Shown: piece after piece, positions 1 to 64,000 of the stretch
How the letters are laid out: every line of letters begins with the position of its first letter
Numbering within the stretch: position 1 is the first letter of the stretch
Source: a virus
Length of the DNA: 64,000 bases
IMG/VR virus record: IMGVR_UViG_3300042514_001858
Location: 64,001 to 128,000 of that record
Strand: one strand, 5' to 3'
Notes under the pieces: generated by a model
The model's database searches: none
What the model saw: the letters and a program-made list of their open reading frames with translations, nothing else
Told to the model about the DNA's origin: nothing
Made by a program: the position numbers and the translations under genes

Positions 1-11
1 GCATATTAATC

Positions 12-479
12 ATGAGTATAGAAATCTTCAATAACACACTATTAAAAATTTTATTCCGTCAAGGAACTGATAATGAACGCCAAAATATAATTTTTAATTC
101 GGGGGAACCTGCTTTCACTACTGATACCAAACGATTATTTATTGGTGATGGGGTGACGACTGGTGGTATCCTTGCTGGCAATCTATTTAAAGGGACAGTG
201 ACAAATATCACCAGTGTCGCTCCAGCAGAAATTGGTGATACTGCTTATAATAGTGACACTAAAATACTATATCGACTGAAGAGTGGCACTGGAGCTAATA
301 TTGGCGATTGGGAGGCTATTGGAGGTAAAGGAATTGATAGTAACACTCAAATATCTGTTTTTGGTAGCACTATAACAAATTTAGTAAGCACTAATAGAAC
401 AACTTTTTCAACTTTATCAACTACTCGGGATGCGAATACGTTCTACATAGTAACTAATGATAATTATATTTTAATGTAA
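12..479 (+). CDS. Tail-fibre/virion protein with Mtd-N-like N-terminal domain
   Basis: LFRQGT...GEPAFTTDTKRLFIGDG motif typical of phage fibre N-termini. Confidence 0.65.
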   Translation: MSIEIFNNTLLKILFRQGTDNERQNIIFNSGEPAFTTDTKRLFIGDGVTTGGILAGNLFKGTVTNITSVAPAEIGDTAYNSDTKILYRLKSGTGANIGDWEAIGGKGIDSNTQISVFGSTITNLVSTNRTTFSTLSTTRDANTFYIVTNDNYILM

Positions 480-539
480 TTTAAAAAGTAAATTTTATAA
501 ATTTATCCCCTATTATGGGATATTATATCTACAATTCCT

Positions 540-1187
540 ATGCCTACTACATCTCCACCTACTACCTCTACTTCTACCTCTACATCTACTACCTCTGCGC
601 CTCCACCTACATCTCCACCTTCTACCTCTACTTCTACCTCTACATCTACTACCTCTGCGCCTCCACCTACATCTCCACCTACTACATCTACCTCTACATC
701 TACCTCTACATCTACCTCTACTTCTACCTCTACTTCTACTACCTCTGCGCCTCCACCTACATCTCCACCTACTACATCTACCTCTACCTCCACATCTACC
801 TCCACATCTACCTCCACATCTACCTCTACATCTACCTCTACTTCTACCTCCACATCTACCTCTACATCTACTTCTACTACATCTCCACCCACACCTCCAC
901 CTACTACACCTCCACCTACCACATCTCCACCCACCACTGAAAAATGTTGCGTACCTCCACCAGAAGTCACAGTAAATTTACCACCTATTTTACCACTTTT
1001 CACTACAATTTCAATATTACCATTATCAACTTTAATTACGCCACCAACCACTTTAAACCCTTTAAATATCAATATAACAGCCACAACCACGACAACCACG
1101 ACAACCACGACAACCACGACAACCACTATTCCAACAATTTTAATTCCAAAATGTTTGGATAATAGTTGCAATAAATTGGGATTCTGA
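540..1187 (+). CDS. Thr/Ser/Pro-rich mucin-like protein with Cys-containing C-terminus
   Basis: (ST)n, PPT and poly-T tracts followed by EKCC...KCLDNSC; this frame runs on into non-repetitive plausible coding sequence. Confidence 0.6.
   Translation: MPTTSPPTTSTSTSTSTTSAPPPTSPPSTSTSTSTSTTSAPPPTSPPTTSTSTSTSTSTSTSTSTSTTSAPPPTSPPTTSTSTSTSTSTSTSTSTSTSTSTSTSTSTSTSTSTTSPPTPPPTTPPPTTSPPTTEKCCVPPPEVTVNLPPILPLFTTISILPLSTLITPPTTLNPLNINITATTTTTTTTTTTTTTTIPTILIPKCLDNSCNKLGF
541..937. repeat. Coding tandem repeats (6-bp ST units nested in ~60-bp units)
   Basis: ctccacctacatctccacct...acctctgcgc unit recurs three times; tctacc/tctaca hexamers. Confidence 0.9.
1082..1127. repeat. 9-bp tandem repeat (ACAACCACG)n encoding poly-Thr
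   Basis: Direct inspection. Confidence 0.85.
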
Positions 1188-1198
1188 TAATTATCTTG

Positions 1199-2038
1199 AT
1201 GAGAAAATTGACCATTGGAATGGCAACATATGATGATTATGATGGATTATATTTTTCAATACAAGCTATTAGAATGTATCACGCAGAAGTGTTGGATGAT
1301 ATCGAATTTGTCATTATTGACAATAATCCCGATTCAAGCCATGGTAAAGCAGTTAGGGATTTGACCAATTGGATCAAAGAACCCTTTCAATATCTCCCAT
1401 TTACTAAATTTAAATCCACTACTGTTAAAAATAAAGTTTTTGAATTGGCAGACACCCCTTACGTTTTATGTATGGATTCTCATGTATTTTTAGAACAAGG
1501 TTCTTTAAAAAAATTAATAAGTTTCTACGATAATAAACTCGACGATGGTAATCTACTACAAGGACCGATCATTTATGATGATCTGAAAAATTATTCCACA
1601 CATTTCGACTTTACATGGGGAGGACACATGTGGGGAACTTGGCAAACAGATGAAAGAGGATCAGATAAAAACAATGATCCATTTGAAATCCCCTCTCAAG
1701 GTATGGGTCTTTTCTCGTGTAGGAAGGATTCTTGGTTGGGATTCAACAAAGAATTTCGTGGATTCGGAGGAGAAGAGGGGTATATCCATAAAAAATACAA
1801 AAAACATGGTAGAAAAACACTATGCTTACCGTTTTTAAGATGGTTACACCGTTTTAACAGACCAAATGGTATTACCTATCCAAATAAATATGATGAAAGA
1901 TTTCGTAATTACATGATAGGATTTCACGAATTAAATCTTCCGACAAACGAATTGAAAGAACATTTCAAAGACGTATTATCGGAAGATAAACAATCGGAAA
2001 TTGAGAAAGAAGTTATAGGATTACTTCAAAATTCCTAG
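1199..2038 (+). CDS. Glycosyltransferase family 2
   Basis: LTIGMATYDD, VIIDNNP, LCMDSH (DxD-like), FRGFGGEEG; ATG 1199 lies 5 nt after TAATTA. Confidence 0.85.
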   Translation: MRKLTIGMATYDDYDGLYFSIQAIRMYHAEVLDDIEFVIIDNNPDSSHGKAVRDLTNWIKEPFQYLPFTKFKSTTVKNKVFELADTPYVLCMDSHVFLEQGSLKKLISFYDNKLDDGNLLQGPIIYDDLKNYSTHFDFTWGGHMWGTWQTDERGSDKNNDPFEIPSQGMGLFSCRKDSWLGFNKEFRGFGGEEGYIHKKYKKHGRKTLCLPFLRWLHRFNRPNGITYPNKYDERFRNYMIGFHELNLPTNELKEHFKDVLSEDKQSEIEKEVIGLLQNS

Positions 2039-2251
2039 ATCATACTCATATTGAACATCAGAAAGCATTGCATGATATCGCTCATTAATGTATTTTTCAA
2101 ATGCCAATGGCTTAATCATGTTGATGGGATCAATGTTTAATTCTTCAGATTTGTTTTCAATAAAGATAAATGCTTCTGCTAAACATGCCCATCTTGCAAA
2201 TTCAGTCAATGTCATTTCCACTTTCCCTTTTTTAGTTTCTATTTTTATCAT
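2021..2251 (-). CDS. Hypothetical protein
   Basis: Overlapping, coupled ORF in minus-strand operon. Confidence 0.6.
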   Translation of the reverse strand: MIKIETKKGKVEMTLTEFARWACLAEAFIFIENKSEELNIDPINMIKPLAFEKYINERYHAMLSDVQYEYDLGILK

Positions 2252-2747
2252 TTGTATTTTCTTTAATTAGTTTATCAATGTTAAGTTCTTCGATTGGTTC
2301 AGTAATCAGTATAGTATCCAATTTAAGTGTGACAGAATATTTGTTTTTGCAGTGGTCACATTCAACCACAAATTCTTCCATTGGTTTAAAAATACCATCG
2401 AACATGTTGTTACCACAATTACAGGGGAATTTAACAGATGCTTCGTCCAATAGTTCCTCATAATTTTTAATAACTTCTTCTTGCTCAGTGATTACTGTAT
2501 CAGATTCTTGAAGCATATTCTCCAGATTCGTAACACGCTCATCAACTTTTTTCTTTCCTAAAAGTTCTTCTAATTCTTCCACTCTTTTATCATTGCTCTT
2601 TCTGTTTTGTAGCAAGTAATAACCCCACCCGTAACCTAATCCAGCTAATACAAATGATTTAGAGAATTTCTCCAAATTATCTGATATCCCATAAGCAATG
2701 GCACTTGAAGCCACTACTCCCAATAATATTTGTTTTCCGTATTTCAT
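2232..2747 (-). CDS. Membrane protein with coiled coil and C-terminal Zn ribbon
   Basis: Two N-terminal hydrophobic segments; CNC...CDHC. Confidence 0.65.
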   Translation of the reverse strand: MKYGKQILLGVVASSAIAYGISDNLEKFSKSFVLAGLGYGWGYYLLQNRKSNDKRVEELEELLGKKKVDERVTNLENMLQESDTVITEQEEVIKNYEELLDEASVKFPCNCGNNMFDGIFKPMEEFVVECDHCKNKYSVTLKLDTILITEPIEELNIDKLIKENTNDKNRN

Positions 2748-3502
2748 ATTTGTTTTGCTTTTAAAATGATATCTGCTGCAATGTCTGGATCAAATTTGAA
2801 AGAGATCTTAGATGACTCCATGATTCCTTCCAACCTGCCAAATTCTTCGTTTACCATTTGTTCAAATCGCTCGCATGTGTAGTATTGTGGGCTAGTTTTT
2901 AAATCCATCAATTTCTCCCAATACTTCTCATCAAATTCCTTGACATTTACCATGTATTTACCAGTGGTGAAGAACTCAATACCGACTTTACACAATCGAA
3001 GAATCTGAACAAAGTTTTTTGGACTGAACCCATAGGTTTCTACCGCTTTTTTCCTTTTACCGCCTAACTGACCGCTTCTTTGCCCAGTAGCCAATCGAAT
3101 TTCGCTGAATACATAACCCTTTAGTGAATTTTTAAGGGTATTAGTGTCGATTAGATCGTAAGCATGGGACACGATCTCATCAAAGATTGGATGTTTGTAT
3201 GTAAATGCTGTGTCGGGAGCGAATAATATCTCCAATACCTGAGTATTACTCTTTCTCAATAATTTTAAGTATCGAGTGATCTCATAATAAGTAGAGTCGA
3301 TGTCATCAGTCTGGACAATCGATTCGATATTATCCAAATTGGCTAAATATCGCTTATTTTTAGCAACAAATAGACCACGATAATCAACATCGGACTCTGG
3401 TGTGTTCAATCCATACAAAGTAGAACCACCGATCAATTGACAGATCAGCTTTCCTTCGCAATTTTTATATGCTTCGTGATTTTCAATACTATTATCTTTC
3501 AT
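2744..3502 (-). CDS. Pol-beta superfamily nucleotidyltransferase (RlaP/Nuc-transf type)
   Basis: GGSTLYGLNTPESDVDYRG motif; KNFVQILRL C-terminal motif. Confidence 0.85.
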   Translation of the reverse strand: MKDNSIENHEAYKNCEGKLICQLIGGSTLYGLNTPESDVDYRGLFVAKNKRYLANLDNIESIVQTDDIDSTYYEITRYLKLLRKSNTQVLEILFAPDTAFTYKHPIFDEIVSHAYDLIDTNTLKNSLKGYVFSEIRLATGQRSGQLGGKRKKAVETYGFSPKNFVQILRLCKVGIEFFTTGKYMVNVKEFDEKYWEKLMDLKTSPQYYTCERFEQMVNEEFGRLEGIMESSKISFKFDPDIAADIILKAKQI

Positions 3503-3527
3503 TTTCTCAATCCTCTATAATTTGATT

Positions 3528-3932
3528 TCATGTCCACATGTATCCTCTATATTTTACAATAGTGTTCATCAATTCTGTATCTTTATTCAAAAACGAATCT
3601 TCCAGTGTAATAAATTCATCAATATTAGTCCCATCCCATTCATCAACCTGTTTTTTCAAAGCAGGACGCTCATTTTTCAGATAAAGATACACATCGTTAA
3701 GTTCTTTTTGTCTGAGTTTGATGGCATCCACAGTATCCTGTCTAACATGTCCCTTTTGCAACTCTTCAGAAAAGTCATAGCAAGTGTCATTAAGCCCGTC
3801 TTCTTTTTCCACATAGTGAATCAAGGAATCAAAAAGAACAATTTCGATGATTGAGTCTTTATCTATCCATTCACCTTTTAGATTGTCAGTTAGCCACTTC
3901 TGTTGGTTTTTATTTTTATTTTTCTTGCTCAT
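3528..3932 (-). CDS. Hypothetical protein
   Basis: Probable start MSKKNK at 3932; ends KYRGYMWT. Confidence 0.6.
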   Translation of the reverse strand: MSKKNKNKNQQKWLTDNLKGEWIDKDSIIEIVLFDSLIHYVEKEDGLNDTCYDFSEELQKGHVRQDTVDAIKLRQKELNDVYLYLKNERPALKKQVDEWDGTNIDEFITLEDSFLNKDTELMNTIVKYRGYMWT

Positions 3933-3933
3933 A

Positions 3934-4125
3934 TTAATTAAAATTCTCCCTACAATTAAACAACATATCAATTTTTTCTAAATTTTCTCGCATTTGTTCT
4001 TCCGACAAAGAAATATGTCTTGCGATGTAAATTCGATTACCAATATCTCGCAAAATCTCTAATTGATCGAGAGGTTTGTATTCTGTAATAAATTTTAAAT
4101 TTTGTTTATCGGGTATTTCAAACAT
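3934..4125 (-). CDS. Hypothetical protein
   Basis: TATAAT 6 nt upstream of ATG. Confidence 0.5.
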   Translation of the reverse strand: MFEIPDKQNLKFITEYKPLDQLEILRDIGNRIYIARHISLSEEQMRENLEKIDMLFNCRENFN

Positions 4126-4146
4126 GCCCCGATTATACTCTAGTTT

Positions 4147-4500
4147 TTAATTATTACCAATAGTATAATTCGACAATATCTTATCACCATTTTTCATCAA
4201 ATACATCATGATCTTCTCCAGATTACCTTTCAGCTTAATTAGATCACCATTTTTTTGATATTTTTCCATTTTAATGATATTTTCCAATTTGGAAGACGCT
4301 TGAAATGCACTGTCTTGGATATTAGCTAAATATTGAGGCAGTCCTTCAAATTCATATGGGAGAGTGTCTGGTGATTGCGCCATTTTCTCATCCGTTTTAT
4401 ATTTTCTCATCTGTTCAGAAGGATTTAGAGGATTTTTGAAATCAAGATCAATAGCACCAGAGGCAATTGCAGTAGAATAAGGAGAATTTGAAGCAGCCAT
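4147..4500 (-). CDS. Hypothetical late protein
   Basis: TAAATA at 4514-4509 upstream. Confidence 0.6.
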   Translation of the reverse strand: MAASNSPYSTAIASGAIDLDFKNPLNPSEQMRKYKTDEKMAQSPDTLPYEFEGLPQYLANIQDSAFQASSKLENIIKMEKYQKNGDLIKLKGNLEKIMMYLMKNGDKILSNYTIGNN

Positions 4501-4536
4501 ACATAGATTATTTAATCATTTAAGCTAAATAATAAT

Positions 4537-4947
4537 ATGCGAAACAAATTTCAAGCCAAATTCCTTAAATTACTACAAGAAGCACCTGAACTCGATTTCG
4601 ATCCTGCTGCTGAAGAAGCTGCTGCCGCTGGACAATTAGATGATGGAATTAATCTTGATGAGTATGGTGTGGATACAGAAGCAGATCCAAATGTTATGAA
4701 TAGTATGGATGATGGTGGAGATTCTCAAAATCAGCAAATGATTTCCACTGTTGATACGTGGAAAGCAAATCTAGAAAAAATCGATAGTTATCTGAGAGAT
4801 ACTGTTTTGGCATCCATTTCACAATCACGTAATAACACCATTATTGGAGATTTGACGAGTGAGTTAGGATCAATCGAAAGAATTCTAAATAATATTAGTG
4901 AATTCGCTAATGCGATTGACATGTCTGTTGCTAAAAAACGCGAATAA
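4537..4947 (+). CDS. Acidic late protein, possible prohead core/internal head protein
   Basis: TAAATA-N5-ATG; FLKLLQE N-terminus. Confidence 0.55.
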   Translation: MRNKFQAKFLKLLQEAPELDFDPAAEEAAAAGQLDDGINLDEYGVDTEADPNVMNSMDDGGDSQNQQMISTVDTWKANLEKIDSYLRDTVLASISQSRNNTIIGDLTSELGSIERILNNISEFANAIDMSVAKKRE

Positions 4948-4955
4948 ATAATTGA

Positions 4956-5975
4956 TCATTTGATCATTTTCATCTTCACTGTTGCTGCTAACCCTTTATA
5001 GGTGTTCTTCAGAATCAAATCTGTTGGGTATTCATCCATTTCATAAGCCATACATACGGCATTTATGTCTTTGAATCGTTTCCCATCGTATTCAGACCAT
5101 ATAAAGACTTTCTCCCCCATCTCAATGAGCTTTAAAGTCTTTTCTCGTGCAGTCTTGTCAATCCATTGACTATCAAGCACCCAAATTCTCTCAAAGAATT
5201 TTAAACCATCCATTTGTTCTTGTTGACTAAAAGTAAACAATTGTTCACCTTTAGTAATACCTCCAATACCTAATCCGTTTTTTACGAAACAAGCATCTAA
5301 CGGTCCTTCAATGATAAACACCTTATCTAAGTCAGACGATACTCGCTCGATACCGAAGACACTTTTATCTCCACCGTCTTTTGACAAGTAACTTGGAGAT
5401 TCATCATCCAAAATCCTTCTGGATTGGTAATAGATTATCTTACCTGACTCGTCTTTGAATGGTATCACTAGACGATTATTATGCACACGGTCTTTCAACG
5501 ACAAATAGAATGCATCAGGACGGTTTACAGCCTTATTCAATCGTCTCTCCTTGATATAATCCAAGGCTTTTTTGACAATCTTATTATTCTTGTAGTAATC
5601 TGTCTGATTTTTATCAGATAAATTAATACTATCCACTGGTAAAGACGATGTAGTCTTTGGTTTTTCTTCTTTTTCTTCTAAATCCATCACATTTATCATG
5701 CCGAAATTACCCTTTTCAATCTCATCGACTATCTGATTGAATGACATTCCCGAAACTTCCTTGATCCATTTATAGGGTTTAGATGACCATCCACAATTAT
5801 GGCAAAAAATGTTATCATTTTCTGGAATGTAGAAGCATCTCTTCTTATGACCCCAGCTTTTTCCCTCCCTACAAATAGGGCAACAACAATTATACGTGTT
5901 CCCATGAGTATTATGACTTACTTTATACCCGAATTCGTAAAATTTGGATACTACGTAATCACTTGGAACTTCCAC
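4956..5975 (-). CDS. gp61: DNA primase (T4 gp61-like)
   Basis: Zn finger CPIC...CHNC; TOPRIM IIEGPLD; probable GTG start at 5975 (ORF track extends to 6206). Confidence 0.9.
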   Translation of the reverse strand: MEVPSDYVVSKFYEFGYKVSHNTHGNTYNCCCPICREGKSWGHKKRCFYIPENDNIFCHNCGWSSKPYKWIKEVSGMSFNQIVDEIEKGNFGMINVMDLEEKEEKPKTTSSLPVDSINLSDKNQTDYYKNNKIVKKALDYIKERRLNKAVNRPDAFYLSLKDRVHNNRLVIPFKDESGKIIYYQSRRILDDESPSYLSKDGGDKSVFGIERVSSDLDKVFIIEGPLDACFVKNGLGIGGITKGEQLFTFSQQEQMDGLKFFERIWVLDSQWIDKTAREKTLKLIEMGEKVFIWSEYDGKRFKDINAVCMAYEMDEYPTDLILKNTYKGLAATVKMKMIK

Positions 5976-6246
5976 CAATCTTCTTTGATTGATGTTGGTA
6001 TTCCGCTTTGATAACTTGGAAGATATTTCTTGGAAGAGTTTCAATGTATTCGATGATACCTTGTTCTTGTGCAAAGTCAAATTTTTCTTTTGGGACTCTT
6101 CGAATTTCCATCGATGGTGTGGAAAGAAAAACGTATTCATCGTTATCTTTTTTAATAAAATTAAAGAATTGACCAACGAAGTCCCCTGCTTGAACAGCAT
6201 AAACATCGCCTTTTTTTATTTTTGGTTTTAAAAAATTAAATATCAT
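5959..6246 (-). CDS. Hypothetical protein
   Basis: Coupled to neighbours. Confidence 0.6.
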   Translation of the reverse strand: MIFNFLKPKIKKGDVYAVQAGDFVGQFFNFIKKDNDEYVFLSTPSMEIRRVPKEKFDFAQEQGIIEYIETLPRNIFQVIKAEYQHQSKKIGGSSK

Positions 6247-6547
6247 CTGTTATGCTCATTCTATTAGTCATAAACTCTCCAAATTTTTGGATAAAGAGAT
6301 TCTGCATGGCGTTATCTTCTAATTTATTAGAATGAAATGAGATTTCCACAACATTTCCATCTAAATCATAACCAATGAGTTTACCGCATGTTAAAAATTC
6401 TTGCATTGTAGCCTTTAAAGCACTTTTAATTACGCTTTTACTACCTTTTCTATCTCTTTTGAGTTTTTGTTTTAAAGATTCTCTAAGAATTTCCAATACT
6501 CTTTCATCAACAAATACCTCATCAGGGGGTTCATCTCCCTTTTTCAT
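6236..6547 (-). CDS. Hypothetical protein
   Basis: TAAATA-N5-ATG. Confidence 0.65.
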   Translation of the reverse strand: MKKGDEPPDEVFVDERVLEILRESLKQKLKRDRKGSKSVIKSALKATMQEFLTCGKLIGYDLDGNVVEISFHSNKLEDNAMQNLFIQKFGEFMTNRMSITDDI

Positions 6548-6555
6548 AATATTAT

Positions 6556-6882
6556 TTAGTCTTTTTTATAGACTGAATTTTCTTCGATCTGTCCAATGCC
6601 CTTTTCAATCAAAATGGTGATAATAATCTCCATACTTTGTGTTTTGAGGTTGAAATTTTTAATAAAACGGTTTCCACCGTCATTAATCTCGAATAAAATA
6701 TCACCTTTGAACTCTTTATTTTGATAACAAGTAATCATTACAGATGTATTACTTGGATCTACCATCACAGACCATTTACGAGGATCGTGTTGACCATATT
6801 GATCAAATAATTTAACCACGACGAAACCAGAATCTCTCAATCTTTTAACAAAATAACCCTGTGTGGTAATATTATTCTTCAT
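6556..6882 (-). CDS. Hypothetical protein
   Basis: TAAATA-N5-ATG. Confidence 0.65.
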   Translation of the reverse strand: MKNNITTQGYFVKRLRDSGFVVVKLFDQYGQHDPRKWSVMVDPSNTSVMITCYQNKEFKGDILFEINDGGNRFIKNFNLKTQSMEIIITILIEKGIGQIEENSVYKKD

Positions 6883-6896
6883 AGAAATATTTACTG

Positions 6897-7421
6897 TTAT
6901 TTTGATTTTTGCAAGAGAAATTCTTCTACTGATGAGTAGAAATTGTCATTCTCAAAATTCGTCCCGTAATAAGATGTAATATTAAGATAACGATCAGGTT
7001 TAATACCAATATAAATCATTTTTTGTTCATTCAATCTAGAAGGAAGATTATCGATCAAAACATTATCAGAATGTAATATTTTAGTATTAGTCCCATAATT
7101 TCTACCATCGTATGCTGTCTTAAATGTTGCTTGGTGAATATCCTCTCTGGGGATTATATTTTCAGGAGGAAAGTCAAAACAAGCTGATGTTGATACTTTT
7201 GTCGCGTAATCTCTAGACGCAATTGTCAATATATACACGTTTTCCAATCCAACATAGCTACGTGCCAATTTAATGACATCGAGTGCTGATGGTCGAACTT
7301 TGATGTCGTAAACACCGCTGTATTCTAATGCGATAGTAAAATCACAATCGATTGGATTTCGTGATGATGGTGATCCCGATATTAATGTCTCGTCAAGATC
7401 TATGAAAATTTTATTTAGCAT
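6897..7421 (-). CDS. HAD-superfamily phosphatase (NIF/FCP1-like)
   Basis: IFIDLDETL motif I; KVRP; VLIDN motif. Confidence 0.75.
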   Translation of the reverse strand: MLNKIFIDLDETLISGSPSSRNPIDCDFTIALEYSGVYDIKVRPSALDVIKLARSYVGLENVYILTIASRDYATKVSTSACFDFPPENIIPREDIHQATFKTAYDGRNYGTNTKILHSDNVLIDNLPSRLNEQKMIYIGIKPDRYLNITSYYGTNFENDNFYSSVEEFLLQKSK

Positions 7422-7804
7422 GATAATATTTGTTTAATGATTTGTCTTCCTACTTGATTTGCGGTGTGGACATAGATTTTAATATTTTCCCCACCTTTTA
7501 ATAATGATTTAAGGTAATTGGCACAGTGGATACCACATTTGGTATCAAAATTTTCCCATTCGTAAATTTCAGACCGTGTTGTTTCTTTCATGTAATGAAC
7601 CATGTGGTCTTCACATAAGTCACAATCGAAAGAAACTGCTCGTGGCAACCCCTTTTCGTTGAGGATTTTTACAAAGTCTTCATAATTTCTAACAATTTCC
7701 CAACAACCATTGGGAATATCAGAGTATCCACACAACGTTTTTCCTTCCCTATAAAGAAATGCTTCTTTCGGGGTTCTAATATCGTCTAAGAATAAGTTAT
7801 ACAT
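7415..7804 (-). CDS. Cyclic-phosphate-processing receiver-domain protein
   Basis: LFLDDIRTP, VSFDCDL, VHTANQVG motifs. Confidence 0.75.
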   Translation of the reverse strand: MYNLFLDDIRTPKEAFLYREGKTLCGYSDIPNGCWEIVRNYEDFVKILNEKGLPRAVSFDCDLCEDHMVHYMKETTRSEIYEWENFDTKCGIHCANYLKSLLKGGENIKIYVHTANQVGRQIIKQILSC

Positions 7805-8051
7805 TAGGAATTTTACAAAGTATTGTTGAAATGTTTAATCTTTTTTGGAAATCAGACCATTTGATTGGTGTATCCATATCGACACCATCATTCTGTCTCC
7901 AACCATCAGGGTCCATCATCTGAACATCTGGCATCGTCTTGAGCCATTCGTTTGCAGATTTCTTAGCGAAGACTTTTTCCCATCCTTCAGAATATGCAGA
8001 ATTCTGAGGAGATGTTTTAATGACTTTTCCTGTAATTTCGTTAATCGCCAT
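7797..8051 (-). CDS. Hypothetical protein
   Basis: Probable start MAINEITG at 8051. Confidence 0.55.
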   Translation of the reverse strand: MAINEITGKVIKTSPQNSAYSEGWEKVFAKKSANEWLKTMPDVQMMDPDGWRQNDGVDMDTPIKWSDFQKRLNISTILCKIPNV

Positions 8052-8247
8052 AAATAATTTCTTTTGTTCTTGTGATAAATTCCGATCTGTCACCAATTTC
8101 ACAATTGAAACAGTAGTCCCATAAATAATCTTCAATATCAGGGTTCACCAAGTTCTTGATATTGTTGTAAATTTCTTTTTGTTGATATTCAAGAGCTTGA
8201 ATATTTGCTCTCGCATCCTCTATTTGTAATTTTGTTTCTTCGTCCAT
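8041..8247 (-). CDS. Hypothetical protein
   Basis: In operon with clamp. Confidence 0.55.
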   Translation of the reverse strand: MDEETKLQIEDARANIQALEYQQKEIYNNIKNLVNPDIEDYLWDYCFNCEIGDRSEFITRTKEIIYGD

Positions 8248-8249
8248 AA

Positions 8250-8957
8250 TTAATTCTTCAGTGAGCTAAAAATATATTCCATTTCAAAATCACCACTCTT
8301 CGTGACGATACAACCAACTCCCAACTTGGAATTGATTTTGAATACATTACCAGTCTTCGATACTTTAGACAATAATTTCAAATTGTCAATCTTTAGAATG
8401 AAAGGATTGAGTTCAAATTCAACTTCATCCCCTACAATACTCAGAGTATCACTGTTTGGAACGGTTTCGTCTCCAACTTTCCACACCAAATTACCATCTT
8501 CTGTGAAAATATATAATTTCTTGGTGTTTGTGATGGAAGATTTTTGAAGAATATTGGAAAGGAAATCAAAGTCCAACTCAAATTCGATGTTATATTCAAA
8601 ATTACGAATCTTTTCCAGAGATAACTTGGGTCTAGTGATGACTCCTTCTTCATGGAGATGATATTTGAATTTGATTTGCTTATCTTTATACTCCAAATGG
8701 TTTCCGTTCAACTTTAGCTTTACAGTATCAGATGATACCATGTCTAATGCTTTGGAAAGTTTCTTCAAAGAAGGTAGATTTAAATTCTTTTCTTCAAAAT
8801 CACCTCTTAGATATGCATGAGCATACATGGAGTTATCCTCACTAGAGGAAATCCCATGTATGCCATCATCTGTCATTTCTAGAACACATGTGTCACTTAT
8901 TTGCGACAAGCTTAACAATAGGTTCTGAAACGGTTTTCTGTTTAGATTGATTTGCAT
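8250..8957 (-). CDS. gp45: DNA sliding clamp (gp45/PCNA-like)
   Basis: 235 aa two-domain beta/alpha pattern, LNLPSLKKL, NLKLL; replication context. Confidence 0.7.
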   Translation of the reverse strand: MQINLNRKPFQNLLLSLSQISDTCVLEMTDDGIHGISSSEDNSMYAHAYLRGDFEEKNLNLPSLKKLSKALDMVSSDTVKLKLNGNHLEYKDKQIKFKYHLHEEGVITRPKLSLEKIRNFEYNIEFELDFDFLSNILQKSSITNTKKLYIFTEDGNLVWKVGDETVPNSDTLSIVGDEVEFELNPFILKIDNLKLLSKVSKTGNVFKINSKLGVGCIVTKSGDFEMEYIFSSLKN

Positions 8958-9339
8958 ACGTCTTTTCTATCAGATTATTTTGCTTTGTCAACTTATTGGA
9001 AATTTCTTTCAACAAAATAATAATTTCTTCCACTTTAGTCGGCTCCAAATTCAATTCCAATTGCCCATCATCCACTTTTTGTGGCATTGGTGCATACTGG
9101 GGAACTTGAGGTAATTGTTGGGGTGGTAAATTAACAATTGGGGGTTGATGGACTTGTTGATGCTGAACAGGGCGAGGAGCTTGTTGTCTTTGCGTTTGGA
9201 TATACTCGTTCATACCATTTTTCAGAGTCTGTGCTGATGTGATAAGTGTTGATGGTCTATCAACCATCATTTGGTCAATCTGATTGGATTGACCAATCAA
9301 AAATGCCATTGCTTCAATTTCTTCGGGAATGTTATTCAT
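8893..9339 (-). CDS. Hypothetical Q/P-rich protein
   Basis: GQLELNL clamp-binding-like motif; adjacent to clamp gene. Confidence 0.6.
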   Translation of the reverse strand: MNNIPEEIEAMAFLIGQSNQIDQMMVDRPSTLITSAQTLKNGMNEYIQTQRQQAPRPVQHQQVHQPPIVNLPPQQLPQVPQYAPMPQKVDDGQLELNLEPTKVEEIIILLKEISNKLTKQNNLIEKTYANQSKQKTVSEPIVKLVANK

Positions 9340-9344
9340 AATTT

Positions 9345-9384
9345 ATTAAAGGGAAACCCTCCCCACCGATTGATGGAGAGGGTT
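9345..9384 (-). terminator. Stem-loop/terminator after gp32
   Basis: Minus strand AACCCTCTCCATC-aatc-GGTGGGGAGGGTT followed by TCCCTTT. Confidence 0.6.
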
Positions 9385-9391
9385 AGTAGGG

Positions 9392-10309
9392 TTAGTCATC
9401 TAATCCAGCAAGAAGATCGTCAATTTCATCATCGTCATCTTCAACTACTTTCTTTTTTGGGGTCGATGTCGCTTTCGACTTTACATGAACCATGGGAATG
9501 TCATCTTCATCTTCATCTTCATCGATTACTACTTCTTTTTTGGCTTGTTTTAGAGGCTTGCGCTCTTCTTTCTCTGCACCAACGAAGAAGTGTTCGTTCA
9601 GAACTTCTTGAAGCTCATCGTAAGTCTTCACGGGATAAACTGCTTCAAGATCATGAAGAGACTCACAAATCTTATCAATCTCTTCCTCATCCAAAACAGT
9701 CTTGGACTTGGTAGTGATGAACGAAGATTCGAATGTGGTGTATTCACCTTTCTTCTCAGCAACGATCTTGAAATCATGTCCTTTAGTCGGGTCGAAAATG
9801 TCCCAACCAAGTTCATCGGAACGCTCCCCTTCGGTGGCATCATCAATGATTTTCTTAATTTGTGGACCCATACGAAGAATCCTCGTAGTGCCATTGTTTT
9901 CTGGTTTAGCAGGATCATTGATCACGTAAACATTCACAAGCCACTGCTCTTTCTGAGCAATTTCTGCTTTGTATTCTTTGTTCTCAGCTTTAGGATTAGC
10001 TTCTTTCCAGCTTTTCCAAAGTTTCCAACGAAGTTCAGAGATTGGATCACGATCACCAAAAGTTTGAAGACCAATGTAGCTCATATAAGAACCTGTTGCT
10101 TTGCTATTCCAACCATTCACCCAATGATGGAAGAGACTCTTTTCAGGATTCTCCACATTAGGGATCAGACGCAGAGTGTATGTATTGCCAGCAGGAAAAC
10201 TCATAATATTTGAGAATTGTCCACCAGATGATTCATTACCCTTGTTTAAAGCTGCTTTGATCGAATCGAACATTGCAGCACCGAATTTGCTTTTTGTTTT
10301 TGTTGCCAT
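9392..10309 (-). CDS. gp32: Single-stranded DNA-binding protein
   Basis: LRLIP, NVYVINDP..PENNG, IFDP..G.DF, acidic tail IDDLLAGLDD. Confidence 0.92.
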   Translation of the reverse strand: MATKTKSKFGAAMFDSIKAALNKGNESSGGQFSNIMSFPAGNTYTLRLIPNVENPEKSLFHHWVNGWNSKATGSYMSYIGLQTFGDRDPISELRWKLWKSWKEANPKAENKEYKAEIAQKEQWLVNVYVINDPAKPENNGTTRILRMGPQIKKIIDDATEGERSDELGWDIFDPTKGHDFKIVAEKKGEYTTFESSFITTKSKTVLDEEEIDKICESLHDLEAVYPVKTYDELQEVLNEHFFVGAEKEERKPLKQAKKEVVIDEDEDEDDIPMVHVKSKATSTPKKKVVEDDDDEIDDLLAGLDD

Positions 10310-10321
10310 ATTGTTGTTTAG

Positions 10322-10960
10322 TTATTGTAGTTGATTTGTTATTTTGTCAATTGCTTTTTTTGAGAAATCCCGCATCTTCCTGCTCAGATAGAATTTGTTT
10401 TTCGTTTTTTGAAACGTAATCCAAAAGTCTGAGAAAATAAAATCCAGAATCCGATTCTCTACCTCGATTTTTGTAACACCTAAAGCATGAAGCGCATACA
10501 TATTTATATGATGGTTCTTCAGATGGTCAATCATGTTCGGTAGAGCGTCTTCAATATATAATGGATATTCTTTCAAAGTCAAGTTTTTTTCTTTGCAGAA
10601 ATTTTTGACAAATTTAAGACTATCCACCAATCGATTGAGAGAACTTTCCGAATCAGGATCATCCATCTCAATTTTCTTCATGTATTGAGAGTATGCCTTC
10701 TTTGCTTTGGAAGTCAAGTAAAAATCCAAATCAAAATAGTCATCATCCTCAAAAATTACGTAAGGGGCAGCGAAATAATCATCAATTTTAATATTTTGAT
10801 AACTATTGAAAAATCTTTCCAGAGAAGCGAGACGATCTAGCTTGGTTTGATCCATGTCGGAGAAATCCTTACGAATCCGAAATGGTTTGTCACGCATCTT
10901 GCGGGAGATGGCGAGATGAGAATTGTAAATTCTCTTTTGAAAGTCTGTCATATCAATCAT
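10322..10960 (-). CDS. Hypothetical helical protein, possibly gp59-like helicase loader
   Basis: Size and position directly upstream of gp32 only. Confidence 0.4.
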   Translation of the reverse strand: MIDMTDFQKRIYNSHLAISRKMRDKPFRIRKDFSDMDQTKLDRLASLERFFNSYQNIKIDDYFAAPYVIFEDDDYFDLDFYLTSKAKKAYSQYMKKIEMDDPDSESSLNRLVDSLKFVKNFCKEKNLTLKEYPLYIEDALPNMIDHLKNHHINMYALHALGVTKIEVENRILDFIFSDFWITFQKTKNKFYLSRKMRDFSKKAIDKITNQLQ

Positions 10961-11179
10961 TTAATATCTATCATTATAACTCATGAACGCATCCATGCAA
11001 GCGTCTTCTGTCATATCACGAATATCCCATTCAACAGATTCCAACCATCTTTTATTAAAATTGATACCATCAACATGTTCAGATAGCCATAAAATATAAG
11101 ATGGTTCAATATCAGCAATCTCATCAAAAGATTTACCTTTATATTTCCCAAAATTAATTATATCCTCTGGTTTTTTCAT
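10961..11179 (-). CDS. Small FGKYKG-motif protein (DUF3820/ExoX C-terminal-like)
   Basis: INFGKYKGKSFDEI...PSYILWL. Confidence 0.7.
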   Translation of the reverse strand: MKKPEDIINFGKYKGKSFDEIADIEPSYILWLSEHVDGINFNKRWLESVEWDIRDMTEDACMDAFMSYNDRY

Positions 11180-11460
11180 TTCTTTCTCTTTTTCTGCTCT
11201 GAATTAATGTATTTCGTGATGAACTTACTACGTGAAATAGTAGGATCATAATCTAGAAACACTTTAACAAGTTCTTGGTCAGAGTCAAGAGATAAAATGG
11301 TTTTCAAAATTGTTTTTAGCCTTTCCTCTTGGAGAGTAGTCACGAAAACATTCTGAATGGATAATTTTTTTCCTTTAAGATGATTTATAAAGGAACAATA
11401 GCATAGAAAGAGGTGATTTGTTTCCTCTTCCACAATTTCTGATGATGGATCAAAGCTCAT
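11176..11460 (-). CDS. Hypothetical protein
   Basis: Coupled overlaps with both neighbours. Confidence 0.6.
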   Translation of the reverse strand: MSFDPSSEIVEEETNHLFLCYCSFINHLKGKKLSIQNVFVTTLQEERLKTILKTILSLDSDQELVKVFLDYDPTISRSKFITKYINSEQKKRKK

Positions 11461-12320
11461 AATTCTGTAAGTGTTTCGCTGAATTTCAAAAATTCTTTGG
11501 TGATTTTACCTCCTGATGCCCATTCGCCGCCACCACCGTCACCACCGTCACACAGATTAGCAGCCATTTTAGCAATGTCAACCTCCGATCCTTTACATTT
11601 TCTAAAAGAAACGAATTTTGTATCAGGGTTCATTACAATTACAGCGTCTCCTTTATAATTTTCCATAATGGAATGGCTCAATTCATTCACGGAGAACTTA
11701 GAAATCGTGGAAATGACCTTAAATCCTTCCCATTCTCCTGTGAATAGTTGAATTTGCTCCAATTCTTTTTCTAATTCCTTGAAAAAACCTTCAGCAAGCT
11801 TAACTTCTGTGGTAGTGAACCCGTCAAACCCGTTCCAGAAGCGATTTACAAAATTAATAAAGCGATTTCCACCAGATTTACGATAAAGAGCATTGAGATA
11901 CTTGGTTTCTTCGTGTTTTAGATCATATGAATTGTAATCATCGACGTATAGGAAGAATTTTTTCAAATCTTTCGTAAATTCCACCTTTTCTTTGAATTTT
12001 TTATACAACATCTTGGTGCAAGATGAACATTCTTCCTGAATCATGGTTGAATCCCATGTTTTGAAGTCTTCGGGACGGTCTGAAACGAACACCACACGAT
12101 GATCGTCAATCTTTTTGATAAGATTTTGATCTAGAACCATGCCGACTACGAAGATTTTATCATAATCTTCTGCATTTTCTTTAGCCCATGGTAGATATTG
12201 TTCTTCAAACTTACCAAAAAAACAATGACGATACTCAAAATTCTTAAATAAATTACCTAAAAGAACTGTAGAACCAATACCATCCAAATCTGAGTTGACC
12301 CAAGCAAAGATACGTTGCAT
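11457..12320 (-). CDS. Degenerate DHH/DHHA1-family protein
   Basis: SDLDG motif I, VDDYNSY, VSFR...GGG; DHH replaced by DRP and GGGH by GGGE; start MQRIFAW at 12320 behind promoter. Confidence 0.7.
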   Translation of the reverse strand: MQRIFAWVNSDLDGIGSTVLLGNLFKNFEYRHCFFGKFEEQYLPWAKENAEDYDKIFVVGMVLDQNLIKKIDDHRVVFVSDRPEDFKTWDSTMIQEECSSCTKMLYKKFKEKVEFTKDLKKFFLYVDDYNSYDLKHEETKYLNALYRKSGGNRFINFVNRFWNGFDGFTTTEVKLAEGFFKELEKELEQIQLFTGEWEGFKVISTISKFSVNELSHSIMENYKGDAVIVMNPDTKFVSFRKCKGSEVDIAKMAANLCDGGDGGGGEWASGGKITKEFLKFSETLTEL

Positions 12321-12324
12321 GTCA

Positions 12325-12352
12325 TAATTACTCGGATTTAAAGAATTGTCAA
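12325..12352 (-). promoter_or_regulatory. Promoter TTGACA-N16-TAATTA for DHH gene
   Basis: Direct inspection; conserved in duplicate copy at 13341-13368. Confidence 0.65.
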
Positions 12353-12360
12353 TCATAATA

Positions 12361-12449
12361 ACACAACATGTCGCTCCATCCAACGGCTCAAAGTCGTCTG
12401 TTTCGTATTCAGAGTCTTACGTTCGCCGTGGATGAGCTAGACGTTCGGC
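12361..12449 (+). mobile_element. attC: Integron attC site 1 (89 bp)
   Basis: R'' ACACAAC, 5 nt, L'' GCTCCATC, CAACGGC...GCCGTG, L' GATGAGC, 5 nt, R' GTTCGGC; unpaired C and A give bottom-strand extrahelical G and T. Confidence 0.9.
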
Positions 12450-12997
12450 AAAATAATCCCCCACCCCCCTCCTCCCGACGACAAAGAGAAACAACAAACA
12501 TTATGACAGATAATACAAAGAAAGGATATTTTGATGAAAATCTCACTTTTGATGGGATACAGAAGACAATCGATGATTTAGTAACAAATTACCCAAATCA
12601 TATCGGCGTTATTACCGCAATTGGTAAGTTGGGTAGCTTAATGTCAATTTTACACGATGACAACAAAGAACAAAACCGACTAACAAAAATCCAGAATAGG
12701 CGAGTGGAGATTTTATCTTGGGTTGTCGGTGTTTGCACCTTGATTACGACATTTGCAACCATCATGAGTATCTGTAAGTGAATTACGGGCAAACCAATCC
12801 ATAATCTCTTTAACTTTTCTATCCTGTTCACGATTGAATGATTCTTGATATTCTTTTTCAGTGTCTCGTTTGTCAGCATTTGTAATAAATCTCCACATCC
12901 TAGAAAAAAATGAAGAAGCCGAACAAGACGCTCCATCCAACGGCGAAAACGTCTTTGATTGTTTCGGACTCTGTTTGCGCCGTGGATGAGCTAGACG
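12444..12997 (+). mobile_element. Integron gene cassette (554 bp)
   Basis: Begins TTCGGC; its own attC starts GCCGAAC, complementary to GTTCGGC; ends at G|TT. Confidence 0.85.
12503..12781 (+). CDS. Cassette-borne small membrane protein (92 aa)
   Basis: Canonical cassette orientation; coiled segment then C-terminal TM ILSWVVGVCTLITTFATIMSI. Confidence 0.65.
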   Translation: MTDNTKKGYFDENLTFDGIQKTIDDLVTNYPNHIGVITAIGKLGSLMSILHDDNKEQNRLTKIQNRRVEILSWVVGVCTLITTFATIMSICK

Positions 12998-13027
12998 TTG
13001 TGTATTATTTTTATTTTTATTTTTCAT
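12713..13027 (-). CDS. ORF starting outside the cassette and reading through attC2 into it
   Basis: Promoter TTGACT-N16-TACAAT 9 nt upstream; RLAHPRR...PLDGASCS is attC-encoded. Confidence 0.5.
   Translation of the reverse strand: MKNKNKNNTQRLAHPRRKQSPKQSKTFSPLDGASCSASSFFSRMWRFITNADKRDTEKEYQESFNREQDRKVKEIMDWFARNSLTDTHDGCKCRNQGANTDNPR
12918..13003 (+). mobile_element. attC: Integron attC site 2 (86 bp)
   Basis: R'' GCCGAAC-AAGAC-L'' GCTCCATC-CAACGGCG...CGCCGTG-L' GATGAGC-TAGAC-R' GTTGTGT. Confidence 0.9.
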
Positions 13028-13036
13028 AAGGTCTGT

Positions 13037-13064
13037 ATTGTATACTAGTTTTTAAGAAAGTCAA
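13037..13064 (-). promoter_or_regulatory. Sigma70-type promoter pointing into the attC array
   Basis: TTGACT-N16-TACAAT. Confidence 0.7.
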
Positions 13065-13381
13065 CCATTTGATAATTTTTGCAATAAGTCCAATTCATCA
13101 TTGTCCATAATTTCTTCCTCATCAATCTTTTTGATAAGATTTTGATCTAGAACCATGCCGACGATAAAGATTTTATCATAATCCTCTGCGTTTTCTTTAG
13201 CCCATGGTAGATATTGCTCTTCAAACTTACCAAAAAAACAATGACGATACTCAAAATTTTTAAATATGTTCCCCAAAAGAATTGTTGATCCAATTCCATC
13301 CAAATCGCTATTGACCCATGCAAAAATTCGCTGCATGTTATAATTACCAATTTCTATAAAATTGTCAATAGGTGATTCCAT
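13061..13381 (-). pseudogene. Chimeric remnant: DHH-gene 5' end fused to gp41 3' end
   Basis: 13122-13368 closely matches 12106-12352; 13104-13124 identical to 14252-14272; tail EEEIMDNDELDLLQKLS vs gp41 EEEIMDNNELSLLEKLS. Confidence 0.85.
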
Positions 13382-13411
13382 ATAAGAATCTTAGAATAGG
13401 ATTAAGAGAAA

Positions 13412-14203
13412 TCAAATAACTCTTGGTTCATTTTTAGATTTAATTACATAGCTACTCATAACCTTGTTATATAAATCAGGTTGAACTTTTTTCAACCTAT
13501 CAAAACCTATCATAGATTTATTATACATCAAATATGTTCTTATTTTTGAAAATGATTCTTTGCGTTCAACACATTCAGCATCGTAAATATATTTAATATT
13601 TCTCTCCAATCTTGTGAATCCTTTATCACCATCCTCATAACCAAAATTTAAATACCACATAATGTTATCAGGATTTTTTGGAGTTGCAGTGGTAAAAAAC
13701 CCAATTTTAAATTTGGTGTTTTCTTTTGGTTCTTGGACTCTGTTTTGTAGGCTATTAAATCCGCGTTGCCCCACTTGTGTCGAACTAGGATTATGTCCAA
13801 CCGAATATACGGAATATGCATATGCTGGATTGGATGAAAAATAGACTGAATTTCCTATAGCTTTGGAATCTTCACCCTTGGAAAAGGGGTCGGGATTTTT
13901 ATGTCCCCTATACACCAAAGAACCATCTTTAGGTAAAGAGTCGAACCCCTCTTTCAAATAAAATCCGTAATATTTCATCACCTGCTCCAGATATTCGTTT
14001 TCATCGTTACGAATATCTTGGGTAATACTTCCACTTCCCATAGTTTGTTTATACTGAACTGCATCATCACGATTTTTTTTATAAGATGCAACATCTTTAA
14101 TGGAAAAGCTATCATCTTTTCGATCAAACATAGTTCCAAAAGGTCTATTACCTTCCCTTTTTTTTGTGACAAATTCTTCAAAAAATATTTTAAACGATAC
14201 CAT
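13412..14203 (-). CDS. Late protein with ADP-ribosyltransferase-like motifs
   Basis: LVYRG, VYFSSNPAYA..Y, distal AECV; TAAATA-N5-ATG; MVSFKIFFEE N-terminus. Confidence 0.5.
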   Translation of the reverse strand: MVSFKIFFEEFVTKKREGNRPFGTMFDRKDDSFSIKDVASYKKNRDDAVQYKQTMGSGSITQDIRNDENEYLEQVMKYYGFYLKEGFDSLPKDGSLVYRGHKNPDPFSKGEDSKAIGNSVYFSSNPAYAYSVYSVGHNPSSTQVGQRGFNSLQNRVQEPKENTKFKIGFFTTATPKNPDNIMWYLNFGYEDGDKGFTRLERNIKYIYDAECVERKESFSKIRTYLMYNKSMIGFDRLKKVQPDLYNKVMSSYVIKSKNEPRVI

Positions 14204-14211
14204 TCCATTAT

Positions 14212-15525
14212 TTAATCACTCAACTTTTCAAGAAGGCTAAGTTCATTATTATCCATAATTTCTTCCTCATCATCTGCCTGATATATAGAAAGTGTGGAAT
14301 AATTAATTCTCATGGCTTGTGTCATTCCTCTCGGTCCGAACCTATTTTTCATCATTCCCAGACGAATTACTGCCATTTCTTGGTCTTCTTCGTTCTGGAA
14401 GATAGATACAATCACATCAGCAGTCATAACAATAGCCAAAGACTCAGCAACACCTGACATATCAGGGTTATTTTGTCCAACAGCAGATCTATTCAACTGA
14501 CAAGCTGAAATAATAGGGCATTTATAGACATAAGACAATGCTCTGACCTGTTCGCAGATGTTTTTACCCTTTTCATAGCTGTTACTACCAGCAGCAGTCA
14601 TCAAAGTAAGGTAATCAAGCACAATAGCATCAATTCTGATACCAGAATCTTTCATTTTCTTGATAAAAGCTCCCAATTGCTTAGGTGTAATCGTAGATGG
14701 GGGGAATTCTTTGATATAAATGCGCCCATCAGTGTTCTTATGCTCTTGTTCAAGGGCATGTCGAAGCGTTGGGACACAATTACGGAACTCCTTCATGGGA
14801 ATCTTCGTCACATTCGAAGCAATTCTCTTAGCATAGAGCGTTTCCGACATCTCCAGAGTCACAACAAGCACATGTTTACCTTGGGATGCCATGTTTGCCG
14901 CCACATTACCAAGGAAAATGCTCTTTCCAATGTTAGATTGACCCGCAAACACATACAATGCCTTACCAGCTTCTTGAAATCCACCGTCCAATGCCTCATC
15001 TAACCATGCCCATTTGGAAGAAATAGTGGTTTCATCACTCAAAATGTCATCAATGACCTTTTCAACATCACCATAAAGCTCAATTCCTTTATCAACATTG
15101 AGATTGATACCAGCAATCTTCTCAAATTTCTCCACGATCTTGGCGGTATCGGCTTCTCCTTCCGATATTTCTTCTGCTGACTCCAAAATGGAGTGATACA
15201 TGCCCCGTTCCTTGAGGAATCTTTCTGTATTCTCATACAATTCATCCTGATTGTGATTGGAATCGATCTCTTTGAATGATTCAATTAACTTTTTGAAGTT
15301 GGTTTTGAGTTCATCTGTCGTGAGATATGTCTTCACCTCTGTGAATGTGGGAAGAGATTGTCGTTTCTCGTAGAAATCTGCAACAATCTCAAAATATTTC
15401 GCAATATTTTTATCCGTGAAATACTTGGGTTGGACGTAATCAGCAATGGATGCCAGATAAGCACCATTCGTGATCGCGTTCTTCACAAGAACCTTTTCAA
15501 AATAATCAAAATCTATTTCAGACAT
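14212..15525 (-). CDS. gp41: Replicative DnaB-like helicase
   Basis: GQSNIGKS, TLEMSE, IKEFPP, LDYL, QLNR, KNRFG. Confidence 0.95.
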   Translation of the reverse strand: MSEIDFDYFEKVLVKNAITNGAYLASIADYVQPKYFTDKNIAKYFEIVADFYEKRQSLPTFTEVKTYLTTDELKTNFKKLIESFKEIDSNHNQDELYENTERFLKERGMYHSILESAEEISEGEADTAKIVEKFEKIAGINLNVDKGIELYGDVEKVIDDILSDETTISSKWAWLDEALDGGFQEAGKALYVFAGQSNIGKSIFLGNVAANMASQGKHVLVVTLEMSETLYAKRIASNVTKIPMKEFRNCVPTLRHALEQEHKNTDGRIYIKEFPPSTITPKQLGAFIKKMKDSGIRIDAIVLDYLTLMTAAGSNSYEKGKNICEQVRALSYVYKCPIISACQLNRSAVGQNNPDMSGVAESLAIVMTADVIVSIFQNEEDQEMAVIRLGMMKNRFGPRGMTQAMRINYSTLSIYQADDEEEIMDNNELSLLEKLSD

Positions 15526-15694
15526 CTATAATTTTACTTTTTTGTACTAATTCTTTAGTATCACCTTCTTGCATTTGACGAATTTTACCACTGTAATCGA
15601 TTTTATCAGGTTGCCCAGTGTAATCGGGAGCATCAATCATCGTCATTCGCCACTCTTCACCTTTAATAGTAACTATTTCTTCTTTATTGTCCAT
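15518..15694 (-). CDS. Small hypothetical protein
   Basis: Probable start MDNKEE at 15694. Confidence 0.45.
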   Translation of the reverse strand: MDNKEEIVTIKGEEWRMTMIDAPDYTGQPDKIDYSGKIRQMQEGDTKELVQKSKIIDV

Positions 15695-16340
15695 ATGTCT
15701 CCAAATAATATTTCTCACCAGCTTTCCAATCCTCAGTGAATTCTCGCAACCCTGGAGATTCATGAGTAATCATAACATCACCTACTCCAATTTTCAAGCC
15801 TTTTTCTAAAGCTTTTTGTTGCATACAGAGATCATAGAAGTGGAAACCTGATGGACAATCCTCATCAAACCGCACAGTTTCAATCGCTTTCCGATTGAAT
15901 GCCATGAAAACACCATCAATCATCACCACTCTTTGTGGATAAGCACCAAAACTGGTCATATATTTTTTATCACCGTGCTTGTGCGCTACTGCACCGTGTA
16001 GGTGTCCTTGCCCCATTAGATGCCATAGTGCAGGAGACTTGATTTCTGCTTGAGAACACCCTGCTACGCCCACAATATCGAATTCCTGAAATAGTTTCTC
16101 CAGCTTTGGTCGAGGATCATGTTCCAGATGAACGTCATCGTGGATGAACATCACATAATCAAATTTCTCCTTGATGGCTATGTCTAGGAATTCATTATAA
16201 ACCTTGGCAAGTCCTTGGCGATTGTTGAACTTTGGGCGAATAAAATGATCCAAATCCAAATCCAAAGCTGTTTTAGCTAGGGGAAAGTGCCAATTATTGC
16301 CTTTGGTCGCGGTGAAGATACAAATATTAGAATTTGACAT
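15684..16340 (-). CDS. Glycosyltransferase family 2-like
   Basis: GLAKVYN, FIHDDV, IDGVFMA, FHFYDL, HESPG; promoter TTGACA-N16-TAAGAT. Confidence 0.8.
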   Translation of the reverse strand: MSNSNICIFTATKGNNWHFPLAKTALDLDLDHFIRPKFNNRQGLAKVYNEFLDIAIKEKFDYVMFIHDDVHLEHDPRPKLEKLFQEFDIVGVAGCSQAEIKSPALWHLMGQGHLHGAVAHKHGDKKYMTSFGAYPQRVVMIDGVFMAFNRKAIETVRFDEDCPSGFHFYDLCMQQKALEKGLKIGVGDVMITHESPGLREFTEDWKAGEKYYLETYGQ

Positions 16341-16390
16341 GGAATTATCTTAACATGAATACTACAAGTGTCAATTTATTAAATATTAAG

Positions 16391-17098
16391 ATGAACGAAT
16401 TTGATAAATTATTTGAAAAAGTTTTGACTGAGGGAAAATTCCGAAAGTCTTCAAAAGTTATCCATAAACTGGATGTTCCCATGTTTTCAATTTTTTTAGA
16501 TTCTAATTTAAAAGATGTCAAAAATGCAGAATTATGGAATGAAGTTACAAGAGCATTTCAAGAAGCAAAAACACAAATTAATAAAACAGGATTTCAATCA
16601 ATGCATGTAAATGCAGTGTTTGCGAAACCATCTAAAAAAGATGAAGCGGGAGAGGCATTTGGCGATCCTCGGAAGAAAAAATATGAAAAAGACTTAAAAT
16701 ACATCACTCTCGATGTTAAATTTTTAATTGGTTTACAATTAAAAAATAAAGAAATTTACCAACAATTGATCAAAACAATTATTCATGAGTGGGGTCATGT
16801 TTGGATGTTTAATAAAGGTGAATCTTTTTTCACAGCGGTTAAAAGATTTTATCGTCAATTAACAAACAATGATCCCAGATTAAAAAATGATAAAAAACTG
16901 AGAGATGTTTTAGCAAAACTCACCGACTTTCCTCGTTCTTACGGTTTAAAAGATTACCATGAAATGTGGGCAGTGTTGGTTGAACGTTTTTTAGATTTGA
17001 ATCCAGTATACAGGAAGAAAATTTTTGAGTTGATGGATACCAATGAACCAAGATGGGAGCCTAATAGTAAACAAAAAAAAGAAACTAATACTAAATAA
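16391..17098 (+). CDS. Late Zn-metallopeptidase-like (HExxH) protein
   Basis: IIHEWGH; SYG...HEMWA third-ligand pattern; TAAATA-N5-ATG at 16380. Confidence 0.65.
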   Translation: MNEFDKLFEKVLTEGKFRKSSKVIHKLDVPMFSIFLDSNLKDVKNAELWNEVTRAFQEAKTQINKTGFQSMHVNAVFAKPSKKDEAGEAFGDPRKKKYEKDLKYITLDVKFLIGLQLKNKEIYQQLIKTIIHEWGHVWMFNKGESFFTAVKRFYRQLTNNDPRLKNDKKLRDVLAKLTDFPRSYGLKDYHEMWAVLVERFLDLNPVYRKKIFELMDTNEPRWEPNSKQKKETNTK

Positions 17099-17102
17099 TA
17101 TT

Positions 17103-18746
17103 ATGAGAAATTATAGTTTTGGATATTTGGTGGAAAAAGTGCAAACACTGAATGAAATGTCACTCAAAGGAAAAAGTAAGACTTGGACACAGCTTCCAGA
17201 ATTTTATGATATTATTCAACAAACTCACGAAGTTATGAAACCAGAAGTGAAAAAGCTTGACCCAGATGCTGATGTTTCACATAAAAGAATTCCATATATG
17301 GGTCGTATGCTTATGAAATTTTTAAAAATGCCAGGTGTTTATAGTGAATTATTTAAAAAAGCCACATTTGAAGAAATCCCAAAAGAAGAACGAACAGATA
17401 AAAAATCAGTTCGACCAACACAGGAATATTTGGAATTTAATCCAAAAGGTGTTAATTCTGATCCACCAAGACAGAATTATTTTCTTTTTAAATTAGTAGA
17501 AGATAATTATGAAGCGGCAACATCGGATAAATTTAGAAAATTCGTCACTGATCTAAAGAATATCGATGAATACTTAGCTGGTAATAAGAAAAAGGGTCAA
17601 ACTAGCGCAATGGATACAGCAGCTACTTCAAATTACGCATCGGGGATGAGAAAAAAACAGGAATCATTGCTCGGTATGAGTCAAGAGGAATACGCTCAAT
17701 TACAAAACGATGCGAATGCGTTGCTCAAAAAACTCAGAAAGTCGAAAAAATTACCCAAAGGATTGTTCCAGTCTATCTACCGCGCACCTAGTGTAAATGA
17801 ACTCGTAATCTCGAATGAAAAAGGAGACGAGACTTTAAACACAGGTATGATACCACTTCTAGCTACACAGCTTGCATTAGAAATCTTGTTGGATGAAAGG
17901 AAAAAAATTGCAGTGCTTGTCAAGTATAGGGAAGAGTTGAGTGAAGATCAAGATGGCTTGTATAATTTCGATATATCAATCATTCAGAAAACATTGGATG
18001 TTGTCAGTAAAAGAATTGAAGAAGGGAAACCAACATCTTTAGATACTCTCAAAAATAAAATTTTCCCCTTATTTGACGATATTAAAGAAACGTTTATCGA
18101 AGAATTCGACCTTGCATATGAGCAATTATTACAAGGTTCACAAGCTGGTAATATAGCAAGTGTTATGAAAAAACAAGAGTATTCTAACATATTTGATATG
18201 CTAGACGATGATCTTTTGAAATCTTTGGAGAAAGAAGGTCTAATCGATTCGAAGGATCGCGAAACTCTGAAAAAATGGGCTAATGCTGCTGGTACAAAAA
18301 AACAAGGTGTCAAAACTAAAGGAGAAAAAATATTAATAAAAAATATCGAAAAAGGTAAGCAACAAGACGAATACGATAAAAAGAAACAAGAGTGGGATGA
18401 GAAAGCTGCTAAAAGGAAAGCGCAGAAAGAAGGTAATCGTGAAGTGTATAAAGATAAACTCGAAGAACTTAAAGATATGAAAATAGAGGAAATTGAAAAT
18501 GAGATTTATGATGCATATACTTCAGATAATCCAGATTTTGATCTTATTGAATATATGGAAAAATACTTAGAAAGAAGAAAAACCAGACAAAACAAAAAAA
18601 TATCTGTGTATGAAAATTGTGTAATGGATTATTTCACTGAACAAGTTCAAAAAGATAATCTTTTAAATCAAAAAGGCGAGTATAAAGAAAGAGGCTTTAA
18701 AAAACCAAAAAATTATGCTCATTGGTTATGGCTCAATGATCAATAA
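17103..18746 (+). CDS. Large helical late protein, probable internal virion protein
   Basis: TAAATA-N5-ATG; LVE/LNE motifs; K/E rich. Confidence 0.6.
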   Translation: MRNYSFGYLVEKVQTLNEMSLKGKSKTWTQLPEFYDIIQQTHEVMKPEVKKLDPDADVSHKRIPYMGRMLMKFLKMPGVYSELFKKATFEEIPKEERTDKKSVRPTQEYLEFNPKGVNSDPPRQNYFLFKLVEDNYEAATSDKFRKFVTDLKNIDEYLAGNKKKGQTSAMDTAATSNYASGMRKKQESLLGMSQEEYAQLQNDANALLKKLRKSKKLPKGLFQSIYRAPSVNELVISNEKGDETLNTGMIPLLATQLALEILLDERKKIAVLVKYREELSEDQDGLYNFDISIIQKTLDVVSKRIEEGKPTSLDTLKNKIFPLFDDIKETFIEEFDLAYEQLLQGSQAGNIASVMKKQEYSNIFDMLDDDLLKSLEKEGLIDSKDRETLKKWANAAGTKKQGVKTKGEKILIKNIEKGKQQDEYDKKKQEWDEKAAKRKAQKEGNREVYKDKLEELKDMKIEEIENEIYDAYTSDNPDFDLIEYMEKYLERRKTRQNKKISVYENCVMDYFTEQVQKDNLLNQKGEYKERGFKKPKNYAHWLWLNDQ

Positions 18747-18772
18747 ATATAATCAATCATTAATTTACATAT

Positions 18773-18814
18773 AAAAAAAATTGCTTGAAAGTTTTTTTAG
18801 AACTTCCAAGCAAT
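18773..18814 (-). terminator. Rho-independent terminator after uvsX
   Basis: Minus strand ATTGCTTGGAAGTT/AACTTTCAAGCAAT stem followed by T run. Confidence 0.75.
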
Positions 18815-18840
18815 CACCATGAAACAGATGAATACCTTTA

Positions 18841-19965
18841 TCAATCCGAATTGATATTCTCGTCTTCTTCTAATTCAATCAAATTATCATCATCAGGAGA
18901 TGAGCCATAAGCCCAATGCTCTTTAATTCGCTTCTCAAGTTCGGGAAGAAATTTATTTTCCCATAAGGTAATATCTTTAGACCATTTGGAATAGTATCCA
19001 AGTTTCTCTCCTGTCCAATCGGTATAAGAAGAACCTGAGTTATCGACTACTCCCATACCTTTCATGATATCAAGCAAACCATAATACTTGTCCAACCCTT
19101 TACTAAAGGACAGATAGAATTCACCTTCAAGGTATTGCTTGATAAAGCGATTCTTAACTGTCAAAGCACGGATAACAACACCTGAATAATTCTTCTGTGA
19201 TGCAGCCAATTTATCAGTTACTTGTTTGTTATCAGCATCTTTTACCAATTTTCTAGCAAGTTGCACTGTAACAGAGGGGAGATACACTGCTGCTTTACCA
19301 CCTGGCATATTCTTCTCCAAAGATGGATACATTGCACTAGGATCGTCATAGACATGGTTAGTAATCAGAATAGGAGTCTTAGTGAGAGTTGACATGTTTG
19401 TGCATGTCTTCAACAAACTCTTAACAGATTTTGCAAATGTTCCCATATCAGCAGACATGGAATCCTTGTCCATACGAGACAATTCAATTTCTGAGTTCAA
19501 ATTCGCAAGAGAATCAATAGCAATAATAAATTTACCAAATTGTTTTCTCTCTCGAACATTCTTCAGGAATTTGTAGATTGCATTTCTGGTTTGCTCCACA
19601 GATTCACACCCAACATATTTGACTTTGGTAATATCCAAACCAAATTTAGCAGCAGATTCGGGATCAATTGCACCCTCAGTATCGAAGATGACAGGAATCA
19701 TACCTTTCTTCTGTGCATTTGCCAGAATTTGCATTACAAGTCCCGTTTTAAATGCACCTGATGGTCCTGCCAATTGCGTGATGCGTCCACTTGGAATACC
19801 ACCATACAATGAGCCAGAAATCAGAGCATTGAGAACCATACTCCCCGTATCAATCCAGTCATTTACACTGGAAAGAGTGGAATCACTCAGATATGCTGAG
19901 TATGGAACTACATCGTCCAAAGCGTTCAAAGACGCTAAAATATCTTTATCTAATTTTTCAATCAT
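18841..19965 (-). CDS. uvsX: RecA-like recombinase
   Basis: IDTGS..LN..ISG, GPSGAFKT, FDTE, IDSL, TNHVY, KNRF. Confidence 0.95.
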   Translation of the reverse strand: MIEKLDKDILASLNALDDVVPYSAYLSDSTLSSVNDWIDTGSMVLNALISGSLYGGIPSGRITQLAGPSGAFKTGLVMQILANAQKKGMIPVIFDTEGAIDPESAAKFGLDITKVKYVGCESVEQTRNAIYKFLKNVRERKQFGKFIIAIDSLANLNSEIELSRMDKDSMSADMGTFAKSVKSLLKTCTNMSTLTKTPILITNHVYDDPSAMYPSLEKNMPGGKAAVYLPSVTVQLARKLVKDADNKQVTDKLAASQKNYSGVVIRALTVKNRFIKQYLEGEFYLSFSKGLDKYYGLLDIMKGMGVVDNSGSSYTDWTGEKLGYYSKWSKDITLWENKFLPELEKRIKEHWAYGSSPDDDNLIELEEDENINSD

Positions 19966-19966
19966 A

Positions 19967-20179
19967 TTAACAATATATATCAGGTTTTGAATTTGAGGGT
20001 TTCATTATCGAATCAAAGAATTCTGAATAATTCGATGTTTTGCTACTTTTAGGTGTTACTTTGTTGAAAACCAAATTCAAATGATCACGAATGATCTGAA
20101 CTTGTTTCTCACTCAAATTATTGGTATCAGAGATTTCAAAAAACCCATTTAACCAAAATGTAAATTGTTCTGGTGACAT
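19967..20179 (-). CDS. Hypothetical phage protein
   Basis: MSPEQFTFWLNGFFE...HLNLVFNKVTP. Confidence 0.65.
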   Translation of the reverse strand: MSPEQFTFWLNGFFEISDTNNLSEKQVQIIRDHLNLVFNKVTPKSSKTSNYSEFFDSIMKPSNSKPDIYC

Positions 20180-20180
20180 A

Positions 20181-20534
20181 TTATAGATCGTCAATCGAAA
20201 TAACTTTAGGTGAGGATGTTGGTGTATTTTGTTCAACAGGAGGAGTATTAATCTTCTCATATTGAAGCAAAATTCTATCATCCAAAACCACATCACTTGT
20301 CACGACATTAGCTTTGTTGTATGTCCAATTATTCTGACCACGGAAGTCCTTGTTAATAAATTCAAAGAAGAATACTGGGAAGCTCTGAACTTGAATCTGT
20401 CCTGTTTGTTCTGGTTGAACGAATAGAATGACTGGATTGTTAAGTGTCAGTGTGGTTTCCGTTTCATCTACAAGTTTACCGATGATATTACGTCCGATTT
20501 GGTCAATGATTGCTACGTGTTTGTTTGTTTTCAT
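20181..20534 (-). CDS. Hypothetical protein (Sm/SH3-like beta pattern)
   Basis: GRNIIGKL...LNNPV. Confidence 0.6.
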   Translation of the reverse strand: MKTNKHVAIIDQIGRNIIGKLVDETETTLTLNNPVILFVQPEQTGQIQVQSFPVFFFEFINKDFRGQNNWTYNKANVVTSDVVLDDRILLQYEKINTPPVEQNTPTSSPKVISIDDL

Positions 20535-20555
20535 ATACTGTGTTATTTTAATAGA

Positions 20556-20807
20556 TTATTTTGCTTTTTCAAGTTCTAATTTGTTGTTTTGTAATTTTTT
20601 CTGGAATCCTAATGCTACTCCATGTTTCCCTTCTGCCATCTTAAAGAAATAATCAGATCGCTCTTTGATTACTTTACGAACGATTTCCAACTTTGGGTTT
20701 GGAAATTCTACATTATATTCATTATCATTCAATAAATTGATGAAATTTTCAATAATTCGATTCTCTGAATCATTCAACCCCTTCACATATGCTTCTTGTA
20801 TTGTCAT
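20556..20807 (-). CDS. Hypothetical protein
   Basis: ORF in minus operon. Confidence 0.55.
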   Translation of the reverse strand: MTIQEAYVKGLNDSENRIIENFINLLNDNEYNVEFPNPKLEIVRKVIKERSDYFFKMAEGKHGVALGFQKKLQNNKLELEKAK

Positions 20808-20898
20808 AATTAATAAATTTGTGCAGGGTTTATATACATTCTCGCTGGACTTTCTCCTGCTTATTCCAGATCAGATAGGAGCGACCTATCAGCCATCT

Positions 20899-21138
20899 TT
20901 ATGCATTCTCTACAAATGCGTATAATTCTTTAGCTCGTTTAATGATTTCTTCTGAAGTTGGAAGCAAATCACTGATAACTTTGTCATCAATTTTATCTTC
21001 TACCCAACTATCGTCTTGGTTGCCGACCATTCTCTTTTTGGCGTTATGCAGCTTCTCGTGGAAAACTGTCATTAAATCACCATGTGCTATGCTCAATATA
21101 TCGAGCCTTATCTCGTATGCGTTTTTGCTTGTGTTCAT
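20899..21138 (-). CDS. Conserved T4-like hypothetical protein
   Basis: KNAYEIRLDIL...PTSEEII.RAKELYAFV. Confidence 0.65.
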   Translation of the reverse strand: MNTSKNAYEIRLDILSIAHGDLMTVFHEKLHNAKKRMVGNQDDSWVEDKIDDKVISDLLPTSEEIIKRAKELYAFVENA

Positions 21139-21207
21139 ATGTTTGTGTAAAATCAGGGTGTTGTGCCTGATAAGAATATATACCCTAGTTACAGGGGAAT
21201 GCAAGTA

Positions 21208-21573
21208 TTATTTCGAATAATCTTTTGGATGTTTTGCTTGAATGTAGACTTCACCATATGCTTCAAGAGTTCCTGTGATCATTTGAAATTCTTTTTGTGA
21301 AAGAGAATCCAAATTTTTAAGTTTAGCATAAGCTTCTTTATATTTTGCTTTGAAATGGGATTCTTTATCATCTTTCTTAGCTTTTCGCAAAGCATCAGCA
21401 TATGGTTTCACCTTACCAGCAAAGTGGTAAGCAGTTAAGATAGCAAAAGAACCTTTTTTCATTGCGGATTCTTCTATTTTTTTCGCTCCTTCTGCTCTTT
21501 TTGTTACAAAGGTTGGAAAAAGAGTATCAACAAGTTCGTTTAAAAGTTTTTCAAATAAAATCGTAAATTGCAT
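21208..21573 (-). CDS. Late basic protein, probable internal head protein
   Basis: TAAATA-N5-ATG; MQFTILFEKLLNE. Confidence 0.6.
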   Translation of the reverse strand: MQFTILFEKLLNELVDTLFPTFVTKRAEGAKKIEESAMKKGSFAILTAYHFAGKVKPYADALRKAKKDDKESHFKAKYKEAYAKLKNLDSLSQKEFQMITGTLEAYGEVYIQAKHPKDYSK

Positions 21574-21591
21574 ATTATTATTTAGTAGATA

Positions 21592-24099
21592 TTACAATCC
21601 AAACAAATCTTCCAATTCCACTGTAAGATTTTCTGATGGTTTTCTTAGTTTCCATCCGACTGCTTCATAGAATCTCTCGATTGCGGCATGGAATATCTTG
21701 CTAAACATTTTCTCGTAATCAACCACGAAAATATTATTAAATTCTTCGAGCCAATCTCCTTTGAAACCGATCATGTCCAAATTATATTTATTGGGTTTCT
21801 TGACATATACCATACGAACTTTATCTCCTGTTTTAAATTTATCATATTTGGAAGACCATTCGTTCTGTCCGACAATTAGATCATGGAAATAAGCGGCTTT
21901 TAGATGACTCGGCATCCCTTTCACGGTATTCATTCCATTACATCTAGCTGAATATTCTGAATAATTGTTCATACCAGAGATCTTTGCAATATCTGCGATA
22001 GGCAATTTCTTAAATTCTTCGTATGCTTCATTGAACAGATCATTAGTTTCCTTCAAGGATTGAGTCATGATCATGTGTTCAATGACTTTCTTAACATATG
22101 GTTTGACCTTTTTAGGCATGGTAGTCTTCACTACATCAACTCCCCGATATTTAAACTTATCCACCTTTGTTCCCTCATCATCCAGAACATGCAGGACATA
22201 ATATTTCTTACCGATGAAAATTCCGCTATCACAAATGGTTTCTCGTTTGAATACGAATCGCGGATCAGTGCTTCTCAGAGCTTTTCTTGCCCATTCTGTC
22301 ATGCTATTGTTGATATAATCCTCAATATCTTCGCACAATGTATAAAATTCATCAGAACCAGCATCATATCCAAACATTTTCAGAGAAACCATGAAGGAAT
22401 CCGTATCCCCGTAAATGCAACTCGCTTGCAATAAAGATTCCGATACATCTGGTAAGTTCTCTCTCACATAATCCTGAAACAAATCATTACTCTTTTTAAT
22501 AACTGCTTGTCCTGTCAATGTCACCGATGTTCCGATATCCTCATCTCCAAGGGGAGCGTATTTATTGAGCATATATCCATACAGGGAATTGAGGTGAATT
22601 TTGTAAGCGTATTGAATACTATCAAATTTCTGCTCTCCCGCTTTATCTCCATTTTTTCGGCATTCCATCATCTTACTCTTCATCTCCTTCCTCTTGGTAT
22701 AAAGATTGTCTAGGAATTCAGGCACCAAACCTCTTTTCTTTTGAGAGAATAGAAATCCAGCCTTGGTTAATGCAGCTTGTTCCTCATCAATGAATTTCTT
22801 GAAGTTCTCAGGAGTCATCTCAAACAACCTACCTGATACATGATGGATTTTCACTTTGTCGCCATCCTTTTCAACTCTACCTATTTTTGTCTCAGGGGAG
22901 AGATTTAGAGAAATCATGACTGATGGATACAGCGAGTTGGCATCGAATGACACGATATTTTCAGCAAACCCCACTTTTGGTTCTGACACATAACCTCCAG
23001 GTGCTTTATAATCAGTGACAGGGCGAATGAAAGTTGGAATATACTCATCGCGCATACGCGCACGAATAGCAATAGCACCGTTCATCGGTGGAACGGTTTT
23101 GATGGCATTTTCTAAATCACATAATCCTGTGTATGCAAGGAATCGAAGAAGATTGATATATCCCTTTTTCTCGTCCAATTTAACACAAATTTCCACATCG
23201 CGAATGTTGTAGTCAGTATATTTATACCAATCTTTTTTAGCCAATTCCCATAGATTACCTTCGTGTTGAATTTTGTTGATACCTAATTCAATTTCTCCAA
23301 TATTATCCAACTTGTATGATTCTTGCTTCTCTAAGCTGAATTTCATATACATCACATAATAATCCAAAATAGAAATTCCTTCGATCACATACTCTTTGGT
23401 AGGCATTCCAAATTTACCATTCGGATTCGTCTTTTCATAAATCCTTTCAATTGGCGACAATTTCTTTGCCCATTCTTCTCCCAATTCAAATGTGATTCTG
23501 TTGATCAGGTAGGGGATATCGAATCCTGCTATGTTCCATCCACTAATCACATCAAATTCCTCTTTTCTAAAGAATTTGATGAATGATTTGAGCAAATCTT
23601 CTTCTGATTTACAAAAATAATATCTTACGTCATCTCTTGTCGTGTGATAATTCTTCAAACCGAAAACATGATACATTTTAGAAAATGAATCGAATACAGT
23701 GATCAAATTTACCACTGCTTCCGCTGACTCTGGTTCTGGAAACTTATCAGGATGAGGACATTCGATGTCTAGATAAGCAACCTTTAACGGATATTGAGAG
23801 AAATTGTCATCCTCACAAACCGACCAATAATTATCAATCAAGAATTGTTGGTATGGGGGGAGATTTTCATAGATTCGCTTGATATTACTATCTTTTACGA
23901 AATTATTTCTGTCATACGAAGAAGCGAATTCTTTCTTTTTAAGAGGAGTTCCATAGATAGATTTCTCTTTACCCGCTTTATCTTCCAGTAGAATATATGG
24001 TTTGAAGTCGTGTTCTTCTTTCACACGCTCCCCATTTTCATTCCATGTCCACAAGAAAACCTTGCGTTCACGGTTGTTGTAAATACAATTCCTATACAT
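21592..24099 (-). CDS. gp43: Family B DNA polymerase
   Basis: LDIE, GWNIAGFD, YNIRD, SFDANSLYPS, KIHLNSLYG, YGDTDS; start MYRNC at 24099 behind TTGACT-N16-TATCAT. Confidence 0.97.
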   Translation of the reverse strand: MYRNCIYNNRERKVFLWTWNENGERVKEEHDFKPYILLEDKAGKEKSIYGTPLKKKEFASSYDRNNFVKDSNIKRIYENLPPYQQFLIDNYWSVCEDDNFSQYPLKVAYLDIECPHPDKFPEPESAEAVVNLITVFDSFSKMYHVFGLKNYHTTRDDVRYYFCKSEEDLLKSFIKFFRKEEFDVISGWNIAGFDIPYLINRITFELGEEWAKKLSPIERIYEKTNPNGKFGMPTKEYVIEGISILDYYVMYMKFSLEKQESYKLDNIGEIELGINKIQHEGNLWELAKKDWYKYTDYNIRDVEICVKLDEKKGYINLLRFLAYTGLCDLENAIKTVPPMNGAIAIRARMRDEYIPTFIRPVTDYKAPGGYVSEPKVGFAENIVSFDANSLYPSVMISLNLSPETKIGRVEKDGDKVKIHHVSGRLFEMTPENFKKFIDEEQAALTKAGFLFSQKKRGLVPEFLDNLYTKRKEMKSKMMECRKNGDKAGEQKFDSIQYAYKIHLNSLYGYMLNKYAPLGDEDIGTSVTLTGQAVIKKSNDLFQDYVRENLPDVSESLLQASCIYGDTDSFMVSLKMFGYDAGSDEFYTLCEDIEDYINNSMTEWARKALRSTDPRFVFKRETICDSGIFIGKKYYVLHVLDDEGTKVDKFKYRGVDVVKTTMPKKVKPYVKKVIEHMIMTQSLKETNDLFNEAYEEFKKLPIADIAKISGMNNYSEYSARCNGMNTVKGMPSHLKAAYFHDLIVGQNEWSSKYDKFKTGDKVRMVYVKKPNKYNLDMIGFKGDWLEEFNNIFVVDYEKMFSKIFHAAIERFYEAVGWKLRKPSENLTVELEDLFGL

Positions 24100-24169
24100 A
24101 AAAAAATGATAAACCATGAAATGCGAAAGTCAATACGATATTAACCCCATCAAATGATTAAATAAAAAT

Positions 24170-25570
24170 ATGGCAATTAACACTAATGTATGGACAAATG
24201 CTGCAAATACCGAAAGCGGGAAATTTGTTGAAATCGTAAATGATATCAGATTTCCAGCAACATCGGCAATGACAGATCCATCTTTTGGTTCCCCTCAAGT
24301 AATCGAATATCCAAAATATGCAGTTTTGGTAAAAAATATCGATGATACGACAAGCAACTTTAGCGGTAATTTCAACATGGCTAGTGATGCTTTCGGTAGA
24401 ACGAGAACATCAAGTCCCTTGACTCTTTTTGATTCGTCTCATAGATATTCAGATAATAATCTATGGTCAACATTGTCAGGAGGAACTACAACAACCTCTG
24501 CTTCTGCTGAATTCATTCAAACACAAGGTCTTGTAGAGTTAAAAGTTGATGCTCTGAGTGGTTCTAAAATATACAGAGAAACAACAAAGGTGTTTGCCTA
24601 TCAACCTGGTAAAAGTTTACTAATTTTGAATACATTTATTTTTAACCAAGCTAAAACAAATCTGAGACAACGTGTTGGGTATTTTGGCACTGATAATGGC
24701 ATTTACTTAGAATTGGATGATGCTACTCTTTATATGGTTGAGCGCAGCATTACATCAGGCTCACTTTCATCTACTCGTATTCCCCAATCACAATGGAATG
24801 TAGATCGCTTGGATGGGTCGGGTTCATCTGGTATTACACTTGATATTACAAAGGCTCAAATTTTATGGGCAGATATAGAATGGCTTGGATTGGGTACCGT
24901 GAGAACAGGATTTGTCATCAATGGTCAATTTGTAGCTTGCCATTACTTCCACCATGCTAACATAATTGATACAACATATATTACAACGGGATCACTGCCG
25001 CTTAGATATGAAATTGAAAATAAAGCTGCAACTTCAGGTCCAAGTAAATTGAAGCAAGTTTGTAGTACAGTTATTTCCGAAGGTGGTTATGAATTAAGAG
25101 GGTTACAGCAAGCAGCAGGTACAGCTATAACTGCGCCGAAAGCTCTTGCGACAGCAGGAACCTTTTATCCTGTTGTTTCGATACGATTAAAATCAACAAG
25201 ACTAGATAGTATCGTAATTTTAACTGCGTTGTCGGTAATGGGGGTCGCTACAGGTATCTACAAGTGGCAAGTAATTGCTTCTGGAACAACTTCTGGTGGT
25301 ACATGGACTGATGCTGGAGTTAATTCTTCTGTAGAATACAAGCTAGATGGAACTGGTGTATCGGGAGGTAGAATATTAGCTTCAGGCTATTTCACTTCCA
25401 ACGCGCAAGGAGCAACAACGATAGACATTTTCGGAGCAGCTTTATTCAAATTCCAACTTGAGAGAAATAGCTTTACAAGCACACCTTATGAATTAACTCT
25501 AGCTATTACAGCGAGTACGAACACAGAAGTTGTTCATGGCTCAATGGACTGGGAAGAGATAAGTCGATAA
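24170..25570 (+). CDS. Beta-rich virion structural protein
   Basis: TAAATA-N5-ATG; S/T/G-rich; DAFGRTRTS, AYQPGKS. Confidence 0.65.
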   Translation: MAINTNVWTNAANTESGKFVEIVNDIRFPATSAMTDPSFGSPQVIEYPKYAVLVKNIDDTTSNFSGNFNMASDAFGRTRTSSPLTLFDSSHRYSDNNLWSTLSGGTTTTSASAEFIQTQGLVELKVDALSGSKIYRETTKVFAYQPGKSLLILNTFIFNQAKTNLRQRVGYFGTDNGIYLELDDATLYMVERSITSGSLSSTRIPQSQWNVDRLDGSGSSGITLDITKAQILWADIEWLGLGTVRTGFVINGQFVACHYFHHANIIDTTYITTGSLPLRYEIENKAATSGPSKLKQVCSTVISEGGYELRGLQQAAGTAITAPKALATAGTFYPVVSIRLKSTRLDSIVILTALSVMGVATGIYKWQVIASGTTSGGTWTDAGVNSSVEYKLDGTGVSGGRILASGYFTSNAQGATTIDIFGAALFKFQLERNSFTSTPYELTLAITASTNTEVVHGSMDWEEISR

Positions 25571-25605
25571 ATTATAATTCACCACATCATTTATTAAATA
25601 ATGAT

Positions 25606-25887
25606 ATGAATGATTATTTTAAAGACTTGGGTATGATTTACGAAAATCTTGATTTCGAATCGTCATACGACAAATATGATCCCCAAATCGAAAAAATCAA
25701 GGCAGAAGCAAATGAACTTTGCTCATATATTGAAAATTATCTGAAGGGTACTATCAATTATTATCAAAATAATAAAGAAAAATTTTTCAACAACCCTTCA
25801 GATATGAACAGCTTCCAAGCTTTGAAAGGAATGTTTGAGCGTCTTCGTCCAACTCTTGCTCAATATTCACAATTCACAAAGAATTAA
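25606..25887 (+). CDS. Small late protein
   Basis: TAAATA-N5-ATG; LGMIYE. Confidence 0.6.
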   Translation: MNDYFKDLGMIYENLDFESSYDKYDPQIEKIKAEANELCSYIENYLKGTINYYQNNKEKFFNNPSDMNSFQALKGMFERLRPTLAQYSQFTKN

Positions 25888-27071
25888 TCATTCCAATATT
25901 TCATAAATCTACGAGACTGATCACCCCAAGGTGTGTTCATCGATTCAAGAAACGCACCAATGTTTTCAGGTCTTTCCAGAAATCTTGTTTCACCAAGTTT
26001 TCTTAATTCTTTGGATAAATTGTGATACCTATCACGATTTTTGTAATTCAGCAATTGTTCTACTTTTACAGCTAAATCCTCCGAATTATTAAATTTTAGA
26101 AAATCAGGAACATCGGAATAAGTCACCAAATCCTGACACATACAAGGGATACCCAACACAGCACCCTCAATATATTTGATATCTGACTTTGATTTATTGA
26201 AATTATTATCCATCAAAGGTGCGAGAGTTAATTGCACATTTAGTTCGGAAATAAATTTCGGATAATTTGTCAATGTCTGCCAATGATGAAATTCAATTTC
26301 TCCATTTTGAATGTATGGATGCAATTGTGGAGGAAATGCACCAATGAAAATGAATTGATATTTATACCTATTATCGATAATAAATTTCAAAACATGGGAA
26401 AAATCGTCTTGCCCTCCTTTTTTCACATCAAAGTGCGCTCCTGAGCCAGAATATAAAATTCTTGGTTTTTTACGATTTTTATCGTAATTTTTAGCAATTT
26501 TATAAGAATCATAATAATGTCCAATCCACCATTCAGGTGGGAAATTTGGAATCACAGAGATTTTATCTTGACCTGTTTTTTCAATAAACAAATCACGCAT
26601 GAACTTACACGTGACTGTGACTTCATCTGCCATTCGCATCATGTCAACGCAATTTTGACGGATTTCGTCATTATCGAACGATGGTTTTCCTGAATTATAA
26701 TCAGGAATTTCTTCGCGAAATACAACATCATCTACTTCATAGATAATCTTGAATCCCATTTCTGCTTGAATGCTCTTGAGAAATTCAAAATATTGTTTTT
26801 GAGGGGTAGATGCTTGTCTTTGTAATTTGACGGTTTTAATATCTCTAAACCAATTTTTATCTAAAATCATCTTAGTAAGTGATGTGGACTCACCAAGATT
26901 ATTCATATTGATATGATGTTCATGCCAACCTATTCGCCATTGACCACATCCCTGACGATCTGCTACAAAATTTAAATAGACATTACCTTTTTTGGGTTCT
27001 TCTTTATTTTTATTTTGGACTTGAAAGGGGTTTGTTGGAAAAGGAGATGCAAACGGTTGACTATTAAACAT
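25884..27071 (-). CDS. GT-B fold glycosyltransferase (GT4-like)
   Basis: GCGQWR, YEVDD, VIPN, APL..N.FN.SKSDIKYIE. Confidence 0.8.
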   Translation of the reverse strand: MFNSQPFASPFPTNPFQVQNKNKEEPKKGNVYLNFVADRQGCGQWRIGWHEHHINMNNLGESTSLTKMILDKNWFRDIKTVKLQRQASTPQKQYFEFLKSIQAEMGFKIIYEVDDVVFREEIPDYNSGKPSFDNDEIRQNCVDMMRMADEVTVTCKFMRDLFIEKTGQDKISVIPNFPPEWWIGHYYDSYKIAKNYDKNRKKPRILYSGSGAHFDVKKGGQDDFSHVLKFIIDNRYKYQFIFIGAFPPQLHPYIQNGEIEFHHWQTLTNYPKFISELNVQLTLAPLMDNNFNKSKSDIKYIEGAVLGIPCMCQDLVTYSDVPDFLKFNNSEDLAVKVEQLLNYKNRDRYHNLSKELRKLGETRFLERPENIGAFLESMNTPWGDQSRRFMKYWND

Positions 27072-27100
27072 GTCAATAATTAACCATTTGCTATTATTTG

Positions 27101-28891
27101 TCAATTAGTTATTCTTCTAGTCATTCCCATTTCTTTTTCAAGGAAGACTATTTCACCAGTAACATGTTTGGATGTTTCTGTTCTATGGGAAATCACATAA
27201 ACAGAAAGATCATATTTGTCAGTTCTATGCTTGATCTGTTCGATCAGCTTATCAATTCCCATGGAATCTAGGGTGGAATCAAGGTATTCATCAAAAAATT
27301 CCACATTAGATGACACGCCTGAAATCTTTCTCTTCAAATCCTTGAATGCCCACGCACACGCGAGGTCAACCGTTCTACGTTCGCCACCACTCAAGTTCCA
27401 GTAAGAAATCTCCTTGCCTTTATCATTGGAAAGCTGCTCATCAAAGTATTCATCGAATTTGCAACGAATGGACATACCAAGATCGTTGATATATTGCTGA
27501 ATGCTTGCGTTCATCATGGAAAGAAGTCTCTTCACCACAAAGCTACGAACACCTTCTTCTCCTAGCACGAATTTACAGATTTCATAATCATCTGATTTCT
27601 GTTTGAACATTCGGGAATTGTCGTTTTCAGCGTTTTGTCTCACCAAAGTATTTTGAATACTTTCTTCGAAATTTGGTTTAGGTAATTCTTCCAGCTTCAA
27701 ATTGTCCAGAGACTCTTTGTATTGCTTGAGACTGTTTTCCAGACCTTCTAATTTTTGTTTGGTGACTTTCGCTTCGTTGATCTGATCTTGGAATTCCGCT
27801 ACCTTTTGTTGAACCTTTTCCTTTTTGGAATGAAATTGGGATTTCTCTTCCTTCAATTTGTCAATCTCCTCAACAATACCATCCAATTCGGATTGATATT
27901 GTTCCTTCATCTTCTCCAGATGCTCCACATGGGTATGGGGAATATCTTGGAGGCATTTATCACACTGAATACCATCTTCAACAGAGGAAAATTTATCAAT
28001 TTCTTTCACCTTCAGCTTTCTCAAAGTCTCCTTGGATGAAATCGCATCATTCACATGACCGATCTTTCCATCCAGCTTTCTCCATGCTTCATGATACTTT
28101 TCTTGCTCTTGTTGTATCGTAGAAACATCCATAACGGATGTTTTATCAATCTCTTTTTCAATATCAAAGATTTTCCCTTGAATTTCAATACGTCTCGCCT
28201 CAAGACGACCCTCCATTTCTTCGACTTTCTTTTGGTAATCTTCTTGTTGTCTATTCAGAGTTTCCAAAGTGTTGTCAATTTCTTCCAATTTAGCAGAGGA
28301 AATATTCATATCTGATTTGTTCTCACGAATCAGATTCTTCAATTCGTTGCTCATTTTACCAAAGACTTCCAGAGAGAAAATATCATTGATGAATTTGCGC
28401 TTCTCTTCAGGCTTCTTTGCCATGAATGGGATGTTATCCGAAAGAGATAGAATATCACAACTACGACAAATCACAGGATTGGAACCGATCAAATCACAGA
28501 TGAATTTATCTGTATTGGCAATGGAGTCCTTGGTGATGTCTTCTTCGCCTCTCAGGAGCGTCACAGAGCTTGGTTTGAGTTGTCGCTTGATTGTGTATGT
28601 CTGCGTGTCATTGTCAGTCTCTACGTCGAACGTAAGCTCAATAGCACCCTTTCCTTTGGTGATATTGTTGATGATGAATTCTTTCTTGATGTCACGGATG
28701 GTTTTACCAAACAATGCATAATAGAAAAGTTCTGCAATACAACTTTTCCCGATTCCGTTCACACGATCAGGATTATCCAAATTCTTTCCAGTAATCAGGT
28801 TAAAACCAGATTGGAAATCAATCACAATCTGGTCATTTCCGATACTAAGGAAGTTCTGCCCCTTTAAATTTTTATATAAGATTTTTTTCAT
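27101..28891 (-). CDS. gp46: Rad50/SbcC-like recombination ATPase
   Basis: NFLSIG, NGIGKS, CDKC hook, LSGGE, FFDE, ISH. Confidence 0.95.
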   Translation of the reverse strand: MKKILYKNLKGQNFLSIGNDQIVIDFQSGFNLITGKNLDNPDRVNGIGKSCIAELFYYALFGKTIRDIKKEFIINNITKGKGAIELTFDVETDNDTQTYTIKRQLKPSSVTLLRGEEDITKDSIANTDKFICDLIGSNPVICRSCDILSLSDNIPFMAKKPEEKRKFINDIFSLEVFGKMSNELKNLIRENKSDMNISSAKLEEIDNTLETLNRQQEDYQKKVEEMEGRLEARRIEIQGKIFDIEKEIDKTSVMDVSTIQQEQEKYHEAWRKLDGKIGHVNDAISSKETLRKLKVKEIDKFSSVEDGIQCDKCLQDIPHTHVEHLEKMKEQYQSELDGIVEEIDKLKEEKSQFHSKKEKVQQKVAEFQDQINEAKVTKQKLEGLENSLKQYKESLDNLKLEELPKPNFEESIQNTLVRQNAENDNSRMFKQKSDDYEICKFVLGEEGVRSFVVKRLLSMMNASIQQYINDLGMSIRCKFDEYFDEQLSNDKGKEISYWNLSGGERRTVDLACAWAFKDLKRKISGVSSNVEFFDEYLDSTLDSMGIDKLIEQIKHRTDKYDLSVYVISHRTETSKHVTGEIVFLEKEMGMTRRITN

Positions 28892-29907
28892 TTACACTTT
28901 TCGTATAACTCATCGTTAATTTTCTTCACTCTCATCAATTGCTCATCACCCAGCTTGAGTTGTTCATAGAACTCATCAAACATTCCCACAATATCAACAG
29001 AATCCACTTGTTCAACATCACCAATTGTCTTGGTTGCCACATTGTATTCCGTGGTGAGACGGAAAGGAGCGAAGTTAGACAGGTAGACTTTGAACTTCTC
29101 AACCTTATCATCTTCAATGTCTTTGTCAACTATGAGCTTGATGATGTTTCCTTCGATATCCTCCGCTTTGTAATTCTTGATCTTAGTCAGAGGAATTTTA
29201 ATAAATTCAGGAGATGCCGTGTTCTTTACAAATTCGACAGAATCATCTTCTAGATTCAGAATGTGATAACCCTTGTCGTCCCCACAATCGTTAAAATCGT
29301 GATGGAAAGTGTTACCAATGTATCGAATCGTTCCTTCGTTGTATTTCTTAATACTCTTGGTATGGAAGTGACCAGACCAAACATTGGTGGTTCGGGATGC
29401 TAAGAAATCCATGACTTGGAATCCGTGATCACAAACCTTATAATTGTTCATTTGAAATGTCTGAATTTCAAAGTGTCCGAAAATATGGTCAAATTTACCG
29501 TCTGGCAATTCGTGATTCCAAGGAACAAATAATATTTTTTTACCAAATGCCTCAAATTCCAAGTTCTGATCGATAATAGTAATATTGTCATGACCTTTGA
29601 GGAAACCCAAGCTATGCACATCACTACGATTTTTATAGAAAGCATCATGATTTCCAATTACCATGAACATGTTGAAGCCCTTGAACTTTGCAATCAATTC
29701 TGATGCCACATGGATGGTTTGCACAGAGATTTCTGAACGATTATGGAAAAAGTCACCAAGGAAAAAGATATCAGTGATCTTCTTTTTCTTTAGATCGGTG
29801 ACAATCCAATCTGCCCACTTGAGAGCGATTTCATGCCACTCCGTTGAATTTCCATATAGACCCAAATGAAGGTCGGAAAAAATAGCTACTGTAGGTTTCT
29901 TAATCAT
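28888..29907 (-). CDS. gp47: Mre11/SbcD-like nuclease
   Basis: SDLH, LGDFF, GNHD, GHFE, SGHFH. Confidence 0.95.
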   Translation of the reverse strand: MIKKPTVAIFSDLHLGLYGNSTEWHEIALKWADWIVTDLKKKKITDIFFLGDFFHNRSEISVQTIHVASELIAKFKGFNMFMVIGNHDAFYKNRSDVHSLGFLKGHDNITIIDQNLEFEAFGKKILFVPWNHELPDGKFDHIFGHFEIQTFQMNNYKVCDHGFQVMDFLASRTTNVWSGHFHTKSIKKYNEGTIRYIGNTFHHDFNDCGDDKGYHILNLEDDSVEFVKNTASPEFIKIPLTKIKNYKAEDIEGNIIKLIVDKDIEDDKVEKFKVYLSNFAPFRLTTEYNVATKTIGDVEQVDSVDIVGMFDEFYEQLKLGDEQLMRVKKINDELYEKCK

Positions 29908-30340
29908 TGTCGTCATATTCATCTCCTTCCATAACTGGTTTTACATATACATGTCCCATCGCATCAGGACCAGACATTGAATCCATATATACCATTTCTT
30001 TATATTCATTCAGACCTTCGTGCTGTCCCTTTTCTTTATTAATACGATTGGTAAATGCGTTCCATGCAATACGATTGAAATAAGAAAATGGGTTAAATTC
30101 TGATTCAATGTTATATAATTTTTTCTCCAAAGCATGATACATTTTTACAATTGCATCTCCCACCATTTCCTCTTTCCAACTTCGAGAATATCGAATAAAG
30201 CGGTGATTATATGATAATCCCTCTGCTATTTTAACAATGTTAGATGCCAAATCATTAGTCATATTGTCAGACTGATAATAATCGGTTAATAGCTGTCGGA
30301 ACTCTTTGGAGTTCACATAATACTCACTTTTATTACTCAT
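29900..30340 (-). CDS. gp55: Late-transcription sigma factor
   Basis: YYVN.KEF, IAEGLS, EEMVGDA, NPFSYF..IAWNAF..RI.KEK. Confidence 0.93.
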   Translation of the reverse strand: MSNKSEYYVNSKEFRQLLTDYYQSDNMTNDLASNIVKIAEGLSYNHRFIRYSRSWKEEMVGDAIVKMYHALEKKLYNIESEFNPFSYFNRIAWNAFTNRINKEKGQHEGLNEYKEMVYMDSMSGPDAMGHVYVKPVMEGDEYDDND

Positions 30341-31751
30341 TTATTTCAATTGTTCTTTCTGTCCATTGGATATCTTCTTTATCGTAAATTTCTTGTCTGT
30401 ATTCAGCATGAGAAGATGAATATTTGGTATTATCCACGATGTCAAATATTCTCAATTTATCTTTACTATCATGCAAACGGAGTCCTCTACCAATTGATTG
30501 GACAACACGGATAAAGCTCTTACCCAATCCAACAAACATAATATTTGGAAGATTTTTAATGTTGATACCAGTGGAAAAGATAGATGACATTGCAATACAT
30601 ATGATATTATCATTCTTTTCCATCATGTCAATTATTTTTTGTCTTTCTTGAACATCAACTTCACCTTTGACAAAATATATATGTCTATCCAATCTATTAG
30701 ACAACACAGATAATAAAGAATCGCCATGTTCCAAATGATTGACCATGATAAGAACGTTGCCATTAAGTTTACTAGCCAATTTACAAATAAAATCATTCCG
30801 TTTTTCATTTTTATATAAGTATTCTAATTCTTGTTTATAATTTAATTTATGTGTTTTTGGATGCTTTAATTTTAAAATATTTATATTAACATTTGATAAA
30901 TATTTCTCATCTCTCAATTCTTTGGATTTCTTCTCATAAATCACTGGTCCAAAGACACCAAGCGTTTTCCATTGATTCAATGGCTTATCAGATAATGTCC
31001 CTGTAAAACCAAACTTGTTTGGTGTTTTAATTTTATTAATAATTTTCGACAAATTGGCATCACTATTGACACCGTGACACTCATCGACTATCAATAAATT
31101 CACATCAAGTATCCAAGGATTATCAGTAAATTTGGAACCTAAATTCTGAGTATTACATATGACAACTTGAGTATCTTGCAAAGGATTTTCACCAGTCCAA
31201 CCTGAATATGAAAATGTAACTTGGTAGTCCTCAAAATCTTTTTGTAACTGATTTACAAGAGAAAGACCTGGAACTACGATAAGACATTTGAATGTATCAT
31301 TTGATACGTTTTCCATATAATTTTCTATCAGTAATGCTTGAGCTAAAGATTTACCTGCTCCTGTTGCTAATAGAAAAACACCATAACCTTTCTCTAGTCC
31401 AGCTATGATAGAATCTTTTTGATAATAACGAGCATCATATTTAAGTTCATCTTTGAACTCGAATTTCCCAATGCCACATTTCAATCTATTACGAAATTCA
31501 TCGGTGAATGTGATATCGGTAATTTGGTTATCTCTTAGATGTTTCAGAATCTCCCCATAAAATCCAAAGTCAAACAAACCAGTGGGTGTGATTGCATACT
31601 TACGATCTTTTACAAAACGATGACCTTTCCTCTTAGCAAAAGAAGCACCATCATTCTTAACAGAAAAATGATTACGGATCATACTGAGTGTTTCGGAATC
31701 CGTAATCAATTGCGCCTGTCGCTTAGTTGGTTTATAATCAAATGTTATCAT
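30333..31751 (-). CDS. uvsW: SF2 helicase
   Basis: TGAGKS, DECH, GFTGT, FSTGINI, QSIGRGLR. Confidence 0.93.
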   Translation of the reverse strand: MITFDYKPTKRQAQLITDSETLSMIRNHFSVKNDGASFAKRKGHRFVKDRKYAITPTGLFDFGFYGEILKHLRDNQITDITFTDEFRNRLKCGIGKFEFKDELKYDARYYQKDSIIAGLEKGYGVFLLATGAGKSLAQALLIENYMENVSNDTFKCLIVVPGLSLVNQLQKDFEDYQVTFSYSGWTGENPLQDTQVVICNTQNLGSKFTDNPWILDVNLLIVDECHGVNSDANLSKIINKIKTPNKFGFTGTLSDKPLNQWKTLGVFGPVIYEKKSKELRDEKYLSNVNINILKLKHPKTHKLNYKQELEYLYKNEKRNDFICKLASKLNGNVLIMVNHLEHGDSLLSVLSNRLDRHIYFVKGEVDVQERQKIIDMMEKNDNIICIAMSSIFSTGINIKNLPNIMFVGLGKSFIRVVQSIGRGLRLHDSKDKLRIFDIVDNTKYSSSHAEYRQEIYDKEDIQWTERTIEINE

Positions 31752-32150
31752 TTACATTTCCTGTAGCTTCCGCAGTTCCAAAATGTTTTTAATGTCGTTA
31801 CCAATGAATGTAATCTGACTTACCAATTTTTCCAAATATTCAATCAAATATTCCTGTTCTTTAATTTTTTGATTGATTGCTTCCAATGATGGAGTCTTAT
31901 CCAAATCATCCAATACCTGCTTATTAAGAGCCACAGGAGACTCTTCCATAATTCTTTTCTGGAGAATGTGTTTGGTAGATGCTTTTAATTTGTAGAGCTT
32001 ATCTTTCTCGATCTTCGCATCAATGAGCCGACATACCCAAAAGTGCTTTTCAGAAGGAACTCTGCGTGTGACATCTTCGAGATTGAAGTCTGTGATCTTA
32101 GCAAATTCTTCATATTGTGTTTGATATTTTTTAATCAGTTCGTAACTCAT
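31752..32150 (-). CDS. uvsY: Recombination mediator
   Basis: P..KH.W; YLE...I...IKNILE.RK; adjacent to uvsW. Confidence 0.7.
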   Translation of the reverse strand: MSYELIKKYQTQYEEFAKITDFNLEDVTRRVPSEKHFWVCRLIDAKIEKDKLYKLKASTKHILQKRIMEESPVALNKQVLDDLDKTPSLEAINQKIKEQEYLIEYLEKLVSQITFIGNDIKNILELRKLQEM

Positions 32151-32235
32151 AATTTTTCAATGATATTTCCATAGTGTTTATCAGGAGCATGAAAGCTATT
32201 TATTCACTACTCTCATCATTTAGTTAAATAATAAC

Positions 32236-32472
32236 ATGAACCAACCTTTTGTCAACGATAAAAATGAAATCGCCAACATTTATCAACAAATGTTGAATGA
32301 GGACATGACTGCTGGGGGCGTGTATGGGGGGGATGTTGCTGGTCATGCTGGTATTGAAAACACCGATTGGTTTGCTCCAGGAGATGCTAGGAATCCTTAT
32401 GGGATGGGTGTCACCACCAGAAGAGGTAAATTGAAAAATAAAAAACGCAGGAAGAAAATTAAAAAGAATTAA
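32236..32472 (+). CDS. Small late protein with basic tail
   Basis: TAAATA-N5-ATG; MLNED; WFAPGDAR. Confidence 0.6.
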   Translation: MNQPFVNDKNEIANIYQQMLNEDMTAGGVYGGDVAGHAGIENTDWFAPGDARNPYGMGVTTRRGKLKNKKRRKKIKKN

Positions 32473-33385
32473 TTCTCTTTCTCGCTACTTCACAATATTC
32501 GGAATTTAAATCAAATCCAATATAATTCATACCTAATTGTTTGGCAACTGCTCCTGTTGTTCCTGAACCCATGAAGAAGTCCAATACGATACCATTTTCA
32601 GGGCATCCACTCTTTAACATACGTTCTACCAATTCTTCAGGAAATGTGGCTGTGTGAACGGACTTGTTGGATTTGGTATTAATCTTCCACACTGCTCTCA
32701 TGGAACGTCCTCCTCGCTTACGCATTGCGTCCAGAATCCTTCTCTTCGTATCACTTGGGTTCTGTGCCTTCTGAGACTCATAATCCTTTGTAGCCTCTCC
32801 TGTATACACTTCATCAGGATTGGAAGAATTGGCAAATGGTTCAATTTGTTGTTTGAAATAATACGATTTGCTTTTCACGAACATGAATACTGATTCAAAA
32901 TCAACCACAAAACGATCTGTGACGCTCTGGGGGAGGGCATTTCCTTTATGCCATACGATATTATTTCTCAAAATCCATCCTCTATTCTGCATCTCGATGG
33001 CAAAACGGAAAGGAATTAATGCCAATTGTTTTGGTTTTCTCCATCCTCCCAATTTCTCTTTGGGTTTTTCATTAAATTTGAATGATTCTTTTTGAAGCTC
33101 ATCCTTATTTTTCCAAACACCTTTACCACTTCCAAGATAGGTATCCCCTAAGTTCACAAAAACAACACCATCATCTCGTAGAACACGATAAACTTCATCG
33201 TAGTAATCACACAATCCATTGACAAACTCTTCAGGTGTCTCAGCCAATCCAAATTCATTTTCATCATCTGTGTATTGACGAAGGTTGTAATAGGGAGGTG
33301 ATGTCAGGCTGCAATGGATCGATTTGTCAGGCAATTCCTTCAATCCAGCCATTGCGTCAATGTTTTTGATGTAATTCACGTTCAT
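32459..33385 (-). CDS. Beta-class N4-C/N6-A DNA methyltransferase
   Basis: TSPPYY; H.ATFP; VLDFFMGSGTT; promoter TTGACA-N16-TACTGT. Confidence 0.92.
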   Translation of the reverse strand: MNVNYIKNIDAMAGLKELPDKSIHCSLTSPPYYNLRQYTDDENEFGLAETPEEFVNGLCDYYDEVYRVLRDDGVVFVNLGDTYLGSGKGVWKNKDELQKESFKFNEKPKEKLGGWRKPKQLALIPFRFAIEMQNRGWILRNNIVWHKGNALPQSVTDRFVVDFESVFMFVKSKSYYFKQQIEPFANSSNPDEVYTGEATKDYESQKAQNPSDTKRRILDAMRKRGGRSMRAVWKINTKSNKSVHTATFPEELVERMLKSGCPENGIVLDFFMGSGTTGAVAKQLGMNYIGFDLNSEYCEVARKRINSF

Positions 33386-33419
33386 GTTTGGACAGTAGCA
33401 CAGATTTTTGGGATGTCAA

Positions 33420-33720
33420 ACGGATGTTTTTTAATTTTCTGGCGATTAAATTTAACTAAATTTCTTTATTATATTGTACATCTATTCCCACCCCCCTCCC
33501 ATTAATTATACTCGCTATATTCATTTGTCAATAGTCAATTTATTATTATAATTAATTATCTTATTATTAGATATAGATTAGATATTAACTATGATTAAAG
33601 ATAACTAAAGAAAGAAACAAAAGAAAAAAAATTAATTAAAATCAATCTTCTTATCATTATCTATTGATTAAGATTAATGTACAATAAATATAATAAATCA
33701 GAATCAATTATAATTAAATA
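33420..33720. other. AT-rich non-coding strand-switch region, candidate replication origin
   Basis: Largest intergenic gap; extreme AT; dominant gene polarity changes here. Confidence 0.45.
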
Positions 33721-33723
33721 TAA

Positions 33724-34200
33724 ATGCAAAAATCAGAAAGTCAACCCCAAAGCACATGGAAAAATTTCCCAACCGATACGGAAGGTGTCGTAGGATTTGT
33801 TTATCTCATTCGCAATGATCATCCAGAAGTCGTCAATACCGACAAACCTCAATATTACATTGGGCAGAAGAAGCTACTCAAGAAAGTAAAGCGCAAACCA
33901 TTGAAAGGTAAGACGCGCAATAGAATTTCTTATGTGGACAACGATGTTGAAAAGTATTGGGGATCGTCCAAAGAATTGCTTGCTGACATTGAGAAATACG
34001 GTATTGAGCATTTTTCCAGAGAAGTGATAGAAGTCTGTCAATCAAAATTCCATATGTCATTCGCGGAAATGGATTGGCAGGTTAAATGTAAAGTATTATT
34101 TGATAAGAGATTCATGAACGGCATTATCAATGTCCGCTTAGGAGTCGTTCCCAAAAATTATGTTGACATCGAACGTGATCCTGTTACTCTCGAATTGTGA
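33724..34200 (+). CDS. Seg-like GIY-YIG domain protein
   Basis: GFVYLI...YYIGQKK...YWGSS. Confidence 0.8.
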   Translation: MQKSESQPQSTWKNFPTDTEGVVGFVYLIRNDHPEVVNTDKPQYYIGQKKLLKKVKRKPLKGKTRNRISYVDNDVEKYWGSSKELLADIEKYGIEHFSREVIEVCQSKFHMSFAEMDWQVKCKVLFDKRFMNGIINVRLGVVPKNYVDIERDPVTLEL

Positions 34201-34694
34201 GTAGGATTTCATTTCAAAACAAACAGATCATCGATATTGATGAAGTGTTTAAGGAAACCAATGAACATTTCTATTATTTGTTGGAAAATCTTGGATTGAC
34301 AGCAACTTTCGATTTCTCTAAAAGAAATAACAAAAAGCTATACACCCATCAATTTATCAAGACATTCACAGAATTTCTAAAATATCTCAACGGTGATTTT
34401 GTATTTTTCTCCAACACATTAACAAAGGATAAGTTCCGTAATCAGCTTTTGGCTAAAATCCACCGAATTTTCAAAATTAATATCGTGGGAAAAAATTACA
34501 CATTTGAGCAATTGGAAAGCTATCTTGAATGTAGACACGCTGAAGTAATTTCCGAATTTGAATCGGTTTTTCAAAATAGAAAAACACCTTCATTTCGAAA
34601 AATTTCTAAATATCTGGAAAAAGAAGGTCTGACTTTTCTCAATGAGCAATATTTTCAAGAAGTTCTTAATAAGATGACTATTTTGATTAAATAA
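34197..34694 (+). CDS. Hypothetical protein
   Basis: GTGA coupling to upstream gene. Confidence 0.6.
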   Translation: MSRISFQNKQIIDIDEVFKETNEHFYYLLENLGLTATFDFSKRNNKKLYTHQFIKTFTEFLKYLNGDFVFFSNTLTKDKFRNQLLAKIHRIFKINIVGKNYTFEQLESYLECRHAEVISEFESVFQNRKTPSFRKISKYLEKEGLTFLNEQYFQEVLNKMTILIK

Positions 34695-34698
34695 TGCT

Positions 34699-35163
34699 AT
34701 GAGTAAATTTTTGAAACTTATTGAAGAACATGATCCAGCTACTAAGCGTAGAATGGTTGATTCTTCCAAAGCTAAAAAAAGCAAATTTTTAGAAATTCTG
34801 GAACAATATGATCCAGCTAATGAACAAAAAAGAGAAGATGCTTTCAAAGCTAAAATGCTTTTACATGAAAAGAAAAGACGATTCAAAAAGAAAAAATACG
34901 CTGAAGAGGATGAATCTATCAATGCTACAACAGGTACGTATGAAGTCGATAAAGAAGTCGAAGGATTGGCAGGTAAAGCTTCTGGTGGTTTGAAAGGTCT
35001 TGCAGGTAAATTGTTTGGCACTTCTGCACAAAAAGCAAAATCAGCAGTGAAAGAAAGACAAAATCTTGCCAATCAAGCAGTTGATGCTTATAGAAAAGGT
35101 TCCGTAAGAATTAAAAAAGGATTACAATCAGTAAAACAAACCGCAACTGGAAGAACTTATTAA
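34699..35163 (+). CDS. Late basic protein with duplicated N-terminus
   Basis: TAAATA-N5-ATG; SKFLKLIEEHDPA / SKFLEILEQYDPA. Confidence 0.65.
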   Translation: MSKFLKLIEEHDPATKRRMVDSSKAKKSKFLEILEQYDPANEQKREDAFKAKMLLHEKKRRFKKKKYAEEDESINATTGTYEVDKEVEGLAGKASGGLKGLAGKLFGTSAQKAKSAVKERQNLANQAVDAYRKGSVRIKKGLQSVKQTATGRTY

Positions 35164-35164
35164 T

Positions 35165-35575
35165 ATGAAATCAAAAACATTACAATTAATTGAAAAATAT
35201 GTTCGTCTTCTTGAACAAGACGAACAAGATCCCAATGCTGGTATGGAGCAAGCACCTCCTCAAGAAGGGCAACCAGCACCTGAAGCACCAGCGGAAGAAG
35301 CTAATCCTGTTCCTCTCACTTCCATAGCAGAAATTAATTACATTAAACATGTTGTGATGGCATTGCTATACGCAACAACAACTAATGTATCGGAAGCAGA
35401 TAAATCAAATCTGAAGGAACTTGAAGTTGCTTTACAGGATGATGATGAAGCTCAAGAATTGTTACAACAGACTGGAAAGACTGGTAAAGAATTTTATGAA
35501 GAAGAAATCCTACCAATTATTATGGGAATCCAGAATGAAAAAGAAGAAGCACAGAATTTAAACTCAATTAGCTAA
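35165..35575 (+). CDS. Acidic late protein
   Basis: LIE..LLEQ N-terminus. Confidence 0.6.
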   Translation: MKSKTLQLIEKYVRLLEQDEQDPNAGMEQAPPQEGQPAPEAPAEEANPVPLTSIAEINYIKHVVMALLYATTTNVSEADKSNLKELEVALQDDDEAQELLQQTGKTGKEFYEEEILPIIMGIQNEKEEAQNLNSIS

Positions 35576-35583
35576 ATAATATT

Positions 35584-36045
35584 ATGAAATTCAAAGGTGA
35601 AGAAAATAAAGTGATTTGGGAATCTTTCCGTGGTAAAGTTATGAACGAAAGATTTGATGACGAGATGGATGATGACTTCGGTGATGCCATGGAGTATGAT
35701 GGTTTCGGTGACGACGATGAATTCGGTGGTGATGATGACTTTGGAGATGATGACTTCGGTGACGAAGGTGATTTTGATCAACCTGAAGCACAAGGAATGG
35801 TCATGGAATTTGACCCAATTAGTCCTGTTGAGAAGCACGAAGTTAATGAAGTTCTTCTTTCAGAGTTGAAAAAACTCGCTGAATATGCTGATCGTTTGTA
35901 TGAAATGAGAAACGATTGTGAATTTGAAGATTGGATGGTTTCAGCGATTACTATTTCTTCGACTTATGTTTCCGATGTTTGGCATCGCCTTGATGCTAAA
36001 GCTGATTTTGCAAACACTGGATTTGAACAATCCGATGATTATTAA
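35584..36045 (+). CDS. Acidic late protein with DDDFG repeats
   Basis: TAAATA-N5-ATG. Confidence 0.6.
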   Translation: MKFKGEENKVIWESFRGKVMNERFDDEMDDDFGDAMEYDGFGDDDEFGGDDDFGDDDFGDEGDFDQPEAQGMVMEFDPISPVEKHEVNEVLLSELKKLAEYADRLYEMRNDCEFEDWMVSAITISSTYVSDVWHRLDAKADFANTGFEQSDDY

Positions 36046-36061
36046 TAATTTTGATAAATGA

Positions 36062-36520
36062 ATGACAAATTTCAAACAATTCTTTGTGGAGAAAAATATA
36101 TTCGGTCTAATCGAAGATATTTTCGTTGATGGTATCGGAACTATTTCCTCTAAATTGGATACTGGTAACGGTGCTTACAATGTTTTACATGGAGAAGATA
36201 TTGAATTTGGAGAGGATAAAAAAACAGGCGAGAAGATAGTAAGATTTACAACCATCAATTCCATGAGATTAGAAAAACCTACAGAAGACACAATTATAAT
36301 TAATATCGGAGAAGGAAATACTATTGAAAGACCTGTGTGTCTTTTTGATTGTGTTATAGGAGGTAAAAAATTTAAAAGTATCCCCTTTTCTATTAGTAAT
36401 CGATCTACTAATGACCACAAGGTTTTAATCGGAAAAGATTTTATCAAAAATGAATTGGATGCCCTGATCGATGTAGCATTAAACAATGTAGCAGACAAAA
36501 AATTATCAGTCGATGTATAA
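36062..36520 (+). CDS. Retropepsin-like aspartic protease (RimK-associated type)
   Basis: SKLDTGNG, ERPV, VLIGKDFI. Confidence 0.8.
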   Translation: MTNFKQFFVEKNIFGLIEDIFVDGIGTISSKLDTGNGAYNVLHGEDIEFGEDKKTGEKIVRFTTINSMRLEKPTEDTIIINIGEGNTIERPVCLFDCVIGGKKFKSIPFSISNRSTNDHKVLIGKDFIKNELDALIDVALNNVADKKLSVDV

Positions 36521-37067
36521 GTTATCACAAAGAGAATTATTGGAAGAGGGACTTTGGGACAAGTTTAAGGATTCCAAAGTTGGTAGAGGGCTTCGAAAAG
36601 TTGGTCAATTCGGGGCAGAAATTGCTAAAGTAGTTGCTCCAAATACTAGTTCTCAAGTTGGTTCTATTGTTCAAAAATACAGAGACGCAAAACAAAATAT
36701 TTCACAAGCTGGTAGAAAAATGGAAGATAGGGTTATCGAATTTTTAGATGGTTACAGTCTTATGCCTGATGATTCAGAAGTTAAAATGCTCAAAAGTTTT
36801 CCAAATGGTGATTCGCAGTGGAGAGTCAAAGTTGGAAAAAAAGACGTTGATCCAAATACAGGTGAAAGTAAAGTTGTTCAAAGATATAATTTTCCTATTG
36901 CTATAATCCTCCATGATAAAAAAAGCAATTCGTTTAAATTCCTAACAGAACCAGCACAAAGAAGAACGGGTGCTGTTAATAATACTACGCCTCCACCATC
37001 TACTACGCCTCCACCATCTACTACGCCTCCACCATCTACTACGCCTCCACCAACTACTCGACCATAA
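36513..37067 (+). CDS. Late protein with C-terminal (TTPPPS) repeats
   Basis: LLEEGLWD; 18-bp repeat x4 at ~36982-37058. Confidence 0.65.
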   Translation: MYKLSQRELLEEGLWDKFKDSKVGRGLRKVGQFGAEIAKVVAPNTSSQVGSIVQKYRDAKQNISQAGRKMEDRVIEFLDGYSLMPDDSEVKMLKSFPNGDSQWRVKVGKKDVDPNTGESKVVQRYNFPIAIILHDKKSNSFKFLTEPAQRRTGAVNNTTPPPSTTPPPSTTPPPSTTPPPTTRP

Positions 37068-37103
37068 GGTATTGACATCCACAAATTATTCATAAATATC
37101 ACT

Positions 37104-37283
37104 ATGAACGTAGAAATCGTAGTAAAAGAGGATGAGAATTTTAAAATTGTAGACGGTGTAGAAGAAGCACCGAAAGCTGTTGAGCAACCAATCAAAGTAG
37201 AAACACCACAAAAACCACAACCAACCTTGGAAAATCCAAAAGGTCATTCATGGTTTGATGGCACTTCTTGGGGGACAAAGTGA
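37104..37283 (+). CDS. Small late protein, 59 aa (not in ORF track)
   Basis: MNVEIVVKE...WFDGTSWGTK*; TAAATA-N5-ATG. Confidence 0.6.
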   Translation: MNVEIVVKEDENFKIVDGVEEAPKAVEQPIKVETPQKPQPTLENPKGHSWFDGTSWGTK

Positions 37284-37312
37284 TTGGTATTTATTGCTAA
37301 AATAAATGCGCA

Positions 37313-38053
37313 CTACACCTTGAGTACTTGCGTGATATGCTTCAATATCTGCGATCTCACAATATCACTTATGTCAAATTTGACACATTGAATATCGTTT
37401 TTTACTGAGAAATCAGTATCAAATGCATCATACACGAAAGTGAACCCCGAATCATTGATATCTGCTTGAGCAGCATCCCCCAATACAAAGTATCGAGAAT
37501 GTCTACCAAATCGTGTTAGGATAGTTGTTATCTCTCCCTTCGTCATATTTTGAGCTTCATCGATTATCACAGCACAGCGATGGAAGGTAAGACCTCTTAC
37601 AAAATTTACTGGTATTGCTTTAATATATTCGTTTTCCATCAAGTGAGTAATATCTGTTTTAGATAAAATTTCATTTAATTTATCCAACATTGGCATAATA
37701 TAAGGTAAGAATTTTTCATTCTCATCACCTTTAAGGAATCCAATTGAACGTGAAGAACTTTCCACCACAGAACGAATGTAGATGATCTTATCAACATGCC
37801 CATTCTTCAAAAGCTCAAGGGCTGAAAATACAGCCAAATGCGTTTTTGCGCTTCCTGCTGGTCCGTTGACAAATACCATATTATTCTTCGGATGTTGCGA
37901 CATATAATAAAATTTCTGTTGGTTATCAGTCATTGGATAATTATTTTTCAAATATAAATTTGATAAATCAAACCCCTTTTTGATGTGTTCGGTATATTCC
38001 TCCGTCACATCCCGCTCTTTCCTCTTACGAGGAGGTGTCTTTTTTACTGACAT
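37313..38053 (-). CDS. phoH: PhoH-like ATPase
   Basis: GPAGSAKT, IGFLKG, RGLTF, IDEAQN, TRFG, GD..QAD, DIVRS. Confidence 0.93.
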   Translation of the reverse strand: MSVKKTPPRKRKERDVTEEYTEHIKKGFDLSNLYLKNNYPMTDNQQKFYYMSQHPKNNMVFVNGPAGSAKTHLAVFSALELLKNGHVDKIIYIRSVVESSSRSIGFLKGDENEKFLPYIMPMLDKLNEILSKTDITHLMENEYIKAIPVNFVRGLTFHRCAVIIDEAQNMTKGEITTILTRFGRHSRYFVLGDAAQADINDSGFTFVYDAFDTDFSVKNDIQCVKFDISDIVRSQILKHITQVLKV

Positions 38054-38115
38054 ATGTATTATTATTTAACAGAAAATCACTTGATTTTTGAGAATATGGT
38101 GGTAAATTAATTAAT

Positions 38116-38853
38116 ATGAAAATTGCATTCGCAGGGGCGCACAATACTGGAAAATCGACACTTATTAAGTCATTTTTACAAAAATGGCAAATGTATAAAA
38201 CACCGTCGAAAACATACAGAGATATTATCAAAGAAAAAGATTTGAAACATTCTTCCAATACCACAGCCGAAACACAATTGCTTATTTTGGATTGGATGAC
38301 AGAGACTTTAGAAGTTAATAAGGATGAGAAATATGTCGTCTATGATCGTTGTACTTTGGATAATTTGGCATATACTCTTCATGCTGCTGAGAAAGATTTG
38401 ATATCGGAGGATGTTCTCGGAATTACTGTAGATATTGTTCGACGTTCTCTGAAAAATCTAGATATTATTTTTTGGATTAAATACGATCCCACTATCAAAG
38501 TTGTAGCAGACGGATTACGGGATACTAATTTGAATTATATTCAAGAGATTGATGATATCTTTGCTGGTCTTTATGAACAATATTCAGATCAGCTTGAGAA
38601 CACACCATTCTTCATTGCTGATGATATGCCAGCAATTATTCCCATTGAAAATATCCCGAATCTTGATGATCGAATTGCTTGGATAGGAGAATTTATTGAT
38701 CAAAAAGGCGAATTAATTGAAACACAGGACAGTATCCTCGATCCTAAAAATCTGGAGATGATGGAACAAATGCTAAAAGATCAGAGTCAATGGACGGAAA
38801 AAGATAATGAATTCAAGAATATCACAAATCAAATTAAGAATTTTAAAATATGA
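38116..38853 (+). CDS. P-loop NMP-kinase-like protein (AAA_28 type)
   Basis: IAFAGAHNTGKSTL; YDRCTLDNLAY. Confidence 0.75.
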   Translation: MKIAFAGAHNTGKSTLIKSFLQKWQMYKTPSKTYRDIIKEKDLKHSSNTTAETQLLILDWMTETLEVNKDEKYVVYDRCTLDNLAYTLHAAEKDLISEDVLGITVDIVRRSLKNLDIIFWIKYDPTIKVVADGLRDTNLNYIQEIDDIFAGLYEQYSDQLENTPFFIADDMPAIIPIENIPNLDDRIAWIGEFIDQKGELIETQDSILDPKNLEMMEQMLKDQSQWTEKDNEFKNITNQIKNFKI

Positions 38854-39698
38854 GTGAAAAAATCGGAGTTGGTATTATCACATGTGGAAGAAAATCCATG
38901 TTTGAGAAGCTTTTCAATTCTCTTTTGGATTGTGGTGAACAAATTGATTATTTATATGTGGTTGAGGATACTAAAACCAATCGCAGTTATGATGATAATT
39001 ACGCTGTCGATATTGCAAGATCTTGGAAGGGTGAACACATCACAGTGTTCACCCCAACTGCAAATTTAGGTGTCGCCAAAGCTAAGAATAGCGCATTGGC
39101 GCATCTTCTTGATGCAGGATGTGATCATATCTTTCTGATTGAAGATGATATGTTTATTAAAAATCCAAACATCTTCCAAGCATATATCGACGCTTCTAAG
39201 AAAAGTGGTATTCAACATTTGATGTTTGGTTATCATGGACCAGCTAATAAAAATGGAATCTCTCGTGGTAAACCATATCCTCGATTGGTTGTTGATTATG
39301 GGGATTTCTCTCTCGCATTTAATCAGCATTGCGTTGGGGCATTTTGTTATTATTCCAGTAAGTGTCTAGAAGATGTCGGTCTAATCGATGAAAAATTTCG
39401 TAATGCTTTTGATCATGTTTCCCATAGTTATGAACTCGCTTTAAAGGGTTATTCCACTCCTTATTGGTGGTGGGCTGATCTGGCAAATTCTTTGGATTAT
39501 ATTGAAGAACAAGCGTGTTCAGAGGAAAATTCGTCCATCAAGACACCTGAATCCATGCAGAAATGGAGTGATAATATTCGAAGTTCCATGGAGTATTTCA
39601 AAGAGAAATTTGGCGTATTCCCGTTTGGGAATGATGGTGTCCTAGATACGAGAGAACAGGAAGTATTGACATTTTTGAAAAATACTATAAATCATTGA
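38850..39698 (+). CDS. Glycosyltransferase family 2
   Basis: GVAKAKN, FLIEDD, VGLIDE. Confidence 0.85.
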   Translation: MSEKIGVGIITCGRKSMFEKLFNSLLDCGEQIDYLYVVEDTKTNRSYDDNYAVDIARSWKGEHITVFTPTANLGVAKAKNSALAHLLDAGCDHIFLIEDDMFIKNPNIFQAYIDASKKSGIQHLMFGYHGPANKNGISRGKPYPRLVVDYGDFSLAFNQHCVGAFCYYSSKCLEDVGLIDEKFRNAFDHVSHSYELALKGYSTPYWWWADLANSLDYIEEQACSEENSSIKTPESMQKWSDNIRSSMEYFKEKFGVFPFGNDGVLDTREQEVLTFLKNTINH

Positions 39699-39699
39699 A

Positions 39700-40509
39700 A
39701 TGAAATCCGACTTGAATAATATTGGCTTGATGATTCATTTCCGTAGGGACGTGGATGATCGATTTCGCAATCTAGAAATGGTTGTAAAATTCTATCGTGA
39801 AAATTCTGAAAATCTCCAAATCGCCATTCTGAATGATGATAAGGAATTGGATGGGGACTTCAAAAGACTCTGTAAGCAATACGATTGTAAAGGTCTTTTT
39901 ATGGTAAATCATGATGTTTATTGGAGAACCAAGGCATTCAATGAAATGTCTAAGATTCTGGAAGTTGATTATCTGATTGCGGGAGATACTGATGTGATCG
40001 TTGATCCAAAATATATTCTGGAAGCGAAGCAATTGTTCGATGATAATGTGGGGATCGTGTATCCTTACGATGGAATGTTCATTCATTTGAAGCAACCAAT
40101 GTTTGAAAAATTCATCGCAGATCAATCCTTAGTTGATCTATTGGATAAATCTAAAGCACTTAAACCAATCCCATACGATCAGGATGAGAATTTTCTCGTT
40201 GCACATCCCCAAAGCAAGGGAGGAATGGTTATGTTTAGTAAAAAAGCTTTTACCGAATGTAATGGGTATAATCCAAATTTTAGAGGATGGGGTTATGAAG
40301 ATGATGAGATCTTAGCTAGATTTCAAAAAATGGGATGGGGGATTTTGAGAGTTGGTAATAAAGAGGCAATAGCGTGGCATCTACCTCATGAAAATACAGT
40401 GAGAGAAAAACACCAATACTATGATAATAATCGGAAACACTCCGATTTCGTTTGTGGTAATACTAAGTGGGAAGATTTGGAAAAATATATTTGGAGTTGG
40501 ACACTGTGA
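39700..40509 (+). CDS. Galactosyltransferase-like protein (GT2/GT7 C-terminal)
   Basis: GDTDV; NGYNPNFRGWGYEDDE; WHLPH. Confidence 0.85.
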   Translation: MKSDLNNIGLMIHFRRDVDDRFRNLEMVVKFYRENSENLQIAILNDDKELDGDFKRLCKQYDCKGLFMVNHDVYWRTKAFNEMSKILEVDYLIAGDTDVIVDPKYILEAKQLFDDNVGIVYPYDGMFIHLKQPMFEKFIADQSLVDLLDKSKALKPIPYDQDENFLVAHPQSKGGMVMFSKKAFTECNGYNPNFRGWGYEDDEILARFQKMGWGILRVGNKEAIAWHLPHENTVREKHQYYDNNRKHSDFVCGNTKWEDLEKYIWSWTL

Positions 40510-41204
40510 AACCTAGATTTTCCATATGTGTTCCCGTTTGGGAGCAGCACGGATTTGGTCTTCAGTATTTGAAAGATCTGATCCATTCAATCCAAATCCA
40601 AACATTTCAGGATTGGGAGATTGTGATTTCTGATCATAGTAAAAATTTTGATATTTTTGATTTTTGTTTAGCGGAATCGGAGAAAGATTATATATTACGA
40701 TATTTCAAATACGAGGAAAATTATGGTAATGGTGTTGCCAATCTCAACAATGCTCTGAAAAGAGCGGAAGGAGAAATCATCAAGATCATGTTTCAAGATG
40801 ACTTCATGTTTGATCGTAGATGTTTGGAGAAATTCGATAAAGCATTCCAATGTGAAAATAATAAATGGGCTGTTTGTGGGTGTAATCATACGAGAGATGG
40901 TGTGAATTTTGATAGATTCATGGTTCCGTCTTGGAATGATAGATTGTTGGAAGGTGTGAATACAATTAGTTCTCCGTCCGTGCTATCTTTTAGAAATGAA
41001 AATATTGAATTGTTTGATGAGAACTTGACAATGCTCATGGATGTGGCATACTATTATCGAATGAATAAGCACCACGGATTACCCACGGTGATTGAAGACT
41101 GCTTGGTTACTAATCGGTGTCATGAGAATCAGATCAGTAGCAGGTATTCAGGAAATTTAGAAGACGAGATAAAATATTGTAAAGAAAAATATGATAGTAA
41201 CTGA
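40506..41204 (+). CDS. Glycosyltransferase family 2
   Basis: EIVISDHS, MFQDD, ISSPS, FDENL; GTG start coupled to upstream stop. Confidence 0.85.
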   Translation: MKPRFSICVPVWEQHGFGLQYLKDLIHSIQIQTFQDWEIVISDHSKNFDIFDFCLAESEKDYILRYFKYEENYGNGVANLNNALKRAEGEIIKIMFQDDFMFDRRCLEKFDKAFQCENNKWAVCGCNHTRDGVNFDRFMVPSWNDRLLEGVNTISSPSVLSFRNENIELFDENLTMLMDVAYYYRMNKHHGLPTVIEDCLVTNRCHENQISSRYSGNLEDEIKYCKEKYDSN

Positions 41205-42087
41205 AATATACAATGGACAGGGATTAGGTAATCAACTTGCTTGTTACGTGACAACAAGAGTCGTTGCCAAAGATAAGGGATTTGATTTTGGGATTATGAA
41301 TCCCCATAAATTTAAATGTTTGGATTTTATGGATTTAGATTTTGGATTACCCGTGATAGGTGGATATTCAGAAAAAGAAGGCGATATACCCATTACTTTA
41401 CCAGATGGTATTCAACATTCTTTCAAAGAAAGATGGTTGTATCTCTCAAATGGTTCCAATGTAACTATCGATGATCCTAATTTAGAATTGATTCAAGATA
41501 ACACACAAATTATCGGAATTTTTCAATCGGAAGATCGTATCATCCACCGCAAAGATGAAATTAGGCAGTGGTTGAAAATTAAACCAGAAAAGGATTGTTA
41601 TGATTATTCTGATCCAAATATCTGCATCATTAATTATCGTGGCGGGGAATATGCAAGTGTTGCCGATTTTCATTTGAATGGAAAGTATTGGGATGATGCG
41701 ATTACCAGAATGAGACAAATTAACCCAAATTTTAGATTCGTTGTTATCACTGATGATGTAGAAAGAGCAAGCAGACAATTCCCTGATTTTGAAGTGAAAC
41801 ATTATGATATTGGAACAGATTTCACTATTATCAAGAATGCTCATTATTTGATTTTATCAAATTCCAGCTTCCCGTATTTTGCCACTTTACTAAGTGATAC
41901 TGTAAAGTATATATTAGCTCCTAAATATTGGGGTCGCTATAATATATCAGATGGTTATTGGGCATGTGGCTACAACATTTTCAGGGATCATGTCTATATT
42001 GATAGGGAAGGAACATTGTTTGGATATGATGAATGTGTGGCAGAATTTGAAGAGTATAAGAAACGCGACCCCAATTTTTGGAAATGA
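41191..42087 (+). CDS. GT11 alpha-1,2-fucosyltransferase-like
   Basis: GQGLGNQL, YRGGEY, SNSSF. Confidence 0.85.
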   Translation: MIVTEIYNGQGLGNQLACYVTTRVVAKDKGFDFGIMNPHKFKCLDFMDLDFGLPVIGGYSEKEGDIPITLPDGIQHSFKERWLYLSNGSNVTIDDPNLELIQDNTQIIGIFQSEDRIIHRKDEIRQWLKIKPEKDCYDYSDPNICIINYRGGEYASVADFHLNGKYWDDAITRMRQINPNFRFVVITDDVERASRQFPDFEVKHYDIGTDFTIIKNAHYLILSNSSFPYFATLLSDTVKYILAPKYWGRYNISDGYWACGYNIFRDHVYIDREGTLFGYDECVAEFEEYKKRDPNFWK

Positions 42088-42875
42088 TCTACGACATTTT
42101 TAGCTTTAATAACGAACTTGACATGTTGGAATTGAGATTGAATATTCTCGATCCCTACGTGGATAAATTTGTATTGGTAGAAGCGGATAAGACTTTCAGT
42201 GGTGTTGATAAGCCTTTGTATTACGAAGAGAATAAGGAACGCTTTGAGAAATTCCATGACAAGATTATTCATTACAAGGTTCTAGATTCTCCAACATCGT
42301 TTGATGATCCAAATTGCGATCAGGAAATCTTACAGATGGCACTCAACAGTGATATGGTAACACGAGAACATATATGCTGGGTCGTTGAATTTTATCAGAA
42401 AGAATCTATTAAAAAAGCTTTAATTAATTTGGAAGATGACGATATTTGCATAATTTCTGATGTTGATGAAATATGGAATTATGATATATCATTATCTCCA
42501 AATGGGGAAGAAATTTTGAAACCATTAATTAATAATTGCTATATAGAATATCTTAACGTTAAAACAAATGAAAATTGGACATATTTTACTGGTCCTATAA
42601 TCACTAGATATGAAAATATTAAAAATATTAATCCAATGTGTCATTTAAGAGTATTGAAAAAATTTCAACATCTCTATAAGTTTATAGAGAATGGTGGATG
42701 GCATTTTAATGCTTTGGGTGGAATACAGAAAAAGATTGAAGATTTTAAGCATCCAGTATATCATAGTGGATACATGGAAATGAGAAAAAATGGATATAGA
42801 ATAGACGAAGTAGGATTGCCTATATTCATTTTAGAAAATATGGATAAATTAAAAAATAAGAAATTAATATTATAA
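42084..42875 (+). CDS. GT17-like glycosyltransferase
   Basis: FNNELDMLELRL, TFSG..KP, ISDVDEI, GGWHF. Confidence 0.85.
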   Translation: MIYDIFSFNNELDMLELRLNILDPYVDKFVLVEADKTFSGVDKPLYYEENKERFEKFHDKIIHYKVLDSPTSFDDPNCDQEILQMALNSDMVTREHICWVVEFYQKESIKKALINLEDDDICIISDVDEIWNYDISLSPNGEEILKPLINNCYIEYLNVKTNENWTYFTGPIITRYENIKNINPMCHLRVLKKFQHLYKFIENGGWHFNALGGIQKKIEDFKHPVYHSGYMEMRKNGYRIDEVGLPIFILENMDKLKNKKLIL

Positions 42876-42876
42876 T

Positions 42877-43503
42877 ATGAATATAGAAAATAATGGAGAA
42901 AGAATGGATATTGATTATTTCAATATGGAGTATGAAAATTTTGACATTTATCAGAAAAGTCATTATAAAAGATATGAATTTGCTAAAACTTTAATGAACG
43001 AAGGTGATATTGTCGGAGATATGGCATGTGGTTCTGGGTATGGTAGTATGATGCTTTTAGAAAAAAGTAAAGAAGTTTATTCTGTCGATATTGATCCAAT
43101 CACTATCAATGAAGTTGCTAATAGATACGAAAATGAAAATATCCATTTTGTTGTTGGAGATTTAATAGACCTAAAAGTTGAAAATAAATTTGATAAGATT
43201 GTCTCATTTGAAACACTGGAGCATTTTACTCCAGATGATTTGAAAAAAGTCATAACAAATTTTCACAAAGCCTTGAAAAAAGATGGTAAATTAATTTTTT
43301 CCACTCCTTATAATCAAGAACAATCAGAAGCATCGATGAGATTTCATAAGACATTCTACATAACAGAGAATACCATTAATCAATTTTTCAAAAATTTATT
43401 CGAGATTGATATAATCAAATATCAAGATTATCAAACACATACTGTAAAAGACGATGATGGGAATAAGAATTTTATTATAGGAGTTGTTAAAAAAATAAGT
43501 TAA
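42877..43503 (+). CDS. Class I SAM-dependent methyltransferase
   Basis: H..RY; DMACGSGYG; SFETLEH; STP. Confidence 0.9.
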   Translation: MNIENNGERMDIDYFNMEYENFDIYQKSHYKRYEFAKTLMNEGDIVGDMACGSGYGSMMLLEKSKEVYSVDIDPITINEVANRYENENIHFVVGDLIDLKVENKFDKIVSFETLEHFTPDDLKKVITNFHKALKKDGKLIFSTPYNQEQSEASMRFHKTFYITENTINQFFKNLFEIDIIKYQDYQTHTVKDDDGNKNFIIGVVKKIS

Positions 43504-43507
43504 AAAT

Positions 43508-44242
43508 ATGAAAAAAATAAATAAAAATTTTGTAGTTGTCAGTGATTACAATTGGCTACCTGAAAATCTTGAAGATTCTTGGGTTGATAAATGGTGTGAA
43601 AATTATCTAATTTATGATCGTTATCATCGATTTCCCGAATCTGAAAAAGTAAAGCATCAGAAAAATGTGGGGCAGAATGTTTATGATATATTCCATTTTA
43701 TTTTAGAAAATTATGACAATCTTCCCGATTCCACATTGTTTTGTCGTGCGTGTCTAATGAATCAAAAGGATACTGGAACTCCACGATACGATGAAAATGG
43801 CAGGATCATCTCTAATGGAAATTGCACGGAAGAATTTTTTCTTGATATTGCTAACAACACTAGATTTACAGAGATTCAAGATTTCACCAGTGAGCCTTGG
43901 AGGATAAATTATATCGAAAATGCTATTGGACCTGAAAATAGTTATCTTGAGCGCAATACTTCATGGTATTTTGGAAAACATCAGGGAAAATATTATTCAA
44001 ATATTAATGATTTTTTCAATGACATGTATGAAAATCCTGAGATTCCACCTTGGTTTAGATTTGCACCAGGTGTTAATTACATCATCCCAAAGGAGTATAT
44101 TTTGAAATATTCGAGAAAATTTTATCAACGAATTCTTGATATTCTCGGATGGGATGTTATTGTTGGAGAAGCTCATATGATTGAGCGAGCATTGTGGACA
44201 ATATTCCATAATGATTGGAAAGTTAAAGAAGAATATAGATAA
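43508..44242 (+). CDS. DUF3431-like glycan-related protein
   Basis: NVG....HFILENYDNLPD; FAPG..YII; AHMIER.W. Confidence 0.7.
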   Translation: MKKINKNFVVVSDYNWLPENLEDSWVDKWCENYLIYDRYHRFPESEKVKHQKNVGQNVYDIFHFILENYDNLPDSTLFCRACLMNQKDTGTPRYDENGRIISNGNCTEEFFLDIANNTRFTEIQDFTSEPWRINYIENAIGPENSYLERNTSWYFGKHQGKYYSNINDFFNDMYENPEIPPWFRFAPGVNYIIPKEYILKYSRKFYQRILDILGWDVIVGEAHMIERALWTIFHNDWKVKEEYR

Positions 44243-44791
44243 TGCAACCATTTAAGAAACATCCCACCCCCCGCCGAAACATTCAACCATACCGAATTTT
44301 TTGATCTGTTGTTCAAATGGATTCGTCCAGAACACTATCTTGAACTTGGTGTGAGGCATGGAGGCAATTTTGTCACGCTTGCCAAACACTGCAAAAAAGC
44401 AGTCGGAGTGGATATGATTCCTGCTGAATTTGGTTTGGAGGGTAATATGGAATATCATCAAAAAACAACTGATGATTATTTTGAATCATTAACTACTGAA
44501 CAATTTGATGCCGTGTTTATTGACGCTGATCATTCTCATCAACAATCTTTGAAAGATTTTAACAATGTAAAAGATAGAGTGATCGAAGATGGATTTATTT
44601 TCTTCCATGATACCTATCCTTGGGATTGGTCTATGACTGACAGAGGACAATGCGAGGATGTTTATAAAACTGCGAAACATATTAAACAAAATTTAATAGA
44701 TGATTTTGAAATCATAACTTTACCTTTCAATCCTGGAGTAACAATTTGTAAAAAGATTTCCAGAACGAAACAAATGATCTATGACTGGTGA
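44242..44791 (+). CDS. Methyltransf_24-type methyltransferase with apparent 5' frameshift
   Basis: YLELGV, FIDADH, FFHDT; coupled ATG at 44242 is out of frame with the body. Confidence 0.75.
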
Positions 44792-45710
44792 AAAAATTTT
44801 CATAACGGGCGGTGCTGGATTTCTTGGTAGAAATCTAATTCGTCGCTTACATCAAGATAATGAAATCACCGTGTATTCACGCGATGAGTCCAAACATTAT
44901 TATCTAAAAAAAGAATACCCAAAAGTAAATTTTGTGGTTGGGGATATTCGCAATCGTGATCTATTGATTAGAAAATCAAGGTATCATACGATTGGTATTT
45001 TTGCAGCATCTCTGAAACAGATTGAAGCCTGTAATGACAATTATGAAGAAGCTTCAAAAATCATTATCGATGGTGCAATCAATTCCAGAATTGCAGCAGA
45101 GGAAAATAATTTCAAAGCTGCTTGCTTCATCTCATCTGATAAAAGCAGAGCAGCAACTACAATTTATGGTGCAATGAAATATGTAGCTGGTGAGTGTTTC
45201 ATTGCAGGTAAATCAAATTGTAACCTAACTACTGCCGTATATGGAAACGTAATGAATTCCACAGGATCGATTATTCCTTTGATATGGGAATATATCAAAA
45301 ACGGTAAAACACTTTCTCTCTATGGAGAAGAAATGACAAGATTTTTATTGGATGTTGAAGATGCTGTAGATTTGATTTTGAAATCTTTAAAGTATAAAGG
45401 ATGTAATGTTATCCCAGATTTAAAATCGTTTTTTGTAGTCGATCTTTTCAATATTTATAAAGAAAAATTTGGATTAAAATATGAAATTTCTGAACCTAGA
45501 ACTGGTGAAAAAATTCATGAAATCATGGCTTCTTCTGAAGAAATTAGACGAATGAGTTATGAATATGCTGATGATATTTATTTGATGTATCCACATAAAG
45601 ATTTAAATATGGTAGAATTTTCAAAAAATGAATATTCTTCGAGAGATAGTTCACTTGAATATATAGAACTTGAAAAATATTTAAAATCTAAAAATTATTT
45701 TAAACCATGA
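44781..45710 (+). CDS. UDP-GlcNAc 4,6-dehydratase-like (PseB/CapD family)
   Basis: TGGAGFLG, SRDE.K, SSDK, YGAMK, YGNV..S.GS, MTRF, GEKIHE. Confidence 0.9.
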   Translation: MTGEKIFITGGAGFLGRNLIRRLHQDNEITVYSRDESKHYYLKKEYPKVNFVVGDIRNRDLLIRKSRYHTIGIFAASLKQIEACNDNYEEASKIIIDGAINSRIAAEENNFKAACFISSDKSRAATTIYGAMKYVAGECFIAGKSNCNLTTAVYGNVMNSTGSIIPLIWEYIKNGKTLSLYGEEMTRFLLDVEDAVDLILKSLKYKGCNVIPDLKSFFVVDLFNIYKEKFGLKYEISEPRTGEKIHEIMASSEEIRRMSYEYADDIYLMYPHKDLNMVEFSKNEYSSRDSSLEYIELEKYLKSKNYFKP

Positions 45711-46504
45711 AAATTATAGTATTTGGAAGCACTGGAATGTTGGGAACTTATTGTGTCAAGTTTTTCAAACAAAAAGGTTATACGGTATTACCAGTAGATA
45801 GAGAAATGTTAGATTTGACATCATCTCATGAAAATATATTAAATTTTTTGATATCGAATGTTTCTAGTGTGGATGTTATAATTAATGCTGCTGGTGTTAT
45901 TAAACAACGAAACACTGATATAGGTGATATGTATAAAGTTAATACTATATTTCCTCACATTTTATCTAAATTTAAAATGGAAAATGGGTGTAATGTTATC
46001 CATATAACGACTGATTGCGTGTTTAGTGGTAAAGATGGGTATTATAATGAATCATCTTTACCTGATTGTGAAGATGATTACGGTAAATCTAAATTATTAG
46101 GCGAAGCACCTAATTTATCAATCATTAGGACTTCTATTATTGGTGAAGAAATTAATAATAAATTATCATTACTTGAGTGGTGTAAGTCTAAACGCGAACA
46201 AACTGTCTATGGATATGTCGATCATTATTGGAACGGTGTAACATGTTTAGAATTGTGTAAAAGAATAAATCAATTATTGGAATATAAATCGTTTTGGGAG
46301 GGTGTTAGTATTTTACATTCACCAGAGATCGTATCGAAGTATAATTTAATCAATATGATTTCCGATGTATTTGATTTACAAATATCAATAACTCCAAAAA
46401 TCGGTGGTAAATGTTATAGAAATTTACAAAATGTGCGATGCATACCGACAGCATCATTGAAACAACAATTAGAAGAATTGAAAGAATTTAATATATATGA
46501 ATAG
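45707..46504 (+). CDS. RmlD-like NDP-sugar reductase
   Basis: GSTGMLG, TTDCVFSG, YGKSK. Confidence 0.88.
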   Translation: MKIIVFGSTGMLGTYCVKFFKQKGYTVLPVDREMLDLTSSHENILNFLISNVSSVDVIINAAGVIKQRNTDIGDMYKVNTIFPHILSKFKMENGCNVIHITTDCVFSGKDGYYNESSLPDCEDDYGKSKLLGEAPNLSIIRTSIIGEEINNKLSLLEWCKSKREQTVYGYVDHYWNGVTCLELCKRINQLLEYKSFWEGVSILHSPEIVSKYNLINMISDVFDLQISITPKIGGKCYRNLQNVRCIPTASLKQQLEELKEFNIYE

Positions 46505-47261
46505 TTGCTATGTAAATGTTATTGGTGGCGTGGGCAATCAGTTATTTCAAATAGCTGCTGGTTATGCTTATGCCAAGAAACATGGTAAGAAATTGATCAT
46601 CAACCCTTATAATTGGTTTGCTGGTCAGGGGTCTAATCCTCTAGTGTATAAAGATAACATTTTTAAAAATTTTGAATATGGTAATTATAGTGGAAATGTC
46701 GTTCCTATTCAAGAAAAAAGATTTAATTATGATGAATTACCCTTCATAGAAGGCTCTGTATCATTGAATGGATATTTCCAATCTTTGAAATACTTCGAAG
46801 AATACAAAGATGAATTTATTTCTTTATTGAACTTGCCAGAAGTCGATGTTCTTCCTAAATGGGGAAACAATCTGAATATTGCATTTCATATAAGACGAGG
46901 TGATTACTTGAACCATGCAACAATACATTATGTGTGTAGAACCGAATACTTTAATAAATTATTTGATATTTTCACACCTGAAATAGTAAAGAATACTAAA
47001 ATTCTTGTATTTACAGATTCACCCGAAATTGTTTTAGAAGAATTTAAAGGCAAAGAATTTATTATAATGAAATCAGATTCTGATATTAAAGAACTTGCAT
47101 ACATGTCAAAGTGTGATATCGTAGTGGGGAGCAACTCTACCTTTTCTTGGTGTGCAGCTTTGATTGGTGATAAGACATCTTATTTCCCTTCCAAGTGGTT
47201 CGCAGATGGTGGAGAAGCGACTGATATTTACTACGATAAAATGATTAAATGTAATGTTTGA
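46497..47261 (+). CDS. GT11 alpha-1,2-fucosyltransferase-like
   Basis: GGVGNQLFQ, HIRRGDY, SNSTFSW. Confidence 0.9.
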   Translation: MNSCYVNVIGGVGNQLFQIAAGYAYAKKHGKKLIINPYNWFAGQGSNPLVYKDNIFKNFEYGNYSGNVVPIQEKRFNYDELPFIEGSVSLNGYFQSLKYFEEYKDEFISLLNLPEVDVLPKWGNNLNIAFHIRRGDYLNHATIHYVCRTEYFNKLFDIFTPEIVKNTKILVFTDSPEIVLEEFKGKEFIIMKSDSDIKELAYMSKCDIVVGSNSTFSWCAALIGDKTSYFPSKWFADGGEATDIYYDKMIKCNV

Positions 47262-48033
47262 AATTAATAAAATATATAATGAAAATTGTCTGGATACTAT
47301 GAATAGTATGCCAGAAGAATCCATTGATTTAACTGTTACCAGCCCTCCATATGATGATTTGCGAACTTATAATGGTTATTCTTTCGACTTTGAAAATGTA
47401 GCCAAGGGGCTTTTCAAAGTCACTAAGAAAGGTGGAGTTGTTGTTTGGGTAGTTGGTGATCAGACAAAAGATGGTGATAAATCTGGAACGAGTTTCCGAC
47501 AAGCTCTTTACTTCAAAGAAATTGGCTTCAAATTACATGATGTCATCATTTATGAGAAGAGTGGTGTCTCACCAGTGAAAAATAGATATTACCCTGCATT
47601 TGAATATATGTTTGTTTTATCCAAAGATAAAATCAAAACATTCAATCCTATTTGCGATAGACCAAATAAATGGAGAGAGCGTTGGGGTAAGACTCGCCAA
47701 CGTAGAAAAGCAGATGGAACTATGGGTGAGAAATATGAAAGTAAGATTGCTCCTGAATTTGGTATTCGACGTAACATTTGGAAGTATACACAAGGAGGTG
47801 GTTATGGGTCTGATGATAAAATCGCATATAAACATCCAGCAATCTTTCCCGAAAAATTAGCAGAAGATCATATTTTAAGTTGGTCAAATGAAGGCGATTT
47901 GGTATACGATCCATTCATGGGAAGTGGGACTACTGCTAAAATGGCAAAGCTAAATAATAGAAATTACATTGGTAGTGAGATCAGTGGGGAATATATAAAC
48001 ATCATCAATAATCGCTTATGTTTAACACAATAA
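47254..48033 (+). CDS. Beta-class N4-C/N6-A DNA methyltransferase
   Basis: VTSPPY; HPAIFP; DPFMGSGTT. Confidence 0.92.
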   Translation: MFEINKIYNENCLDTMNSMPEESIDLTVTSPPYDDLRTYNGYSFDFENVAKGLFKVTKKGGVVVWVVGDQTKDGDKSGTSFRQALYFKEIGFKLHDVIIYEKSGVSPVKNRYYPAFEYMFVLSKDKIKTFNPICDRPNKWRERWGKTRQRRKADGTMGEKYESKIAPEFGIRRNIWKYTQGGGYGSDDKIAYKHPAIFPEKLAEDHILSWSNEGDLVYDPFMGSGTTAKMAKLNNRNYIGSEISGEYINIINNRLCLTQ

Positions 48034-48278
48034 ATCACATTCTTTTTGATAAGAAAGGGGAGATGACAAATGAATTGTTGGAAGAGTTCTCTCCTTATAT
48101 GGTGACTCGTTACTTGAGTTTCTATGATAAAGATCTGTTGAATTATGCTAATGAGACAGTGAACAGATACTCACAGATATTCGATACGGATGAAGAAGCA
48201 TTTCGATTCTTTGAAAATGTGATTCCCAAATTGAAACGAAAAAATATCAAATATATATCCAAAAAAAGAGAAAAATGA
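48018..48278 (+). CDS. Clamp-loader small subunit-like (gp62-like)
   Basis: FSPYMV.RYLS...AN..NRY...F....IPK. Confidence 0.55.
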   Translation: MFNTINHILFDKKGEMTNELLEEFSPYMVTRYLSFYDKDLLNYANETVNRYSQIFDTDEEAFRFFENVIPKLKRKNIKYISKKREK

Positions 48279-48889
48279 ATGCTTTAAATAATTTTTTCAA
48301 AAAAATCTATTGTATAAATTTGGATAGACGACCTGATCGTTGGGAACATGCTTCCAAACAATTTGAAAAATTTGGAATAAATGTTGAGAGATTTTCTGCA
48401 ATAGATCATGAACATTTGGATAACATACCTCCAAATATTAAGCGAGGAGCATACGGATGCACATTAAGTCATTGTGGAATAATTGAAAAGTGTAAAAACG
48501 ATAATGTTGAAAATGTTTTGATTTTTGAAGACGATGTTGTATTGGACGATGATATTTTAAACGTTTTTGAAAATAATATAAATCATATTCCGAGATGGGA
48601 TATGATTTATTTTGGAGGGTATCACATACATCGCCCAACGCACATAGAAAAAAATATCTACAAATTGCATTATAGCTATGCGTTGCATAGCTACGCATGT
48701 AATCACACCATGTATGATATTTTACTAAAACTCGAAAACCATATTTGTTTTGATGTTAGTGTAGCAGAAATCCATAATACGCATGATTGTTTTTTACTTA
48801 CCAAAGATGACGGTTCATCTTTGACAAAACAATATTTAAATTTTAGTGATATTGAAAATGGATATAAAGATTATACGAATATACTATGA
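48275..48889 (+). CDS. Glycosyltransferase family 25
   Basis: CINLDRRPDRW, GCTLSH, IFEDD, WDMIYFG. Confidence 0.9.
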   Translation: MNALNNFFKKIYCINLDRRPDRWEHASKQFEKFGINVERFSAIDHEHLDNIPPNIKRGAYGCTLSHCGIIEKCKNDNVENVLIFEDDVVLDDDILNVFENNINHIPRWDMIYFGGYHIHRPTHIEKNIYKLHYSYALHSYACNHTMYDILLKLENHICFDVSVAEIHNTHDCFLLTKDDGSSLTKQYLNFSDIENGYKDYTNIL

Positions 48890-49653
48890 AAGCACTTGTT
48901 GTATGTCCAACTTATGGAAGACTCCCTTATCTGGGGAGATTGTTAGCATCATTTTTACATCAAGACTATGATGACAAGCATTTGGTTATCATCAATGATG
49001 ATAAAAAAATCACATTGGAATGTGATTATGATAATGTCACTGTTATGAATTTGACCAAAAAGATATCGGTAGGGGAAAAAAGAAACTTGGGGGCAGCATA
49101 CGGACATTTTGATGTGATACATCCATGGGATGATGATGATATTTTCTTACCCAACCGTTTATCAAATCATATGAAACAATACGCCGATCCTTCTGTGGAA
49201 GCATACAGAAATTTTCCCTCATATACTATATATGCGGATAAATTTGCTTCGTGTAGTGGGGGGACGAACAATAAATCATATCGAAAAAAAATGTTTTTTG
49301 ATGTTGGAGGATATGGCAGCACTAATAATTTTCAAGAAGATGCGGAATTACATCACAAATTAAGAAATTTTAAAAAAGATGAAAATGAAAATGAACGCGA
49401 TTTTGTTTATGGATTTTCAACATCTAATTTTCATTTATCGTGTCAACCCACGGAATTACAAATACAAAAAATTTCATATGACCAATTAATAGAATTAAAT
49501 TTATTAAACAAAAAATTTATCATAACGCCTGACTTCGATGAATATAATAAATATCTACTGTTAGATGAAATTTTTAAAAAAAAGGGTGAAAGTATTGAGA
49601 TTGATGTCTTACCAAATGGTAAAATTAAAATACTAAATGTGGACAATGAATGA
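48886..49653 (+). CDS. Glycosyltransferase family 2
   Basis: CPTYGR, GEKRN, WDDDD. Confidence 0.85.
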   Translation: MKALVVCPTYGRLPYLGRLLASFLHQDYDDKHLVIINDDKKITLECDYDNVTVMNLTKKISVGEKRNLGAAYGHFDVIHPWDDDDIFLPNRLSNHMKQYADPSVEAYRNFPSYTIYADKFASCSGGTNNKSYRKKMFFDVGGYGSTNNFQEDAELHHKLRNFKKDENENERDFVYGFSTSNFHLSCQPTELQIQKISYDQLIELNLLNKKFIITPDFDEYNKYLLLDEIFKKKGESIEIDVLPNGKIKILNVDNE

Positions 49654-49690
49654 TTACGTATTCATGCATATTCCCAACGCAGGTAGAGGA

Positions 49691-50209
49691 TCAATCCTCC
49701 ATATAAAAAGATTCCAAAAATTGTGATATTCTTTTATTATATTCAATTGCTAAGTTCTTTCCCTGCTCTATTGAAATCCCGTTTCTTTTGTGTAGGGACG
49801 TGGCAATATCTTTAAGATTTCTATAACATACAACAAATTGAGGATTTGGTAGATGTTTATACCAAGCATCTATGGTCAATGATGTTCTAGGATCTTTAAA
49901 CCCCCAACTTTCCATATTTTTACTCTGTGCTGTTGCAACCTCATCAGCGACGATCCGTTTAATATGATCTTCATAATTTTTACCAATTTCAATTATTTTT
50001 TCTCTTGGTGGGGGATCAAACCAACTACCACCAGAATTGTGTAATATCTCATCATTTATTTTAATTATCTCAATGTTTTCATAATGACCCTTTGGATTGT
50101 CTACTAATCCGATCAACAATTTTTTTCCCATATGAACTTCAGAATTTAAAGTTCTGGCAACTAATGAGGTTGCTGATCTATGCATTCCCAATACGACTAT
50201 TGTTTTCAT
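49691..50209 (-). CDS. Sulfotransferase-family protein
   Basis: VLGMHRSATS; NPKGHYE; WGFKDPR. Confidence 0.85.
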   Translation of the reverse strand: MKTIVVLGMHRSATSLVARTLNSEVHMGKKLLIGLVDNPKGHYENIEIIKINDEILHNSGGSWFDPPPREKIIEIGKNYEDHIKRIVADEVATAQSKNMESWGFKDPRTSLTIDAWYKHLPNPQFVVCYRNLKDIATSLHKRNGISIEQGKNLAIEYNKRISQFLESFYMED

Positions 50210-50949
50210 ATTTTCAAATAATTTTCTAAAAGTTGTTTATAGTCGGTGTTCCATTTTGGCTTTAGTTCAATATCACCAATTGGAATTTTTCCCTCTTTTT
50301 TTAAATTATCAATGTGTTTCGAATGTCTAATAATTACATTTTCTCTATCTGGTGTATCCTTACTTTGACCCGACATATGATAACTTCTACCGCCCCATAA
50401 ATACATCCACGAAATTTCTTCATCTGGTGGGGAAGCATTTACCACTCTACAATTATATTCTCCTTTCAATTTAATAACAAATGACATATCATATCCCGCA
50501 TTTTCAAGAGGATGTTTACTCGATCTCTCCCATATCTCTTTAGTATAAATGATGCCAGAATTTCCCAGAGAAGTCAGAGCATGTATTTTATTATGATTAA
50601 CCAACGCACCTCTATTCCAATGAAGTAAATCGTAACTTGGAAAATATTTGTTTATATTACCTAAGTGATTCGATAATGCAATATCATCATCATCCCAAAC
50701 TGCTATTGTATTGTAGCTACAATTTTCTACCGCAAAATTTTCCTTAGCTCCAATTGTTTCAAATGTTTTATCGAAATTAATTATTTTAACTTTCGGGTGA
50801 TCGAAATATAATTTTTGTTCAGGATAGTCATTCACGATAACCATCTCACTATCACCATCATATTCTTGATTTAAAAAACTGTATAATGATTCTTCTAATA
50901 AATCAACTCGTCCGTATGTGATACATTTACATGAAATAGGAATTGCCAT
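50206..50949 (-). CDS. Glycosyltransferase family 2
   Basis: CITYGR, IVND, GAKEN, WDDDD; paralogous to 48886. Confidence 0.85.
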   Translation of the reverse strand: MAIPISCKCITYGRVDLLEESLYSFLNQEYDGDSEMVIVNDYPEQKLYFDHPKVKIINFDKTFETIGAKENFAVENCSYNTIAVWDDDDIALSNHLGNINKYFPSYDLLHWNRGALVNHNKIHALTSLGNSGIIYTKEIWERSSKHPLENAGYDMSFVIKLKGEYNCRVVNASPPDEEISWMYLWGGRSYHMSGQSKDTPDRENVIIRHSKHIDNLKKEGKIPIGDIELKPKWNTDYKQLLENYLKI

Positions 50950-51012
50950 ATTTGTTTATTTAATAATAAAAAAATATTCATTGACAAATAAATAATACCA
51001 ATAAATATATTT

Positions 51013-51438
51013 ATGTCCGTATCTATTGATGTTTTAGCCCCTCAAAAATCCCACATTGATCTCAGTGATAAAGCACTACCAAGTGATTTTGGTTTGGATG
51101 ATTATAGTCTATCCAAACTTTTTGATGATGTGATGCTTCTTGAATATTGTGATTTGGTCACAGGAGAAGAATCAGGTGATTATATTTTACGTGGAGGTAT
51201 TGCGATTCCTGTTGCTCAAGTTCATAATGCTTGGAGAAAAGGTAAAGTCATCCTTAAAGGACCAAACGTGCGATACACTGAAGTTGGTGATATCGTAGTG
51301 TTCCCCAATAATATGGGTATTCCAATCTCCAACTTGGAAGTAACAGGTCATGGTAAAGTGAAGAACGCTTTGTTCTTGAACGAGCAGCGCATGTTTGGCG
51401 TTTGTGATATAAATGCTAAAAAAATTAAAGAGAAATGA
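51013..51438 (+). CDS. GroES-like co-chaperonin
   Basis: RGGIAIP, GKVILKGP, VGDIVVFP, LNEQRMFG. Confidence 0.7.
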   Translation: MSVSIDVLAPQKSHIDLSDKALPSDFGLDDYSLSKLFDDVMLLEYCDLVTGEESGDYILRGGIAIPVAQVHNAWRKGKVILKGPNVRYTEVGDIVVFPNNMGIPISNLEVTGHGKVKNALFLNEQRMFGVCDINAKKIKEK

Positions 51439-51826
51439 GTTACAAACGTTATTGAAAAATAACATTTGTGATTTATTAATTGTTCGTAGACGACCTGAAC
51501 GCTCACCAGGACGACCTTATATTCGCCAGATGTTGTGTACGAACAGTATGGAGATTCTCAATTCCTATAATGGTAAAACAACTTTGAACTTTTCAGGTTC
51601 CTTTGAACCTAAAAAAGTCGATGAGCGTAAACATAATTTAGTAGTTACATGGGATATCTTCATGCAGGACTTTAGAAATGTCTCGATGGATATGTGCTAT
51701 CTCGTTCAAAAAATCCCAGCAGACGATAACTTTTGGAAGTTTTTCAATGAAAATATATTCCCCATGAGTCCAAACGAGAAATTGCGATACATGGACAATG
51801 AACTTAATCTCGACCCTTACCCATGA
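51413..51826 (+). CDS. Hypothetical protein (SH3/WYL-like pattern)
   Basis: RQMLCT...VVTWDIFMQDFRNV. Confidence 0.6.
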   Translation: MLKKLKRNELQTLLKNNICDLLIVRRRPERSPGRPYIRQMLCTNSMEILNSYNGKTTLNFSGSFEPKKVDERKHNLVVTWDIFMQDFRNVSMDMCYLVQKIPADDNFWKFFNENIFPMSPNEKLRYMDNELNLDPYP

Positions 51827-52152
51827 ATAGAATCGAAGAACATTTAAAAAAATTAATTTTCCGTGATGTGAAATTTGTATTGAATTCCCGAACAATCAAA
51901 GGGGGTAAAATACAAATGTTTAACACAAAACAAAATTTTGTAAGATTTAAAATTGAAGAAGATGGAGACATCAAAGAATGGGAAATCTCTTATCCTTATG
52001 ATATTAAAAAAATTGAAAATGGATTTATTTTTGATTATTCTCTGAGTGCATTCTGTCCTAGAACTGAAGAGGTTTATTGGAAGATGAAAGCAATTAACAA
52101 AACAGATATTTCTAAATTTTTCGATAATTATCTTTACGTCTTGACATCTTAA
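51823..52152 (+). CDS. Hypothetical protein
   Basis: ATGA coupling. Confidence 0.6.
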   Translation: MNRIEEHLKKLIFRDVKFVLNSRTIKGGKIQMFNTKQNFVRFKIEEDGDIKEWEISYPYDIKKIENGFIFDYSLSAFCPRTEEVYWKMKAINKTDISKFFDNYLYVLTS

Positions 52153-52213
52153 AATTGCGTGGTAGGATTTCCATAATAAATGTCCTTAGATGTTGAAATT
52201 GAAATCTTAAAAA

Positions 52214-53839
52214 ATGCGTAACTTAATATTAAACTTCCCAGAGGGATTCAATCCTCGTGATAAACAAGCAAAAGCTCTTAATGCCATTGAAAAAGCATTT
52301 GAGAATGGTAAAAAATTCGTAATTGTTCATGCAGACACAGGGGTAGGTAAGACACACTTAGCTAAAACCCTTGGGAATGTATCTAAAGATGTTCCTGTTG
52401 AATTTGAAAGAATAGTAAAGAATTATAGTATTTTTGCTGAAAATGGTGCAGAATTGATGAAAGATATTGATCCATTTGGGTGTTATTCTTTGACAATTAC
52501 TAAATCACTCCAAGATCAATACCAGAATACTTTCGATGATACAGGAGTTTTGAAAGGTAAGAGTAATTACCAGTGTGATGTGGATGATACCCTGTCAGTT
52601 GATATTGCGCCATGTATTTATGTGGCAAACCAAAAGAATGAGTGTTGGAAAGCTAATCGTTGTCCTTATTACAACTCTCGTAATAATATGCTAACGTCAA
52701 GGTTTTCCGCTTTGAATTACAGTATGTTTTTCTCTCTTCCCAACCACCTCAAGAAAAGACAGATTATTGTATGTGATGAGGGTTCAGAATTAGAAGAGCA
52801 GTTAGTTGGTCAATTTACATGTGTAGTGGATATCCCATTTCTTATGAAGACTCAAACACTCGTCACACCATTTCCCAATGATGATAACAACAAAACCAAA
52901 GTGTTGGCGTGGATTAGTAAGGTTACAGAGAGCGTAACAAATTCCTTAGATGAATACAAAAGTTGGTTTAGTGAGAATAGTAATAAAAAGGATATTATCA
53001 CTTTCAATAAAAAGAAACAGGAATATACCAAACTTACCAATCTTCAAAATTCCTTACAATTATTGATTGATACTTTCTACGATAGCGATTACATCGTAGA
53101 ACGATTGGAAAATGCTATCCGATTTATTCCTTTAAAAGTTGATGTTCTTTCAAAATATTTGTTTGATTATGCTGAAAAAGTAGTAATTCTTTCTGCGACA
53201 ATTATTGATCCCGATGCTTATTGCAAATCTCTTGGTATTAAAGATCATGAATATATCCACATTGGAACAGACTTTAATCCAGAGAAGTCACCGATTCATA
53301 TCATGGCAAAACAGAAATTAAATTTTCAAAATTTAAAATCTATGCTTCCAACTTTGATGAAACAGATCAAAGGTATCATGGAACATCATAAAGATGAAAA
53401 GGGTATCATTCATACTCACACTCAATATTTGGCAGATTATATTCGAGAAAATATAAAATCAGATCGTTTGCTTTGTAGGGAAGCAGGAGTGAATAATGAA
53501 CAGCTTTTGGAAACTCATGAATCGTCCAGTGAACCGACCATTTTGGTATCTCCTTCAATGACATATGGTGTGGACTTAAAAGGTGATTTGTCTCGCTTCC
53601 AAATCATTCTCAAAGCACCATGGCTACCGACAAAGGATGTTCGAGTAGAGAAGCTGATGAAAATTGATAAGGATTGGTATGGTAATGCTATGCTCAAGAC
53701 TCTGCTTCAGGCTTGTGGTCGTAGTGTTCGCGCCCATGATGACTGGTGTGAAACATATATACTTGACGGAAGCATTTTTGATGCTATTAATAGGAACAAG
53801 AAGAAGCTTCCCAAGTTCTTCCTAGACAGATTTAACTGA
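52214..53839 (+). CDS. DinG/XPD-like helicase
   Basis: PR..Q, TGVGKT, Fe-S-like Cys cluster, CDE, LSAT, GVD, QACGRSVR. Confidence 0.88.
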   Translation: MRNLILNFPEGFNPRDKQAKALNAIEKAFENGKKFVIVHADTGVGKTHLAKTLGNVSKDVPVEFERIVKNYSIFAENGAELMKDIDPFGCYSLTITKSLQDQYQNTFDDTGVLKGKSNYQCDVDDTLSVDIAPCIYVANQKNECWKANRCPYYNSRNNMLTSRFSALNYSMFFSLPNHLKKRQIIVCDEGSELEEQLVGQFTCVVDIPFLMKTQTLVTPFPNDDNNKTKVLAWISKVTESVTNSLDEYKSWFSENSNKKDIITFNKKKQEYTKLTNLQNSLQLLIDTFYDSDYIVERLENAIRFIPLKVDVLSKYLFDYAEKVVILSATIIDPDAYCKSLGIKDHEYIHIGTDFNPEKSPIHIMAKQKLNFQNLKSMLPTLMKQIKGIMEHHKDEKGIIHTHTQYLADYIRENIKSDRLLCREAGVNNEQLLETHESSSEPTILVSPSMTYGVDLKGDLSRFQIILKAPWLPTKDVRVEKLMKIDKDWYGNAMLKTLLQACGRSVRAHDDWCETYILDGSIFDAINRNKKKLPKFFLDRFN

Positions 53840-53840
53840 T

Positions 53841-54986
53841 ATGAGCAAATTAAAAGAAACAATCAAAAAAGCACTGGAGAAAACCTATTGGGTAAATTCA
53901 GTTGGTGAATTTAAGAACCCTTCCGACTACCCTCAAGAATTTGAACAGAAATTTGGTAATATTTCTCTGAATACGATTGTACTTGATGATTATCTAATAG
54001 ATGCTCGAAGACTCGATGATATTCATGATCTTTTCAAAAGATGGAAATTTGATGTAACTCATCAATATAAAATCAATGATTTCAAATCTGGATATTATTT
54101 TAATGAATTTTTATATTTGATGGTTCGTTGTAATTTCGGTTTACCTGAAAACAAAATTAATAAAGAAGATGATGATGATGATATAGAATTTATTTCTATG
54201 GAAAGTGGAGTCGTTTCCATATCGTTTTGCCCTCTTCTTAAAAATAAAAATGCCATTGAAAAATTGCTAGAGGAGTTAATCGACATGAATGTTCTTTTTA
54301 TTCCTGATTCGGAGAAGAACTTTTACATGATCGCTCAGAATGCTCAAGGTTTGTATAAACAAAAAACCACTTTCAATAATATTGAAATTAAAGACGGGAG
54401 GTATGATCTATATTATGGTAAAAAATGTCCTATTGATAAATTTAAACAATTTATGAGAGATGACAACACTGAAAGTCTTTTGCTTTTACATGGCGATCCT
54501 GGTGCTGGAAAATCTAATATGTTAAAGAATTTAATTTTAGAGACGGATGAAGATGTTATTTATGTTCCACCTTCTATGGTATCAGTGATTTCATCTCCTG
54601 ATTTTATTTCATTCATGATCAAAAACAAAAAAAACTTTTTGATTATCGAAGATGCCGAGGAAATTTTATCAGTTGATAGAAATTCTGGAACAAATAACCT
54701 ACTATCAATATGTGACGGATTTCTTAAAGATGCATTACAGATGAAAATTATATGCACTTTTAACTGCGATCTAAACAAGATCGATCCAGCTTTGTTGAGA
54801 AAAGGTCGATTATTTTTCGAATACAAATTTGGTGCGTTATCAAAAGAAGAGGTTCAAGATTTATCAAATTTTTGTAATTTAGGGTTGAAAGTTGATAAAG
54901 AAATGACGTTAGCAGAGATTTTCAACAGCGAAAAAGATGTGAGCATTGAAAATTCATTTGAAGAGAGACGGATCGGATTCTTTTAA
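53841..54986 (+). CDS. AAA+ ATPase (BCS1-like)
   Basis: LHGDPGAGKS, IIEDAE, IDPALLRKGR. Confidence 0.88.
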   Translation: MSKLKETIKKALEKTYWVNSVGEFKNPSDYPQEFEQKFGNISLNTIVLDDYLIDARRLDDIHDLFKRWKFDVTHQYKINDFKSGYYFNEFLYLMVRCNFGLPENKINKEDDDDDIEFISMESGVVSISFCPLLKNKNAIEKLLEELIDMNVLFIPDSEKNFYMIAQNAQGLYKQKTTFNNIEIKDGRYDLYYGKKCPIDKFKQFMRDDNTESLLLLHGDPGAGKSNMLKNLILETDEDVIYVPPSMVSVISSPDFISFMIKNKKNFLIIEDAEEILSVDRNSGTNNLLSICDGFLKDALQMKIICTFNCDLNKIDPALLRKGRLFFEYKFGALSKEEVQDLSNFCNLGLKVDKEMTLAEIFNSEKDVSIENSFEERRIGFF

Positions 54987-55706
54987 TAATTTATTTCTTT
55001 TTCGAGATTCCAACATTTTAATTCTTTGTTCCTCTGGCATTTTCTTTCCTTTATTAACATTCGGGATTCCTTTCCTCAACCCTGCCAATCTTTGACGTTC
55101 TTCTTCAGAAACTTTTTTGCCATAATTATTATGTTTTTCGCCACTTCTAGCTATCGACATATTTATTCTCGCTTCATCACTCATTTTAGTTCCTTTTTTT
55201 AATTCCGACATTCGTTTTTTACATTCTTCAGTATGTTTGAATCCTGTGAAAGATTTCACCCTATTTGATATTGCTTCGGGCGACATCTTCTTACCCATTC
55301 CACCCAAAGATATTTTTTTACGATGTTCTTCTGATAATTTCTTCCCTGTTCTAACTTTTGATAATTTTTGTTTGGTTTCATCCGAATGATTAAAACCTAT
55401 CATGCTCTGTCCTCTTTTTAATACATTATAACCATTTGGTTCCAGTGAATTAAATTTTATAATAAGTTGTTCTTCTAAATCGTGTAATCCTTTTTTATCA
55501 AAATCTGTGAGATAATAAATATCGATATCAAAATTTTCAATACCATATTTGTTTATAGCATTATGAATAATTTGTTTTCCTTTACTTCTATAACCACAAA
55601 CTCTCTGATACATATTAATACTTTCCCCAATATAATACTTCCCATTCACTTCATTGCGAATGATATAAACACCAGCCTTCTTTTCAAATTTATCAGTTAA
55701 TTTCAT
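54954..55706 (-). CDS. Free-standing GIY-YIG homing endonuclease with NUMOD3 repeats
   Basis: GVYII...YYIGES; PNGYN; repeated HSDETK/LSEEHR/HTEECK units. Confidence 0.9.
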   Translation of the reverse strand: MKLTDKFEKKAGVYIIRNEVNGKYYIGESINMYQRVCGYRSKGKQIIHNAINKYGIENFDIDIYYLTDFDKKGLHDLEEQLIIKFNSLEPNGYNVLKRGQSMIGFNHSDETKQKLSKVRTGKKLSEEHRKKISLGGMGKKMSPEAISNRVKSFTGFKHTEECKKRMSELKKGTKMSDEARINMSIARSGEKHNNYGKKVSEEERQRLAGLRKGIPNVNKGKKMPEEQRIKMLESRKRNKLLKESDPSLFK

Positions 55707-55836
55707 TCAACGTCTCCTCTAGTATTCTTTTGATATATTCGGTCATAGTCAGACCAGATTTCTTTGCAATCTTACGAATTTGCTCCTTCATTTCCAAAGT
55801 CACATAGAGTTCTATTTTTTTCTTTATTGTTTCCAT
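55693..55836 (-). CDS. Small ribbon-helix-helix-like protein, 47 aa (not in ORF track)
   Basis: METIKKKIELYVTLEMKEQIRKIAKKSGLTMTEYIKRILEETLNEIN*. Confidence 0.65.
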   Translation of the reverse strand: METIKKKIELYVTLEMKEQIRKIAKKSGLTMTEYIKRILEETLNEIN

Positions 55837-55923
55837 ATATCATTACTTAGTAAATTTTAATGATTTTTTCATGATTTTTACATAAAAAGTTTAATTAGGA
55901 ATTTTTAATTAAGTAATACTGTA

Positions 55924-57003
55924 ATGCGTGATTACAGTTATTTTTTTGAAAATTCCAATCTCCTCAATATGTTTGTGGCAGCATTTGACGATGCATTTGT
56001 GTATCGTTATGATGCAAAAACCAGACAATCGAAGGAGAAAATTGAAGTTCGGTATGTAAACGGACCTAAACACCGTGTCCTACATGATCTCACTGATCGA
56101 GCCAAGACACTGACATTGCCAGTAGTAACGATTGAGCAAACAAGTTTAGCTCGTGATCCTTCCAGAATTTCAAATAAAGATCAATTTCTGTATAGAAAAC
56201 AGTTGGATTCTACCAATAGACTTGCGAAAATTCCAACACCAATTCCAGTAAATCTCACTCTGGATGTGAATATCATCTGTTATTTCAAAGAAGATTTGGA
56301 TCAGATCATCCAGAATTTCGTCGTAAATTGTAATCCATATATCATTGTTTCTTGGCAATTTCCTGAAAAGTTCAACATGCCATTCATTGATGAGATTCGT
56401 TCAGAAATTCAATGGTCAGGTGATATTTCCTACGAAAATCCCAAAGATTTGTCACCTGATACAAAATGGAGAATTTCTGCATCTACATCATTCACGATCA
56501 AAGGTTGGTTGTTCAAAGATTATAACCAAACTCAAGCACCGATCTATGTGGTTAATGCAGATTTCCATGCTCTAGCTGTCAGTAATAGATTTTGTGATTA
56601 CAATCTCTTCGATGCTATCAGTGCAGAAGGTGTTCAAACAGAAAGCGTATCGATTAGTGCGTATCCAGAATTCACCAATTATTTCATCAATGGTATCCAT
56701 CAAGGAGATTCTTTGATTGTAACTGAGTTGAATGAAAGAAATTTCCAATTCTATGGGAAGCGATTCGGTTACAATAACACTTGGTATCTGTCTGGTGCAT
56801 ATAATATTCCTCAATTGGTTTACACTGAGATTGATACTGCCAAGTTCCCCACGATTTCCGCTTATCTATTACCAGAGAATGTGATCACAGTAGTGAATGA
56901 TAATATTGTCACAATATCCCTAAGTTCAAATTATTTTAGTAATTTGTCGGGAAACCATGTTTTTGTGACGGCAAATGACGCAGGGTGGGTAGCATCCTAT
57001 TAA
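55924..57003 (+). CDS. gp15: Tail terminator/sheath stabiliser with C-terminal extension
   Basis: FVAAFDD, IEVRYVNGPK, LPV, P.PVNL, DQIIQN, FTIKGWLF. Confidence 0.8.
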   Translation: MRDYSYFFENSNLLNMFVAAFDDAFVYRYDAKTRQSKEKIEVRYVNGPKHRVLHDLTDRAKTLTLPVVTIEQTSLARDPSRISNKDQFLYRKQLDSTNRLAKIPTPIPVNLTLDVNIICYFKEDLDQIIQNFVVNCNPYIIVSWQFPEKFNMPFIDEIRSEIQWSGDISYENPKDLSPDTKWRISASTSFTIKGWLFKDYNQTQAPIYVVNADFHALAVSNRFCDYNLFDAISAEGVQTESVSISAYPEFTNYFINGIHQGDSLIVTELNERNFQFYGKRFGYNNTWYLSGAYNIPQLVYTEIDTAKFPTISAYLLPENVITVVNDNIVTISLSSNYFSNLSGNHVFVTANDAGWVASY

Positions 57004-57029
57004 AAAAAACAATTTGACTAAATAATATC

Positions 57030-57437
57030 ATGACTACGAAAGATCAGATCGCAATTGCTAAATTGTATATGGAGGGAAATACTTGGGCTGGGTCTATCGC
57101 AGATGCCCATAATAAAAATATAACAAATTGGGGGTCTTTTTCAAGAGCCATACTGAAAAAATTTCCAGATTTTGAAGAAAAAAATGATAGATTCGGTAAC
57201 ACCGAACGAGAAATATTAGAATATTCAACTGGTAATTTATCATTGGAAATAAAATTTGAGAATGGGAAAGTAAGCGTTGAATTATATTTTGAGAATGAGC
57301 AAATGGCTAATAAATATAATCAATATAAATCATTTGATGATGATTTTGATTCAGCATATGAGTTTGTTTTACAAATGGCGAAAAAGATAAAAATATCCAG
57401 CCATGATTTTGATCAAGATATTTATGGGGACGATTGA
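57030..57437 (+). CDS. Late protein
   Basis: TAAATA-N5-ATG; AKLYME. Confidence 0.6.
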   Translation: MTTKDQIAIAKLYMEGNTWAGSIADAHNKNITNWGSFSRAILKKFPDFEEKNDRFGNTEREILEYSTGNLSLEIKFENGKVSVELYFENEQMANKYNQYKSFDDDFDSAYEFVLQMAKKIKISSHDFDQDIYGDD

Positions 57438-57480
57438 TCTATTTAATTGAATAATTGAAGATTCCCCCTAAATAATAAGT

Positions 57481-59307
57481 ATGGCGGGTTCCGATAGTTC
57501 TTCTACACAATCTTCAAATAAATCCTACGTTAGTAATGACGGTAAGGGTTCCACTTTCGATAGGAATATGCAATCTTATTTGAAGAATCGTGGGAATTTT
57601 ATTCAGCAAACTCCTGATGAAGCAAAGAATACAAAATATAAATATTTCCAAAAAATCGGGTTACGCAGACCTGAAGCAATTGCTAAGAACTCTGTAGCTC
57701 TTAATAACGACTGGAATAACACAGCGTTTTCCGCTATTTACCAAGACAAATCCTTTACGGATTTGATGTATTCCCAAGCATCGGAAGAAAAACCAGGTCG
57801 TCTTAGAGACTACCGTATGATGGCTGCTTACTCTGAAGTGGCAGATGCTTTGGATGAAATTTGTGATGAAACCATTAACGTTGATGAAGATGGGGAAATC
57901 GTAACTCTTGATTTCCGTAACGCTGATTTGGAATCAGAGAAAAAAGAGGAAATACAAAAAGAATTTTCTAAATTCTGTTCCATGTTGGATTTGGATGATA
58001 ATGGATGGCATTATTTCCGACAATTTCTTGTTGAAGGTGAACTCTTTTTTGAACTTATTCTGAAAGATGATTACATCAAACAAGGTGTTGTTGCCATTAA
58101 AAATCTTCCTGCTGATCAATTCGATCCTGTTTATGACAACATCCAGACGATGTTAGTCAAAGCATTTATTTATAAGAAGCCTATTTTTTCTAGCATCGAT
58201 AATAAAAAAGTTGAACGGTATGAATATATTCCATTTGAAAAGAACCAAGTTCTTTATGTAAATAGTGGACAATATAATGAAACAAAAGATTTTATCATTC
58301 CTTTCATTGAGAATTGCCGTAGAGCTTATAGACAGCTTTCGATGATCGAAGATTCTGTGGTTATCCATAGAATGGTTCATGCACCTCTCCGTTTCCTTTT
58401 CAATGTGGATGTAGGTAGATTACCAGTTCCTCAAGCTGAAGCATATCTGAGAAAATTACAATCTCAATATTGGTCTACCAAGACTTTCGATTTGGATCAA
58501 AGTGATGTCGTTAAAAAATATGCACCACAGTCTACTTTGGATTCTTTCTGGTTTGCTAAAAGACAAGGACAAGAAGCAACAACTGTTGAAACATTTGGTG
58601 GTCAACAATCAGATGGTAATATGGAGCCTCTAGATTGGTTCATCAAGAAACTTTATCGTTCTCTGAAGACTCCTACTTCTCGTTTGAATAATGAAACGGG
58701 ATATAATGATGGGACAGAAATGCTTCGTGAAGAGCTTAAATTTGCGAAGATGATCATTCGTCAACAACAAAGATTTGCTCAAGGCATCAAAAGAGCATTT
58801 GTCACTCATCTCAAATTCAAAGAAATGTTCGAAGAATATGATCTTTTCGAAGATAATATTCAAGTGGAATTTAATGTTCCGACGAATTTCTATGACATGA
58901 GAGAAAGTCAAAAGCTTGAATTAAAAATTAACACCTTTACCAGTATTACAAACAGTGAATTTGTCTCCAAAACCTTTGCTATGAAAAAATATTTGGATTG
59001 GAAAGATTCAGACATTCTTGCTAATCGTCACTTCCTGAGAAACGAAGCAGAGTTCCTATACGAAATTGAACAAATTAAAGCCAACGGACCTAACTGGAAA
59101 GAACTTGCAGCACAACAAGCTGAAGGTGCTGCGGGAGGAGAAGGTGGTGACATGAGCGACTTGGGTGGCGGTGGTGGTGGCGGTGGTGGCGTTCCAGACT
59201 TTGGAGGAGGAGGAGCCGCTATTAGTGGTGGAGAAGCTGATTTGGGCGGTGGCGAAGCACCTCCAGCAGAAGAAGCACCTCCAGCAGAAGAAGCACCACC
59301 AGTTTAA
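57481..59307 (+). CDS. gp20: Portal protein
   Basis: YR.MA..EV.DALDEI, QL.MIEDS.VI.R..AP.R..F.VDVG, LY.SLK.P.SRL, REELKF. Confidence 0.95.
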   Translation: MAGSDSSSTQSSNKSYVSNDGKGSTFDRNMQSYLKNRGNFIQQTPDEAKNTKYKYFQKIGLRRPEAIAKNSVALNNDWNNTAFSAIYQDKSFTDLMYSQASEEKPGRLRDYRMMAAYSEVADALDEICDETINVDEDGEIVTLDFRNADLESEKKEEIQKEFSKFCSMLDLDDNGWHYFRQFLVEGELFFELILKDDYIKQGVVAIKNLPADQFDPVYDNIQTMLVKAFIYKKPIFSSIDNKKVERYEYIPFEKNQVLYVNSGQYNETKDFIIPFIENCRRAYRQLSMIEDSVVIHRMVHAPLRFLFNVDVGRLPVPQAEAYLRKLQSQYWSTKTFDLDQSDVVKKYAPQSTLDSFWFAKRQGQEATTVETFGGQQSDGNMEPLDWFIKKLYRSLKTPTSRLNNETGYNDGTEMLREELKFAKMIIRQQQRFAQGIKRAFVTHLKFKEMFEEYDLFEDNIQVEFNVPTNFYDMRESQKLELKINTFTSITNSEFVSKTFAMKKYLDWKDSDILANRHFLRNEAEFLYEIEQIKANGPNWKELAAQQAEGAAGGEGGDMSDLGGGGGGGGGVPDFGGGGAAISGGEADLGGGEAPPAEEAPPAEEAPPV

Positions 59308-59978
59308 TTCAAAGGTATATTATAATTCCTAGCACATTCTTTCGATTTCTGATCGAACGGATAAATTGTTCCGTGCCAAAGGTAATCTTTGCCACCTTCA
59401 ATTGGACCTAAAGGACGAACTTTTATCAACCATTCTCCCATATATTCCCCACGGGAATTTTTAAATTTTAATTTACCTGAAAATTGGGAAGATGCATCAG
59501 TAGATTCTTCCCATCTACGCATGTAATCATCCAACTGGATTTCGTCTTCTATGAAATTTTTCCAATTCAAACGAAGTAATTCTTCCGATGAAGTCGCGCA
59601 CAAATGACAATATGTTTCATTAACTTGAATATTTATTGCTTTGGAAGTAGTGCGAAAAGATGGTTTAGGATTCAACCAAAACATTGCTTCTATTTCTGCT
59701 TTGATGATTTTCAGAGAATCCTTCATGGAACCACCACCATTAGGGGAGATTTCATACTCAACATTCTTTAATCGAGTGTCTAAATTACCAATTCCCGATT
59801 TAATTTCTTGTAAAATTTCTGGTATTTCATGTTTAGATTTACTATAAATTTTATGTTGTTCATATTTTTTAATAATAAATTTTTTAATTTTTTTGAAAAA
59901 AACCAAGAAGGTGCTTACCAATCCAATAACAATTGAAATAGTTTGCGCGTTTTGCATTAAGAAAATCCATAAATCCAT
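59304..59978 (-). CDS. Late membrane protein: TM + NGGGS linker + PAS-like domain (holin candidate)
   Basis: N-terminal TM; PNGGGSMKD; VN.TYC...EEL..NW..FI; TAAATA-N5-ATG. Confidence 0.6.
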   Translation of the reverse strand: MDLWIFLMQNAQTISIVIGLVSTFLVFFKKIKKFIIKKYEQHKIYSKSKHEIPEILQEIKSGIGNLDTRLKNVEYEISPNGGGSMKDSLKIIKAEIEAMFWLNPKPSFRTTSKAINIQVNETYCHLCATSSEELLRLNWKNFIEDEIQLDDYMRRWEESTDASSQFSGKLKFKNSRGEYMGEWLIKVRPLGPIEGGKDYLWHGTIYPFDQKSKECARNYNIPLN

Positions 59979-59986
59979 GATATTAT

Positions 59987-60283
59987 TTATTCACAAAAGC
60001 TGACGCAATTAAATGCTGAGTTATAATAAAATTTAGTTCCGTTATTAGATAGTGGAGACCACCCAGTATCAGTTGATTTATTACACACGTAAAAATAGTA
60101 TTGACTACCATTATTAGCTGATGGCTGAACGAAAATAGTGCTTTGACCCCAAAGTATGAAATCGTTGGAAGATAGGTAATAATATTTGGAACCATTATTG
60201 TTATTAGGATTCCAACCTGAAACAGTTGGAACACCACAAGAAAGTTGGTAATAAACAGAACCATTATTGGATTCAAATGACAT
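59987..60283 (-). CDS. Small late Cys-containing protein with four NNG[ST]x[YF]Y repeats
   Basis: TAAATA-N5-ATG; repeats visible. Confidence 0.6.
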   Translation of the reverse strand: MSFESNNGSVYYQLSCGVPTVSGWNPNNNNGSKYYYLSSNDFILWGQSTIFVQPSANNGSQYYFYVCNKSTDTGWSPLSNNGTKFYYNSAFNCVSFCE

Positions 60284-60311
60284 ATTATTATTTAGCTTAT
60301 TAAATAATAAT

Positions 60312-61454
60312 ATGAGTCTCTGTCAATTAGAACCAATTTCAGCTTTCATGTCCACTAATCTTAATTCAAAGATTGAGTGTTATCAACGTTTGGGAGAAAG
60401 AATCTTGAGACTATTGGGACATCCAATGATCAATGTTGAATTGCATTATGACCAACTTTATGAAGCAATTTCAATGGCAACGGATTTTTATACAAAATAC
60501 GCTGGATATTCAAAAGAATATGTAATTTTTGATAGTAACTTATATGAAAGTGGCAAAGGAATCAGATTGGATACTCTTTTCACTGTGGCAAATTCTGGAT
60601 ATACACCATCGGAAAAATTAAATGATAAGAAAATCGGACCTAATCCTGATTATGAAGTGAAAATTCCTGATGTGTTGTATGTTTCCTTATCCACCATACC
60701 AAATTCTTATTTTGCTTCTTCTTCCTCTTTGAGTGCTGTAGTTCCATCCGATGGTATTACATCCATGCAAATTATTGATAAAACCACTTATAATTTATTC
60801 ACCACGTTCAGACCTTCTTTGAGTTCTTTGTTTCAACAATCTTATCAAAAACCTTTCACTGTTCAATGTGAACCACAAGAAGATGTTCGCACATACAACA
60901 ATATGTTTGATTATGATATCATGGATTATCGAAAAGTTGTTGATGTCGTATCGTTTGAAGAAGGTTCTACGACTGGTGTGAATACATTGTTCTCCGTGGA
61001 ACAAACTATGGCACAACAATCATATCACGCATATTCTCTTGGGAATTATGGTTTTGATATTCTTTCTTGGCATACTGTCAAAGATTGGATTGATACCAGA
61101 GAAAAAATGTTTGCCACCAGAAGAGATATTTATTTCGATCCCAGAACACAATATTTACGCTTGATACCACAGCCGAAAAACACCACATTCTATGGTTTAT
61201 TGGAATGTTATGTGGAAAAACCGCTTCGAGATTTGGTAAAAGAAAAATGGGTATTGGAATACTCCACTGCTTTGTGTAAAGTCATGTGGGGAAGGATTCT
61301 CACTAAAATTAGTGGCGTGGGTTTTCCTGGTGGTGGTTCTATCAATGGTGATTCCATTTTGTCAGAAGGTGTTGCAGAGAAAAAAGAATTGGAACAATTC
61401 TTAATTGAAGGTGGGTACGGAGATTTCGACCCAGTATCTTTCTCTGTTTTTTAA
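60312..61454 (+). CDS. gp13: Neck protein
   Basis: ILRLLGHPMINVEL..DQL; WV.EY..AL.K..WG..L.K...FPGGGSING. Confidence 0.88.
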   Translation: MSLCQLEPISAFMSTNLNSKIECYQRLGERILRLLGHPMINVELHYDQLYEAISMATDFYTKYAGYSKEYVIFDSNLYESGKGIRLDTLFTVANSGYTPSEKLNDKKIGPNPDYEVKIPDVLYVSLSTIPNSYFASSSSLSAVVPSDGITSMQIIDKTTYNLFTTFRPSLSSLFQQSYQKPFTVQCEPQEDVRTYNNMFDYDIMDYRKVVDVVSFEEGSTTGVNTLFSVEQTMAQQSYHAYSLGNYGFDILSWHTVKDWIDTREKMFATRRDIYFDPRTQYLRLIPQPKNTTFYGLLECYVEKPLRDLVKEKWVLEYSTALCKVMWGRILTKISGVGFPGGGSINGDSILSEGVAEKKELEQFLIEGGYGDFDPVSFSVF

Positions 61455-61496
61455 TAATTATAATTGACATAATAACCATTTGACTAAATATAAAAG

Positions 61497-63761
61497 ATGA
61501 GATTGTTTAGCGAAGAGGTAAAAGTTACCTCGTCTAACTCTCCTCTGAACATCCTTCAAGTTAAAGATTTTCAAGAAGTCTTTTTCGGTGTTTTCGAGGT
61601 GCAGATAAACGAAAAAAAATATGTGGCAGAAAAGATTTCCGAAGAAAACGGAAATCCAATCGTATCTATTCTTGTGGAGGAAGGAAACGAGAAAGCACAA
61701 TATCCTTTCTTACTTCTGAAAGGGAAACAAGAAATTTATTTCAATTCGCAAAGCGAACCAGTTGAAATCTTTGAATCAAATATTGAGAATGAAGAAGATG
61801 AAGATTTAGAAGTTGAAGAGCTTATCAAAGAAACTTTCGATAATTCTGAAATTGTTGAAGATAAAAAACAAGAAATTCTTGAAGAAATAAAAAGAGTAAA
61901 GAGAAATGCTGTAAAGAAATCTCTTGAAATTTTAGAACATAATAAAGCAAAAAATATTCAAGATATTAAGAATGAGAGTAGGAAAAAGGAAAAAGCTCTC
62001 AAAGGGTATTTGGAATCAGCAAGAGAAAATCTTGTAGATGAATTTACTATCATTTCTGGAAAAATTAAAAATGAATTAATTTCAGATAATGATTATAAAT
62101 TTGATGAGATTCGTGAAAGCATTGATCTTAAAATTCAAGATATTGCTGACAATCTAAATGAATCTCTTGGAAAGAACTTTGAAAATTCTTCTAAGTTGAT
62201 TGATAAGTCTGTCAAACAATTAGTCAAAGAATTATATGAAAGAAATATCAACCCGAAAGTTGATAAAGAATTAAAAGATATTGCTGAAGAAATTGTTGAA
62301 AAGGTATCAGAAATTGATAAAAATCTCAACGATAAATTGGATGAAAAAGCTGATGTTTCTTTAATTGAAAGTGTTAATAAGGAATTGGATGCAATTCGTG
62401 ATGCCAATATTGAACTTAATAATTCCTTGAACAAAGGTGTCCAAAAAGCCCTCTCTCGTGTAGGAAATGTCGATAAGAAAATTTTAGAGATTTCTGAGAA
62501 ATTTGATAATAAAATCTCAGAAACAGAACAAGAAATCACGCAATATTTCGATGAAAAGTTATCCTTAGTAAAGGAAGAAACATTAGATATTACAGATGAA
62601 GCGAGAAAATATTTTCAAAATCTTATTCAAGAAAGTAGAAATGGATTACTTTCTGAGATTCGTAAAATCAAAAATGAAAAGCCAATTGAATATATTTTAG
62701 AATCTAAAACAGGGAAACCAATTGTTAAAGAATGGGACTCCATTGAAAAGGATTGGAATAAAAAAATTCACGATAAATTTGAAAATTATAAAACCGATTT
62801 AAGAAAATATGTAGCTGTTTATGCTTCTGGTGGAGGGACGAATGCCACTCAATACCAAGATGGTGGCACGATGAATGGTGATTTGACTATTGTCGGAAAG
62901 CTTTCTGCTGGTGATATCTATTCAAATGGTAATAGAGTTGCAACAGTTGTCACTCCTACACGCACTACACTATCTGGCAACGGTATATTATCATCGTTTG
63001 CCATCGATGGAGCAGAAAGTCTCACTAATCCATCTGCGCTCATTGTCGCTATTGATGGTGCGCTACAAGAACCATCTGTAGATTACTCTGTTGGCAGCGG
63101 AAACATTACCTTTACTTCTCCATTAGCAAGTGGAGCAAAAGCAGTTGTGGTATCTCCTACAAATACTGTCCAAGTGCTTGATATGATTCCTTCAGATGGG
63201 AGTGTGACAAGTGCAAAATTAGCAAGTGGGTTGAGCATTTCTGCGCCTACACTGACCAATGCCGTAATAAGTGGGTCTACTACTTTTAGTACATCAGGTG
63301 CAGCGACAGCACTAAACACCTCTCTTGGAACGCGAAGAGTCAGGAGAACAACTCTTGCAACAAGAACAAGCTCATCTATGGTAGCAGATGACACACTAGT
63401 TTTGTCAGTCGTCAGCGGCGTGACATATCGCATTAAAGTTCATTCGCTAACCAAAAATTCAACCGCGACAGTTGGGATGGTTTTACGCATTGACCACCCT
63501 GGTATCACAGCAAGCGGAAGCGATACCGTAGGTCACTTTACAAACGGTGGCGGCAACTCAACGATTACGCCATCAACCTCAACATCGCTGACAAACTCGG
63601 TCAACCAGAACGGGCAGAATCTAAGCACAATTTCAGAGGTTATTTTAACACCAACAGCGTCAGGTAACGTAACTGTAATGTGGGGGGCGCGTGTTCCTGC
63701 TGGTGTAGAAACAGCAGGATTGAACGCTAACAGTTATATGGAAATTACAGAACTAAGTTAA
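61497..63761 (+). CDS. Large virion protein: acidic coiled coil + SGGG + fibre-like C-terminus
   Basis: TAAATA upstream; GGTMNGDL, IDGALQEP..DY, DGSVTSAKLA. Confidence 0.7.
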   Translation: MRLFSEEVKVTSSNSPLNILQVKDFQEVFFGVFEVQINEKKYVAEKISEENGNPIVSILVEEGNEKAQYPFLLLKGKQEIYFNSQSEPVEIFESNIENEEDEDLEVEELIKETFDNSEIVEDKKQEILEEIKRVKRNAVKKSLEILEHNKAKNIQDIKNESRKKEKALKGYLESARENLVDEFTIISGKIKNELISDNDYKFDEIRESIDLKIQDIADNLNESLGKNFENSSKLIDKSVKQLVKELYERNINPKVDKELKDIAEEIVEKVSEIDKNLNDKLDEKADVSLIESVNKELDAIRDANIELNNSLNKGVQKALSRVGNVDKKILEISEKFDNKISETEQEITQYFDEKLSLVKEETLDITDEARKYFQNLIQESRNGLLSEIRKIKNEKPIEYILESKTGKPIVKEWDSIEKDWNKKIHDKFENYKTDLRKYVAVYASGGGTNATQYQDGGTMNGDLTIVGKLSAGDIYSNGNRVATVVTPTRTTLSGNGILSSFAIDGAESLTNPSALIVAIDGALQEPSVDYSVGSGNITFTSPLASGAKAVVVSPTNTVQVLDMIPSDGSVTSAKLASGLSISAPTLTNAVISGSTTFSTSGAATALNTSLGTRRVRRTTLATRTSSSMVADDTLVLSVVSGVTYRIKVHSLTKNSTATVGMVLRIDHPGITASGSDTVGHFTNGGGNSTITPSTSTSLTNSVNQNGQNLSTISEVILTPTASGNVTVMWGARVPAGVETAGLNANSYMEITELS

Positions 63762-63777
63762 TTATTATAAATAAAAT

Positions 63778-64000
63778 ATGGCAACAACTAAAATCACATC
63801 AAGATCCCTAGAAACTGGAGCAGCATTAGCAAATCTTAATGCTGGTGCAAGTGTGGCATTGACTGTTCCAGTCACAGCAACTAACTATAATCCAGGAACA
63901 AATGTAGCGACATTTTTAGCTACTCCCACAAGTGCAAATTTACTAGCGGCGGTGACAGATGAAACAGGGACGGGTAGCTTGGTTTTTGCGACATCGCCAA
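63778..64000 (+). CDS. Tail fibre-like protein (partial)
   Basis: TATAAATA at 63766; MATTKIT...FLATPTSANL.AAVTDETGTGSLVFATSP. Confidence 0.7.
   Translation, partial: MATTKITSRSLETGAALANLNAGASVALTVPVTATNYNPGTNVATFLATPTSANLLAAVTDETGTGSLVFATSP

Follow-up and report, generated by a model that had tools for sequence, protein, structure and literature searches.

attC sites flanking a small gene cassette beside a promoter in a lake-water phage genome, and possible routes of cassette exchange

Integrons are regarded as bacterial devices. To our knowledge, it is only recently that clusters of attC sites have been described in phages; those reports come from isolated genomes and offer no evidence of turnover. 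Integrons have been little studied in Verrucomicrobiota. The window analysed here, a stretch of 64,000 nt (positions 64,001 to 128,000 of virus record IMGVR_UViG_3300042514_001858), belongs to a lake-water phage of roughly 200 kb and contains, at about 12354-13064, a 0.7-kb module in which two candidate attC sites enclose one cassette. A preliminary description proposed that, with the cassette removed, the whole phage genome is formally one giant cassette, able to enter a host integron and to leave it with a host cassette. The locus raises the questions of whether the sites are attC sites, where their family belongs and how the cassette came to lie between them.

The attC pair, its cassette and its phage flanks

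A pattern search, a covariance model and a sequence-free geometry scan agreed on two attC copies in the 154,167-nt virus record, 557 nt apart (Table 1); the geometry scan returned these 2 sites compared with 3 matches summed over 20 shuffled genomes. In each site the R box is 7 nt long, the 5-nt spacer is unpaired and the R''/L'' arm carries two surplus bases. These fall at positions 16/17 and 22/23, counted along the R'' arm, and their bottom-strand letters, G and T, match the extrahelical G16 and T23 described for attCaadA7 (PMC5027507). The two repeats share a 22-nt arm that is identical (12424-12445 and 12978-12999) and a 28-nt arm that is 86% identical; the spacers are unpaired (AAGAC or ATGTC versus TAGAC) and the terminal loops variable. 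Compared with the box consensus RYYYAAC/GTTRRRY given in PMC5027507, both sites have the AAC and GTT ends and fit partly in the four variable bases, the strict RYYYAAC not being matched by R'' (ACACAAC is RYRYAAC and GCCGAAC is RYYRAAC). Single-strand folding energies did not stand out (bottom-strand z of -1.17 for attC1 and -2.30 for attC2), and since these scores are modest the attC call rests on geometry and family instead. An Rfam search at E<=1 of the module and two host loci gave no match. The inverted repeat with AAC/GTT ends, the unpaired features and the array/cassette rule were all found, and by family and geometry we regard attC1 and attC2 as genuine integron attC sites. The pair has the make-up of a CALIN, namely two close attC sites with no intI nearby (PF00589 was absent from the 154-kb record, which is 75% complete). 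It is not a complete integron (intI, attI, Pc), no tyrosine recombinase having been detected in the record or in five related phage records and the adjacent promoter being of phage type and opposite in direction.

Table 1. Features of the module and its flanks, in window coordinates
Feature	Position	Strand	Details
DHH-family phosphoesterase gene, full copy	11457..12356	-	Pfam DHH, E=2e-4; PHROG 26954 'DHH phosphoesterase'
Sigma-70-like promoter-like site for DHH	12324..12352	-	TTGACA-17-AATTAT; native phage sequence adjoining attC1
attC1	12361..12449	+	Model R1 73.5 bits, E 8e-26; geometry scan 13/13 arm pairs; R'' 12361-12367 (ACACAAC), 5-nt spacer 12368-12372, L'' 12373-12387, loop 12388-12424, L' 12425-12437, spacer 12438-12442, R' 12443-12449 (GTTCGGC); crossover G|TT 12443|12444
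Gene cassette	12444..12997	+	554 nt; starts TTCGGC, ends with the G of attC2 R'
ORF92	12503..12781	+	Small protein with hydrophobic C-terminal stretch; canonical cassette orientation
ORF104	12713..13027	-	Initiates at the ATG of the phage promoter, which lies beyond the cassette; runs through attC2 and 68 codons into the cassette
attC2	12918..13003	+	Model R1 77.6 bits, E 2e-27; geometry scan 13/13; R'' 12918-12924 (GCCGAAC), spacer 12925-12929, L'' 12930-12944, loop 12945-12978, L' 12979-12991, spacer 12992-12996, R' 12997-13003 (GTTGTGT); crossover 12997|12998
Phage promoter and start codon	13004..13064	-	TTGACT 13064-13059, consensus AAAAACTAGTATACAAT 13053-13037, ATG 13027-13025
Truncated second DHH N-terminus copy fused to helicase-type acidic tail	13061..13381	-	Outside the cassette

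The first six bases of the cassette complement its own R'' (GCCGAAC), the window cassette follows the cassette rule at 7/7 positions, and its GC content (0.29-0.43) is that of the phage background. Five homologues of ORF92 were found (92-99 aa, 67-90% identity, full length), and an ORF92 homologue, P0007, comes from a 3.27-Mb contig; neither it nor ORF104 or orf263 had a match in Pfam or PHROGs, and a related-locus search with ORF92 returned four already known contigs and nothing else. The ORF92 family model found nothing in 802 Verrucomicrobiota genomes (401 from the phylum and 401 from the order to which genome G002 belongs), a result that, the model having no positive control, means just that the family went undetected in the genomes searched. 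The homologues of ORF104 are of two kinds: P0012 and P0013 keep the C-terminal body, and P0014 and P0015 keep the first 39 residues with different bodies. P0012 and P0014 are on a 28.9-kb JGI contig, and P0015 is on ENA contigs. The attC2-type sequence is joined on its R'' side to at least three bodies (window, P0014 and P0015), and the body of the window's ORF104 is also found behind another attC type (P0012).

Followed along the phage genes, the module runs from the phage promoter and start codon through attC2, the cassette and attC1 to the DHH gene. As had been described, attC1 has no cassette gene upstream: it adjoins the DHH start (ATG 12356 or, as in relatives, ATG 12320) and the sigma-70-like site. 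The R' box of attC2 (GTTGTGT), also as described, runs on into phage DNA, which is the phage promoter. The DHH gene has relatives at 41 loci (55-99% identity), and a TTGACAA... stretch homologous to its promoter-like site also occurs at the relatives' cassette-free junctions. The promoter beside attC2 has a sigma-70-like score of 10/12, and the consensus TTAAAAACTAG.ATACAAT followed by ATG occurs about 17 times on the promoter's strand of the virus record. Its direction opposes the canonical cassette direction, and flanks homologous to the promoter region adjoin other attC types in relatives. Beyond it lies the truncated second DHH copy, comprising a 251-nt repeat that is 87% identical and a 31-nt repeat that is 94% identical, with a helicase-type tail 100% identical to the helicase tail of four cassette-bearing contigs. 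Judged from these repeats, this segment is a joint in a mosaic genome made by recombination inside DHH. Nothing in the 'phages' collection matched 10300-15600 by blastn.

The attC family in Verrucomicrobiota and module turnover in related phages

Host sites were sought with the L'' 15-mer and TGAGCT in a set of genomes in which every species was represented once. At least 124 loci were obtained, nearly all in Verrucomicrobiota, and among the matches listed there were 106 distinct sites with variable xxxxAAC and GTTxxxx ends. The host arrays consist of same-strand sites spaced 0.5-2 kb apart, with six sites each at L103, L137 and L109, and hold many sequence types that pass the geometry scan; that scan found nine sites at L137, where the cassette rule was obeyed in 8/8 adjacent pairs. 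The model TIGR02249 scored above its 265-bit cut-off in three of five array-bearing genomes compared with none of 14 controls. In contig G002:C8, the integrase gene occupies 11973-12914 and the attC sites come after it, the first at 11366 and the last at 925. The attC family of the window forms cassette arrays beside integron integrase genes in Verrucomicrobiota. Going by this family alone, the host of the phage would be a member of that phylum.

Both phage sites are identical to the host consensus at 34/34 box positions, an identity partly built in because the host sites were retrieved with the window's own L'' 15-mer. The loops match it at 14/37 (attC1) and 17/37 (attC2) positions (38-46%; Fisher p = 2e-9 and 8e-8), and have a GC content of 0.41 compared with 0.55 in hosts; that of the phage is about 0.33, far under the 0.55-0.6 of the host arrays. 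Loops so AT-shifted and so dissimilar to the host consensus indicate that this is not a recent host cassette.

The module recurs in four other IMG/VR contigs from other samples. In related phages five attC types are found fused, at one and the same G|TT nucleotide, to the phage side of the joint (TTGTGT, leader and promoter), and the attC geometry is kept across these five sequence types. The relatives L090 and L091 have flanks that are 93-97% identical and different cassettes, with the left breakpoint at G|TT; further cassettes occur in L066 and L257, and L231 has a three-site array. One intact attC with self-complementary R boxes (ACACAAC...GTTGTGT) is present in a relative (L091/L239/L241). 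The 35-nt leader occurs twice in L091, and in both L090 and L231 the conserved flank extends about 27 nt beyond the type-3 site. Two complete relatives have direct terminal repeats, which are compatible with circular or concatemeric replication. Of 30 relatives, 26 lack attC sites of every type at the helicase-DHH junction, which therefore offers no example of a single-attC precursor.

The R boxes of the window are complementary in a reciprocal manner at 7/7 positions, the outer pair being ACACAAC/GTTGTGT and the inner pair GTTCGGC/GCCGAAC. This pattern is the scar expected of a cassette entering a single attC by G|TT crossover, and fits a circular cassette GCCGAAC...G|TTCGGC recombined with one resident attC ACACAAC...G|TTGTGT. 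In host arrays of the same attC family a 7/7 match was found in 20/42 adjacent-site pairs, 2/55 same-site pairs and 181/2970 unrelated pairs, the last of which means that the outer match is expected by chance in about 6% of cases. Outer boxes matching at 7/7 positions are seen in two modules that differ in attC type and also at the lone site of L091. The inner pair is the same in nearly all phage cassettes, which suggests a conserved repeat more than ends particular to each cassette. Complementarity had also been said to extend into the AT-rich flanks. This pairing proved weak: it requires a 1-nt bulge and is absent in the second module of this design, that of relative L090, and we therefore take it as chance in AT-rich DNA. 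Two other signatures of insertion were considered and set aside. Because the 5-nt motif TTGAC is present at either end of the module, a target duplication or microhomology came into question, but the case is weak: in the four sister contigs one side reads TTGAT, and the motif coincides in part with the helicase stop codon and a -35 box. IntI insertion at a secondary GTT of the cassette-free junction was rejected by inference, as the strand that bears the sole GTT there would place the cassette the other way round.

How the cassette may have entered

Two genuine flanking attC sites make the phage formally readable as one giant cassette, and with the cassette removed the 154-kb record would indeed keep one attC with matching R''/R' boxes. 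That much of the preliminary claim stands; it is restated topology, however, not evidence of genome integration, of which there was no sign. The caution given with it, that direct insertion of a cassette circle yields the same product, is correct. Junctions were searched for with the phage side of the joint, which gave 14 viral loci (12 relevant, 2 chance) and 13 metagenome loci (5 relevant, 8 chance). The host-phage junctions at G|TT that had been suggested as a check were found at none of the relevant loci. The attC adjoining the phage side scored 27-64 bits in these loci and 74.9 bits in the four near-identical X-type contigs among them (attC2 of the window, 77.6), compared with 81-116 bits for pattern-matched host sites. 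At least half of the sampled words of the phage were present in 18 lake metagenome and virome runs. Neither a joint across 12444-12997 (cassette skipped) nor a circle joint was present in the contigs of four lake runs, in which rare forms are dropped, and no alternative partner for attC1 was seen. Loop 26-mers specific to attC1 and attC2 were confined to the four other contigs known to hold the module. Some contigs of the lake runs share the conserved arms alone and are thus indistinguishable from host arrays; their loose ends are at 12906 and 12912 in run X11 and at 12423 and 12914 in run X17.

We consider a phage-borne cassette platform, lacking an integrase of its own and served by the host IntI, to be the best reading, with about an even chance of being right. 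The lineage would retain attC as a docking site; during infection the host IntI would recombine the folded bottom strands of the phage and cassette attC sites, and its action would insert, remove or swap cassettes. The adjoining phage promoter may transcribe across the site, giving fusion proteins of the ORF104 type and probably DHH expression. The module at the helicase-DHH junction most likely came as a block from another phage genome, given that the relatives have no single-attC stage there. A more specific version is offered tentatively: promoter and start codon would be set exactly at the attC G|TT crossover, so that a docked cassette is transcribed and translated through attC as an N-terminal fusion, and cassettes would be traded among co-infecting phages and perhaps with Verrucomicrobial integrons, a transient attC x attC fusion with a host array being one way of entry. 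Against the platform reading, no recombination intermediate (cassette-free joint, circle joint or other attC1 partner) was seen. The joints of the attC2-type sequence to several bodies on its R'' side are, moreover, not G|TT products unless many cassettes share a near-identical attC. Also unfavourable to it are the near-uniform inner R boxes, the deviation of R'' from the strict consensus, the partly built-in box identity, the opposing direction of the promoter and the wide GC gap between the phage and the arrays of its presumed host.

Homologous recombination yields such joints easily, and shuffling of this kind, like that of the promoter-early stem-loop (PeSL) cassettes of T4-type phages, is a serious rival that we find possible but somewhat doubtful. 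It holds that no integrase acts: the attC-like hairpins would be host repeats captured long ago that now serve as regulatory stem-loops beside promoters, and cassettes would move by phage homologous recombination across promoter-leader-hairpin units. The leader and the attC2-coded 39 residues on three bodies, the one body behind two attC types, the doubled leader of L091 and the conserved flanks reaching past the sites all speak for it. The module also lies between transcription units and carries a genuine phage promoter, the helicase-DHH junction is free of it in most relatives with no single-site stage, and the window genome is already a mosaic through recombination inside DHH; the PeSL precedent itself has mini-circles and a stated analogy to integrons (PMC2839356). 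A terminator or homology patch, however, needs none of the canonical attC geometry, with its bulge positions, that is kept across five unrelated types, and in the window the boxes are conserved while the loops drift. Nor does shuffling sit well with the recurrence of the outer 7/7 match in two modules and the single L091 site, given the chance level, or with 2 hairpins in 154 kb beside about 17 promoters, which is unlike the dense PeSL clusters.

By the route of the preliminary description, a one-attC phage genome entered a host integron as a giant cassette and left via the next attC with a host cassette. This would yield exactly the R-box pattern seen. In its favour are also the single intact self-complementary attC of one relative, the terminal repeats of the complete relatives, the presence of host-type attC contigs in lake runs that contain the phage (loose ends at 12423 and 12945 in run X17), and the integration of whole replicons via one attC in a suicide-plasmid assay (PMC9892861). 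We nevertheless consider it improbable. The 12 viral and 5 metagenome loci gave no host-phage junction, the attC adjoining the phage side scores below host sites, the cassette has the GC of the phage background, both loops are AT-shifted and dissimilar to the host consensus, ORF92 was not found in the 802 Verrucomicrobiota genomes, and PF00589 had no match in the phage's own record or in five related phage records, two of them complete. Integration of the genome into a host integron is thus left unsupported, with no host-phage junction, cassette-free joint or tyrosine recombinase found. The same is true of the specialised transduction of cassettes that had been drawn from it, there being, in the limited data, no integrase, no host-phage junction and no host-like cargo. 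An assembly chimera, with host attC reads mis-joined into the phage contig, is hardly credible. The conserved-arm 31-mers are indeed common to host sites in the same samples, but the same structure is present in the four other IMG/VR contigs from other samples, the loops are phage-specific, and single Logan contigs span the module in three of four lake runs from different studies (12213-13124 with 0 differences, 12229-13151 with 1 and 11976-13124 with 17).

Comparison with known integrons and phage cassettes

In the natural lake population the same phage joint is found with different attC types and cassettes, with a G|TT scar and with a promoter and start codon at the crossover. If the host IntI acts on replicating phage DNA, virulent phages would gain site-specific sampling of accessory genes, and cassettes would gain a viral route between Verrucomicrobiota cells. 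A locus with defined sites also makes the formation of a cointegrate between a one-attC phage genome and a host array directly testable.

The module resembles the sedentary chromosomal integron arrays of Verrucomicrobiota in attC sequence family, geometry and cassette rule. Unlike these, it lies in a phage without intI or recognisable attI, comprises one cassette only, and has AT-shifted loops, cargo of phage composition and an adjacent promoter that opposes the cassette direction.

The PeSL cassettes, which are reportedly also the subject of work by Comeau et al. in 2014, share with the module the coupling of promoter and hairpin and the replacement of cassettes; a terminator scan did not flag the hairpins here. 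As mobile regulatory cassettes of T4-type phages (Arbiol et al. 2010, PMC2839356), they likewise have a phage promoter and stem-loop flanking small accessory ORFs that are inserted, deleted or replaced between close relatives, and their excision as small circles is described as possible. Their stem-loops are described there as terminators, shuffled by homologous recombination and dense in hyperplastic regions, whereas those of the window are attC sites with extrahelical bases and AAC/GTT boxes common to host integrons, two in 154 kb.

As in the attC x attI suicide-plasmid assay (PMC9892861), a circle with one attC would be the substrate and its ends would be flanked by hybrid sites. The substrate of that assay, however, is a single-stranded plasmid of a few kb conjugated in the laboratory, compared with a phage genome of about 200 kb here.

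The closest precedent is the report of CALINs in temperate and virulent phage genomes by Qi et al. 2023 (PMC9892861), in which five of six attC sites of virulent phages recombined with attI1 under IntI1 and phage carriage of cassettes between bacteria was already proposed. Its main text contains none of the terms 'entire phage', 'whole phage' or 'single attC'. The module is like those CALINs in having at least two attC sites and a cassette in a phage without an integron integrase. It differs from them, as far as they are described in that text, in that its sites belong to a defined Verrucomicrobial array family, bear the reciprocal R-box scar of insertion and adjoin a phage promoter and start codon, and in that one phage joint is found with five attC types and different cassettes in natural relatives.

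attC geometry and a Verrucomicrobiota integron family

The cassette at 12444-12997 lies between two repeats, which share an identical 22-nt arm (12424-12445 and 12978-12999) and a second arm of 28 nt with 86% identity. An exact pattern search, a covariance model and a sequence-free geometry scan each found these repeats to be the sole copies in the source record, an IMG/VR virus of 154,167 nt with completeness rated at 75%, of which the window is bases 64001-128000; the geometry scan returned two sites in the record compared with three matches summed over 20 shuffled genomes. No family matching the attC repeat was found in Rfam. The R boxes are reciprocal, with the outer pair (attC1 R'' and attC2 R', whose complementarity the preliminary description had noted) and the inner pair (attC1 R' and attC2 R'') each complementary at 7/7 positions. 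The further claim that complementarity extends into the AT-rich flanks did not hold up: it depends on a one-base bulge and is missing from a second, identically designed module, and it is therefore treated as chance. The R''/L'' arm carries two extra bases, at positions 16/17 and 22/23, which on the bottom strand are G and T. The sites thereby resemble attCaadA7, which in the account of Nivina et al. 2016 (PMC5027507) has extrahelical G16 and T23, an unpaired central spacer and a variable loop.

Features of the module and its surroundings in window coordinates
Feature	Coordinates	Strand	Details
gp32-like single-strand DNA-binding protein	9392-10309	-
DHH-family protein	11457-12356	-
attC1	12361-12449	+	R'' ACACAAC, 5-nt spacer, 15-nt L'', 37-nt loop, 13-nt L', 5-nt spacer, R' GTTCGGC
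attC2	12918-13003	+	arms as attC1, 34-nt loop, R'' GCCGAAC, R' GTTGTGT
ORF104	12713-13027	-	small ORF through attC2
Truncated second DHH N-terminus	13061-13381
DnaB-like helicase	14212-15525	-
Repeat pair in mosaic region 13061-14203	12103-12353 / 13119-13369
Repeat pair in mosaic region 13061-14203	13094-13124 / 14242-14272
Phage promoter-like consensus examples	2884-2900; 4132-4148; 13037-13053	-

The L'' 15-mer followed after a gap by TGAGCT matched at least 124 loci in a scan of 185,579 species, each represented by a single genome; among the matches listed, nearly all were Verrucomicrobiota MAGs, and the 106 distinct sites among them had a strongly conserved core and variable ends (xxxxAAC and GTTxxxx). 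The arms of both window sites were identical to the host consensus at 34/34 positions, an agreement that partly follows from the retrieval of the host sites with the window's own 15-mer. The loops are AT-shifted and matched the consensus at 14/37 and 17/37 positions, compared with an average identity of 88% among host loops. A covariance model trained on 72 host sites detected same-strand arrays in the bacterial loci L103 (six sites in 4 kb), L137 (six) and L109 (six), and the TIGR02249 integron-integrase model scored above its 265-bit cut-off in three of five array-bearing genomes versus none of 14 controls. In the Verrucomicrobiota genome G002, the integrase gene on contig 8 (11973-12914) is followed by attC sites that run on the same strand from 11366 to 925, and contig 6 has an integrase at a distance of 1.9 kb from a site of divergent orientation. 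Among the 42 adjacent pairs in host arrays, 20 had an R' that perfectly complemented the R'' of the following site (controls: 2/55 for both ends of one site and 181/2970 for unrelated pairs), and in L137 this cassette rule held in 8/8 pairs once the geometry scan had added sites missed by the model. Because of this host family, its arrays with integrases, the cassette rule and the geometry, both window sites are classed from sequence as attC and together as a CALIN.

Several other features of the family were observed. Complete Verrucomicrobial integron structure was seen at L258 (G002:C8:8500-15000) and L109, where intI points the same way as the cassette array 3' of it and is not divergent from that array. 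Two recurrent conserved left flanks stand beside L'' instead of the usual R'' (one set in L114, L153, L185 and L193, the other in L125, L141, L173, L199 and L214), and these may be attI-side or array-boundary elements; one contains a short GC hairpin, and the copy in L114 is 1.9 kb from an intI. A 57-kb "viral" contig (L007/L043) that shares its sample series with the phage contigs carries three attC sites at 2449-4973, of which one scores 105 bits and has a host-consensus loop. Its GC content is 0.62-0.65 on one side, and it may be a piece of a bacterial or proviral genome that holds an integron array.

The helicase-DHH junction and cassette turnover

The module is surrounded by replication genes, all on the minus strand. 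Relatives reach lengths of 198-207 kb and have direct terminal repeats, and 18 lake-water metagenome runs contain at least half of the sampled words from 11900-13500. A query with the DHH protein gave 41 related loci, 30 of which extend over both the end of the helicase gene and the start of DHH. Four of the 30, belonging to one near-identical phage type, had the order helicase, promoter, attC2, cassette, attC1, DHH. The remaining 26 had no attC at this junction by covariance model or geometry scan, nor was a single-attC precursor found there; in 11 of them the helicase stop is less than 35 nt from the DHH start and thus leaves no space for a site. Relative to the closest cassette-free junction (L072, L073 and L093), the inserted block runs from approximately 12354 to 13060, extending 57 nt past attC2.

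The genome itself is a mosaic. A second phage type (L066 and L067) was the source of the window helicase, of orf263, which is present only in that type, and of the truncated DHH N-terminus, the second-type segment being joined onto the helicase tail of the cassette-bearing type. The truncated copy is 87% identical over 251 nt and is fused with a helicase-type acidic tail. Both types co-occur in the same lake runs (loose contig ends at 13120 and 13124), and the arrangement suggests that they were joined by illegitimate or short-homology recombination.

In related phages, the TTGTGT-leader-promoter was joined at one identical nucleotide to five attC sequence types, all of which passed the geometry scan: the window type, a window variant (L236 and L240), type 2 (L090, L066 and L257), type 3 (L091, L239 and L241) and type 4 (L231). 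L090 has a full second module at a different genome position, downstream of the SSB region, with the same outer (ACACAAC/GTTGTGT) and inner (GTTCGGC/GCCGAAC) boxes as the window and with different arms and cassette. The flanks of L091 and L092 are 93-97% identical to those of L090 and the cassette is different, the divergence beginning directly after the common GTT of the left site's R' box, that is, at G|TT. The left site of L091, the sole intact site there, has mutually complementary R'' and R', making L091 a natural phage example with one matched attC. Further cassettes were found behind the type 2 sites of L066 and L257, and L231 has three sites and two cassettes. The array locus of L231 (2509-4803 of a 9,755-nt IMG/VR contig) also holds a 388-aa ORF of higher GC, and a tRNA-like T-arm occurs in the stretch immediately before the last attC.

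The phage promoter and reading frames through attC

The preliminary description was right that no cassette gene lies upstream of attC1, which lies directly against the start of DHH and a promoter-like TTGACA-17-AATTAT site, and that the R' of attC2 continues into phage DNA, where a phage promoter and an ATG stand to the right of the site. These 57 nt contain TTAAAAACTAG.ATACAAT followed by the ATG, with a sigma-70-type score of 10 of 12. Approximately 17 copies of TTAAAAACTAG.ATACAAT occur on the same (minus) strand of the record, and since each stands 6-9 nt before an ATG, leaderless or near-leaderless transcripts are suggested.

ORF104 starts at the ATG at 13027, crosses attC2 and continues for 68 codons. 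Across four different cassettes, leader ORFs run uninterrupted for 87-110 codons, versus just 16 codons for the one entering a cassette-less site. Among the database proteins, P0012 and P0013 retain the C-terminal body of ORF104, and P0014 and P0015 retain its first 39 residues (the leader and attC2-coded part) followed by other bodies. This small-ORF family through attC consists of a leader (MKNK..TQR), an attC-coded segment and unrelated C-terminal bodies. On the opposite strand of the cassette, ORF92 belongs to a real family, with five homologues of equal length and 67-90% identity. One member of its homologue cluster, P0007 (99 aa), is recorded on a 3.27-Mb contig, placing the family also in a cellular-size replicon.

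Possible routes of cassette exchange and known systems

The analysis established genuine attC sites of the host integron family, an R-box scar, a recurrent phage joint and cassette turnover, and no phage integrase was detected. The locus is a phage-borne attC cassette platform of the Verrucomicrobial type with natural cassette turnover. We give about an even chance to host IntI acting on this platform. The phage would retain attC as a docking site, at which host IntI, working on replicating phage DNA whose bottom strands have folded, would insert or exchange cassettes; the phage promoter at the crossover point would transcribe across attC to give the fusion ORFs and would restore DHH expression. 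The whole module at the helicase-DHH junction was probably acquired in one piece from another phage. IntI action is favoured chiefly by the bulge geometry kept in five sequence types, the contrast between conserved arms and diverged loops, and the repeated 7/7 outer match, and the same three points argue against captured hairpins having been shuffled purely by homologous, PeSL-like recombination. That route, which draws mainly on the R''-side joints in P0012, P0014 and P0015 and on the likeness of the inner boxes, is a tentative alternative to IntI action.

The preliminary description had proposed that the whole phage is formally a giant cassette which could enter and leave a host integron and so transduce cassettes. 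The formalism is correct; integration lacks support from the junction scans, recombinase searches and cassette composition. No host-phage junction was found in the 12 relevant viral and five relevant metagenome loci containing the phage side of the joint, the latter having a GC content of 0.37-0.44 on both sides; the remaining two viral and eight metagenome matches had no attC beside them. The attC beside the joint scored 27-64 bits with the host-trained model versus 81-116 for pattern-matched host sites; attC2 of the window scored 77.6 and its equivalent 74.9 in the four near-identical sister contigs, themselves counted with the relevant viral loci. Only these four contigs contained the 26-mers specific to the attC1 and attC2 loops. 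A joint across the cassette was absent from the contigs of four lake runs, a weak result because contigs conceal rare forms. The cassette body has a phage-like GC content of 0.29-0.43, ORF92 was not found in the 802 Verrucomicrobiota genomes searched, and PF00589 had no match in the record or in five relatives (two complete). Cointegration and exit through a host integron is thus improbable. The module was intact in contigs of three of the four lake runs and in pieces in the fourth; an assembly artefact is scarcely credible, and the small remainder falls to something else.

Among the papers listed by full-text searches on phage-genome attC, PeSL and Verrucomicrobial integrons, no title or abstract opening described this attC family or the fusion of a phage promoter with the crossover point of an attC. 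Qi et al. 2023 (PMC9892861) reported 17 CALINs in phages, virulent ones included, found IntI1-dependent recombination with attI1 for five of the six phage attC sites assayed, and proposed phages as cassette carriers; its main text does not use the terms "entire phage", "whole phage" or "single attC". In their assay a whole plasmid integrates via one attC, which is a laboratory form of the giant cassette. The T4-type phage promoter/stem-loop cassettes of Arbiol et al. 2010 (PMC2839356), which shuffle ORFs and form mini-circles, were compared with integrons by those authors.

Follow-up and report, generated by a model that had tools for sequence, protein, structure and literature searches.

An uncultured T4-like phage carries, between two genes of its replication block, a pair of palindromes that are best explained as integron attC sites, with the 554 bp between their G|TT points forming an integron gene cassette that was spliced by an integron integrase (IntI). 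We assign a probability of about 0.78 to this reading. The phage is represented by a 154-kb IMG/VR record which is ~75% complete, and its genome size is put at roughly 200 kb. The window to which we refer throughout is a stretch of 64,000 nucleotides (64 kb) of this contig, and positions count from its first base.

Results

Structure of the two attC sites

The T4-like replication block lies on the minus strand of the window, and the palindrome pair was found on the plus strand between the helicase and the DHH genes (Table 1). Comparison with relatives suggests that the DHH gene starts at the ATG at 12321 (MQRIFAWV). A megablast search of 11400-14300 against GenBank phages yielded no match, and ORF263 had no match in Pfam or PHROG.

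Table 1. Features around the attC pair, with their positions in the window
Feature	Position	Strand	Remarks
gp32-like SSB	9392-10309	-	member of the T4-like replication block
DHH-family phosphoesterase gene	11457..12321	-	PF01368 E = 2e-4; phrog_26954 E = 1e-8
Promoter-like site of the DHH gene	12324..12352	-	TTGACA-N17-AATTAT; 8 nt from R'' of site 1
attC site 1	12361..12449	+	89 bp; R1 66 bits, R2 61.7 bits
Putative integron gene cassette	12444..12997	+	554 bp, from TT of GTTCGGC to G of GTTGTGT
orfA	12503..12781	+	92 aa; hydrophobic C-terminal tail; on attC top strand
Antisense ORF	12713..13027	-	104 aa; conserved predicted ORF, co-directional with the phage genes
attC site 2 (the cassette's own attC)	12918..13003	+	86 bp; R1 78.2 bits, R2 68.4 bits
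Phage promoter and leader module	13027..13064	-	TTGACT, 16 nt (with TAAAAACTAG), TACAAT, 9 nt, ATG; abuts R' of site 2
ORF106 (chimeric)	13061..13381	-	106 aa; duplicate of the DHH N-terminus (88 aa) plus gp41-type C-terminal tail (20 aa)
ORF263 (accessory gene)	13412..14203	-	between gp41 and DHH solely in L245/L246-type relatives
gp41-like DnaB-family replicative helicase	14212..15525	-	PF03796 E = 9e-31; phrog_19 E = 2e-77

Site 1 reads ACACAAC-ATGTC-GCTC[C]ATCCA[A]CGGC...loop...GCCGTGGATGAGC-TAGAC-GTTCGGC and site 2 reads GCCGAAC-AAGAC-GCTC[C]ATCCA[A]CGGC...loop...GCCGTGGATGAGC-TAGAC-GTTGTGT. In both sites R'' ends in AAC and R' begins with GTT, as demanded by the attC grammar. The L'' and L' arms are identical in the two sites, and L'' contains one C and one A more than L', which are bulged on the R'' arm. 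The purine/pyrimidine consensus RYYYAAC/GTTRRRY is matched in part, GCCTAAC/GTTAGGC types being also present within the attC family. Between the 5-nt spacers ATGTC and TAGAC two of five positions could pair and between AAGAC and TAGAC none of five, the central R-L spacer being unpaired.

The R boxes are exchanged between the sites, as GTTCGGC of site 1 is the reverse complement of GCCGAAC of site 2 and GTTGTGT of site 2 that of ACACAAC of site 1. A deletion of 12444-12997 leaves a self-complementary ACACAAC...GTTGTGT site and releases a circle with GCCGAAC...GTTCGGC. The gap between the two sites amounts to 469 bp. No cassette body is present to the left of site 1, and the TTGTGT tail of site 2 belongs to the phage side; the left half of site 1 would be the phage-resident half of an original solo site. 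An earlier note on this DNA had described two palindromes of ~87 bp with the full order R''-spacer-L''...L'-spacer-R', an unpaired C and A in the L arm and reciprocally exchanged R boxes. All of this was read again from the sequence, and both pairs of 7-mers proved to be exact reverse complements; only the extent had to be corrected, since the end of site 1 had been set 2 nt short.

Recognition of the sites is strand-specific, as model R1 gave 78 and 66 bits on the plus strand compared with 14 and 13 bits on the minus strand (12.7 bits for site 1). Two copies are present in the 64-kb window, and the whole 154-kb contig contains the same two only. The DNA folding energies of both sites are only modestly better than those of shuffled sequences (z from -1.1 to -2.4). 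An Rfam search of 12200-13200 returned noise only and no match. We also considered a conserved peptide as the origin of the element (KKPNKTLHPTA on the top strand, MEARIQ... on the bottom strand), and this reading was rejected because the loop lengths of 53-58 nt do not vary in multiples of three and the stems covary. The same arrangement of sites was found in four contigs from other metagenomes (L012, L014, L017 and L026), which makes an assembly chimera, named earlier as an outcome that would overturn the finding, unlikely.

The attC family in Verrucomicrobiota integrons

For a scan of the family we used the inner arms only (pattern CATCCAACGGC-N25-55-GCCGTGGATG). The exact pattern was found at 33 viral loci and at no fewer than 120 bacterial loci; among the matches listed, nearly all of the latter belong to Verrucomicrobiota MAGs, including Akkermansiaceae, Luteolibacter, Verrucomicrobiaceae and Terrimicrobiaceae. 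Integrons in Verrucomicrobia had already been noted by Cury et al. (2016, PMC4889954). Beyond the searched arms the family retains nnnnAAC-AAGnC-G.. on the left and ..C-Tnnnc-GTTnnnn on the right, and in 123 family members AAC and GTT, which were absent from the search pattern, show a conservation of 90% or more. In the same 123 sequences, 42 and 65 double changes reveal covariation of the two L-box pairs beside the first bulge. The bulges are fixed at alignment columns 18 and 25 on the AAC arm, the arm on which Nivina et al. (2016, PMC5027507) place the extrahelical bases of the attC top strand.

The family is linked to integron integrases in bacteria. A TIGR02249 integron integrase scored above the cut-off in four of five element-bearing genomes and in no genome of the 14 controls. 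Downstream of intI, and on its strand, there are 10 sites in G001:C8, one of them of 95 bits, and nine in G002:C218; a site of 81 bits is also among them. These bacterial arrays begin at the intI genes and have a spacing of 460-860 bp. In the loci L273 (G001:C8:1-13000) and L274 (G002:C218:6000-20600) the array lies downstream of the 3' end of intI in the same orientation; in L279 intI is divergent from the array, so that both intI layouts use the same attC family.

From the 19 sites of the two IntI-adjacent arrays in G001:C8 and G002:C218 alone we built the covariance model R2, which was thus made without the phage sites and stands in for the curated attC models (IntegronFinder attC_4, HattCI). 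Applied to the 64-kb window, R2 recognised both sites (Table 1) as the sole matches at E <= 1. The identification of the palindromes as attC therefore holds, as they are homologous to the arrays after intI in Verrucomicrobiota and recognised by a model of bacterial sites only.

Neighbouring sites in an array can be compared by a chain rule, according to which the R' tail after G|TT of site n is the reverse complement of R'' of site n+1. This rule was obeyed at 4/4 positions by 11 of the 21 adjacent pairs, compared with 4.4% of random pairs, and the window pair also scored 4/4. The complementarity of R'' and R' within a site stayed at random level, and the two results together indicate cassette arrays and not autonomous palindromes. 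One might still regard the hairpins as REP/MITE-like selfish palindromes or plain terminators of Verrucomicrobia and their phages, unrelated to integrons; they occur in large numbers, frequently as single copies within 8-kb bacterial loci, and the conservation of their loop between families of the phylum is unusually high. We consider this highly improbable, since it leaves the enrichment of neighbour complementarity and the arrays starting at intI genes to be explained, and in addition Rfam gave no match and the phage holds two copies only.

Full reciprocal complementarity was restricted to the window pair among 16 scorable adjacent pairs, where 4.4% would be expected of random pairs, so that it goes beyond chance. 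This bears on the idea that the phage took up a ready-made piece of an array, attC(n)-cassette-attC(n+1), by illegitimate or homologous recombination, in which case phage DNA was never worked on by IntI and the reciprocity of the R boxes is fortuitous or was inherited from the donor array. Complementarity between R' of site 1 and R'' of site 2 is indeed expected of any array neighbours, but full reciprocity is expected in ~4% of them and was seen in none of the 15 other scorable pairs. We regard uptake of a ready-made piece as unlikely, and further points on both of its sides are given below.

In several bacterial genomes the R'' box is replaced by a shared left flank, either TGCCTTCTCATGGAAGACG or GCTGGGCACACACAAG (L121, two sites in L125, L133 and L182; also L132, L138, L140 and L195). 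These shared flanks may be conserved neighbouring genes or attI-type junctions.

The cassette and its genes

The left tail of the cassette, TTCGGC, is complementary to the cassette's own R'' box GCCGAAC. Its gene orfA is encoded on the attC top strand, which is the usual orientation for cassette genes. Homologues of orfA have 92-99 aa and 68-84% identity. Compared with the homologue in L280, the differences at the three codon positions number 21/13/40, with 30 synonymous and 26 non-synonymous codon changes, and judged from these counts the pattern is that of a coding gene. None of the three cassette ORFs had a match in Pfam or PHROGs. In a protein atlas orfA fell into unnamed clusters only, some of them from Verrucomicrobiota, and as a query against 401 sampled Verrucomicrobiota genomes it gave no match.

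A homologue of orfA with 72% identity was found in the metagenome contig L279 as the first cassette, with a divergent IntI of 319 bits on TIGR02249 (cut-off 265) at a distance of 370 nt. Similarly, a homologue with 72% identity lies inside an array in L280/L281. The homologous cassette of L279 and L280 has ~558 bp and extends from G|TTGTGC to a terminal attC with the R'' box GCACAAC; in L279 and L280/L281 this attC is located ~125 nt past the stop codon. By its junctions the homologous cassette is shown to be mobile at G|TT. The earlier claim that the cassette is bounded at G|TT is thus borne out by the neighbour rule across the family and by the homologous cassette beside IntI.

The antisense ORF starts 9 nt after the -10 hexamer of the phage promoter, traverses site 2 and shares 69 nt with the end of orfA. 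Its conserved core begins with MWRFITN (12898) and is kept in L280 apart from an in-frame 12-nt indel. Homologues of this ORF show 75-98% identity.

Absence of an integrase

Neither a tyrosine recombinase (PF00589) nor an IntI was found in the 154-kb contig, which is in line with the earlier note's view that the integrase must come from elsewhere. Likewise, TIGR02249 had no match in five other array-bearing phage contigs, all incomplete. With two attC sites, no integron integrase nearby and no tyrosine recombinase in the contig, the phage element is a CALIN (at least two attC sites and no integron integrase nearby), a term defined by Cury et al. (2016, PMC4889954). The combination of intI and attI next to the array that marks a complete integron was not found in the contig. 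Since the contig is only ~75% complete, an integrase gene of the phage itself may lie in the missing part.

The gp41-DHH interval in related phages

About 30 relatives were informative for the gp41-DHH interval, which was empty in them or held unrelated inserts. A cassette at this position was restricted to the window's own subclade, and outside this subclade none of the ~30 relatives had a solo or differently filled attC here. A complete relative of 207 kb had no attC site anywhere. Among the loci L235-L262 the interval is empty in ~11 relatives, and others contain unrelated inserts of 350-840 nt or ORF263 (L245/L246). According to these comparisons, the interval is a hyperplastic hot spot for many unrelated inserts without attC.

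The window also contains a direct repeat of 251 nt (12103-12353 and 13119-13369, 87% identical) that duplicates the 5' end of the DHH gene. Its upstream copy is fused in frame to a gp41-type tail of 20 aa, and this tail of ORF106 is 100% identical to the gp41 tail of L233. From its composition, ORF106 is the scar of an unequal recombination between two phage lineages. Going by gene order, the parents are an L245-type phage (gp41-ORF263-DHH) and an L233-type phage (gp41-cassette-DHH), which explains the presence of both ORF263 and ORF106.

A hot spot with attC-free inserts and the lack of a solo attC at this locus mean that the block may have come by ordinary phage recombination. PeSLs are described as composite motifs of a stem-loop terminator and an early promoter, through which indels arise in the hyperplastic regions of T4-like genomes (PMC4122927, PMC2839356), and ordinary, PeSL-like recombination between promoters may have brought the block to the gp41-DHH interval (cf. 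PMC4122927). The attC-free inserts, the recombination scar of ORF106 with its 251-nt repeat and the missing solo attC are also what speaks for uptake of a ready-made array piece.

Promoter modules and attC sites at other loci

A promoter scan of the module next to site 2 (13064-13037) gave 10/12 matches. The class TAAAAACTAG-N2-TACAAT has 12 copies in the contig, all of them on the minus strand and followed by ATG after 6-9 nt. Such copies are found for example at window positions 13037-13053, 4132-4148 and 2884-2900, one copy being directed into the attC pair. In L076, L245, L268, L269 and L285 attC R' ends likewise lie directly against this module, which is fused there to ...ACACAAC|GTC, and these represent at least two further loci. 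The half-site recurs: in related phages the R' tail GTTGTGTAT is conserved together with the promoter/leader module at no fewer than three loci. Wherever a phage locus could be oriented, the attC top strand is antisense to phage transcription.

One of the module loci, corresponding to an empty place around window 8056-8251 in this genome, offers a direct comparison. L282 and L284 have different cassette bodies at this locus, and L283 is different again. L283 contains a second phage attC, ACACAAC-ACAGC-GCA[T]CACATA[A]CGCC...GGCGTATGTGTGC-TAAGG-GTTGTGT, which is joined straight to the module. L282 shows this site divided: ...G|TTCGGC is followed by a cassette of ~500 bp, an attC whose R'' is GCCGAAC, G|TTGTGTAT and the module, and the tails of this cassette are TTCGGC/GCCGAAC. 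By their sequences L283 appears as a solo-like state and L282 as the filled state of one locus. Since L282 repeats the architecture of the window, coincidental reciprocity is unlikely. The ready-made piece is further opposed by the ends of the block, which hug phage signals, R'' lying 8 nt from a promoter and R' being fused to a leader, and by the junction of GTTGTGT with the module, which recurs elsewhere with different cassettes. The landing-pad role that had been proposed for an orphan attC thus gains indirect support from the recurrent half-sites and modules and from the pair L283/L282, but at the gp41-DHH locus itself no solo attC supports it.

The position of the sites beside promoters also raises the question whether the hairpins are PeSL-type elements, with the insert shuffled by homologous recombination and the likeness to attC being secondary. 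A promoter-like sequence does adjoin each site (13064-13037 and 12352-12324), and the interval is of the hyperplastic kind in which PeSLs operate. Against this, the hairpins are sequence homologues of IntI-adjacent array sites of bacteria, and homologous recombination leaves unexplained both the asymmetric bulges and the exchange of the 4-nt R-box tails exactly at G|TT. As a replacement for the attC reading we therefore hold a PeSL origin to be quite improbable. The two readings may nevertheless be compatible, with PeSL-like recombination having moved a block whose attC also acts as terminator.

Further arrays were seen in related phages. In the T4-like phage L085 (514-2093; IMGVR_UViG_3300032326_000420) four near-identical attC sites lie ~490-520 bp apart between homologues of the genes at G000 85.6-88.1 kb and 89.9-91.1 kb. 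Three of the four share the right flank GTTGTTTTG, and this common flank suggests amplification within the phage. L100 (407-1793) and L089, which are 93-97% identical to this genome, have an insert of 1.39 kb with three chained attC sites of differing L-box types; it separates genes that are adjacent here (G000 136451-136465), and a phage promoter and an ATG once more stand ahead of the last R'. In the reverse complement of L283 a 42-nt piece of the module (3218-3259 and 3626-3667) is duplicated around a segment of ~370 nt, which ends in an attC with a mutated R' (CTT for GTT). L076 and L285 have the same attC beside the module, and L076 has an extra 1.7 kb and a second attC (R'' GCACAAC) at the R' end. 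The right junction of this 1.7-kb insert is canonical; the left junction, GAC|CGGATTC, is not at G|TT.

Discussion

Integrons are commonly regarded as platforms with which bacteria capture genes, and phages as targets or enemies of integrons. The element analysed in our study is a strictly phage-borne attC pair with a complete insertion footprint, and both its source attC family and a sister copy of its cassette can be traced to integrase-bearing bacterial integrons. We propose that the cassette originated from chromosomal integrons of Verrucomicrobiota-type bacteria, the probable hosts of the phage, and that its circle (R'' GCCGAAC, R' GTTCGGC) was most likely spliced into a single phage-resident attC (ACACAAC, GTTGTGT). 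Because no tyrosine recombinase was found in the phage contig, the splicing enzyme would be the integron integrase of the infected cell. We infer that IntI acted on the DNA while it was in the phage and not before its capture, and the same holds for the assignment of the splicing to a host IntI and for the identity of the host that supplied it. On the phage side, attC sits between a promoter and its start codon at R' and the promoter of the next phage gene at R'', and through this placement its top strand runs antisense to phage transcription. Verrucomicrobiota is the probable host phylum, and the element thereby gives a sequence-based host prediction for an uncultured phage.

A more far-reaching reading, which we offer tentatively and hold to be less likely than not, would be that a clade of large, virulent T4-like phages of Verrucomicrobia maintains its own promoter-wired attC docking sites (ACACAAC/GTTGTGT). 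As parts of this one reading, the hairpin would be at once a PeSL-like regulatory stem-loop and a substrate of the host integron integrase, the infecting phage would swap small cassettes with the chromosomal integrons of its host at several loci, and the cassettes would be expressed antisense from phage promoters. If this is true, docking sites would provide a site-specific route to the plasticity of the T4-like hyperplastic region. We found no description of promoter-linked docking sites in the literature. In any case the element lends support to the view, already published, that integron cassettes can be carried and moved by virulent phages, and it suggests a connection, open to testing, between integron recombination and the shuffling of gene modules for which T4-like phages have long been known.

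Several known systems can be compared with the element. PeSLs (Arbiol et al. 2010, PMC2839356; Comeau et al. 2014, PMC4122927) share with it a hairpin beside an early-type promoter, flanked small accessory ORFs, the location in a T4-like hyperplastic region and indels between close relatives at the elements. However, PeSLs are thought to use homologous recombination, whereas the junctions described here lie at G|TT, and they are without AAC/GTT boxes, bulged bases or homologues in bacterial integrons. Cassette insertion outside att sites has been described for attG sites, where IntI places cassettes away from the integron platform (bioRxiv 10.1101/2022.09.11.507474). Such insertion would explain single attC sites in phage and bacterial DNA, but the target in the window is a full attC hairpin and not a bare secondary site.

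The Verrucomicrobial source arrays resemble the superintegron of Vibrio cholerae with its VCR repeats, and sedentary chromosomal integrons with homogeneous attC sites in general, in that their attC sites are near-uniform. Cassettes of 0.5-0.9 kb, chimeric R' boxes and an adjacent IntI are likewise shared with sedentary integrons. Unlike in these, the Verrucomicrobial attC consensus (~90 bp, CATCCA[A]CGGC / GCCGTGGATG) is common to several families of a phylum, and intI is co-directional with the array in two genomes and divergent in L279.

The closest precedent are the CALINs in virulent phages, including a myovirus of unknown host, which were reported by Qi et al. (2023, PMC9892861), who also showed that their phage attC sites are recombined by IntI1 at G|TTRRRY. 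Their work makes our finding less novel than the earlier note had assumed. Like the CALINs of Qi et al., the element comprises at least two attC sites and cassettes in a phage genome without IntI. It differs in its complete footprint with reciprocal R boxes, in the identified bacterial attC family and the homologous cassette beside IntI, and in sites that adjoin conserved phage promoter modules and lie antisense to phage genes. Moreover, the probable host phylum here is Verrucomicrobiota, and the phage sites of our study are known from sequence alone. Integron sites in virulent phages have thus already been published, and the element in the window is an unusually clean new example of them.

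Follow-up and report, generated by a model that had tools for sequence, protein, structure and literature searches.

A candidate reversed integron platform in a T4-like phage, with an attC site that is probably translated

Integron cassettes are held to be expressed in one direction, from the promoter Pc at the attI end and along the top strand, and attC sites are seen as non-coding structured DNA. Our analysis of a 64-kb stretch of viral DNA (the window, which spans bases 64001-128000 in an IMG/VR virus record of 154 kb) points to an arrangement that would be the mirror image of Pc and attI. The segment 12361-13003 is one cassette between two attC sites, situated in a resident attC between the genes for a DnaB-like helicase and a DHH-family phosphoesterase. 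We consider it fairly probable that an integron-type cassette has been taken up in this resident attC, and that a promoter box of the phage and an ATG at 13027 serve to translate through one of the sites, attC2, into a gene on the minus strand of the cassette.

The window contains genes for a gp32-type single-strand-binding protein, the DnaB-like helicase and other T4-like replication proteins, all of them on the minus strand near the array; the bearer of the array is a T4-like phage. Downstream of the array lies the DHH gene (11457-12356, minus strand), which matched phrog_26954 (DHH phosphoesterase) and, below the cut-off, PF01368 (E = 2e-4). Among relatives (41 loci are related to this gene), the slot between helicase and DHH gene occurs in three alleles, with nothing between the two genes, with a 263-aa ORF, or with the box, an attC, a cassette and a second attC. 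The slot in the window is a hybrid of the second and the third allele and therefore contains a chimeric ORF (13061-13381, minus strand), in which a copy of the DHH N-terminus is fused to a copy of the C-terminal tail of the helicase, as seen from the repeats D1 and D4 and the comparison of alleles. The end of this ORF overlaps the promoter. The cassette of the window was missing from the DnaB|DHH alleles of relatives.

A blastn search with 11400-14300 against deposited phage records gave no match, and a search of 12300-13120 against Rfam returned only noise, with scores far under the gathering thresholds. No tyrosine recombinase (PF00589) was found in the 154-kb phage record, which is an estimated 75% complete, and no integrase gene adjoins the array, which is thus integrase-less and of the CALIN type. 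An integron integrase of the host presumably serves it.

Identity of the attC sites and entry of the cassette

The repeats attC2 (12918-13003) and attC1 (12361-12449, the resident site beside the DHH gene) are direct repeats with identical arms and differing loops, and both have their bottom strand on the minus strand of the window. Measured from AAC to GTT, attC2 is 78 nt long (12922-12999, with 7-bp R boxes) and attC1 81 nt (12365-12445), which is exactly the difference of 3 recorded in an earlier reading of the sequence alone. The 22-nt right arm has exactly two copies in the window against 0 expected, and these are the only copies of the arm in the entire 154-kb record. Folded as DNA, the minus strand forms a hairpin that is imperfect: T and G bulge out of its 3' arm, and beside the AAC and GTT boxes it has a spacer of 5 unpaired nt.

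A two-arm scan that covered one genome per prokaryote species yielded at least 120 matching stretches with near-identical hairpins. Among the matches listed, nearly all came from Verrucomicrobiota, including Akkermansiaceae, Luteolibacter, Terrimicrobiaceae and others, with several hairpins per genome, some of them spaced 450-860 bp apart. AAC and GTT are invariant; the R boxes of the bacterial hairpins are variable yet complementary within a site, and the copies include the canonical pair GCCTAAC/GTTAGGC. As is usual for integron arrays, the next gene has its start codon 8-12 nt off and on the opposite strand.

A covariance model trained solely on 70 bacterial (Verrucomicrobiota) copies, some of which adjoin integron integrases, matched both attC2 (66.8 bits, E = 2.9e-19; 12915-13006, minus strand) and attC1 (60.2 bits, E = 4.7e-17; 12358-12452, minus strand). 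In an alignment of 37 diverse sequences, fitted to the model, compensatory changes were seen at all 13 main-stem pairs, 93.9% of the cells paired, and the stem pairing far exceeded that of shuffled and slid controls. Integron integrases scoring above the TIGR02249 cut-off were present in 3 of 5 hairpin-bearing genomes versus none of 14 control genomes. Hairpin arrays adjoin divergently oriented integrase genes at the loci L209 and L333, and at L211/L114 the array adjoins an integrase-like gene that scores under this cut-off. The family thus combines inverse core and core boxes (RYYYAAC ... GTTRRRY), an imperfect hairpin and arrays beside an integrase gene, with the attC bottom strand on the strand that encodes the integrase. 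The identification of the repeats as attC sites, proposed in the sequence-only reading, is upheld by the matches to a bacterial-only model, the linkage to integrases, the stem covariation and the complementarity of the R boxes. As judged from this comparison, both repeats of the window are true attC sites of the integron kind and belong to a family from Verrucomicrobiota.

Crosswise complementarity of R boxes across a cassette is a mark of an integrase crossover. The cassette (12444-12997, with the plus strand as top strand) begins at the TT in the core site of attC1 and ends at the G in that of attC2. On the minus strand, attC2 starts with ACACAAC and ends with GTTCGGC, and attC1 starts with GCCGAAC and ends with GTTGTGT, so the boxes are complementary crosswise over the cassette at 7 of 7 positions twice (ACACAAC/GTTGTGT and GCCGAAC/GTTCGGC). 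The same rule is true for each of the three cassettes that, together with four attC sites, occupy the helicase-DHH slot of a related phage (L217), in which the outermost boxes are likewise ACACAAC and GTTGTGT and an attC1-type body likewise lies beside the DHH gene. It follows from the R-box rule and the bacterial arrays that the plus strand is the integron top strand; the coding strand of the phage is here the attC sites' bottom strand. The cassette, as read from this crossover footprint, probably entered by site-specific recombination. Homologous recombination alone, as in the PeSL modules discussed below, is disfavoured as the origin of the cassette by the crosswise complementarity; it may have moved the promoter-leader module between loci.

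The top-strand gene of the cassette encodes P0003 (12503-12781, plus strand), a protein of 92 aa with a hydrophobic C-terminus and five homologues at 68-84% identity. Searches against Pfam and PHROGs gave no match for either cassette protein or for P0014 and P0015, two proteins encoded behind related hairpins. On a bacterial contig of 122 kb, the first cassette beside a 412-aa integrase encodes an identical protein of the P0003 family (P0008), and the bacterial cassette contains the same convergent minus-strand gene at the same spacing. By this match the cassette is one that is common to bacterial integrons and phages. Because the copy in the bacterial integron is also open in the minus-strand frame, the minus-strand gene is not specific to phages.

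The putative promoter box and the frame through attC2

A 20-nt promoter box (13037-13056, minus strand) with one mismatch to the consensus of the phage group ends in the -10 hexamer TACAAT (13042-13037). Two matches to the box occur in the window, where 0.03 would be expected, and it was found in 39 stretches of viral contigs; the putative promoter box is a motif specific to this phage group. The sequence-only reading had proposed a promoter of the form TTGACT-N16-TACAAT at 13064-13037. Both hexamers are present, TTGACT being a -35-like hexamer (13059-13064, minus strand) inside the end of the upstream chimeric ORF and separated from TACAAT by a 16-nt spacer, but TTGACT is not conserved in the other copies; what is conserved is the box and not a -35 of the TTGACA type. 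A generic sigma-70 scan of the window was uninformative (14 sites versus 15.9 expected), and a terminator scan likewise showed no excess.

The ATG of the leader ORF is present on the minus strand where it had been placed (13025-13027), 9 nt past TACAAT. Among 29 distinct copies of the box, 20 have an ATG 4-9 nt (mode 6) past TACAAT that begins an ORF of 50 aa or more, versus 3.6% of random positions, and at the second box in the window (4132-4151) the ATG is found 6 nt past TACAAT. The spacing of 9 nt at 13027, rather than the modal 6, implies a leader of 2-3 nt. There is no Shine-Dalgarno sequence at this ATG, and an RNA fold leaves the A-rich first 35 nt of the putative mRNA unpaired. The geometry of box and ATG in the sequence is that of leaderless or near-leaderless mRNAs, and the box would start such a near-leaderless transcript at the ATG, with the transcription start placed from the sequence.

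Ribosomes starting at 13027 would translate a 10-codon A-rich leader, pass through the stop-free attC2 and continue into the minus-strand gene of the cassette. The corresponding ORF, P0002 (12713-13027, minus strand; 104 aa), consists of the 10-codon leader, about 26 attC codons and a conserved domain encoded by the cassette, such that its first 40 residues or so represent the resident leader and the recombination site. As had been claimed, it crosses attC2 without a stop and runs on into the cassette, for 69 codons beyond the site. Since integron recombination fixes the orientation of a cassette, a box and an ATG at the core-site (R') end would express whatever the adjacent cassette has on its bottom strand.

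Related phages have the module at several loci, each time as a box, an ATG, a short leader rich in Lys and Asn and an attC, and it leads there into at least 10 differing downstream sequences that are mutually unrelated. All 11 ATG-proximal sites are open across the hairpin and for another 93-219 nt, into 10 differing sequences, and the other two frames mostly stop in the hairpin or shortly past it. At promoter-less attC sites, the equivalent frame meets a stop inside the hairpin in 9 of 16 cases, attC1 included. In a set of 116 bacterial copies, the same exit frame stays open for at least 90 nt past the site in only 22, and it is the longest frame no more often than expected by chance.

Using a single criterion for phages and bacteria (an ATG at most 45 nt upstream and an ORF that extends at least 60 nt past the attC), through-reading ORFs were found at 16 of 26 phage sites versus 11 of 109 bacterial sites (Fisher, 1e-7), although these counts and p-values overstate independence because the phage copies are related by descent. 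The pairs of ATG distance and attC length (28,78), (22,81), (19,81), (21,82), (19,87), (19,90) and (14,119) all yield a single exit frame; three through-reading ORFs have a different one. Some attC sites with long loops have an ATG within the loop, again with the same exit frame. The lengths of 78 and 81 nt in the window prove nothing by themselves, since 81 nt is the bacterial consensus length. The suggestion that phage attC lengths are constrained modulo 3 relative to bacterial ones nevertheless held when lengths were taken from the covariance-model matches: among sites that deviate from 81 nt, 12 of 17 phage lengths but 1 of 15 bacterial lengths are divisible by 3 (p = 3e-4, for copies that are related by descent). 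Phage attC sites would, in this scheme, evolve under a coding constraint that excludes stops and keeps lengths and ATG distances in frame. Some of the frame preservation is inherited, since the bacterial consensus attC is GC-rich, open in two of the three frames and 81 nt long. The idea that incoming cassettes are expressed from the opposite strand as leader fusions thereby gains comparative support from the recurrence of box, ATG and attC, the excess of through-reading and the frame compensation, as well as from the dN/dS values given below.

In a reconstructed empty site, the leader reads RLAHPRRT, followed by a single TAA and then by DSEYETDDFEPLDGATCCVIMIDN in frame with the DHH start, just as had been described; the TAA is located in the attC1 loop in the leader frame, and the frame match with the DHH gene is one 1-in-3 event. 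The reconstruction stays hypothetical, as pattern scans of metagenome and viral sequences turned up no natural empty site in which the leader is joined to the attC1 body without a cassette. The metagenome scan with the leader/attC junction pattern returned 109 stretches, only 3 of which had the hairpin; the remainder were chance matches, as were 4 new viral matches of the pattern. The leader ORF at L050, which shares about 190 nt with a conserved gene on the top strand, may be a shadow frame.

Selection on the downstream protein and alternative explanations

To quantify selection, we compared the window with two phage-like loci and one bacterial integron copy in an alignment of the segment from attC2 to the end of P0003 (12782-12921, minus strand; 140 nt), which codes in the leader frame. 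In the frame of P0002, the dN/dS values were 0.12-0.37 and there were no stops, whereas other frames had values of about 1 or above and/or contained stops; the mirror frame on the top strand yielded 0.24-0.31 but had 1-3 stops. The indels in the alignment, of 3 and 12 nt, are in frame, and in the six codons for WRFITN, as read from the alignment, the bacterial copy departs from the window at four places, all of them synonymous. For the body of P0003, the values were 0.08-0.13 in its own frame, without stops; one bottom-strand frame, which mirrors that of P0003, gave 0.18-0.31 but contained 2-6 stops. By these estimates both predicted cassette genes, the downstream part of P0002 and P0003, are under purifying selection. 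A 112-aa ORF (12598-12936, minus strand) with its ATG inside the 3' arm of attC2 is rejected as a coding sequence, since the two other bottom-strand frames of the spacer have stops and dN/dS values above 1.

Further homologues of the P0002 domain all carry attC-type N-terminal extensions. In P0012, P0013 and P0016-P0019 the downstream domain is as in P0002, but the leaders and hairpins are different. Conversely, the hairpin of the window type also precedes the unrelated proteins P0014 and P0015, and a second downstream family (P0014 and L049) is conserved behind differing hairpins. The peptide encoded by the attC is not conserved as protein; its residues vary freely because compensatory changes in the stem rewrite them. 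The attC-encoded stretch is a passenger linker, not a domain. We rejected the view that the conserved exit peptide Cys-Ser-Ala-Ser marks a lipoprotein or a signal peptide; no hydrophobic core lies ahead of it, and the peptide is the translated conserved 3' arm.

The lack of conservation of this peptide would also fit a scenario in which the attC acts only as a structured 5' untranslated region, the protein starts at an internal ATG (12898, Met44) and the open frame upstream is incidental. We regard this as unlikely. The internal ATG precedes the conserved domain and has an AGG ahead of it, several homologues have Val, possibly encoded by GTG, at the position of Met44, and the bacterial consensus attC, judged partly by eye, is already open in the leader frame. 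However, the homologue at L332 has Ala at this position and the neighbouring residues further on are conserved, which indicates that translation starts upstream of Met44, in or before the attC, and the two differences between the window and L332 upstream of Met44 are both synonymous in the leader frame. An internal start would moreover leave unexplained why every ATG-proximal attC is open and in frame with a long ORF, why ATG distance and attC length compensate each other and why the off-consensus lengths of phage sites are biased towards multiples of 3.

Translation might instead be selected for melting the hairpin, thereby preventing termination, polarity or cleavage such that transcription reaches the DHH gene, with the leader product itself irrelevant. 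In RNA form the hairpin is stable (the region folds at about -30 kcal/mol), attC hairpins have been reported as weak terminators or ribosome barriers (PMC8876359, PMC9892861), and the short leader ORF of the reconstructed empty site would terminate within the loop of attC1, some 60 nt ahead of the DHH start. This is quite improbable given the selection on the protein level in the segment past the attC and the presence of the family behind differing leaders; also, the ORFs extend 30-70 codons past the hairpin, which is beyond what melting would need.

The ORFs for P0002 and P0003 converge and overlap by 69 nt, and convergent overlapping pairs recur in the cassettes of L217, L334 and L055, as would be the case if the minus-strand transcript chiefly served to silence or tune P0003 by antisense pairing or transcriptional collision. 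Such a role is unnecessary for explaining the data and very unlikely, since it would account for neither the open frame, the frame compensation nor the dN/dS signal; no plus-strand promoter for P0003 was identified here, and P0003 is itself conserved and presumably needed. That the ORF is a chance or shadow frame behind a fortuitous promoter-like site is strongly disfavoured and scarcely credible, for while the generic sigma-70 scan showed no excess of sites and stops are rare in GC-rich attC arms, the box recurs as a specific motif next to an ATG, through-reading is enriched over bacterial attC sites, and selection acts in the leader frame where the plus-strand ORF is absent.

Known systems and implications for phage biology

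Virulent phages, among them a myovirus whose host is unknown, have been described as bearing clusters of attC sites without an integrase (CALINs; Qi et al. 2023, PMC9892861), and a bacterial integron integrase was shown to use the attC sites of these phages as substrates (PMC9892861). Like these, the window has attC sites and cassettes without an integrase in a phage of lytic type. Unlike in that account, a phage promoter and start codon would here read the bottom strand, with ORFs running through the attC and a coding constraint on attC lengths; in addition, the present analysis identifies the host family of the attC sites (Verrucomicrobiota) and, in an integron of a bacterium, an identical cassette. 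The presence of attC clusters in virulent phages was thus already known, and the new element would be their reversed, translated use.

The nearest functional analogue is found in class 1 integrons, in which ORF-11, ORF-17 and ORF-18 of attI1 are short ORFs over the crossover with initiation signals of their own (PMC8876359). They lend translation initiation to the adjacent cassette, occasionally with N-terminal fusions, and ORF-11, a top-strand ORF that lies at attI and downstream of Pc, works mainly through translational coupling (PMC8876359). As with ORF-11 as well as ORF-18, the leader in the window spans the crossover point, which in the R box of the bottom strand separates AA from C. It differs from ORF-11 in that it is situated at an attC and the predicted start is at the opposite (R') end of the array, on the bottom strand, from where translation would run through the whole attC to yield true fusions.

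In the PeSLs of T4-type phages, repeated modules of promoter and hairpin flank variable small genes in plastic regions (PMC2839356, PMC4122927). A terminator stem-loop is located directly upstream of the promoter, which is sigma-70-like and is followed by a Shine-Dalgarno sequence and start codon, and the genes are shuffled by homologous recombination (PMC4122927). The window resembles the PeSLs in having a recurring module of promoter and hairpin beside variable small genes in a T4-like genome. Its order is a different one (box, ATG, hairpin), with the hairpin in the ORF, an attC that is shared with bacterial integrons, and site-specific crossover at the cassette ends, and the locus is thus not of the PeSL type.

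The palindromic elements of Rickettsia are hairpin-forming repeats that lie in frame within protein genes and are translated as a tolerated hydrophilic insert; they are selfish insertions, scattered within conserved genes. Both hairpins would be translated, but that in the window is a recombination site with a fixed place behind a dedicated promoter and ATG. Full-text literature searches returned no description of a promoter and start codon that read the bottom strand of an attC, or of translated attC sites.

In a broader scheme, which we put forward tentatively on comparative sequence grounds, T4-like phages of Verrucomicrobiota might keep a "reverse integron" docking-and-expression site composed of the box, a leaderless ATG, an A-rich leader and half an R box. 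The host integrase would insert oriented cassettes at this site, the bottom strand would be expressed as an N-terminal fusion through the attC, the phage attC sites would evolve as coding sequence, and the platform would have spread to several loci. Its role would be to express the bottom-strand genes of incoming cassettes; in the window cassette, P0003 and the minus-strand protein, encoded as a convergent pair, may work together.

If true, a virus would exploit the fixed orientation of integron recombination in reverse, by providing starts for both transcription and translation at the array's opposite end and by having the recombination site itself translated. This would explain the constraints on the sequences of phage attC sites and would tie a large group of uncultured phages to Verrucomicrobiota hosts. 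It would also represent a mechanism by which lytic phages sample and express the cassette pools of their hosts, possibly including genes for defence or counter-defence.

Organization of the helicase-DHH slot

The region between the DnaB-like helicase gene and the DHH gene in the window is a hybrid, which combines two alleles that are each found separately in relatives. It includes a 263-aa ORF (13412-14203), for which searches of Pfam and PHROG gave no match, and after it a truncated copy of the DHH gene that is joined to a copy of the C-terminal tail of the helicase (13061-13381). Just within the cassette, between attC1 and the start of the top-strand cassette gene P0003, there is a C-rich tract at positions 12456-12475 (G-rich on the minus strand), which is also found in L216.

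Expression signals and gene starts in the cassettes

Many of the phage cassettes consist of convergent gene pairs, in which a top-strand gene and a leader-fed bottom-strand gene overlap at their 3' ends by about 20-70 nt (L334:3900-6470, L217:5950-8100 and L055). The internal attCs of the phage arrays are preceded by a common stretch of about 28 nt (L217:6548-6575, L217:7262-7289 and, on the minus strand, just upstream of position 709 in L050). On the top strand, this stretch resembles a -10 element of the TACAA type and is followed after 7-8 nt by the ATG of the cassette gene (L217, L050), and it is possibly a leaderless promoter borne by the cassette. Elsewhere in the window, a second copy of the 20-nt promoter box, with 3 mismatches, is located on the minus strand at 4132-4151, and an ATG is situated exactly 6 nt past its -10 element.

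Three attCs of about 119-125 nt have long loops with an ATG inside the loop (L052:1728-1860, L051:11287-11419 and L333:5862-6000). This ATG shares the reading frame in which the through-reading ORFs commonly leave the attC, so that, judging from the sequences, the attC of a cassette can supply the start of that cassette's own bottom-strand gene.

Bacterial integrons and the likely host group

The bacterial locus L333 contains an integron (3391-8512) with an integrase of 412 aa and at least 6 attCs, the first cassette of which encodes a protein identical to a homologue of P0003. Two very short cassettes in this integron, with about 130-140 nt between the attCs, have ORFs on the bottom strand only. 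Two IMG/VR contigs of 57-58 kb that are classed as viral, L047 and L051, carry arrays of 4-5 attCs that are more GC-rich and of mixed lengths. These contigs may represent prophages or bacterial fragments instead of T4-like phages, and both were excluded from the phage attC counts.

Across contigs from Verrucomicrobiota genomes (L088-L207), the attC family is strikingly uniform over several verrucomicrobial families, including the loops, and its sites most often measure 81 nt. This uniformity suggests that the Verrucomicrobiota are the likely host group of the uncultured T4-like phage lineage.
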